IMG/VR virus record: IMGVR_UViG_2660238147_000004 | Coordinates: 1-49,037 of that record | Source: a virus | Lineage: Duplodnaviria > Heunggongvirae > Uroviricota > Caudoviricetes | DNA: 49,037 nucleotides | Strand: one strand, 5' to 3' | Shown here: one piece after another, positions 1-49,037 of the stretch | Layout of the letters: every line of letters starts with the position of its first letter | Position numbering within the stretch: position 1 is the first letter of the stretch | The notes under the pieces: model-generated | The model's input: only the letters and a program-made list of their open reading frames with translations | Told to the model about the DNA's origin: nothing | Database searches by the model: none | Program-made: the position numbers and the translations under genes

Positions 1-18173: not shown

Positions 18174-21100
18174 AGCCGCGACCAGCAGGCATATCAATAA
18201 CACCACTGTAAACCAGCGTATTATCCATCGCGGTACGGTTATAAATTTCAGCACCGTTTTTCTTCACTATCAGGCGGCATGACGAATAAGTATCGCTGTT
18301 CTCCCGCTCATGTCTGGCACCGCTGAAAGCCACCGCCGGAATAACAATCTGCCGGTTAAACGGCTGATCGTCATAAACCCTGACGGTAATGGTTCCTGAT
18401 GGCCAACGCTTCGGTGCACGGGAGTCACGAGGGAAAGCCTTACCCACTGTTTTAACGAGATCGCCTTCAATCTGGTTTGCAGACAGTTTCCCTCTGATGA
18501 CACAGTTCTCGTTAATGGTGACATTATTGAGCGTGCCGGTATTCGCCGTGATGGCTCCACTGATATCCGCATTGCGGGCTGTCAGCCTGCCATCCGGCGT
18601 CAGGGAAAACGTCGGAGGATTGCCGGATGACGTGATGCTCACCGCAAACAGTCGCTTCAGGAACACGTCGTTCATGAACAGCTGATTCCCCTGCGCCACA
18701 AACAGCGGCGTGGTGTTGCCGTTCTCCGGGGTAATCATCGCAATGCGATCGGCCTGCAGCAGAATGTTACTCAGGGTCTGACCATCAACATCCTCAATCC
18801 CCGCACCAATCCCGGCCACATAGGGAATACCGTTTTTTGTTTTCTGCACCTTCAGCATATACATGGCATTCAGCTCATTGCGCGTGTCTGACTGAACCCG
18901 CTGGATTTGCTGTATGGTCACGGCCTGGTCACCCAGCTTTTTATCCGTGGTCGAGGTAATTTCACTCCCTTTTTTATCCACGTACTGGCGGACCTGTGCT
19001 ATCTGTCGGGCGTTTTCTGACTGCCCCTGGCTGACAGTCTGTGAGATTTCACTGCTCACCCGGTCCACTTTCTGGCTCACCTGCGCGATGGCCAGTGTCT
19101 GATCCTCATTCTTTTTCGCAACCAGCTGCGTGAGGCTGTTTTCCGCCTTCCCGATTTTCCGGGTCACTTCTGCGATATCCGTGTCCATCCGCTGACGGAT
19201 ATCTTCTTCCAGTTGCGTGACCTCCGTACGCAGCGCTGAAGCATCAATGCGCTCTTTCAGTGCCTGACCCAGAAGCGTCTCATCTATCAGCCCCCGGAAA
19301 ATTTCCAGATACCCTTCACCATCATTGCTGGGCTGCCCGCTGGCTTCCACAAAAGCAGATTTTCCCACCAGGTTGACGCTTCGCACGTAAAACCAGAAAT
19401 CCGTACCCGGCTTAATCCGGCTCCCCTGGACAGTCCACTGACTGCCGGTCCCCAGATAACGGGCAGATTTTTCCACCTGTGCTGTGTTCGTGATGCGTTT
19501 TTCTGAGAACCAGAATTCAAACTGTACCGTCGGGTCATACACCGCAAGACGCGGGACCGCCGTTATCTGAAAATACCCCGGCGTCAGCTCAATGGTGGCG
19601 GGTTTTGCAGGTGCGTTAATCCGGAACGATACCGACGCCGGATCGCCCTGCTGTCCCCGGGCATTTACCGCCCGGACCGTCAGCGTGTAACGCCCCAGCG
19701 CCAGCTGCCTGAAGCGGTAAGTGGTTTCCGCCGTCCGGGCCGTGCTGACCAGCCGCTCACTGCCGTCATCCGCTGTTACGGTCAGACGGAGCAGGAAGCT
19801 CACGCCCTTCACCACCTTCGGCGTGTCCCAGCGCGCCAGCACCTGATATTCCCCGCTGTCTGCGGTGACTTCGGCGGTCAGGTGCTGCACCGCTGGCGGC
19901 GTGACACCATTCACCGTGCCGCTCTGGTCGCCGTCAAAGTGCGCTCCGTTATCCACGATGGCCTCTTTTTCCGGTACATGCTGCACGGCGGTGATGGCAT
20001 ACGCACCGTCATCGTTCTCCCGGATACTCACACAGCGGAACAGGCGCTGGCGCAGCGTCGGCAGCTTCAGCCCCCACACGCTGTATTCGGCAACGCCGTC
20101 AGGAATACGGCTCACTTTCACCTTCACGCCGTCGGTGACGGACTGGACCTCCACGCTGACCGGATTCCCACTTCCGTCAACCAGGCTTATCAGCGTGGTG
20201 CCGGAGGATGACAGCATGATTTCACGGTCGAGCGTCAGCGTCCGGGTCTGGCTGTTCACCGCCAGCACGCGCCCGCCGGTGCTGATACCGGCATAGTCAT
20301 CATCACAGATTTCAATGACATCGCCCGGAACATGGCGAAGCCCTTCTGCGCCGACGCTGAAGTCCACGGTCTGCGTTTCCAGCAGTTCTGTTTTAATCAG
20401 CCACAGCCCGGCGCGGTGTGCCTGCCCCCGGCTGGTACAGCCAAAGGCATCCATCTTCGTGACGTTACGACCGTAACGGGCAATGGCCTGCGTGTCCTCC
20501 ACAAGCTCTGTTGCCGTCTCCCAGCCGTTATCCGGGTCAATCCAGTTCACCTCAACGGCATTATGGCGGTCTTTCAGGGCGCTGAAGCTGTAGCGGAACG
20601 GCGCGCCATCATCCGGCATCACCACATTACTGCGGTTATAGGTCCACACCTTATCCGACGGTCGGTCCTGCACGAATGTCAGCGTCTGCCCGTTCCATAC
20701 CGGCATACAGCGCATCGCCGAGCAAAAATCACTGAGCACATCCCACGCCTTGCGCTGTGTGGTCAGGTACGCATTACAGGTGATGCGCGGCTCCGTGCCG
20801 CCAAAGCCGTCCGGCACTGACTGGTCGCAGTACTGGCCGATGACATACAGCGCCCATTTATCCACATCCGCTGCACCAAGACGTTTCCCCATGCCGTAGC
20901 GCGGATGGGTCAGCATATCCCACAGACACCAGGCCATGTTGTTGCTGTATGCCGGTTTAAACGTTCCGTCCCAGATACCGCTGTATTGCCGCGTCTGCGG
21001 GTTATAATTCGACGGCACCTGCAGAATACGCCCGCGCAGATGATAATTACGGCTCACCTGCTGGCTGCCGAACTGTTCCGAGTCCACCTGTACGCCGACC

Positions 21101-21750
21101 AGTGCCGTGTTCGGGTAGCACTGTTTCACATCGATGATTTCGGTGTATGACGACCAGAGCGTTTTGTTCTGCAGCTGGTCTGTGGTGCTGTCCGGCGTCA
21201 TCCTGCGCATCCGGATATTAAACGGGCGCGGCGGCAGGTTATCCACCACCACCGAGGCCAGATACTGCGAGGTGGTTTTGCCTTTAATGGTGATGTCTTT
21301 TTCCGTCACCCAGCCACCATTACGCTGTATCTGAACCAGCAGGCGGACTTCCGACGGATTCCGGTCACCCTTTGAGGTGGTTTCCACCAGTGCCTGCACA
21401 CCGAAGGTAAAGCGCAGACGGTCGATGTTTGCCGACGTGATGGTGCGGGTGATCGGCGTGTCATATTTCACTTCTGTACCGAGCACCGTCTCGGAGCCGG
21501 AGGATTCAAAACCTTCCGGCGGTGTCTGCTCCTGCTCACCTGCCCGGAACACCACCGTGACGCCGGAGATGTTGGTATTCCCCTCACTGTCCAGCACCGG
21601 CGTACTGTTCAGCAGCACGCTTTTTAATCCATCCACCGGACCTTCAATCGGCCCTTCGCTGATGGCATCAATCACACTCAGCAGTTGCGTGGACTTCAGG
21701 TTGTCCTTCGCTTCGCGCGGGGTATGCCCCTTACTGCTTCCTTTGCCCAT
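17878..21750 (-). CDS. J: host specificity protein J, copy B: lambda-like N-terminus, lacks the last ~40 codons and reads out of frame into the K' fragment
   Basis: [45 protein letters not shown]... as in lambda J (recalled); J-derived sequence ends near 18175, after which the ORF runs in a non-K frame to 17878. Confidence 0.8.
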
Positions 21751-21810
21751 TCGTCATGCTCCATAAACGACAAAACCGCCCGGAGGCGGTTTCACATGAA
21801 ATATTTTGCA

Positions 21811-22458
21811 TCAGCGGCCAATCACCACAACCTGACCACCGTCCCCTTCATCTGCCGTGCTGATCTCCTGAGAAACCACACGAGACCCCACGCGCATTTC
21901 ACCGTACAGAACAGGCAGAACATTGCCCTGGGCAACCATGTTATCCAGTGATGAGAAATAGGTGTTCTGCTTACCGTTATCCGTGCTGGTCGCTGTGGGC
22001 GTCCGGGCTTTCGGTGCCAGCATCTGGGCCACACCACCCAGGATCATACTGGCCCCTGCCGCATACATGCCCGATACAGCCGCGGCACCCAGCCAGCCCA
22101 CAGGGTTCCACCATGCCACCGCAATCAGCGCCGCCCCCAGCACCACCTGAAACACACCGCCACTTTTAGCTCCCGCCAGACGCGGCACGATGTGGATCAC
22201 GGCACCATTTGCCAGCGGCTCATTAAGACGGGCAGATAATTCGGTTTCACCTGCATCACGCCCGGCAATGCGCACCTGATACCAGCCGTCATTCAGTTTC
22301 TGACGAAACGCCGGGAGCTGTGTGGACAACGCCCGGATGGCTTCAGCCCCCGTTTTTACACGAAGGTCGATGCGGCGGCCAAATCGTTGTAAATCCCCGT
22401 AAAGGCAGATGCGTGCCATGCCCGGTGACGCCAGAGGGAGTGTGTGCGTCGCTGCCAT
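21811..22458 (-). CDS. I: tail assembly protein I, copy B (lambda-like, 215 aa)
   Basis: MAATHTLPLASPGMARICLYGDLQRFGRRIDLRVKTGAEAIRAL... closely matches lambda gpI as recalled. Confidence 0.9.
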   Translation of the reverse strand: MAATHTLPLASPGMARICLYGDLQRFGRRIDLRVKTGAEAIRALSTQLPAFRQKLNDGWYQVRIAGRDAGETELSARLNEPLANGAVIHIVPRLAGAKSGGVFQVVLGAALIAVAWWNPVGWLGAAAVSGMYAAGASMILGGVAQMLAPKARTPTATSTDNGKQNTYFSSLDNMVAQGNVLPVLYGEMRVGSRVVSQEISTADEGDGGQVVVIGR

Positions 22459-23099
22459 TTGTCGGTATACCTCTCTCGTTTGCTCAGTTGTTCAGGAATA
22501 TGGTGCAACAGCTCACCGTCGCCGCAGTAAATGGCGGCATGATTCGGCACCGATGAACCAAAACAGCACAGCAGCACATCGCCCGGCTGCGCCGCTGACA
22601 ACGGCACCTGATACAGCCCTGTGGCCTCCAGATTATCCAGATAGAGATTCTGGCCGTTACACCACCAGTCATCCTCACGATGAAAGTCCGGCATCTCAAT
22701 CCCCGCCAGATGATAAGCATCCCGGAACAGCGTGTAACAGTCCGTCGCCCCGTGCTCAAAGCGCCGCCCGGTAAGATGCGGCACACAGCGGAATTTATGA
22801 ATCTCACCCCGGCAGACCAGCCACCAAGGCAAATCGCTCTGCACCTGCAGCCGCCTGTCAGCCTCACTCAGCCAGGGCAGGCCACCGGGGTGGCTGTGGA
22901 CCAGCGCCACAATCTCACCCTGCATCTCTGCCCGCAGCCAGTCCTCCGGCGACATCCGGAAATACGCCTCCGGCTCACCGGAGATATTCACGCAGGGAAA
23001 ATATCTTTCCCCTTCCGGCGTTCTCACCACGAAGCCGCACGACTCCGCTGGCGCACATCGCCGGGCGTGCGCCAGAATCGCTGATTCTGTCTGTGTCAT
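22356..23099 (-). CDS. K: tail assembly protein K (NlpC/P60 + JAB/MPN-like)
   Basis: Start moved to ATG at 23099; AHARRCAPAESCGFV...HSHPGG... motif of lambda gpK. Confidence 0.9.
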   Translation of the reverse strand: MTQTESAILAHARRCAPAESCGFVVRTPEGERYFPCVNISGEPEAYFRMSPEDWLRAEMQGEIVALVHSHPGGLPWLSEADRRLQVQSDLPWWLVCRGEIHKFRCVPHLTGRRFEHGATDCYTLFRDAYHLAGIEMPDFHREDDWWCNGQNLYLDNLEATGLYQVPLSAAQPGDVLLCCFGSSVPNHAAIYCGDGELLHHIPEQLSKRERYTDKWQRRTHSLWRHRAWHASAFTGIYNDLAAASTFV

Positions 23100-23103
23100 G
23101 GGA

Positions 23104-23802
23104 TTACTGCGAAAGTTTGTTAATGGAAAGGAAGCCGCCAAAGTTGCCGACGTTATTGCGAAACTTACAGCCGCTCAGGCATTTGCTGCATTTATCCTTC
23201 GTGATATCGGACGTCGGCTGGTCATATTCATCCGCAACCGCCGGACCGTGATAACCGCACTCATCACCGCGATAGGTCCAGGTGCAGGTGTTGGCCAGCA
23301 TGGTACGTCCCGGAAAAACAGCACCATCCGTTTCCGTCGGCGTGGACAGTACAAAAGAGGCACTCACCGCGCTCAGTTCGCTGCACTGCTCGATGCGCCA
23401 GCGGCTGATCACCTCCTGCTCTGGATCGGCTTCGCTGTTTCCGTTGACGAAGTTCACCACATCCAGAAAACGGGCGTAAACCTTACGCCTGACCACCGTT
23501 CCGCCGACCAGACTCTGCAGGTCTTCCGCCATCCCGGTGACCATGCCGTGCAGATTAGAGACTTTCAGCGTTGGCCTTGCACTGGCTCCTTTGCCGTTCA
23601 TCTCAAATCCACTTCCCTGAATGGGATAGGCCTGATACTGCCGCCCCTGCCAGGTGACTGGTTCACCTTTTTCGTTCTGCTCATTACAGAAGAAATAACG
23701 ATCTCCGCCGACCTCTGTCAGATCAATTTCCCAGAGCACGACCAGCGCGGATTGCTCCGTTTTAGTGCACTCATTGAGTGTTTCCTGCTGTATATCCTGC
23801 AT
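23104..23802 (-). CDS. L: minor tail protein L
   Basis: MQDIQQETLNECTKTEQSALVVLWEIDLTEVGG... and C-terminal Cys cluster as in lambda gpL. Confidence 0.9.
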   Translation of the reverse strand: MQDIQQETLNECTKTEQSALVVLWEIDLTEVGGDRYFFCNEQNEKGEPVTWQGRQYQAYPIQGSGFEMNGKGASARPTLKVSNLHGMVTGMAEDLQSLVGGTVVRRKVYARFLDVVNFVNGNSEADPEQEVISRWRIEQCSELSAVSASFVLSTPTETDGAVFPGRTMLANTCTWTYRGDECGYHGPAVADEYDQPTSDITKDKCSKCLSGCKFRNNVGNFGGFLSINKLSQ

Positions 23803-24101
23803 CAGTGAGTGACCTCTTCAAAGGTACAGTTAAAATCGGTATACATGGCATTATCCGAAATGCTCCACTCCCTGCAGACAACCCGGACAGTCCTGTTGTG
23901 TTTTGGCGGACGCCACAAAAAAGCACGAACCCCGGCATGACGGGATAAAAAACTGTCCAGCGCGGCACGGGAATATTCATCCGTGACACGAAATACCGGT
24001 TTAAACGTTTTCAGATCTGCATTCAGACCACCAGCCCGTCGCTGTTCATATCCGTCACCGAACTTTACCGTAATAACAGATGGCTTTCGTGTCGTCTCCA
24101 T
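23802..24101 (-). CDS. M: minor tail protein M
   Basis: Start moved to ATG at 24101 (the track ORF begins at a TTG at 24188); ...FGDGYEQRRAGGLNADLKT...FLWRPP... resembles lambda gpM. Confidence 0.8.
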   Translation of the reverse strand: METTRKPSVITVKFGDGYEQRRAGGLNADLKTFKPVFRVTDEYSRAALDSFLSRHAGVRAFLWRPPKHNRTVRVVCREWSISDNAMYTDFNCTFEEVTH

Positions 24102-24135
24102 CCCCTCGCGGGGGATCCAGTTAAAAACTTCAGAC

Positions 24136-27100
24136 TCAGGCACTGCATAATCCTCCGTCCCGACGTGATGACTGCATAATTGACACAACCCTGCTGTCGA
24201 TCAGATCCACCAGTCCCCTGGCTGAGCGCGCATCTATCTCGCCATTGCTCCCTTGATTCTGAATGCTGATGTGATACACGGGAGAATAAACAAATCCACC
24301 GCCACCATTCACATTTCCAATGGCCCTGACCCCAAGAGAGCCGTCCGCTGCCCGTGTCAGTGGCATGATTGCTTCAGGCCCGGCCTCGCCCATCAGCCCG
24401 GCACCTTTCGCAAAAGCAAAATACGTCGGGGTATCCACAATGGTGTTACTGTAAGCACTCAGATTTGCCGATGTATAAACACCACCTTTTGCGTTTGCCA
24501 CTGCACCGGAAAGCCAGTCGCCGACTGTACCAAGCCATCCTCCGGCACCGGACATGCTTTTGGAAAGTGACTTCAGCCCGTTAACGATGGCAGCGTTCAT
24601 CAGAATTTTTGAAACTTCCTGGAGAATTGAACTCCCCCAGTTTCTCCAGTCCACAACATTTCCGGCCAGTGCATCGGAAATATTTGATACCAGCCCGTCC
24701 ATAGTGGAAACGACAGCATCTGCCGCCTGCGAAGCATAATCGGTGGCACTGTCTGCCCAGTTCGTCAGTCCCTCCTGGAGTCCGGCATTCCAGTTACTGC
24801 GTAAAGCATCAGCCTTTGCATAATAATCCTGCTGATCGCTGAGACGCTCTTCCAGATATTTTTCATTCAGAGATTTTTCCTGTTTCCACAGGGCTTCTTC
24901 AATTTCTCCGGCCTGATACTGTCTCAGTAGCTCGTTATTTTTCTGCTCAAACTCCTGCCGGATGCTCCACATTTCCTGAAGTCGTTCACGCATCCGTGAG
25001 CCTTCACCATATCCCAGTAACTGAGCCTCATTTGATGCTCTGACACTGGCATTACTGTCCGCCAGACTGCTCTCATACGCAGCAAGCTGCTCACGAATCT
25101 TTTTCTGGTCGATGAGTGCTGCATTCTGCAAAAGCGTTTTTTTCTGCGCTTCTGACAGGGTTGATAATTCGCCCTGGCTGACCTGATATTTCATCTTAGC
25201 CAGTTCAGTATTCTGCCCTGCCAGTGCTATTTGCTCTTTTTGCTGTTTAATCAGTTGCTTATAAGTATCTTCTATTTTTTCCGCTTCGGTCTTTTTATGC
25301 GCTTTGGGTTTATTTGCCTGGTTATTTCGCCATGCATCCAGTGAGTTATTTATATAATTCAGTCTTGCTGTCTGATACGCCTCTCCCACAAAGCCGAGAT
25401 CATCCGCAGCATAACCCAGGCGGGCACGCTCACGAGCTTCCCCCTTCAGGCGGGACAGAGCCAGTTCGCGCTCGCTGTTATTCAGTGCGGTCTGCTGTTT
25501 ATCATCCAGGGTTGCCTGTGGTAGCCGTAACGGTACATTCACCAGCCCCTGTCGCTGCTGAAGTAATTCATTACCGAGCCCGAGAAGGCGATTAAACTCG
25601 GTATGCTGCCCATTCATGATCAACAGGGACTGATACGCTTTGTTTTGTTCCGCTGCCTGTTGACGGATCAACGCCACCCGTCGCTCCTCCAGCCCGGCAA
25701 GCACATCCTGAATGGATTGCGCTTTGCCCTGCATTTGAGTGAGGCGAGACTGTTCAACTGCCAGTTGATTTGTTGCTTCTGCAAGCCCTTCTGTGACAGT
25801 TTTTACCGACGTCATGTGGTTAATCATAAAACCGTTATCGGTTGTCCAGCCCGGGTTTGCCAGCACATACTGATAGCCAGCAATTTTTTCCTGTAAGGAT
25901 TTAATCTTACTTTTCTGCTCGTCAATTAACCTGTTTTGCTCCTTCAGTGCCTGTCGCGTCTTTTCCTCATTATCTGACGCTTCAGGAAGCGACATTGCCG
26001 ACGTTTTCTGGCGAATTTCGTCGATTGTTGCGGCATACTGTCGTGCAGATTCTCTGGCCTGCTCCTGATTCTGATACATCGTGTACCAGGCCGCAGCCCC
26101 CAGCATGACGAGTCCCGGCACACCACCAACCAGCCCCAGCGCGCCACTTAATAAACGACTCCCCACTGACGTAACATTATTCAGCGTTGTCTGTGCCGCT
26201 GTTCTGGCCGCAATATTACGGGTAAGTGACACCTGGGCAGCTGTCAGCTTCGCTTCTGCTGCGGCCTGCCTTTCGGTACCGCGAGCAGCAACAACCGCCT
26301 GTTGCGCACGATAAACCGCCGCACGCGCCCTGGCGGTTGCTATCTGTGTCCCCCGAAGTTGCACTTCAGCAAGAGCCACTTCGTTTCTGGCTGCAGTAAT
26401 TAATCCGGCAGTTGCAGATCCAGCAGACGACGCCATATTGCCAAAATATCGGGCTACCCCGACGGCAACCAGAGCACCAGCAGCGGTTGCCACGGTGTCA
26501 ATATTGCCTGCAATACCATTCAGCACACCGGAGAGCGTCTTCGTCACTCCGCTTGCCTCGTTCGCACCACCAACCCAGGCCATAAAGGCGTTTTCAACTT
26601 TGGTTGCAGAGGATGAAACCGTATCAGGCATTGCTGCATATTCATCACGCAACGCCCCAAGCTGACTAATCAGTGCAGGAACAACCTTATCGGCGGTCAG
26701 TTTTCCGTTATCCGCCATGGCCTTCAGATCCTTACGGGCAACCCCCATTCCCGCAGCCAGCGCACGAATAACACGATCGCCGTTCTCATTCACCGAGTTA
26801 AACTCTTCACCGCGCAGCACTCCCTGCGCCAGTGCCTGACTGAACTGCGTGATCACCGAACTGGCTTCTGCTGTACTGGCACCGGATAATTTCAGGCCCG
26901 TGGAGATCGCCTCGGTGACTTTCAGTACCTCCTCAGAACTGTAACCATACTCCCGCATGGAAGCTGCAGAACGGGCAAAAAGGCTGGCGTTATCAGAAAA
27001 CGCCGTCCCCGTTCTCTGGCTGATCGCCATTAATTCACGCTGTGATGACTGAAAATCATCACTGGACTGTGAGGCCTGCTTCAGACGGGCATTTACTGAA

Positions 27101-27381
27101 TTCCACTCATCGGCGAGAGAAATAAGATGACCGGTAGCAAAAGCCCCGGCAAATGCCCCCGCCATGTTCAGTGCCGAAGATTTAGCTGTATTTATCTGAT
27201 CCGTCACTTCTGCCAGTGCACGCCGCATTTCACGGGATGCAGCAGCGGACTGTCGGCCTCCGTTCTGCATGGTACGGTAGTAATCCTGCCCCATACGCGA
27301 AGCCCGGGAGATCTCTGACTGGAATGACCGGGAATTTGCCGAGATTTTAATAATCAGTTCACGTAATGTCGCCACACTCAT
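24136..27381 (-). CDS. tail tape measure protein (1081 aa)
   Basis: Very long Ala/Gln-rich coiled-coil ORF between the G/T and M genes. Confidence 0.9.
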   Translation of the reverse strand: MSVATLRELIIKISANSRSFQSEISRASRMGQDYYRTMQNGGRQSAAASREMRRALAEVTDQINTAKSSALNMAGAFAGAFATGHLISLADEWNSVNARLKQASQSSDDFQSSQRELMAISQRTGTAFSDNASLFARSAASMREYGYSSEEVLKVTEAISTGLKLSGASTAEASSVITQFSQALAQGVLRGEEFNSVNENGDRVIRALAAGMGVARKDLKAMADNGKLTADKVVPALISQLGALRDEYAAMPDTVSSSATKVENAFMAWVGGANEASGVTKTLSGVLNGIAGNIDTVATAAGALVAVGVARYFGNMASSAGSATAGLITAARNEVALAEVQLRGTQIATARARAAVYRAQQAVVAARGTERQAAAEAKLTAAQVSLTRNIAARTAAQTTLNNVTSVGSRLLSGALGLVGGVPGLVMLGAAAWYTMYQNQEQARESARQYAATIDEIRQKTSAMSLPEASDNEEKTRQALKEQNRLIDEQKSKIKSLQEKIAGYQYVLANPGWTTDNGFMINHMTSVKTVTEGLAEATNQLAVEQSRLTQMQGKAQSIQDVLAGLEERRVALIRQQAAEQNKAYQSLLIMNGQHTEFNRLLGLGNELLQQRQGLVNVPLRLPQATLDDKQQTALNNSERELALSRLKGEARERARLGYAADDLGFVGEAYQTARLNYINNSLDAWRNNQANKPKAHKKTEAEKIEDTYKQLIKQQKEQIALAGQNTELAKMKYQVSQGELSTLSEAQKKTLLQNAALIDQKKIREQLAAYESSLADSNASVRASNEAQLLGYGEGSRMRERLQEMWSIRQEFEQKNNELLRQYQAGEIEEALWKQEKSLNEKYLEERLSDQQDYYAKADALRSNWNAGLQEGLTNWADSATDYASQAADAVVSTMDGLVSNISDALAGNVVDWRNWGSSILQEVSKILMNAAIVNGLKSLSKSMSGAGGWLGTVGDWLSGAVANAKGGVYTSANLSAYSNTIVDTPTYFAFAKGAGLMGEAGPEAIMPLTRAADGSLGVRAIGNVNGGGGFVYSPVYHISIQNQGSNGEIDARSARGLVDLIDSRVVSIMQSSRRDGGLCSA

Positions 27382-27421
27382 TCTCCGGACGAAAAAAAAC
27401 CGCCGAAGCGGTTATGTTGAC

Positions 27422-27712
27422 TCACTGAGACACTATTAAAAGCGCGTTTTCCAGTCCAGCAAATGGATCTGATACGCCTTCTGTCTGCTCCTTCTCCCAC
27501 TGAAGAAGCGCATCATTCAGTGGCACTTTGACCCCCTGCGCACCGTAAACAGCTGAAACAATCTGGGCAGCCCGGATATCAGCCCGTTCGTCCCCCAGCG
27601 GGCTGAACCTGTCAAATTCTGCCCACATCATGATTTCTGATGCGGACATTTCCCGGCGTAACTCTGACAATGTGCGCCCCATCCTGAGCGCCAGCATCAT
27701 CAGAAAACGCAT
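27422..27712 (-). CDS. T: tail assembly protein T (expressed as a G-T fusion by -1 frameshift)
   Basis: In the -1 frame relative to G; ...LRREMSASEIMMWAEF... resembles the gpT domain. Confidence 0.75.
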   Translation of the reverse strand: MRFLMMLALRMGRTLSELRREMSASEIMMWAEFDRFSPLGDERADIRAAQIVSAVYGAQGVKVPLNDALLQWEKEQTEGVSDPFAGLENALLIVSQ

Positions 27713-27723
27713 CCCCGGAAGCG

Positions 27724-28110
27724 CTACTTTTTTTTAACCTCGCCGGCATCACTGATTAGTTCCAGAGACTGCCGAAGAAGCCGCGCATGCACCGGGCCAT
27801 ACACGGCAATCACCTGTTCACGATCATCCTCTGAAAATACAGGTTGCAGTCCGGTATCACACAGAACATCGATGAACAGTTCAACATCCGCTTCCAGATT
27901 TCGGCGGGCGCGCTCCGCAACGGATAACGGTGTCTCATCATCTTTTGCTTTAACGATCTCCTGCCAGCGCAACCAGGCTTCTGCAGAAGGTTCCCGTAAT
28001 ACAACCGTTGCCCCTTCCCATTCAGGCACATCAACAGTTTTATGGCGAAACCCCGACATCGTTGCCAGTGCCAGATTACGGATATTTTTAGTCATCACAT
28101 CTATCCTCAT
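27724..28110 (-). CDS. G: tail assembly chaperone G
   Basis: Position between major tail and T genes; ends in the KKK slippery site; start may be the internal ATG at 28095. Confidence 0.8.
   Translation of the reverse strand: MRIDVMTKNIRNLALATMSGFRHKTVDVPEWEGATVVLREPSAEAWLRWQEIVKAKDDETPLSVAERARRNLEADVELFIDVLCDTGLQPVFSEDDREQVIAVYGPVHARLLRQSLELISDAGEVKKK
27727..27733 (-). promoter_or_regulatory. -1 programmed ribosomal frameshift slippery heptamer A-AAA-AAG at the end of G
   Basis: Minus-strand mRNA reads GTT AAA AAA AAG TAG; the -1 frame is open from the heptamer into T. Confidence 0.7.
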
Positions 28111-28814
28111 TAACTGACGGTAACAGTGCAGGAAGTAGAGGTCACTTTGTTAACCGGGCTTGCTGAATCAGAAATCTCGCAGGTATATGCACCCGCATCA
28201 CCGGATACTGCCGATGCCTTACTGAACGTTGCCGCCGTCTGTCCGGAAACAGGAGAACCACCTTTCTTCCAGACATAAGAATAAGGCGGCACACCACCCG
28301 CAGCCTCAACCGCCATTTCAAGTTTCGATCCGGAAGCAACCCGCAGCGTGCTTTTTAAATCGACCTTCACTTTCAGCGGCTCTGTCGTCAGCACAGGTTT
28401 ACCTTTCAGGCGCAGAGAAAACGTTGCAGCCACAACACCATTGGTTCCTGCAGACCAGGTATGCTGACGCACCTCTGCCATAAAGGTAAATCCGTTGCCT
28501 GACGGAAAAATAACTTTAAAGCCATACGTGGTGTCATTGTCATAGGCACTGCGCAACGCGTTCTGGGCAGCATTGAGGTAAAAGTTGCCTGACATGGAAA
28601 TCTCTGAAGCAGCACCAAGGCCGTTAATATTTTCCTGCTCAACAGAACACAGCGTGGTGACATCAATATCCTGCTTTTGTCCTGCAGTAAACTGCACCTC
28701 TTTGATTGTACAGCTCAGGCCAAGATAGCTGGCAGAATCCAGGGTTTCTGCTGTTACCGGTGCAGACGAAATCATAATTTTCGTCAGTTGCGAACGCTCA
28801 AAATTAGAGGACAT
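28110..28814 (-). CDS. major tail protein with C-terminal Ig-like domain
   Basis: Start moved to ATG at 28814 (AGGAG 7 nt upstream); position upstream of G-T; C-terminal ...GGVPPYSYVWKKGG...AGAYTCEISD... Ig-like repeat. Confidence 0.75.
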   Translation of the reverse strand: MSSNFERSQLTKIMISSAPVTAETLDSASYLGLSCTIKEVQFTAGQKQDIDVTTLCSVEQENINGLGAASEISMSGNFYLNAAQNALRSAYDNDTTYGFKVIFPSGNGFTFMAEVRQHTWSAGTNGVVAATFSLRLKGKPVLTTEPLKVKVDLKSTLRVASGSKLEMAVEAAGGVPPYSYVWKKGGSPVSGQTAATFSKASAVSGDAGAYTCEISDSASPVNKVTSTSCTVTVS

Positions 28815-28826
28815 ACTCGTCTCCTG

Positions 28827-28853
28827 AAAATAAAAAACCCGCCAGCGGCGGGT
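28827..28853 (-). terminator. rho-independent terminator/attenuator upstream of the major tail gene
   Basis: cccgccgctggcggg hairpin followed by UUUUUUAUUUU on the minus-strand transcript. Confidence 0.55.
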
Positions 28854-28873
28854 GGGTAAAATCATTAACGACC

Positions 28874-29218
28874 TCAGGCTATTACCTGAAATTCAAGCGT
28901 GGCTCTGCTCAGACGGGAGTCAGGATCATACCCCTGCGTTTTAGAAATAACGGAGGGTGCCAGTTTCCTTACTGCATCAAGCGCCTGCTCACGAATATCA
29001 TCTGCGTCATCAGGTACTGTCGCCCAGACATCGATCTGCACGGTAATTCTGGATTCAGCCTGCCCATCAAGCACATCAGATGCCGTGTCAGACACCACAG
29101 AAAACACCAGCCACGGCGGAGATACCGCAGGCTTTCCCTCCGTCAGCGGGACCACATAAGGATAAACCTGTCCTCCGGCCAGCTGAGACAACAGGGAATA
29201 CAGTGTGCCCTCCCTCAT
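28874..29218 (-). CDS. tail terminator / tail completion protein (114 aa)
   Basis: Small ORF in the conserved position between head-tail joining genes and the major tail gene. Confidence 0.6.
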   Translation of the reverse strand: MREGTLYSLLSQLAGGQVYPYVVPLTEGKPAVSPPWLVFSVVSDTASDVLDGQAESRITVQIDVWATVPDDADDIREQALDAVRKLAPSVISKTQGYDPDSRLSRATLEFQVIA

Positions 29219-29664
29219 TTACTTAAGACCTCATCAATAGCCTGATTCATTCGCTGTATGGCAACCTGCGCCGCCAGCTCCTCTGTCGTATCGAAAGCCG
29301 GGCGAATGAATGGATGCGCGGGCATGTTTATCGTTCCCAGCTCCACAAAGCGCCAGTAAAATGCATTTCGGGGATCGCTGGCTTTCATGCTGTTATCACT
29401 GTTTCCGGTTCGCAGGTTCCGTCCGCGAATGTGGACACCCGAGATAATTTCCCCCCGACGCTTTGAACGCTGAGTGAGAACAACCACATTTTTCTTCAGT
29501 TTCCCGGTTCGCTCCGGCGCACGTTCAACAACTGCATCCCGCATAACTTCAGCACCGGCACGGGTGGCATCGCGCAGAACCTTATTGTTTTCTGCCCTGC
29601 TGAGCGTCTCCAGATCCCGTGCAATATCCGCCAGGCCGGAAAAATCAAGACTGAAATCCATCAC
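29215..29664 (-). CDS. HK97 gp10-family head-tail joining protein (149 aa)
   Basis: Position and pattern (..RAPERTGKLKKN...PAHPFIRPAFD...) typical of the family as recalled. Confidence 0.65.
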   Translation of the reverse strand: MMDFSLDFSGLADIARDLETLSRAENNKVLRDATRAGAEVMRDAVVERAPERTGKLKKNVVVLTQRSKRRGEIISGVHIRGRNLRTGNSDNSMKASDPRNAFYWRFVELGTINMPAHPFIRPAFDTTEELAAQVAIQRMNQAIDEVLSK

Positions 29665-29999
29665 ACATTCCCCTTCAGGCTGCAGAGTATTTCAAGCCGG
29701 GTAGCGCGTGCATCCGGTATTGGTGGACCTTCTATACCCAGAATGGCCCCTTTAAATGCACCGGTCAGCACTTTCAGACGTGAAGTCGCTGTCACATCGC
29801 GCCGGAATCTCATCCAGACTCTGACCGTAGCCTGAGCGGTTTCTGCTCCGCCTGAGATTATCTCCCTCCCGCTGATACCCTTAACTTCTGCCCATACGGT
29901 AGCTCCCTCCGTCACCGTCTCCACCGGATGCCCTGACGGAGAGCGGGCGGTGGTGACATTCAGAATAATTACGCGATCACGTAATCTGCCCGCCTGCAT
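29661..29999 (-). CDS. head closure / head-tail adaptor protein (112 aa)
   Basis: Conserved position downstream of the capsid gene; overlapping stop/start with neighbours. Confidence 0.6.
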   Translation of the reverse strand: MQAGRLRDRVIILNVTTARSPSGHPVETVTEGATVWAEVKGISGREIISGGAETAQATVRVWMRFRRDVTATSRLKVLTGAFKGAILGIEGPPIPDARATRLEILCSLKGNV

Positions 30000-30007
30000 G
30001 TCTCCTC

Positions 30008-30325
30008 CTACAAAGGAATAAAACGATAAGGCTCCAGCAGAGAAGAAAAACCAAACGGGACTGGTGCCTTGCTGACATCTGAGGAATTTTCCCGGTTTTC
30101 GTACCAGTGCCCGACCAGCAACATGAGCGCCAGCAAAACATCATCAGCTATAAGCACCCCTTCAGGATCACCTTCCGGCACCGTCTCCTCATAAAGCTTA
30201 CGGTTGATAAAATTTTCTGCCTTGCGGCAGGCAGCCCGGAAATACAGCATCAGTAACTCATCATCAGTTGCATCATCTGTATCAATACGGCACTGCGCCC
30301 TGAGTTTTTCCACTATTGCTGCCAT
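30008..30325 (-). CDS. gp6-like head-tail connector protein
   Basis: Start moved to ATG at 30325 (CAGGAG RBS) so that it lies downstream of the terminator; ...LLALMLLVGHWYENRE... motif. Confidence 0.6.
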   Translation of the reverse strand: MAAIVEKLRAQCRIDTDDATDDELLMLYFRAACRKAENFINRKLYEETVPEGDPEGVLIADDVLLALMLLVGHWYENRENSSDVSKAPVPFGFSSLLEPYRFIPL

Positions 30326-30358
30326 CAGAAACTCCTGCCCGCAACACTGTGCGGGCAT

Positions 30359-30380
30359 AAAAAAACCGCGTCGGCGCGGT
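30359..30380 (-). terminator. rho-independent terminator downstream of the major capsid gene
   Basis: accgcg-tcgg-cgcggt hairpin followed by a U-run on the minus-strand transcript. Confidence 0.6.
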
Positions 30381-30401
30381 CTGTAACTGAACAACGAGTG
30401 G

Positions 30402-31619
30402 TTATTTGCCAGTGAGCGCCTTGATGGCTGCCACATCTTCCAGCACACAGTCAAAACGATGGAAAGCCAGAAATGCCACCTGATCAAACTCAGCATAACG
30501 CTCAACCAGACGTTTCAGTTCCATATAAGTAACGCGGCGAATGATAAAGCGGTTGAAATCCCCCAGGAAAATGAATTTTTTTCCGGTACCAATCCCGTCA
30601 ATAGCCTGATCAATAACATAAGGGATCCCCAGCACAGTAGCCGGCGTACCGCCTGCAATATCCGGCAGCCATAACGGGCGTTTCTGCCCATCCTCCATCT
30701 CTTCAATAGTCTGCAATGTGGCATCATTGAATGCCCAGCGGTATTTCGGCCCACCACGATATGCCGGATCAATGGCATGTTTCAGGGCATTCATTTCTTT
30801 CCAGGTGAAAGCGGCAGAGGCTGCAGTCTGGATGGTTCCCGTCACCGACGCTGCCAGCCCTTTTGGCTGTAACGGTGATCCCGTTCCGGTCCCCTGAACC
30901 AGATATTTTGCCTCTCCACGACCAATACGCTGGGCAATACGGTTTGCCAGATAAGATTCAATATCCACCCCACTGTCCTGGAGCAGCTCATTGGACACAC
31001 GAATTATTTTTGATGACAGCTTTTTAGCCCCCAGAATAGCGGTCCCGAACGTCACATCCTGTTCCGTTGCGGCTGTATTTTCCGCCAGCAGTTCGCCCTC
31101 TTCAGTCGTGCCATCAGACGTTGACCAGGTGATATCCTGCCCGGTTGATGTGGTCAGAAGTTGCGCCACACTGGCAATCCCGCCATAAGCCTTCATGGTG
31201 TCAATGATTTTGTTACGCATCTGCGTGGGCACCGTATATCCGCCCTGAGAATCCGTTGTTACACTCTGAGCCCGCAGTTCACGCATCAGATTACGCTCTT
31301 CAGCATTCAGTTCTGCAAATCCGGCACGCAGAAAACGGTTAAATGCCGCAGCGCGCTTCTCTTCCACCGCCTTTTTCCCGTTCTCCGCCTCATTATTCTG
31401 GCGCTCTTCCGGCCCGGACTCATCCACATATGCCTGATCCTGACGGCGCAACTCTTCTTCACGGGCGATTTGCTCATCCAGCGCATCCAGCTCAGCTTTC
31501 GCCCTGTTCCACTCTGCCCGTTGCTCATCAGTCCATGCGTTATCACCAATTTTTTCATGCAGTGCACGCATATCCTTTGCAATGGTGTTTCGTTTTTGCT
31601 TCATCTCATGAAGTTTCAT
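30402..31619 (-). CDS. major capsid protein (HK97 fold, 405 aa)
   Basis: Follows the prohead protease; coiled N-terminal delta-like region then capsid domain. Confidence 0.85.
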   Translation of the reverse strand: MKLHEMKQKRNTIAKDMRALHEKIGDNAWTDEQRAEWNRAKAELDALDEQIAREEELRRQDQAYVDESGPEERQNNEAENGKKAVEEKRAAAFNRFLRAGFAELNAEERNLMRELRAQSVTTDSQGGYTVPTQMRNKIIDTMKAYGGIASVAQLLTTSTGQDITWSTSDGTTEEGELLAENTAATEQDVTFGTAILGAKKLSSKIIRVSNELLQDSGVDIESYLANRIAQRIGRGEAKYLVQGTGTGSPLQPKGLAASVTGTIQTAASAAFTWKEMNALKHAIDPAYRGGPKYRWAFNDATLQTIEEMEDGQKRPLWLPDIAGGTPATVLGIPYVIDQAIDGIGTGKKFIFLGDFNRFIIRRVTYMELKRLVERYAEFDQVAFLAFHRFDCVLEDVAAIKALTGK

Positions 31620-31633
31620 CGTCAGTAGTATCC

Positions 31634-32233
31634 TTATGCATTAAGAAGGGTCAAAAGACGCTCACGCGCCATTCGTTCGTTAACAGCTTTCTTCAGCGCA
31701 CCACTCGCCCGCGCTTCCTGCCAGGCTTTCATTGAGCGGACACCAGAGTCTGCGTCCTGATAGGCCGGATATGTCACCGGGCTGACGTCATACAGACGAG
31801 AAATGCGCGTGATTTCCCGGATAACAATCCCTTCGTCGTCTTCATACCAGCTCTCTCCGTCACGGGCGACACGAAACGCGAACGAGGACTGATTAATGTC
31901 ACCACGCAACATTGGAGACAGCACCAGGTCACAAATAGTCGGAGTATCCGGTGCAACAATGTCATAACGTAAACCGCGTTCATCCACCGACAATGACAAC
32001 GTGCCGGCAGAACTTCGTCCGAGAATGAAATTAGGATCATGATTAAACAAGCCACGTACATCATCATTCAGTACATCATCAAAAGCCCCCGGCTTGATGA
32101 TTTCACGAAATCCCCACAGAGGTTCTGAACGACTGTTAAATACCGAGCCATACCCCAGAATGTGGGTCGGGGCATTATCATATTGTTCCGCCCGCACCTC
32201 CCCGCTGTAACAGCGCGTTTCACGGTCATTCAT
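31634..32233 (-). CDS. prohead protease (HK97 family)
   Basis: Position between portal and capsid; ...GYGSVFN...FNHD... motif. Confidence 0.85.
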   Translation of the reverse strand: MNDRETRCYSGEVRAEQYDNAPTHILGYGSVFNSRSEPLWGFREIIKPGAFDDVLNDDVRGLFNHDPNFILGRSSAGTLSLSVDERGLRYDIVAPDTPTICDLVLSPMLRGDINQSSFAFRVARDGESWYEDDEGIVIREITRISRLYDVSPVTYPAYQDADSGVRSMKAWQEARASGALKKAVNERMARERLLTLLNA

Positions 32234-33452
32234 CGTTCTTTTCCTCTTTGCCTTTCGTATCTTTAAAGTTATTCAACGGATTTGCTGCATTTACGCTGAC
32301 CAGCATTTCATCCAGACCGTCAACCGGGTTCATATCCTCAAATGCCCTGGCTTCATTCCGACTCATCCAGCCATCTGTAATGGCAAAGTGATAGAACTGC
32401 GCACGCTCCTGTGGGGTCCCACGGAGCAACCCCGTGAGGTTGAAACGAACGTAATACCCGGCAGCCCGTTCTGTACGGGTAAACAGGCGACGGTTAAGCT
32501 CCTGCTCCCAGTTCGCAACCCAGGGCATCATCGTGTAGCGAACAAACTGAATCGCCTGCTGCGTAATATTCGAAAATGTGGCTTTTTCCAGGTCATTAAT
32601 CATGTGCGCCGGGACATTAAAAATCCCGGCAATCATCGACCGGTTCAGCTTGGTCATATCAATGATCTGAGCATCCACCGGAGAAACTGTCAGAGCGCGG
32701 TAATCCAGTTGCGCAGGCAGCAACATGGTTTTATTTTCCTGGCTGCGAAGCGCTGTCACCGCCCGCTGCCACATATTTTTAAGCCTGCCCCAGCTTTGTT
32801 CGTTCAGTTCATTTTTCACAGAAATAATACCGGCAGGACGGGCATTACCGTTAAAAAAGGCGCTGGTATACTGCTGGCCACTCATTCCCATACCAATGGT
32901 TTCAGCATGCTGCATGATCGGGCTCAGTCCCATTTTCTGATTGTTTCCCAGCGCCCTGATATGGATCATGTCGTCCGGACTTACCGCAAATGCACCCTCT
33001 TCGTTATACACCCCGTAAGTATGACGCCCACCGGTGTTAAGTAACGTGGTTTCCCATGGCATACAGCATTCAAGGCTGGTAACCTCTCCACGACGATTAC
33101 GTTTTACCCACGTATAACCATTGCCCCACCCCAGCACATGACGCTGCTTCAGTTCCCGCCACTTATAGCTGGTCTGCCAGGCATTAGGTTCATCATGAAC
33201 GAGCCAGAACAACGGATGATCGCGTGCCGGCTGAACATGCTCATTCGTTTTTCGCATCACATGCAGGGGCATCTGAGCCACACTGGATGAAATAACATAA
33301 ATACAGGCATAGACAGCAGCCAGCTTCATGGATGTTTCCGGACTGACATACACATCCCGGGCAAAAATATTATCCGTCTCAGCGGCCTCTCCGGTTACCG
33401 GAACCGAGGGATTTTCCAGAGGCTCACTGCGAAACAGAGCATCAAGAAGCAT
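32226..33452 (-). CDS. portal protein (HK97 family, 408 aa)
   Basis: Size and position downstream of the terminase large subunit. Confidence 0.85.
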   Translation of the reverse strand: MLLDALFRSEPLENPSVPVTGEAAETDNIFARDVYVSPETSMKLAAVYACIYVISSSVAQMPLHVMRKTNEHVQPARDHPLFWLVHDEPNAWQTSYKWRELKQRHVLGWGNGYTWVKRNRRGEVTSLECCMPWETTLLNTGGRHTYGVYNEEGAFAVSPDDMIHIRALGNNQKMGLSPIMQHAETIGMGMSGQQYTSAFFNGNARPAGIISVKNELNEQSWGRLKNMWQRAVTALRSQENKTMLLPAQLDYRALTVSPVDAQIIDMTKLNRSMIAGIFNVPAHMINDLEKATFSNITQQAIQFVRYTMMPWVANWEQELNRRLFTRTERAAGYYVRFNLTGLLRGTPQERAQFYHFAITDGWMSRNEARAFEDMNPVDGLDEMLVSVNAANPLNNFKDTKGKEEKNDE

Positions 33453-33582
33453 GTTTTCTCCTCATGGACACCACCAGTGCATAAAGCAGCAACAAACAGC
33501 CCGACAGCATCAGAGACGCTGGCAGACCTGCATACAGATAAACGCCAGCAGTGAGCAAACCGAAACCGATCAGCCCGGTCAT
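33442..33582 (-). CDS. possible small hydrophobic protein (46 aa) between terminase and portal
   Basis: ATG...TGA ORF MTGLIGFGLLTAGVYLYAGLPASLMLSGCLLLLYALVVSMRRKHAS, not in the supplied track (under 60 aa); overlaps the portal start. Confidence 0.3.
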   Translation of the reverse strand: MTGLIGFGLLTAGVYLYAGLPASLMLSGCLLLLYALVVSMRRKHAS

Positions 33583-33599
33583 ATCAGTAATAAGCTGTT

Positions 33600-35357
33600 T
33601 CACAGAATTAACAGGTCCTCATCAGGATCAAGCGTGGACAGAAAGTCATTCACGCCCCCTCCATTTACCAGAAAGCGGCTCATGGCTGTAAAAAGCGCAA
33701 CAGGGCCGTCGATTTTGGCTTCCGGCGTGGATTTATTCGGGAAGATGTTGTCGTTTTTGTCCGGTTTTACAGTAACGTTAGACATCATCCAGTTCATGAC
33801 CGGATGATTGCTGTGATGGAAACGCCCGGCATAAACCAGTGATTCCGTTTCCTTCATGGCCTCTGACAGATTGCGGACCGTCTGCGGAACCTCCACCAGC
33901 GGTATCCCTTCTTCAGCCAGTGCCAGGCTGAACTGCATTGCGCTCCACGGGTCAAATCCCAGTTCCCTGAGGTTTTCACCGCCAATCCATTCCAGTAAGT
34001 CACTTTTTATCTGAGCATGATCGATAACATCACCATCCGTCAGGATGAGCTTATCCATCTCCGCCCACTTCCGGTAAAGTTCTGCCTGCTGCCGCGAGCA
34101 TCGTTCCAGCCGTCCTTCCGGAAGCCAGAATTTAAAATCAGCATGAACATGTCCGTTATCGGTTCGCCAGAGTTTTGCCGCCGCACAGATATCAATCTTA
34201 TGAGCAAGGTCGACGCCGACCCACATGGGATATGTTTTCAGCTCATGTTGTGGAGCAATGTATTCGCACTTCTCCCACTTAATCATATCCATCCAGGCAG
34301 ATTCGGCAGTGACCCACACATTCATGTGTTTGGTAAAAAAATTCACCCGCGCAGAGACCTGCTCCTTCGCTTTTTTCGCCAGGCGACGCAGATCATCCCA
34401 GCGTTTACAGATGCCCAGGCCAGGATTCGCTTTCTGCCAGACCGTTTCATCAAACGGATCATCTCCCTCATCAAGCGTGTAAATGATCGCAAAGTAAGAG
34501 TCGTCTTTTACAGCGCCCTCCACGTCGCTGTTATAGCCTCGCAATACCTTGATGGCGTAATCACGCTGCTCGTAACAAATCCCTTCCTTGTTAAAGCCAG
34601 CCGTGGTGATACCAAATAACAGGGACTGCAGACGGGCACCGGTTGCCGTTTCCAGAACGTCCCACACGTCGCGGGTTTTATGTGCATGCAGCTCATCAAT
34701 AATGGCGCAGTGGATGTTCAGACCGTCCAGGTTGTTTGCATCCGAGGAAAGCGGTTCAAATTTTGATGCGCTCTGCTCCTGGTAAATCGCCAGCTTGTTG
34801 AAATCAAACAACCGCCCGAGTGTCGACCGGGCTTTTCTGACCATATTTTTGGCGTCTTCAAACACGATTCTGGCCTGGTCACGCGTGGTTGCGGCTGAAT
34901 ACACCTCAGCTCCGCCTTCACTATCTGCCCCCGTCATATACAGGCCGATACCCGATGACAGTGTTGATTTTGCGTTTTTACGGGCGACTTCGTTGTACGC
35001 CGTCCGGAACCGGCGCACCATCACCGGACGTCCGCTGCCATCGCTGCGCATGACAACTTCCCCGGTTTCTTCATTGACCAGCGGAATGACAAAACCAAAA
35101 ATATTAATGAGGATAAATACATGCCAGTCCATCAACTCAATGGGCTGGCCTGCCAGTGCCCCTTTTACATGAGGCACAAATTTGTAGAAATTCAGGATGT
35201 GCTGCGCACGGGGTTCACTGAAATAAATCCCCCGCTTTTCGCCGTACTTCAGATCATCAAGAAAACGCTGGCAGGCCAGGCGGACAAATTCGCCAGCAAC
35301 AATTTCTCCTGCAACAACACGTTCGGCGTAGCGGATCCCGTCAGCCACTTTTGCCAT
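33600..35357 (-). CDS. terminase large subunit (585 aa)
   Basis: ATPase N-terminal region and nuclease C-terminal region; follows the small subunit. Confidence 0.9.
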   Translation of the reverse strand: MAKVADGIRYAERVVAGEIVAGEFVRLACQRFLDDLKYGEKRGIYFSEPRAQHILNFYKFVPHVKGALAGQPIELMDWHVFILINIFGFVIPLVNEETGEVVMRSDGSGRPVMVRRFRTAYNEVARKNAKSTLSSGIGLYMTGADSEGGAEVYSAATTRDQARIVFEDAKNMVRKARSTLGRLFDFNKLAIYQEQSASKFEPLSSDANNLDGLNIHCAIIDELHAHKTRDVWDVLETATGARLQSLLFGITTAGFNKEGICYEQRDYAIKVLRGYNSDVEGAVKDDSYFAIIYTLDEGDDPFDETVWQKANPGLGICKRWDDLRRLAKKAKEQVSARVNFFTKHMNVWVTAESAWMDMIKWEKCEYIAPQHELKTYPMWVGVDLAHKIDICAAAKLWRTDNGHVHADFKFWLPEGRLERCSRQQAELYRKWAEMDKLILTDGDVIDHAQIKSDLLEWIGGENLRELGFDPWSAMQFSLALAEEGIPLVEVPQTVRNLSEAMKETESLVYAGRFHHSNHPVMNWMMSNVTVKPDKNDNIFPNKSTPEAKIDGPVALFTAMSRFLVNGGGVNDFLSTLDPDEDLLIL

Positions 35358-35839
35358 CAGTCTCTCGCTTTTAAAAGCTCTGCCAGCGGATCAACATTAT
35401 CCGGTCCGGCGGTATTTACTTTTGCCCGGCTTGCCGGTGACATACCAAATTCTGCAAGCATCGCCCGGATCCGCTTCCAGGCATCCGCTTTCATCGCAGC
35501 AGCCGGGTGTGCCTTAATCAGCACATCACCGTTCTGCGTTTCCGAGCGGTAGGTGTACCCCTCAACATCGAGTGTTTCGCAGTGATGCCGGTATTCGGTA
35601 TAGGCTTCCACCAGTAGCTCAAGCGCACGCGCATCAAGCTGAGAAATGATCCCTTCCGCATTCAGCTCTTCCGCCATTCGCCTGAACCAGTACTTCCCCT
35701 GCGCCCCTAAATGTTGCGGAATTTTAGGGAGACCTTTTTCATCCTTTTTAGCGGTTTTTTTGAGGTCTTTAACTGGCCGCTTTGAGGGGTTGCCTCGTAT
35801 CAAATGCAGGCGTGGCGGGATTTTCGGGGGTCCAGACAT
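35357..35839 (-). CDS. terminase small subunit (P27 family)
   Basis: MSGPPKIPPRLHLIRGNP... with basic N-terminus; immediately upstream of the large subunit. Confidence 0.75.
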   Translation of the reverse strand: MSGPPKIPPRLHLIRGNPSKRPVKDLKKTAKKDEKGLPKIPQHLGAQGKYWFRRMAEELNAEGIISQLDARALELLVEAYTEYRHHCETLDVEGYTYRSETQNGDVLIKAHPAAAMKADAWKRIRAMLAEFGMSPASRAKVNTAGPDNVDPLAELLKARD

Positions 35840-35986
35840 AATCGGTTTTACCTATCAATCATTTAATCACATTCCAAAAAAAAGTTTTCGAACCTGCGGC
35901 GATGCGAGGAAAGGTCAGGCGGCGGTACTGAGCAGCCAGGGTTGCAGAGATTTGACCCGCCCCTCCCCTACAGATGGGAACTGTTA

Positions 35987-36337
35987 TCAATTGATGCGTT
36001 CGCGCGCTGTTTTTGCTTTATGACAGGGCCAGCACAGACTCTGCAGGTTACTGTCTGCATCTGTGCCACCATGAGCTTTCGGAATGATGTGGTCCACAGT
36101 TCTGGCTTCAACGGCTCTCCCATTGCGCAGGCAGTTCTGACACAGATGATTATCACGCTTCAGTATGCGCGCACGTATGGCATCCCATTTCGAGCCATAG
36201 CCACGCTGGTGGCGGCTCAGTCCGCGTTGATGCTGTACCCATCCTTCGCCACGATGTTTATCGCAGTAACCAGAACTGTCTGTGGTTGTACCTGCACATC
36301 CACGCTTACGGCAGGCGCGTGGGATTAGTGCTGGCAT
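35987..36337 (-). CDS. HNH endonuclease (116 aa)
   Basis: CxxC...CxxH...H..H zinc/HNH motifs (..CQNCLRNG...VDHIIPKAHGGTD...NLQSLCWPCH..); typical partner of HK97-type terminases. Confidence 0.85.
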   Translation of the reverse strand: MPALIPRACRKRGCAGTTTDSSGYCDKHRGEGWVQHQRGLSRHQRGYGSKWDAIRARILKRDNHLCQNCLRNGRAVEARTVDHIIPKAHGGTDADSNLQSLCWPCHKAKTARERIN

Positions 36338-36475
36338 GTTTCGCCCTTATATAAATCAAAGGTGACCTGCATTGAGTATCTCCATGGAATAGATTTGCTG
36401 CTGATATGAGACAGATCAATAGACTTCATGAGCCAACGGGTGTAGATATTACTTTTTACTTCAGAGGGTTAACTC

Positions 36476-37015
36476 ATGGATATTAAAGATAAAATCAATA
36501 CCATTTTGTTATGTGACATTGCCATCCACCTAGGTATCGAAACTGATATTGATCCACAGCTTGTTAAATATGCTGTGTCATCTGGTAATGATTGGGTTAT
36601 CAAGGCCGAATATTCACATTTGGATGTTGACGAACCAAGTAAAGAAGATCGTGATTTTGTTACTGCTGTCTTGAATATGTATCGCGGACTTTCCAATGCT
36701 TTCAGGAAACTTAGTGATGACGAGCAAAAAGAATTAGTCCGTGACCATCATCTAAAAATACATGATGGGGCAATTCAGCTCCCAGGTTTCGACGGTAATA
36801 ATGAATGCGATTACTTCAGTATCATTGAGGCATATCAGAAAATTGATCGCTTCCCCGAACAGAAACAGCCCATTGCCAATACTCATTCACGTACAGAACA
36901 TCTCTATAACGCAATGCTTGATGAGTTTAAGAAAATTGACGCTGTAAATCGAAGCTGGGATTTATCGAAGGAAGAACTGGCATCCATTCTTTCCACAGCT
37001 CCACGCAGTTTCTAA
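36476..37015 (+). CDS. hypothetical protein (179 aa), moron on the opposite strand between terminase and lysis genes
   Basis: Only sizeable plus-strand gene inside the late region; AT-rich; RBS GAGGG; no family recognised. Confidence 0.6.
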   Translation: MDIKDKINTILLCDIAIHLGIETDIDPQLVKYAVSSGNDWVIKAEYSHLDVDEPSKEDRDFVTAVLNMYRGLSNAFRKLSDDEQKELVRDHHLKIHDGAIQLPGFDGNNECDYFSIIEAYQKIDRFPEQKQPIANTHSRTEHLYNAMLDEFKKIDAVNRSWDLSKEELASILSTAPRSF

Positions 37016-37020
37016 GTGCT

Positions 37021-37287
37021 TTAGGCGGGTTTCCAACCCGCCTTATTATGCTCGTATATAGAGAAGGAAGCACCCAAATTAACCAGCGCGGATTTCTTTT
37101 CCTCAATACGGCTGTTAAGTTCAGCAACTGCATGCGGGCGTATGGCCTCAAGAAAAGCACTATATTGATAGGCAGACTGGATTGTCACACCAAGCCCTGC
37201 ACCACTTTCCAGTATACCTTTCTGTCGCTGTAGCTCTTTCATCTCGTTATAGATGTAATGTGCGTTACTTAGGTTTTCTACGTTCAC
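37021..37287 (-). CDS. hypothetical protein (88 aa) downstream of Rz
   Basis: ORF convergent with the 179-aa moron. Confidence 0.45.
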   Translation of the reverse strand: MNVENLSNAHYIYNEMKELQRQKGILESGAGLGVTIQSAYQYSAFLEAIRPHAVAELNSRIEEKKSALVNLGASFSIYEHNKAGWKPA

Positions 37288-37442
37288 GCCCTAAGTTCTT
37301 CCTGCAGTTAGCCTGCACTGATTTGTTATGCGCCAATATGTCCCGCTTCGTCTGTTGCATTATCATAAGTAATAGCGTAGGTTGACACCTTGGCTCTCTT
37401 TCGCCACCGGCGAATCTTTAGCGGATTATCCTTGGCCGGTTT

Positions 37443-37925
37443 TTATCTGAGACATTGCTCACGAATGTATAGCTGTGCCCCTTCCAGTTGCTTCTGCATC
37501 GTCATCAACCGTTCTCTGAGGGTGAAATAATCCCGTTCAGCGGTGTCTGCCAGTCTGGGGCTGGTTGCATTATCCACGCTGGTGGGTCCGGTGGCTTCAC
37601 GCACGGCTGCGGAGCAACTGGCATTGACCCGCAGGCGCTTACGACCAGCGGCAACATCAGCGCGCAGAGTTTCATTTTCAGCTTTCGCATTGGCTAATTC
37701 TCTCGAGTACTTTGCATCGAGCGCAGCAACATCACGCTGACGCTGTTGCATGTCAGCGATGGTGGCAGTCGCCTGCTTCAGCTCACTGACTTTTTTATCA
37801 CGCTGTTCTTTGTAGGCGATGGCGTTATCACGGTAATGATTGACCGCCCACGACAGGCAGACGATGGTGCAGATAACCAGAGTATAAATAATCGCTGCGA
37901 CTCTGCTCACTGATCTATCCCCCAA
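37443..37925 (-). CDS. Rz: i-spanin Rz
   Basis: N-terminal TM segment followed by coiled coil; overlaps the endolysin end; contains an embedded Rz1 frame. Confidence 0.85.
37505..37690 (-). CDS. Rz1: o-spanin Rz1 lipoprotein, embedded in Rz in another frame
   Basis: Lipobox LVVSAC followed by a Pro-rich short peptide; start may be the internal ATG (MKLCALML). Confidence 0.75.
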
Positions 37926-38440
37926 CAGGCTAATGCGCTTTCCTGGTCACGACGAATAACCTGTCCATAGCAGTTATTTGAACGTATGCGGCAATCGCGC
38001 CCACCATCTTTTATCCACCAGCGAATCGCCTCGCATGCGCCCTTACGATCACCGGCATTCAGCCGCTTATAAAACGTCGACGGGAAACACTTACCGGGGC
38101 CAATGTTATAGGGACAGAATGACGCTATACCCGCTTTCTGTGGTTCGGTCAGTGGTACTTTAATATTGCGCTCTACCCATGCCAGCGCCTTATCACGTTC
38201 AATAGCGTTAACCTGGTCGCATTTTTCCTTCGACAGCTTCATTCCCGGTATGACGGGCTTACCATCCACCATTGTGGCACCCCGACAGATGGTCCAGATG
38301 CCGGCCCCATCGCGGTATGCCGTTGTGTGGTTACCTTCTTTTTCATCCAGAAACTGGTCGAGAATATCAGGCGCGGGCGCACCGACGGCAATCAGTGCCA
38401 GAACGGCAGCCGACAGGCCGTATCTGATTTTTGCGTTCAT
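37907..38440 (-). CDS. SAR endolysin (T4-type lysozyme with N-terminal signal-anchor-release domain)
   Basis: Hydrophobic Gly/Ala-rich N-terminus followed by lysozyme-like ...[22 protein letters not shown]... region. Confidence 0.85.
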
Positions 38441-38503
38441 GGATATTTATCAGGATTTATCGGTTTCTGCCCACGGACAGGTTTATCTGTTCCGGTCAGT
38501 GAC

Positions 38504-38854
38504 TTAAGGTTGTGATTCCGGAGGAGTCTTCAGAGAACCAGTAATTCTTCCTGGTAGCTTTCCTTTGTAGGTTATCCACACATTCTGCGCCTCTAAAATT
38601 ACGGGGCGCTTTTCCGGCGACTGCTCATCCCCTTCACATAACCCGGCAGCAACATCCAGGAAGACCTGTCTGATGCTCCTTCTGGCTGCTGCCTCATAAA
38701 ACCCCAGCGCGGCACCTTCAACACGGTCCAGCGAGATGTCCAGGTCAAAAATTTCACCGTCAAAGCGTTTTTTGTCCCGTAACGCTAAAGTTACCGTAAC
38801 TTTATTCTCAAAATTGCGGATCCCTTTCACAATCAGTTCATAGTTTTGAGTCAT
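38504..38854 (-). CDS. conserved lambdoid-prophage protein of unknown function (116 aa) inserted between holin and endolysin
   Basis: Recalled as a DUF-type protein common in the Q-lysis region of E. coli prophages. Confidence 0.5.
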   Translation of the reverse strand: MTQNYELIVKGIRNFENKVTVTLALRDKKRFDGEIFDLDISLDRVEGAALGFYEAAARRSIRQVFLDVAAGLCEGDEQSPEKRPVILEAQNVWITYKGKLPGRITGSLKTPPESQP

Positions 38855-38858
38855 TGAA

Positions 38859-39074
38859 TTACTCTCCCCGTGCAGCCTTACGACGGTCCTCTCTGATTTT
38901 GAAATACAGGTTAGTCAGATATGTCAGGAAGCCCAGAACCAGACTCCCCAGTACACCAATCGCAGCCCACTGTGACGGACTGACCTGATCAAGCCACTGT
39001 AAAAACCAGTAGCCAGCACTGCCTGCGGAGGTGCCGTAGGCAATGCCCGTTGAAATTTTATCCATGGATTTCAT
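38859..39074 (-). CDS. S: holin, phage-21 S-type (pinholin-like, 71 aa, dual start MKSMDK)
   Basis: Start moved to ATG at 39074 (GGAGGT RBS); [28 protein letters not shown]... matches S21 as recalled. Confidence 0.85.
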
Positions 39075-39515
39075 AGCCTCACCTCCGCAGCGAACGGATG
39101 GCGTAGTTATAAGGGGAGCGAAAAAGAAAGAATGCGCGATTGCGCAATATGGTAACGTCAGGGTATTATCCACTGGCTGAATAGATCACTTCACGTTTTT
39201 TGTTCCTTGCCGCCCGTATCCATATGCGGGCTTTTTTTTGCATGTAAAAAGGCCCCAACACATGTGCGTGGGGCCTGAGAGTATACATGGTTTCAGTCAA
39301 CTGCATGGTGCCGGGTGCCTCCCGGTGAATTCAGTACCAGCACCTGAATCCGCGATTATCCCATATACCTACTCGCTGATTGCCCCTCCGCACAGGGGGA
39401 TTCACCATGCCAGTTTCTTTTAACAAACTCCCCGCAAAACAGACAACTGTCAACCGTCTGAATTGTGAGACATTTAAAAAAAAGGCCCGCAAAAGCGAGC
39501 CGGGAAAAATAAGTC

Positions 39516-39592
39516 TGGCGCGTTGTACTGGATTCGAACCAGTGACCGATTGCTTAGAAGGCAATTGCTCTGTCCGGTTGAGCTAACAACGC
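39516..39592 (-). tRNA. tRNA-Arg (anticodon UCU)
   Basis: Hand-folded cloverleaf: acceptor GCGTTGT/ACAACGC, anticodon loop CTTCTAA, T-arm GGTTCGAAT, CCA end. Confidence 0.8.
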
Positions 39593-39605
39593 AGGGTACA
39601 GATAA

Positions 39606-39682
39606 TGGACCGCCATCGAGGACTCGAACCCCGCGCAACCAGCTTCGAAGGCTGGTGCTCTATCCTGATGAGCTAATGGCGG
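39606..39682 (-). tRNA. tRNA-Arg (anticodon UCG)
   Basis: Hand-folded cloverleaf: anticodon loop CTTCGAA, T-arm GGTTCGAGT, CCA end; unusual C1-G72 acceptor pair. Confidence 0.7.
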
Positions 39683-39689
39683 TATGTGA

Positions 39690-39765
39690 TGGTGGCCCTT
39701 GCTGGATTTGAACCAGCGACCTGGCGATTATGAGTCGCTCGCTCTCACCTCTGAGCTAAAGGGCC
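39690..39765 (-). tRNA. tRNA with CAU anticodon (Ile2/ileZ-like or Met)
   Basis: Hand-folded cloverleaf: acceptor GGCCCTT/AAGGGCC, anticodon loop CTCATAA, T-arm GGTTCAAAT, CCA end. Confidence 0.8.
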
Positions 39766-39883
39766 GGGCGCAGGATAATAACGTTACGAAATCAATGTTG
39801 CAAGCATTCAAAAATCACCTGGTTAAAAATCACCCTTAGCTCCTCCACCAGCGCATTCACCATGTCTATCCGAGATAAGTGGC

Positions 39884-39906
39884 ACAAAAAAACCCGCTTG
39901 TGGGCG
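39884..39906 (-). terminator. tR'-like rho-independent terminator downstream of Q (target of Q antitermination)
   Basis: cccgc-loop-gcggg hairpin followed by a U7 run on the minus-strand transcript, about 70 nt downstream of the Q stop. Confidence 0.65.
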
Positions 39907-39975
39907 GGTTTTGTTTGCTTTTGCCATCACGTACAAAATCGGCAAAATATCAGATTTGCATGAAATATATGCCTT

Positions 39976-40665
39976 TCAATCTACTTTTGCAACACTTTGC
40001 TTTGAAAATGCCGCCTTTTGTTTTGAACGTGTTCTCATTACAAACAATAAAGCCTCACTATCCAGTCGTTGAAAAATGTGTTTCATTGCAACCCAGTGAC
40101 GAGTAAATGTTTTGGACCAGTTTTTAGTTGTCACTCCCGCCAGTAATGCCAGCTCCTGGTATTCATAACCTTCCCCACCAAAAAGTTCTGCTTTTACTGC
40201 CTGCGCCGCCAGCCAGATTAATTTTTTCAGGCGTTCCTGCGTTTTCCCTGCAATTTTTCTGGTACCGGATTGAGTATTAAATTCATTCCACGCCCACTGT
40301 GTTATCGCGATCTGATATTCCCAACAAATACTCCCGCCGTAACACCACAACAACCAGGCTTTATGATGCTCTTCAAGAGACAGCAAAGCCCGCCGCCATG
40401 ATGATGTCGAAAACTCAACCGGGCTGACCAGGGCAATTGATGAGCCATTCGCCAGTGATTGTTTTCCCGGGATTGGTGGATTATCCCGCGTTATCATTTT
40501 TCCAGTCACTTCATCGCGGTACCGGATTTTTTTTCGCCTGTAACGCCCTGTATCGAACATGGCATTCTCCTGCCAGGCTTCAAGCTGACCTTTTGTTGCC
40601 CCACTCAAATCAGCGGTGGCGATAATGAGCTGCTCACGCACAAACTGTAAATACTGGTTATTCAT
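39976..40665 (-). CDS. Q: late-gene antiterminator Q
   Basis: Start moved to ATG at 40665 (ATGA overlap with the rusA stop); immediately upstream of tR', tRNAs and lysis genes. Confidence 0.75.
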   Translation of the reverse strand: MNNQYLQFVREQLIIATADLSGATKGQLEAWQENAMFDTGRYRRKKIRYRDEVTGKMITRDNPPIPGKQSLANGSSIALVSPVEFSTSSWRRALLSLEEHHKAWLLWCYGGSICWEYQIAITQWAWNEFNTQSGTRKIAGKTQERLKKLIWLAAQAVKAELFGGEGYEYQELALLAGVTTKNWSKTFTRHWVAMKHIFQRLDSEALLFVMRTRSKQKAAFSKQSVAKVD

Positions 40666-41027
40666 GCGCACTCCAGTTCTGTGATTTTTATCCCCAGCCG
40701 CCCACCAGGAACGAGCTGACCGCGCACAATATTGATTTCATCAAACTGCTCGTCGTCTATAAGTAGTCCGGCATGCGTCAGCGCATCCAGTGGTGCCTTC
40801 AGGATATTGTCCAGGTCACGACGGCGCTTATCCGGTGGCTCTGCAATAATCTTTATCGCCAGCCTTCCGGACAGGTTTAATTTCAGCCGCTGCTGGCGAA
40901 CAATTAGCGCCACATCACGGCGATAACGCTTTCCGGCTTCCGAGATGAAATACGTATTGCCATGACGTCGCCAGTAGGTATTCACCGTCGGCGGGTAAGG
41001 CAAAACAAATTCTATGCGTTCAGTCAT
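40662..41027 (-). CDS. rusA: Holliday junction resolvase RusA
   Basis: MTERIEFVLPYPPTVNTYWRRHG...DLDNILKAPLDALTHAGLLIDDEQ... is the RusA signature. Confidence 0.9.
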   Translation of the reverse strand: MTERIEFVLPYPPTVNTYWRRHGNTYFISEAGKRYRRDVALIVRQQRLKLNLSGRLAIKIIAEPPDKRRRDLDNILKAPLDALTHAGLLIDDEQFDEINIVRGQLVPGGRLGIKITELECA

Positions 41028-42083
41028 TCATGCTTTCCACTTCAGGACACCCGAATTTCTCGCGTGCATTAAAAAACGAATCAGCAACAACAGCTGGCTG
41101 CCGTGTTTTTCTTCAAAATCTTTTACCCCGGCGTGCAGTTCGTTATGACATTTACGGCACAGCGGAATAACAAACAAATCATCAGCCTTTGTTCCCATCC
41201 CTCCCAGTCCATGACCAATGATGTGATGCGGATCATCTGCCTGATTACCGCACGTCATGCATTTCTGCGTTTTTACCCAACGCGTGTATACAGGCATCTC
41301 TTCCCGTTGTGGTTTCTGGCGCTGGAGATACTGAGCCGGTGACTCCGGATCAACGGCAATGCTGACCACCGTCTTTTCCTGTGGCGGGTTTTGCTGGTGG
41401 GCATGAGGCAACGGCGCAAGATTTTTTGTGCGCTGCTTCAGTATGCTGGTGGCGGTCTGCTCTCCCGGTACGATGTCGCTTTCGCGGTACAAGGAGCGGA
41501 TTTTTTCCGCACGTAACCCCAGAGAACGACGTAATACTGCCTCCGGAAGCGCGTCCGCCACCTGATTGCAGACCGCCCACCAGGATAATTCAGCCAGCGA
41601 CAATTCCCGCTCCTGCGTGCCATTCATTGCATGGCGTATGACGTCAATCATCCATGCTGACAGGTTTTGATGAGCAAGTTGCCCGAGTGATTCGGATGTC
41701 TGGTCACGCAACTGGTTGTCGCAGTGCCAGCACAACACCATCGCGCCGGTACCGTAACGATGTATGACGATTTCACTGTGATGATAGTCACCATGAGGCC
41801 ACTGGCAGGATTTGACATGACGCAACAGCCAGTCAGACAGTGCCCCAGCGCCGCCAGCAGCACGAATCACCCGCTCATCGCTGAAAAATGGCAGTAATGA
41901 TTTATCCTCCGCCAGCGGCTGGCGAACGGCAGGGACGACTCCGGACGGCAGACCGCGCATGCTTTTCGGTTCAGGCTCCACCAGCACTCGAGGGTTATGA
42001 AATACTTGCATGGATTCACAGCCCGGCCTAAGGACCACCAGCCCGAGTTCCGGTACCAGAACAGGTCGAAGTAATACCCGCAC
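41028..42083 (-). CDS. DUF968-like protein (YdfU-like) with C-terminal HNH-like zinc motif
   Basis: C-terminal ...CMTCGNQADDPHHIIGHGLGGMGTKADDLFVIPLCRKCHNELH...; GTG start at 42083 or ATG at 42011. Confidence 0.65.
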   Translation of the reverse strand: MRVLLRPVLVPELGLVVLRPGCESMQVFHNPRVLVEPEPKSMRGLPSGVVPAVRQPLAEDKSLLPFFSDERVIRAAGGAGALSDWLLRHVKSCQWPHGDYHHSEIVIHRYGTGAMVLCWHCDNQLRDQTSESLGQLAHQNLSAWMIDVIRHAMNGTQERELSLAELSWWAVCNQVADALPEAVLRRSLGLRAEKIRSLYRESDIVPGEQTATSILKQRTKNLAPLPHAHQQNPPQEKTVVSIAVDPESPAQYLQRQKPQREEMPVYTRWVKTQKCMTCGNQADDPHHIIGHGLGGMGTKADDLFVIPLCRKCHNELHAGVKDFEEKHGSQLLLLIRFLMHARNSGVLKWKA

Positions 42084-42084
42084 G

Positions 42085-42357
42085 TTACCTCCAGATGCGT
42101 TGCTGGAATGTGCGGGACGGACGCGGTGGGCGTTCAGAGTAAGGAAGCCTGACGGAGATTATCCAGTGACGATAATCGAGGCTGAGGGCTTTCTTAATCT
42201 CGTATCCGCGTCTGCGGTAGTTATGAATTAGCCATTCGGCCTGTTCTTCAGTACATGGTGGGTGTTGGTACCAGTCGGTTTTAAATGCGTGTGAACGCCG
42301 CTCATGCCGGATGGCAAGGTCGGTATCAGAATTGTGAAATTTGGTTTTGTGCGCCAT
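42085..42357 (-). CDS. hypothetical protein (90 aa)
   Basis: ORF immediately upstream of and coupled to the DUF968-like gene. Confidence 0.45.
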   Translation of the reverse strand: MAHKTKFHNSDTDLAIRHERRSHAFKTDWYQHPPCTEEQAEWLIHNYRRRGYEIKKALSLDYRHWIISVRLPYSERPPRPSRTFQQRIWR

Positions 42358-42428
42358 CTGTTTTCTCTGCTGGCGCAGCAGGTGTCAGGTGTTCAGGCTG
42401 ACGTGCGAATTGTAAACCAGAATGCCAG

Positions 42429-42454
42429 GAAAAAACAAAACCCGCCGAAGCGGG
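42429..42454 (-). terminator. rho-independent terminator downstream of the hok-like gene
   Basis: cccgc-cgaa-gcggg hairpin followed by UUUUGUUUUUU on the minus-strand transcript. Confidence 0.55.
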
Positions 42455-42524
42455 TTAAGTGCGGGTGCGTTGAGGATGCCTGACACATCAGAGGCGGCGA
42501 GGGATTTCTCCCTCGCCAAGTCTC

Positions 42525-42680
42525 TTACTCCTCAGGTTCGTAGACTGTGAAGACAGCGACCTCCGTCTGGCCGGTTCGGATTCGTACCTCGCAGAGGTCT
42601 TTCCTCGTTACCAGTGCCGTCACTATGACGGTTAAACAGATGACGATCAGGGCGATTAACATCGCCTTTTGCTGCTTCAT
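42525..42680 (-). CDS. Hok/Gef-family type I toxin (51 aa; HokD/RelF-like)
   Basis: MKQQKAMLIALIVICLTVIVTALVTRKDLCEVRIRTGQTEVAVFTVYEPEE is near-identical to chromosomal Hok-family toxins as recalled. Confidence 0.9.
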   Translation of the reverse strand: MKQQKAMLIALIVICLTVIVTALVTRKDLCEVRIRTGQTEVAVFTVYEPEE

Positions 42681-42971
42681 AGCCTGCTTCTCCTTGCCTT
42701 TCGGCACGTAAGAGGCTAACCTACGTGTGTAGAGCATAGATATGGCCTCAGATTAATGTTAAGCGTCTTGCCGGACGCGTAATGTTAACTGGGGCTTTTC
42801 TCTATCTGCCTTTTGGTGTTCATGCCTGAGACAGATAGCCTCAAGCACCCGCTGCAATTCTACTTAACTCTCCTTTTCCCGCAAACCGTTTTTATCCCCA
42901 GCGGCAAATCGAATACACCACCAGCGCCACCGCCATCGCAATTCCTACCGTTGTTAATGCTTCAGGCCAGG

Positions 42972-43316
42972 TCATCGTAAAATATCCTCCACGCTTATCA
43001 GTCCGTTCCGCTCCAGATAACTCATCGCCTTATCCGGTAATTTGCAGTCTGGCTTCGCTTTCCTCAGTTGCCAGGTTAACTGCTTTACCAGCATGGTTAA
43101 CTCATCGACCAGACGCTGATATCCCACTGGTTTGTATTCATGCAATTTACCGGCTGGCTCTGCTGCCAGCGATACCAGTGCGATTTCCAGAACAGCAATA
43201 TCCATCTTATATGTGCGGATGATGTCATGGTCGATTGTGCCCGGTATGCACAGTCTCTGTGCTTCAATAGTCTCCTCTGCGTGAGCTATTAACTGCTCTC
43301 TGGTAAAAGTCGTCAT
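42972..43316 (-). CDS. hypothetical protein (114 aa)
   Basis: ORF; N-terminal half paralogous to the upstream 54-aa ORF. Confidence 0.5.
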
Positions 43317-43480
43317 GCCGTAGCCCCTTCTTGATATTTTTCAAACCAGAACACAACCGGCTCTGCTTCCAGCGATGCCAGCGCAATCCGTGCCAGTTCC
43401 ATTTGTTCACCACGGGTAAGCCCGTTTTCAAGCGGGTTTTTAATGAACAATTCAATACGTTCTTTGGTAATAGTGGTCAT
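43316..43480 (-). CDS. small protein (54 aa), paralogue of the N-terminal half of 42972-43316
   Basis: Found by hand: [59 protein letters not shown] overlap with the next gene. Confidence 0.45.
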
Positions 43481-43490
43481 GTGTTACTCC

Positions 43491-43754
43491 TTAACCCGCA
43501 GTGCTTTCAACTGATGAGGGGAACAAAATCTTTTCATCAAACCCTGCATTCATATCATGGACAGCAACACACCAATCCATTGACGAACGATTATCAAGAG
43601 CCTCCATGATTTCATCCATGCGGCGCAGGTCATACAGGTAAATGCTTTTATCGCCAATGGTGTAAAAACCAATTTTTTTCGGTGATGGACAGCGATCAAG
43701 AACGTCCTGTAATTCGTTCAACCATGCCTGTTCTTTTTTTGTCAAAGTTGCCAT
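43491..43754 (-). CDS. hypothetical protein (87 aa)
   Basis: ORF from an internal ATG (MATLTKKEQ...). Confidence 0.45.
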   Translation of the reverse strand: MATLTKKEQAWLNELQDVLDRCPSPKKIGFYTIGDKSIYLYDLRRMDEIMEALDNRSSMDWCVAVHDMNAGFDEKILFPSSVESTAG

Positions 43755-43755
43755 A

Positions 43756-43974
43756 TCAGTTTTCCTTATACGGATTAATTTTATTGTGCAGTGTGTTGAA
43801 CGGAGCCCATACCACGTCGTTATACAATTCAATAACTGGCTCAATTATTTTTCCGATTCCCCATACCAGAATTAACGGGGATATCGGTATCATCAACACG
43901 ATAAACAGAATGAGAAACAAAAATTCTGTCGCTCTACTTTTTCGCGGATATTCTTTTCTGAATAATGTAGGCAC
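43756..43974 (-). CDS. small hydrophobic membrane protein (72 aa)
   Basis: One or two predicted TM helices (FLFLILFIVLMIPISPLILVWGIG). Confidence 0.4.
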   Translation of the reverse strand: MPTLFRKEYPRKSRATEFLFLILFIVLMIPISPLILVWGIGKIIEPVIELYNDVVWAPFNTLHNKINPYKEN

Positions 43975-43975
43975 A

Positions 43976-44191
43976 TCACTCTCCTTTGTTGCTCCTCAAA
44001 ATTTTATGCCCTGGCGCAAAAGCACGCGTTTTGTCGGCACTTATTCGCCACCCATCTTTACGTGCCTCTTTTGCACAGCCAGCCCATGACGTACCGATAT
44101 ACTCACCAAAATCTGGCGACTGATATTTGCCATCCGTACACTGGCGGCAATCACAATAGAGATGCATGGTATAACTTGCGGCAATACCCAT
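43976..44191 (-). CDS. small Cys-containing protein (71 aa)
   Basis: CDCRQC...C pattern suggests metal binding. Confidence 0.4.
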   Translation of the reverse strand: MGIAASYTMHLYCDCRQCTDGKYQSPDFGEYIGTSWAGCAKEARKDGWRISADKTRAFAPGHKILRSNKGE

Positions 44192-44551
44192 TCAGCCTCC
44201 TTTGATGCCCGTGTTTACAACCAGGCAGGCCTCCTTGAGTACCCAGTCAATAGCGTCTTTCCATGCTCCGGTTTCAACTGGCGGATCCTCACGCCGTACC
44301 TGTTCATAAAAGCGCACAGCTTTAACCAGTCCTTCTGATGTCACCGAAGCTGGCGGGGCCGTGAATAACGCCTGAATTTCATAGTTTGGTCTGTCGTTAC
44401 AATCCTCTTTTGTCGGGACATATTTCCAGTCACCAACCCACTGCTTCCCCTGAAAGTCTGTAACGCCTTTTTTCACGTAGCGATATCGCCATGCCACTGG
44501 TTTTGCCTGCCCTGCCTTTTCATGCCCTTCCTGATAATTAATCTCGCTCAT
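44192..44551 (-). CDS. hypothetical protein (119 aa)
   Basis: ORF with start adjacent to the upstream gene's stop. Confidence 0.45.
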   Translation of the reverse strand: MSEINYQEGHEKAGQAKPVAWRYRYVKKGVTDFQGKQWVGDWKYVPTKEDCNDRPNYEIQALFTAPPASVTSEGLVKAVRFYEQVRREDPPVETGAWKDAIDWVLKEACLVVNTGIKGG

Positions 44552-44724
44552 TCATCGCCCCACTCATCACAATATGCTTCGACCGGTGTTTTCCCTGCTT
44601 CATAATCATCACGCCATGCTTCAGCATCAGCGGCACTTCCACCGCGTAACTCTGCATAATCCATTAACAGTTCATGCCATTCTTCAAAACTGGCGTTATA
44701 TTTAGTTGAACCAAAATCAGCCAT
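44548..44724 (-). CDS. possible small protein (58 aa)
   Basis: Found by hand: MADFGSTKYNASFEEWHELLMDYAELRGGSAADAEAWRDDYEAGKTPVEAYCDEWGDE with GAGGAAG RBS. Confidence 0.35.
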   Translation of the reverse strand: MADFGSTKYNASFEEWHELLMDYAELRGGSAADAEAWRDDYEAGKTPVEAYCDEWGDE

Positions 44725-44899
44725 TTTGTTCTTCCTCTTCGTCTTTTATTTCGTGGTATGAGTAATTGCAGTAGTTAAAGAAAATATCTTTAGCTTCATC
44801 CTGTATTTCATCTGGTGTTGCATCATCATCCACTTCGAATTCATCCTCGAAATCTCCACCGGCTATTCCCGTTTCAATAATTATTTTGAATTTTCGCAT
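44717..44899 (-). CDS. small highly acidic protein (60 aa)
   Basis: Asp/Glu-rich; could be a DNA mimic or chaperone-like protein. Confidence 0.4.
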   Translation of the reverse strand: MRKFKIIIETGIAGGDFEDEFEVDDDATPDEIQDEAKDIFFNYCNYSYHEIKDEEEEQNG

Positions 44900-45027
44900 T
44901 TCACTACCGCCCTTTCGGACGGCCTCCTGATGTTCTGAGGGTGCAGGAATCCCTCCGGTTAAGGATTTAATAAAAATCGTTTCTGATTTAAATCTTCAGT
45001 ATTTAGTTGTTAGTCGGTTTATAGCCT

Positions 45028-45339
45028 TTATGCTTCGGCCTTATTTCTCAGCCATACACAAACCGGGCCATCTTCGGTGTCATGTATTGAACCAATAAAC
45101 CATCCATTGCCCTCTGGTCGTTCCGGTTCCCATGCAGAAATATCAGCATCACACGCATCAAGGTCAGCACATCCTTCATCTCTGAAGCAGAGGACGTATT
45201 GAAGATTATTTTCCTCCATCCAGGCGTTAAACTCTTCCGTTGAAATATATTCCCGACCGTCACAGAATTTTTCATATTCAGGATGCGTCCAGTAGCCATA
45301 TTCATCACGTACTACTGGTATTTCTTTAATTTCATTCAT
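45028..45339 (-). CDS. hypothetical protein (103 aa)
   Basis: ORF, Cys- and Trp-containing, acidic. Confidence 0.45.
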   Translation of the reverse strand: MNEIKEIPVVRDEYGYWTHPEYEKFCDGREYISTEEFNAWMEENNLQYVLCFRDEGCADLDACDADISAWEPERPEGNGWFIGSIHDTEDGPVCVWLRNKAEA

Positions 45340-45586
45340 TTCTGTTCTCCCACGTTTTCAGACTTTCACCACAGAACGGACAAAATGAAACCCGAACTGG
45401 TAATTTAGAAAATTCACCGGAACGCAACATCACAAAATCAGGACCGCGAGTTAAACTCTCATTCCAGATTTTGTATATCAGCAGACCTTTTCGCATCGTG
45501 TATTCAGCATCACGCTCAAGGGACTTTGCCAGTGCTGCACATGGTTCTATCTTGTTGCCATTAACCTGGCATTTTGATTCACTCAC
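45332..45586 (-). CDS. hypothetical protein (84 aa) with CxxC...CPFC zinc-ribbon-like motif
   Basis: ORF coupled to its neighbours. Confidence 0.45.
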   Translation of the reverse strand: MSESKCQVNGNKIEPCAALAKSLERDAEYTMRKGLLIYKIWNESLTRGPDFVMLRSGEFSKLPVRVSFCPFCGESLKTWENRNE

Positions 45587-46005
45587 CGCACCACCTCCTC
45601 AAAATTCCCCTGATAAAACGCCAGTACACGCTGCATAGCTTCACTCTTCCGGCACTCGCGACAGATTATGTTTAGGCGCCTGTCGTAGCGACGTATTTCT
45701 CCGTCAGGTAATGACCAGATAAGGTCCGGATCAACCGCAGATGGTTTCTTCAGCTTTGCCCTTGAGAGCTTTTTACGGGCATTTTGCCAGTCCTTACGCG
45801 CCTGTTCAGACGGGAATAACCCGTAACCAGAGTTGTATACATCGCCACTGGCAACCAGCTCTCTGGCCAGAACGCTCATCAGATATCTTGTTGCCCCAGT
45901 TTTAGTTTCCAGTTGTCGTAACGTCTCGCGCCCACTCTGGCGTACGAGTTCAACAACCTGCCCTTTAATTTTTTCCCGCTCTTCTTGTGTAAAAACTTTT
46001 GCCAC
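45583..46005 (-). CDS. hypothetical protein (140 aa)
   Basis: ORF immediately downstream of the replication gene. Confidence 0.5.
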   Translation of the reverse strand: MAKVFTQEEREKIKGQVVELVRQSGRETLRQLETKTGATRYLMSVLARELVASGDVYNSGYGLFPSEQARKDWQNARKKLSRAKLKKPSAVDPDLIWSLPDGEIRRYDRRLNIICRECRKSEAMQRVLAFYQGNFEEVVR

Positions 46006-46045
46006 AAGCCCTCCTGAAAATTACCTCATGACCAGAAATTAACAC

Positions 46046-47008
46046 TTACCCCCTGAATCCCGGCGGTATTTCAGTGTCCGGTTCAGAAATGTGATTCACG
46101 CAACGCTGCGCAGGCGAACGCCCCAGGCGGATAACCAGTTCATCCCATTTTTCCCGGAGTTTTGCCGGACTCATGATGTTTTTTACCCAGAACGAATCCC
46201 GCTGGAGACGCCCAAACATTTCACAAATTTGTCTGTGAGTTCTGCCATCCAGCATCCGCATTGTGCGAACGTCATTGGCCCATGCTGTCCAGTTGGGTTC
46301 TTTCGGTCTAGTGATCTCGCCATCATCGCTGGCCGCCTGCTCGTAAAGACTCACGATTCGTCCCCAGATCCACTGTGCGCACACCAAATCTTCCTGACTT
46401 CCCCACTGGCGTTTTTTCGCACTGAACACAACCGCGTCAGGGTGTCGGGTTAAAAAATCCTGTTCAGCCGTCTGCGGGTCCGGTTGCGAAGCGTCCGGAC
46501 AAGAAGATCTTTTATCTGACGGATCAGGTTTTAATACTGACGGATCGGGGTCAATCATCGCCCCCCTAATCGGCAGTTTTTTATCAACGGTTGATCCATC
46601 AAAATTTGACGGGTCAACCGTTGAGGGGTCAATATTTGACGGGTCAACTGTTAACGGGTCATTTTTTGCCGGGCTAATTTTTCTTTTCGGTTTATATGAC
46701 TCACGCGCCGCCGCCGCAGCTGCTTCGAGTTTTTCCACATTAAGCCGATAGATATTGCTTACATTACGCCCACCGACCTTACGCTCTTCCTTCGTCAGCC
46801 AGCCCTCTTTCGCCAGTTCTGCAATAGCCGATTTCACTGTGGATTCACTTCTTGCACCGATCTGACGCCGGATAGTTTCAATGGCAGGCCATGACACGCC
46901 CTCGTCATTGCTGTAGTCTGCAAGACGGGCCATAACCGCCACCCTGGATAAGATCATGCCGGTGAAGGCGCACCCTTCCCAGACAAGACCATGAAGCTTG
47001 CTGCTCAT
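46046..47008 (-). CDS. replication initiation protein (O-like; N-terminal winged-helix, repetitive middle, C-terminal DnaT-like region)
   Basis: Start moved to ATG at 47008; position after the cro/cII-equivalent genes; internal DNA repeats encode DPSNIDPSTVDPSNFDGSTVD. Confidence 0.7.
   Translation of the reverse strand: MSSKLHGLVWEGCAFTGMILSRVAVMARLADYSNDEGVSWPAIETIRRQIGARSESTVKSAIAELAKEGWLTKEERKVGGRNVSNIYRLNVEKLEAAAAAARESYKPKRKISPAKNDPLTVDPSNIDPSTVDPSNFDGSTVDKKLPIRGAMIDPDPSVLKPDPSDKRSSCPDASQPDPQTAEQDFLTRHPDAVVFSAKKRQWGSQEDLVCAQWIWGRIVSLYEQAASDDGEITRPKEPNWTAWANDVRTMRMLDGRTHRQICEMFGRLQRDSFWVKNIMSPAKLREKWDELVIRLGRSPAQRCVNHISEPDTEIPPGFRG
46505..46680. repeat. iteron-like direct repeats (TGACGG[GA]TCA variants, at least 5 copies) inside the replication gene: putative origin
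   Basis: ctgacggatcagg / ctgacggatcgggg / ttgacgggtcaaccgtt / tgacgggtcaactgtt / aacgggtca followed by an AT-rich stretch. Confidence 0.6.
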
Positions 47009-47030
47009 AAAACCCCCGAACACCGTGCTT

Positions 47031-49037: not shown

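What the first reader, a model, noticed from the sequence alone, without database searches (positions are those of the whole stretch)
33442..33582. Unannotated 46-aa hydrophobic ORF between terminase and portal genes
A short ATG-initiated ORF encoding a predicted single-pass membrane peptide sits in the 147-bp gap and overlaps the portal start. It may be spurious, or a small membrane protein co-expressed with the packaging genes.
Basis: seen in the sequence. Interest (0 to 1): 0.2.

Follow-up and report, generated by a model that had tools for sequence, protein, structure and literature searches.

The report
Conserved small membrane protein before portal

Summary
The ORF is real and lies on the minus strand. 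Its true extent is 33442-33603: 53 aa from a GTG that overlaps the TerL stop (GTGA). Its stop overlaps the portal start by 11 nt, and its last codons contain the portal Shine-Dalgarno sequence.

The frame is kept in about 130 related loci from Enterobacterales, Pasteurellaceae, Halomonadaceae, Pseudomonas and Aeromonas. Protein identity falls to about 35%. Pooled dN/dS is 0.19, against 0.98 and 2.64 in the shifted frames.

It matches PHROG 7105 over its full length and weakly resembles PHROG 502 ("membrane protein": phiP27 L37, phiKO2 gp3), which occupies the same slot. An exhaustive profile search found 397 clusters at 50% identity. All 8 distant members checked sit between TerL and portal.

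AlphaFold2 and the hydrophobicity pattern indicate a two-helix hairpin, not a single pass. RefSeq already annotates it (WP_000811487.1, hypothetical protein).

It is dispensable: HK97 and several close portal relatives lack it. It has no promoter, terminator or GC anomaly of its own, so it is a late-operon gene and not a moron. Function is untested. My best inference, at low confidence, is a portal-linked accessory factor at the inner membrane. This is an ordinary finding.

The parts
33442..33603 (-). Small gene: 53 codons plus stop, GTG start. Product: MKQLITDMTGLIGFGLLTAGVYLYAGLPASLMLSGCLLLLYALVVSMRRKHAS (Met is assumed at the GTG).
   Evidence: ORF list. Identical CDS in RefSeq, WP_000811487.1. 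PHROG 7105 E 9.4e-20 over residues 1-52 of 52. Frame conserved in related loci. dN/dS 0.19.
33600..33603 (-). GTGA overlap: the start codon of the small gene overlaps the TGA stop of TerL. This is a termination-reinitiation coupling site.
   Evidence: Sequence. An ATGA at the same position in most homologues, with no conserved Shine-Dalgarno sequence upstream.
33580..33582 (-). It is probably not the initiation codon.
   Evidence: Residue 8 is V/I/A/L in homologues. No Shine-Dalgarno sequence lies upstream.
33529..33600 (-). Helix 1 (residues 2-25). Its hydrophobic core is about residues 8-23. It carries near-invariant D7, L11, G13, G20 and Y22.
   Evidence: AlphaFold2 model. Alignments A2 and A3.
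33526..33528 (-). Codon of Gly26, the hairpin turn: invariant in alignment A2 and at least 90% conserved in A3. It lies in the best conserved motif, Y-L-x-[FY]-G-L.
33448..33525 (-). Helix 2 (residues 27-52). Its hydrophobic core is about residues 29-47 (L31, G35, A42), followed by the basic tail RRKH.
33458..33462 (-). Portal Shine-Dalgarno sequence AGGAG, 5 nt before the portal ATG. It is embedded in the Arg-Arg codons of the small gene's tail.
   Evidence: Sequence. Purine-rich GGAGG/GGGGG at the same place in homologues.
33442..33452 (-). 11-nt overlap between the 3' end of the small gene and the 5' end of the portal gene.
   Evidence: An overlap of 1-23 nt with the portal start is seen in every homologue examined.
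33600..35357 (-). Terminase large subunit (upstream neighbour).
   Evidence: Pfam TerL_ATPase and TerL_nuclease. RefSeq annotation.
33603..33656 (-). Codons for the last 18 residues of TerL. This is the mosaic segment that travels with the small gene and portal, not with the body of TerL.
   Evidence: TerL is 99% identical to that of strain XH992 up to residue 567 and diverges after that, while the portals are only 29% identical.
32226..33452 (-). Portal protein (downstream neighbour).
   Evidence: Pfam Phage_portal, E 3e-100. RefSeq annotation.

Best explanation
SHOWN (about 0.97 confidence): window 33442-33603 (minus strand) is a genuine protein-coding gene for a 53-residue protein. It belongs to PHROG 7105, a family of about 50-residue proteins that always lies between TerL and the portal gene in P27-type head modules.

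STRONGLY INFERRED (about 0.8): the product is a helical hairpin of two transmembrane helices in the cytoplasmic membrane. The N-terminus and the basic C-terminal tail would face the cytoplasm and the short Y-L-x-F-G-L turn would face the periplasm. The conserved Gly/Ala spacing (G13/G20 and G35/A42) would let the two helices pack against each other.

INFERRED on expression: it is made only in the late phase, from the Q-antiterminated late transcript. Ribosomes finishing TerL would reinitiate at the overlapping GTGA. Ribosomes finishing the small gene would pass over the portal Shine-Dalgarno sequence and start codon, so that TerL, the small protein and portal form one translationally coupled chain.

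INFERRED on function (about 0.35-0.4, my leading guess): it is a non-essential accessory of the portal side of the head module that works at the inner membrane. For example, it could hold or concentrate newly made portal at the membrane so that prohead assembly starts on a portal. Phage T4 does this with the unrelated membrane-associated chaperone gp40 and host YidC.
For: Coding and conserved:
- The frame, its length (47-60 aa) and both overlaps are kept in about 130 loci whose portals are 48-100% identical to this one. The small protein itself is 35-68% identical.
- Pairwise dN/dS is 0.2-0.4. Pooled over 329 pairs it is 0.19, against 0.98 and 2.64 in the shifted frames.
- There is a full-length PHROG 7105 match.
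- An exhaustive profile search found 397 cluster representatives at E <= 1e-3. Of the 150 best listed, nearly all are 45-80 aa stand-alone proteins.

Hairpin: AlphaFold2 gives helices 2-25 and 27-52 at mean pLDDT 75. M1, G13 and G35 are invariant in both alignments; G26 and L31 are invariant in one and at least 90% conserved in the other; G20 and Y22 are at least 90% conserved.

Late operon and coupling:
- The start overlaps the TerL stop as GTGA or ATGA, no conserved Shine-Dalgarno sequence precedes it, and the portal AGGAG lies inside its last codons.
- No promoter-like or terminator-like site was found on the minus strand.
- GC content equals that of the flanks.
- The gene sits in a lambdoid late operon downstream of Q, holin, lysozyme and Rz.

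Portal linkage:
- All 8 distant members sampled lie between TerL and the next gene downstream. That gene is a Phage_portal gene on the 6 contigs long enough to identify it, even though the downstream protease type varies (S78, S49, ClpP) and other genes are inserted elsewhere.
- The 3' overlap with portal is universal, whereas the 5' junction with TerL varies from an overlap to a 198-nt gap.
- The type of small gene follows the type of portal, while a 99%-identical TerL body recombines with either.
- A second family with the same architecture (PHROG 502: phiP27 L37, phiKO2 gp3) fills the same slot.
- The gene occurs in phages named as both siphoviruses (vB_EcoS) and myoviruses (vB_EcoM), so it follows the head module and not the tail.

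Precedent: T4 portal initiator assembly on the inner membrane needs gp40 and involves YidC (PMC9958956, read).
Against: - No experiment bears on function. No paper in the searchable library characterises any member.
- The gene is dispensable. HK97 joins TerL directly to portal, and so do loci with portals 51-57% identical to this one (L131, L137, L139) and most of the loci with about 35% portal identity.
- Co-inheritance with portal would follow from adjacency alone.
- No fusion of this protein to a portal or TerL was found among the 150 best-scoring hits listed. One apparent fusion, P0130, looks like a frameshift read-through and not a genuine fusion (my reading of the sequence).
- dN/dS is 3-6 times higher than for portal, which fits a loosely constrained membrane peptide.
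- Part of the conservation of the basic tail may simply reflect the embedded portal ribosome-binding site.
- There is no sequence or structural similarity to T4 gp40 or to anything solved.
Confidence: 0.4

Rival explanations
1. It is a real membrane hairpin protein whose job has nothing to do with head assembly. It would be a late-phase membrane effector, for example one that tunes holin triggering or lysis timing, blocks DNA entry by other phages into the infected cell, or counters a membrane-associated host defence. It would simply ride in the late operon.
For: PHROG files the sister family 502 under 'moron, auxiliary metabolic gene and host takeover'. The size, two transmembrane helices and charged tail loosely recall class II holins and small superinfection-exclusion proteins. 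The gene is dispensable and patchily distributed, as accessory genes are. Selection is comparatively relaxed.
Against: It has no promoter or terminator of its own and no GC anomaly, so it is not expressed as a moron in the lysogen. The prophage already has a class II holin, a lysozyme and an Rz-type lysis protein. There is no hit in PADLOC or in Pfam holin families. A function independent of portal should let the gene wander, yet every contig long enough to identify the neighbours shows it immediately upstream of portal and overlapping it.
Confidence: 0.3
2. The ORF matters mainly in cis. It would be a translational coupler (a relay ORF) that passes ribosomes from TerL to the portal start and sets the TerL:portal ratio, with the peptide itself of little importance.
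For: The overlaps at both ends are conserved. No Shine-Dalgarno sequence of its own is conserved, and the portal Shine-Dalgarno sequence lies inside its 3' end. Where the ORF is absent, TerL and portal abut or overlap directly, so coupling is the constant feature.
Against: A pure relay needs no particular peptide. Here specific residues are invariant or nearly so (G13, G26, G35, D7, Y22), dN/dS is 0.19, and the two-helix hydrophobic architecture is retained across families down to about 25% identity. The local mRNA is not unusually structured (z = -1.75), so unmasking of the portal ribosome-binding site is not evident.
Confidence: 0.1
3. The peptide is packaged with or on the portal and released at infection to help form the DNA conduit across the inner membrane, acting as a pilot or ejection protein.
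For: It is adjacent and translationally coupled to portal, which could give comparable copy numbers. It is hydrophobic enough to insert into a target membrane.
Against: I found no record of such a peptide as a virion protein. A 53-residue double-transmembrane peptide would insert into the producer cell's membrane co-translationally. It occurs with both siphovirus-type and myovirus-type phages, whose entry routes differ. It is absent from close relatives.
Confidence: 0.07
4. It is a chance ORF in an intergenic spacer and is not translated into a functional product.
For: An open 53-codon frame has a prior of about 8% by chance. Gene callers often over-predict small hydrophobic ORFs.
Against: The frame is conserved over about 130 loci and 397 clusters at 50% identity. 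dN/dS is 0.19 against about 1 or more in the other frames. The start and stop positions are conserved, and the antisense and alternative frames are mostly closed.
Confidence: 0.01

Closest known systems
PHROG 7105 (unknown function); RefSeq WP_000811487.1 'hypothetical protein'; the unannotated 53-aa ORF of Shigella phage SfV (U82619.2, 2289-2450)
   Same: The window protein is identical to WP_000811487.1. It gives an end-to-end HMM match to PHROG 7105 at E 9.4e-20. The position is the same, with the same ATGA/GTGA overlap with TerL and the same overlap with portal.
   Different: Nothing: the window gene is a member. No member has an assigned function.
PHROG 502 'membrane protein': phiP27 L37, phiKO2 gp3, ST64B Sb3, and the corresponding genes of SfI/SfII, PY54 and Marinobacter phage AS1
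   Same: It occupies the same slot immediately upstream of portal in P27-type modules. It has the same size (59-64 aa) and the same two-helix hairpin with conserved glycines and a basic or charged tail. There is weak profile similarity (hmmscan E 1.3e-6, hhalign probability 71%, E 3.8e-5).
   Different: No pairwise BLASTP similarity. The turn is P-P-A-G instead of x-F-G-L. It pairs with a portal that is only 29% identical. It starts 11 nt after the TerL stop instead of overlapping it. Homology is plausible but not proven, because compositional bias of transmembrane segments can inflate the scores.
Phage T4 gp40 with the membrane-bound gp20 portal initiator
   Same: A proposed functional analogy only: a phage factor acting at the inner membrane to promote portal-nucleated prohead assembly (PMC9958956).
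   Different: There is no sequence or structural relationship. T4 gp40 is not encoded next to the portal in a coupled arrangement of this kind (my own knowledge). The role proposed here is untested, and the gene is dispensable in relatives.
HK97 gp15 type morons (small inner-membrane superinfection-exclusion proteins embedded in morphogenetic operons; my own knowledge)
   Same: A small inner-membrane protein encoded inside a block of structural genes of a lambdoid phage.
   Different: Morons have their own promoter and terminator, often have deviant GC content, and are expressed from the prophage. None of these features is seen here. This gene is translationally coupled to its neighbours and its position is fixed.
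Lambda gpW (head-tail joining protein; the gene between A and B in lambda)
   Same: It lies between the large terminase and portal genes. Some phage records label the PHROG 502 gene 'head-tail joining protein W'.
   Different: gpW is a soluble 68-residue protein with no transmembrane segment (my own knowledge). The window protein hits no Pfam family at all. The label is a positional mis-annotation.

Membership tests
PHROG 7105 (small protein between TerL and portal) | Significant full-length match to the family HMM | tested here: met
   E 9.4e-20, residues 1-52 aligned to profile positions 1-52 of 52.
PHROG 7105 (small protein between TerL and portal) | Genomic position between TerL and portal, overlapping the portal start | tested here: met
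   Window; about 130 related loci; 8 of 8 distant members lie directly after TerL, with portal confirmed downstream on the 6 contigs long enough to show it.
PHROG 502 'membrane protein' (phiP27 L37 / phiKO2 gp3) | Significant match to the family HMM or profile | tested here: inconclusive
   hmmscan E 1.3e-6, reciprocal E 0.015, hhalign probability 70.7%, no BLASTP alignment. This is either a remote relative or convergent hydrophobic composition.
PHROG 502 'membrane protein' (phiP27 L37 / phiKO2 gp3) | Two-helix hydrophobic hairpin of about 60 aa immediately upstream of portal | tested here: met
Class II holin | Two transmembrane domains plus a charged C-terminal tail | tested here: inconclusive
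   Two helices are predicted, but the tail is only about 6 residues (RRKHAS) and partly dictated by the portal ribosome-binding site.
Class II holin | Match to a holin family model and location in the lysis cassette | tested here: not met
   No Pfam or NCBIfam holin hit. The prophage has a separate class II holin, lysozyme and lysis protein upstream of HNH and TerS.
Moron / prophage-expressed superinfection exclusion gene | Own promoter and terminator; base composition different from the neighbours | tested here: not met
   No minus-strand promoter-like or terminator-like site in 32900-34100. GC is 0.48-0.52, the same as the flanks. Both ends overlap the neighbouring genes.
Moron / prophage-expressed superinfection exclusion gene | Confers exclusion or another phenotype in the lysogen | not testable with these tools
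   Needs expression and plating experiments.
Lambda gpW-like head-tail joining protein | Soluble gpW fold or family match | tested here: not met
   No Pfam hit. The protein is predicted to be a hydrophobic hairpin. The 'W' labels in some records are positional.
T4 gp40-like portal assembly factor (functional class) | Membrane association | tested here: inconclusive
   Predicted from sequence and the AlphaFold2 model only.
T4 gp40-like portal assembly factor (functional class) | Required for or stimulates portal incorporation; contacts portal | not testable with these tools
   No multimer prediction or experiment was available. No Rosetta-stone fusion appears among the 150 best-scoring hits listed.

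The most novel reading that the evidence does not exclude
P27-type head modules, and possibly a wider superfamily joining PHROGs 7105, 502 and 4810, encode a dedicated 50-60 residue inner-membrane hairpin that is made in step with portal. It would tether or nucleate the portal dodecamer at the cytoplasmic membrane, giving scaffold-less HK97-fold phages a membrane-based way to make each prohead start on a portal. This would be a simple analogue of the T4 gp40/YidC route, and a way to test how portal incorporation is controlled.
Probability: 0.25. Interest if true: 0.6.

Novelty: already known. Interest (0 to 1): 0.28.

Why it matters
As a sequence feature it is already catalogued: a RefSeq hypothetical protein and PHROG 7105, with sister genes labelled 'membrane protein' in phiP27 and phiKO2. 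The finding itself is therefore ordinary.

What may be worth a specialist's attention is the pattern. A tiny membrane hairpin is locked by overlapping start and stop codons between TerL and portal in hundreds of diverged head modules, yet it has never been studied. If it acts on the portal, it would bear on the open question of how HK97-like phages, which lack a separate scaffolding protein, place one portal in each capsid. If it does not, it is an example of a late-expressed small membrane effector.

There is also a practical annotation point. The start is the GTG/ATG overlapping the TerL stop. SfV lacks the gene call. Some records mislabel the sister family as lambda gpW.

Tried and rejected
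- Pfam, NCBIfam and PADLOC scans of the peptide found no meaningful hit.
- A PDB sequence-profile search and a Foldseek search of the AlphaFold2 model against PDB gave only chance-level matches.
- Eight literature searches covered small membrane proteins between terminase and portal, phrog_502, phiKO2 gp3, ST64B sb3 and phiP27 L37. None found a functional study. The pKO2 paper could not be retrieved.
- Papers on actinobacteriophages mention insertions between terminase and portal, but these are unrelated.
- An RNA fold of the region tested for occlusion of the portal ribosome-binding site. The result (z = -1.75) was not informative.
- I looked for Rosetta-stone fusions to portal or TerL among the 150 best hits. 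None is genuine: P0130 looks like a frameshift read-through and P0199 like a repetitive spurious hit (my reading).
- The 159-aa plus-strand ORF 33328-33807 was considered as an alternative and rejected. It is antisense to three conserved genes, and the antisense frames are mostly closed in homologues.
- The single-pass topology, the ATG-33582 start, and holin, moron and gpW identities were considered and rejected, as detailed in the membership test.
Full report
**What is there.**
All genes in this part of the window run on the minus strand:
- HNH endonuclease, 35987-36337
- P27-family small terminase, 35357-35839
- TerL, 33600-35357
- a small ORF
- portal, 32226-33452
- HK97-family prohead protease, 31634-32233
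- major capsid protein, 30402-31619

ATG 33582 opens 46 codons that end at TGA 33444-33442. The TerL-portal gap is 147 nt, and the ORF overlaps the portal ATG (33452) by 11 nt. The frame stays open for 7 more codons, up to GTG 33603, which overlaps the TerL stop as GTGA.

**Public annotation.**
The region is 100% identical to E. coli APEC O1 and to several E. coli phages. RefSeq calls the 53-aa GTG-start form WP_000811487.1, 'hypothetical protein'. Phage Evi and the vB_EcoS phages also annotate it. Of 5426 complete E. coli genomes, 630 carry at least 80% of the 451-bp query around the gene.

**Is it more than chance?**
One open frame of this length is not rare (about 8% a priori), so I tested conservation. 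Using the portal as an anchor I fetched 80 viral contigs (portal 83-100% identical) and 78 genome loci from different species (portal 33-85% identical).
- Nearly every locus whose portal is at least 48% identical has the same frame open, encoding a 47-60 residue hydrophobic protein. These loci come from Kluyvera, Buttiauxella, Citrobacter, Xenorhabdus, Proteus, Providencia, Morganella, Serratia, Edwardsiella, Mannheimia, Glaesserella, Actinobacillus, Salinicola, Cobetia, Vreelandella, Pseudomonas, Endozoicomonadaceae and Aeromonas.
- Identity to the window protein is only 35-68%, so the frame has survived extensive sequence turnover.
- In the homologues the start is an ATG at exactly the position of the window's GTG (ATGA with the TerL stop).
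- All 95 unique upstream segments are open in one of the two registers that the small ORF uses (72 and 23). The remaining sense frame is open in 8 and the antisense frames in 3-13.
- dN/dS against the window gene is 0.2-0.4 for most comparisons. Pooled over 329 pairs at 80-99.5% nucleotide identity it is 0.19 in frame, against 0.98 and 2.64 in the shifted frames.
- Selection is real but weaker than on the portal (0.03-0.08).

**Family.**
The protein matches PHROG 7105 end to end (E 9.4e-20). It matches PHROG 502 ('membrane protein') and PHROG 4810 more weakly. It has no Pfam, NCBIfam or PADLOC family.
- A word-indexed profile search found 106 homologues, all labelled hypothetical or 'membrane protein'.
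- An exhaustive HMM search of 1.84 billion cluster representatives found 397 at E <= 1e-3. Of the 150 best listed, nearly all are 45-80 aa stand-alone proteins.
- I looked up 8 of the most distant ones. All 8 lie directly after TerL and overlap the next gene. That gene is a Phage_portal gene on the 6 contigs long enough to tell. This holds although the portal length (399-560 aa), the protease type (S78, S49, ClpP/SDH) and other insertions differ.

**The sister family.**
Other E. coli prophages have a TerL that is 99% identical up to residue 567, but a portal only 29% identical. They carry a different 60-aa hydrophobic gene in the same slot. That gene is PHROG 502 (E 1.6e-27).
- Members include phiP27 L37, phiKO2 gp3, ST64B Sb3, and the corresponding genes of SfI, SfII, PY54 and Marinobacter phage AS1.
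- Profile-profile comparison of the two families gives 71% probability and E 3.8e-5 over 48 columns. This suggests remote homology, but it is not conclusive for transmembrane sequences, and BLASTP finds nothing.
- The recombination joint lies in the last 18 codons of TerL. The TerL tail, the small gene and the portal therefore move together as one unit.

**Structure.**
- Alignments A2 and A3 show M1, G13 and G35 invariant in both. G26 and L31 are invariant in one and at least 90% conserved in the other. G20 and Y22 are at least 90% conserved in both, and D7, L11 and A42 in A2.
- The best conserved motif is the central G-x-Y-L-x-[FY]-G-L.
- AlphaFold2 with the 55-sequence alignment predicts helices 2-25 and 27-52, broken at G26 (mean pLDDT 74.7).
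- Two hydrophobic stretches of about 16-19 residues and a basic C-terminal tail make an N-in/C-in transmembrane hairpin the natural reading. This is an inference from the positive-inside rule. A single pass is not supported.
- No solved structure or sequence resembles it.

**Expression logic.**
- The prophage is lambdoid. Its order is Q antiterminator, four tRNA genes, class II holin, lysozyme, Rz-type lysis protein, HNH, TerS, TerL, small gene, portal, then head and lambda-like tail genes.
- No promoter-like or terminator-like site lies on the minus strand around the small gene, and its GC content equals that of the flanks. It is part of the late transcript and not a moron.
- No Shine-Dalgarno sequence is conserved before its start, while the ATGA/GTGA overlap with TerL is conserved. 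This points to termination-reinitiation.
- The portal AGGAG (33458-33462) lies within the Arg-Arg codons of its tail, and homologues keep purine-rich GGAGG/GGGGG at that spot. Part of the 'R-R-G-K' conservation is therefore nucleotide-level.
- The local RNA fold is unremarkable (z = -1.75).

**Dispensability.**
HK97 itself joins TerL (542-2056) directly to portal (2056-3330). The same holds for Pandoraea L131 (portal 57% identical, gap of 6 nt), L137 and L139 (gap of 30 nt), and most betaproteobacterial loci with about 35% portal identity. Ralstonia L153 and Paraburkholderia L157, by contrast, have a 50-aa hairpin gene. The gene is therefore an accessory of P27-type modules and not a core part of the HK97-type head pathway.

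**Interpretation.**
- Shown: this is a real, conserved, already catalogued small gene.
- Strongly inferred: the product is an inner-membrane helical hairpin, made late and translationally chained between TerL and portal.
- Function is open. I favour (about 0.4) a portal-side accessory role at the membrane, for three reasons. The position is fixed across very diverged modules. The overlap with portal is universal while the TerL junction varies. The gene travels with head modules whether the tail is siphovirus-type or myovirus-type.
- T4 provides a precedent for membrane-based portal initiation (gp40/YidC; PMC9958956), but there is no homology to it.
- The main rival (about 0.3) is an assembly-independent late membrane effector.
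- A pure relay ORF (about 0.1) is disfavoured by residue-level conservation.
- A virion or ejection role (about 0.07) has no support.
- A spurious ORF is excluded.
- No functional study of any member was found in the searchable literature.

**Verdict.**
The boundaries and topology need correcting. The feature is already known as an uncharacterised family. Interest is low to moderate.

Noticed in passing
window 33603-33656 (-), last 18 codons of TerL; compare L003 894-2651: There is a mosaic joint inside TerL. The protein is 99% identical to that of E. coli XH992 up to residue 567 and then diverges, while the downstream portals are only 29% identical. The TerL C-terminal tail therefore swaps together with the small gene and portal, which fits a tail that must match its portal.
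   Followed up: partly
L169 (Shigella phage SfV, U82619.2) 2289-2450 and 2392-3666: SfV has an intact 53-aa homologue (ATG overlapping the TerL stop) that the record does not annotate. Its portal is called from an upstream GTG (2392), which adds 16 residues not present in homologous portals, so that start is probably over-extended.
   Followed up: partly
phage records ON470580.1, ON470603.1, ON470584.1, PQ793804.1: The PHROG 502 small membrane gene is labelled 'head-tail joining protein W' in several phage records. This looks like a mis-annotation based on its position being like that of lambda W.
   Followed up: no
window 33328-33807 (+): A 159-aa ATG ORF runs antisense across the portal start, the small gene and the TerL end. 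It is very likely a shadow ORF of the three minus-strand genes, since antisense frames are mostly closed in homologues.
   Followed up: partly
L089, L091-L094 (Symbiopectobacterium purcellii NZ_CP189882.1); L140 (Ca. S. endolongispinus): One S. purcellii chromosome carries five copies of this head module, all with identical small genes. In the related endosymbiont the small gene is truncated (38 aa from TTG), as expected in a degrading prophage.
   Followed up: no
L175 3895-4863: In one distant metagenomic relative, three extra genes (one with a KilA-N domain) are inserted between portal and protease, yet the small gene still sits directly before portal.
   Followed up: no
L170 (APEC O1 copy of this prophage) 24606-24915 and 28829-28984: In the late region, four tRNA genes (Gly, Thr, Lys, Ile) lie between Q and the holin, and a hokD type I toxin gene lies further upstream.
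   Followed up: no

Follow-up and report, generated by a model that had tools for sequence, protein, structure and literature searches.

Kamadhenu, a single-gene system of 180 residues with the YfbU fold, is encoded on a lactococcal plasmid and protects against a broad range of phages, with an abortive-infection phenotype (PMC11381338); phages escape it by one substitution in a Sak-like single-strand annealing protein (PMC12184496). The 179-aa protein described here is likewise encoded by a single gene without an obligatory partner, and it resembles Kamadhenu (plasmid pUCCL624 of Lactococcus, approximately 180 aa) in fold and size, whereas the host phylum and the carrier, plasmid versus prophage, differ. 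The YfbU protein encoded in the E. coli chromosome (UPF0304; PDB entries 1WPB and 4LR3) has the Pfam family and the fold in common with the 179-aa protein, and the two share the motif GFD...E...Y (GFDGNNE...Y144 in the 179-aa protein, GFDAATE...Y in chromosomal YfbU), but their N-terminal 50 residues show no sequence alignment, and, unlike the core chromosomal yfbU, the 179-aa gene is accessory, low in GC content, and prophage-borne. With respect to position, the bor gene of phage lambda and iss, morons located after Rz, occupy the slot after the spanin gene and before the packaging genes in antisense orientation, as does the 179-aa gene; Bor and Iss, however, are small outer-membrane lipoproteins that confer serum resistance, whereas the 179-aa protein is an unrelated, soluble, helical protein lacking a signal peptide. 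BstA (PMC8585504) and Tab (PMC10884400) are single-gene defences of prophages expressed by the lysogen, and the 179-aa gene resembles them in being single, in its accessory position, and in its proposed role; it has no sequence or fold relation to either of them, and no self-immunity element was identified at the 179-aa gene. Already known, then, are the annotation of the protein, a functional precedent in another phylum, and the slot, of which bor and iss are the classic occupants.

The window, i.e., the whole stretch of 49,037 nucleotides that was analysed, is a lambdoid E. coli prophage. An earlier note on this DNA had described an oppositely oriented moron gene, with a smaller gene converging on it, inserted between the lysis cassette and the terminase genes. 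Both open reading frames were found as described: the 179-aa reading frame at 36476-37015 on the plus strand, with an ATG start and a GAGGG ribosome-binding site 7 nt upstream, and the 88-aa reading frame at 37021-37287 on the minus strand (WP_001100260.1, phrog_5415), with a GTG start; their stop codons are separated by 5 bp. Judged by their sequences, both are real genes. The slot that holds them (36338-37442, 1105 bp) extends from the start codon of an HNH endonuclease gene (36337) to the stop codon of the Rz spanin gene (37443). The HNH gene (35987-36337, minus strand; PF01844, E = 1.9e-16) forms the left boundary and is accompanied on the minus strand by the genes for a P27-family small terminase, the large terminase, and the portal protein, while the Rz gene (37443-37925, minus strand; PF03245, E = 1.9e-49) forms the right boundary, with Rz1 embedded in it (37505-37690, minus strand; lipoprotein box in the reading frame), and is accompanied by genes for lysozyme, YdfR, a class II holin, three tRNAs, and the antiterminator Q; both boundary genes lie outside the insert. 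E. coli CE10 and many other strains carry the 1105-bp region with 100% identity. Of 5426 complete E. coli genomes, 224 contain at least 80% of the region, in every case on the chromosome. Among the genes annotated in the identical CE10 prophage from the tape-measure gene through cro, the YfbU-family gene is the only one not on the late strand, which bears out the description of an otherwise uniformly minus-strand late region.

Two features between Q and the lysis genes of the window deserve mention. The three phage tRNA genes (39516-39765, minus strand) specify Arg-TCT, Arg-TCG, and Met-CAT; a sibling prophage (L003) carries a different set, for Gly, Thr, Lys, and Ile, at this position. Downstream of Q, between these tRNA genes and the holin gene, positions 39240-39439 (minus strand) give a full-length match to the small RNA STnc100 (Rfam RF02076) with 140 bits, the gathering score being 47.

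The earlier note had recognised neither of the two proteins. The 179-aa product, however, matches the Pfam family YfbU/UPF0304 (PF03887; 46.3 bits at a cutoff of 25, E = 6.5e-12, residues 46 to 172) as well as phrog_6084 (E = 8e-83), and RefSeq already annotates it as "YfbU family protein" (WP_000351660.1; UniProt A0A0E1L8A7); the exact sequence is present on at least 1000 public contigs. A single-sequence search of the PDB sequences missed YfbU, and a homologue profile was needed: built from 30 homologues, it matched the YfbU crystal structures 1wpb and 4lr3 with an E value of 3e-9, and the two-domain helical YfbU fold was found across the full length of the 179-aa protein. The structure-based identity to chromosomal E. 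coli YfbU is 15%, and the score against the NCBIfam equivalog NF003936 (34.8 bits) lies below the cutoff of 90. By these comparisons the protein is placed in the YfbU family, and not as an orthologue or equivalog of chromosomal YfbU. The residues C13, A33, W40, G104-F105-D106, N109-E110, H137, and Y144 are invariant in the prophage subfamily, and the gene is under purifying selection, with dN/dS values of 0.07 to 0.14 in comparisons with unsaturated dS. A profile search of 1.84 billion representative proteins retrieved, at E ≤ 1e-3, 2112 clusters, the majority of them stand-alone proteins with 170 to 190 aa. In a viral structure library, only one structure had the YfbU fold. The earlier note had named homology to a conserved phage structural or lysis protein as evidence against its reading; none was found for the 179-aa protein. 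Nor did Pfam or NCBIfam yield a match to Bor or Iss, and the N terminus (MDIKDKINT...) contains no signal peptide. The PADLOC database of 2023, which predates Kamadhenu, contained no match for the 179-aa protein, and none for the 88-aa protein either; literature searches on the RefSeq accession and on the two phage isolates that match returned nothing.

The 179-aa gene and its upstream region (36338-36475, plus strand) have a GC content of 39.1%, compared with 51 to 54% in the HNH, Rz, and TerL genes. The last approximately 60 nt before the ATG (36416-36475), including the GAGGG motif at 36464-36468, form a leader that is conserved in homologues with 74 to 94% protein identity, while the sequence further upstream diverges. 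Inside the conserved leader lies a weak candidate sigma-70 promoter (TTCATG at 36425-36430, a spacing of 16 nt, and TATTAC at 36447-36452). Because a consensus promoter scan of the plus strand of the window and of four homologous loci found nothing above chance, independent transcription of the 179-aa gene is something that we infer only. A LexA box upstream of the gene was considered by eye and rejected, as CTG-N8-CAG and CTG-N11-CAG are present and the canonical CTG-N10-CAG spacing is absent. Directly after the stop codon of the YfbU-family gene, a GC-rich hairpin, AGGCGGGTT-tcc-AACCCGCCT, was detected at 37023-37043, with a minimum free energy of -16.2 kcal/mol and a z score of -3.4. A strict terminator scan did not call it because its T-tract is weak (TATTAT). 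The Klebsiella locus possesses a homologous hairpin, and in the Enterobacter and Providencia homologues unrelated terminator hairpins are located at the equivalent place, with terminator calls in two loci (L005 and L009); the hairpin is probably the terminator of the cassette. Positions 36338-37060 constitute a self-contained accessory cassette that comprises the leader, the 179-aa YfbU-fold gene, and the terminator hairpin and is antisense to the late operon.

Among sibling E. coli prophages whose flanks match (92 to 99% identity), the differences are confined to the interval from the HNH start codon to the Rz stop codon; homology to them breaks at 36337/36338 on the left and at 37443-37473 on the right. 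In 207 genomes the slot holds the YfbU-family gene together with the 88-aa gene. One sibling (L018) has an empty slot of 42 bp, another (L019) contains the bor homologue iss, which is antisense like the YfbU-family gene, a third (L003) an antisense gene for a GNAT acetyltransferase plus a 66-aa gene, and a fourth (L020) two small late-strand genes. The comparison with related prophages lacking the insert, which the earlier note had proposed, thus yielded an empty counterpart, and its reading of the site as a hotspot for morons held up, the same HNH and Rz flanks carrying five alternatives (empty, iss/bor, GNAT, small genes, and YfbU), with the low GC content and the hairpin after the stop codon as further support. 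In presence and absence at the site, base composition, and possession of its own terminator, the 179-aa gene fits most of the definition of a moron, and it is very probably a genuine moron of the YfbU family. The Rz stop codon is separated from the 88-aa gene by a mosaic spacer (37288-37442, minus strand), in which recombination break points fall at 37303 and 37356: the part from 37303 to 37442 is common to the GNAT-carrying prophage L003, and the sequence up to 37356 is common to two prophages (L004 and L002) whose lysis cassette differs. A second antisense accessory gene of 171 aa was observed in E. coli N96 between the HNH gene and the small terminase gene (L021:926-1441, plus strand), so that the position beside the HNH gene is variable too; its product had no match in Pfam or PADLOC.

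The homologous loci that were examined came from Enterobacter, Providencia, Superficieibacter, and metagenomic or SRA assemblies (50 to 84% protein identity) and, with higher identity, from Klebsiella (94%) and Salmonella. All homologues examined down to 50% identity are located in prophage late regions, in antisense orientation, between the lysis cassette and the small terminase gene. This position is kept despite differing lysis genes (GH19, GH24, or GH108 and several holin types) and across the terminase types P27/HNH, Nu1/GpA, and DUF1441/GpA; a relative with 32% identity is antisense as well and lies just upstream of a holin gene. No gene is a constant neighbour among the homologue loci. 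In one metagenomic prophage, a 292-aa TIR protein (L031:1397-2275, plus strand; PADLOC PDC-S66, ThsB-like, E = 1e-113) is encoded in antisense orientation in the same lysis-terminase slot as a 74%-identical YfbU homologue, and the two form a small defence island. In another prophage (L016), genes for a PD-T4-6/Stk2-like kinase (E = 4e-30) and a PP2C phosphatase share the slot with the YfbU homologue. Copies of a distant homologue of 183 aa (P0043) were searched for in E. coli, and none were found. Outside of prophages, plasmids from many phyla frequently carry YfbU-family genes, e.g., those of Enterococcus, Acinetobacter, Bacillus, and actinobacteria. The identity to the YfbU proteins of Firmicutes plasmids is approximately 25% at an E value of 2, and in tblastn searches of plasmids with the E. 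coli or Enterococcus YfbU protein as query, no Lactococcus was among the matches listed. Plasmid p3 of Enterococcus faecium carries a 172-aa YfbU-family gene followed 7 bp later by a 170-aa gene (L022:3998-5035, plus strand). The former is identical or near-identical (at least 99%) in approximately 150 Enterococcus plasmid records, and the latter product had no PADLOC match; the pair may represent a two-gene variant of the YfbU family.

We tentatively favor the view that the 179-aa protein acts as a single-gene defence, by abortive infection or superinfection exclusion, while putting its chance at somewhat less than even. This reading derives from the Kamadhenu precedent, from the report that E. 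coli yfbU is needed for mazEF-linked death after DNA damage (PMC2646832), from the YfbU genes on plasmids, from entries of DefensePredictor, and from the location in the slot, the orientation against the late operon, and the TIR and kinase defence genes that share the slot with homologues. Two E. coli YfbU-family clusters appear among the putative novel defence genes of DefensePredictor, with log-odds of 5.99 and 4.78 (PMC13092281, Table S10); these clusters differ from the 179-aa protein and are predictions only. Other occupants of the slot, iss and the GNAT gene, are not defence genes, and position therefore does not imply defence; similarly, chromosomal YfbU is a core gene, and the YfbU fold is therefore not dedicated to defence. 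According to the proposed mechanism, the 179-aa gene would have its own transcript in the lysogen, in which the late operon, being dependent on Q, is silent, and this transcript would end at the hairpin; during the late phase of the prophage itself, antiterminated late transcription would cross the gene in antisense. The protein would act alone, in the manner of Kamadhenu; its response would be elicited by a function of the incoming phage in replication or recombination, and the infected cell would be halted, which would protect the lysogen population and the prophage. A trigger linked specifically to the single-strand annealing protein of the incoming phage, by analogy to the escape mutants of Kamadhenu, seems rather improbable. 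Prophage YfbU proteins of this kind occur in approximately 4% of complete E. coli genomes as well as in prophages of Klebsiella, Salmonella, Enterobacter, and Providencia. That they represent a widespread branch of Kamadhenu-type immunity in enterobacteria, sensing phage recombination or replication functions such as the annealing protein, is conceivable but doubtful.

The locus offers an easy test case, consisting of one 540-bp gene with its own leader, for which natural controls exist in prophages that have these flanks around an empty slot. If the 179-aa gene blocks other phages, defence of the Kamadhenu type would extend from lactococcal plasmids to enterobacterial prophages, and the gene would matter for the choice of therapeutic phages against ST131-like E. 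coli and Klebsiella. It would also open a route to the biochemistry of the YfbU fold, since the chemistry of the effector would be the first biochemical function for YfbU/UPF0304, including the core chromosomal yfbU. If there were no anti-phage effect, it would simply join the other accessory genes of the familiar bor/iss slot.

Instead of serving defence, the 179-aa gene could be a factor for lysogenic conversion or host physiology, which we consider unlikely. In one version, the prophage-borne paralogue would modulate the DNA-damage response, e.g., by mixing into or competing with the oligomers of chromosomal YfbU, and would tune cell death or survival when the prophage is induced. The mazEF-linked death phenotype agrees with this, and the entries 1wpb and 4lr3, which were deposited with 16 chains each, suggest an oligomer. 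The phenotype, however, comes from one study only, and the 15% identity to chromosomal YfbU, together with the equivalog score of 34.8 bits against a cutoff of 90, makes co-assembly with chromosomal YfbU doubtful. In the other version, the gene would improve host fitness in some niche, as iss and bor from the same slot do; iss, a serum-survival gene, holds the slot in the same orientation in siblings, and many clinical isolates of E. coli and Klebsiella carry the 179-aa gene. Against a host factor in general stand the facts that the sole stand-alone mobile YfbU-fold protein tested so far, Kamadhenu, is an anti-phage system and that the identifiable neighbours of homologues are defence genes.

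A role in the lytic cycle of the phage itself, be it as an accessory to packaging or lysis or in anti-defence during infection, is improbable. The proximity to the HNH and terminase genes would fit such a role, as would the position relative to lysis and packaging genes, which is kept across phage lineages. The gene is antisense to the late operon, though, and is absent from siblings with nearly identical terminase and lysis genes, one of which has an empty slot; moreover, it is associated with all three terminase types, and the single YfbU-fold structure in the viral structure library argues against this role as well.

A correction to the earlier note concerns the converging 88-aa gene. Its product matches phrog_5415 with an E value of 2e-38 and has 276 homologue clusters, most listed homologues being 76 aa long, with 74 to 86% identity across the common 76 residues. 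In the alignment with the Klebsiella sequence, the ancestral TAA stop codon at 37057-37059 (minus strand) reads ATA in the window, and the reading frame is therefore extended by 12 codons (77 to 88, positions 37024-37059) through the hairpin to a new stop codon at 37021-37023. An origin of the 12-residue tail by recombination with the cassette was considered and rejected, since, by this alignment, the loss of the stop codon occurred in situ. The 76-aa family genes of Klebsiella, Salmonella, and Citrobacter share an overlap with the end of the Rz-like or o-spanin gene before them, which makes the 76-aa family gene the last of the late lysis operon. From these alignments, the 88-aa gene is assigned to the conserved lysis module as its terminal gene, lengthened by loss of the stop codon, and lies outside the insert. 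APEC 102026 (L004) has an intact YfbU gene next to a 76-aa family gene that is annotated as a pseudogene, and elsewhere the 76-aa family gene adjoins a 187-aa late-strand gene (L002) or, in Citrobacter prophages, an unrelated antisense 192-aa gene, and is therefore not tied to YfbU. The Citrobacter gene (L032:2764-3342, minus strand) takes the place of YfbU directly after the 76-aa gene; its product had no Pfam match, and the idea of a hidden YfbU was rejected at an hhalign probability of 0.1. The least probable of the readings, a two-gene module of the 179-aa gene and the 76-aa family gene, e.g., a toxin or sensor with its partner, linked through convergent transcription, could draw on the recurrence of the 76-aa gene, the hairpin, the antisense YfbU gene, and the HNH gene in E. 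coli, Klebsiella, and Salmonella prophages, but is contradicted by the Enterobacter, Providencia, Superficieibacter, and other YfbU homologues, which converge on unrelated small genes or none, by the pseudogene, the overlap with the spanin genes, and the 187-aa and 192-aa neighbours just described, and by the identities between E. coli and Klebsiella, which at 94% for the YfbU protein and 79% for the 76-aa protein point to separate histories of the two genes.

AlphaFold2 modelled the 88-aa protein as a helical hairpin (pLDDT of 76); a fold search with this model retrieved only generic helical hairpins, all with E values above 1. Elsewhere in the window, positions 42675-42850 (minus strand) match the sok antitoxin RNA (RF01794, 117 bits) and overlap a 70-aa reading frame (42525-42737, minus strand), and the two together look like a toxin-antitoxin locus of the hok/sok type in the nin region of the prophage. 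Past the tail-fibre gene and Lom (12469-13068), an accessory block extends over 3549-9049, which is either a cargo region at the end of the prophage or a separate island; its contents include an H-NS-like protein (5758-6162, plus strand), DUF4756, DUF6404, and DUF6387 proteins, and a RepL-like protein.
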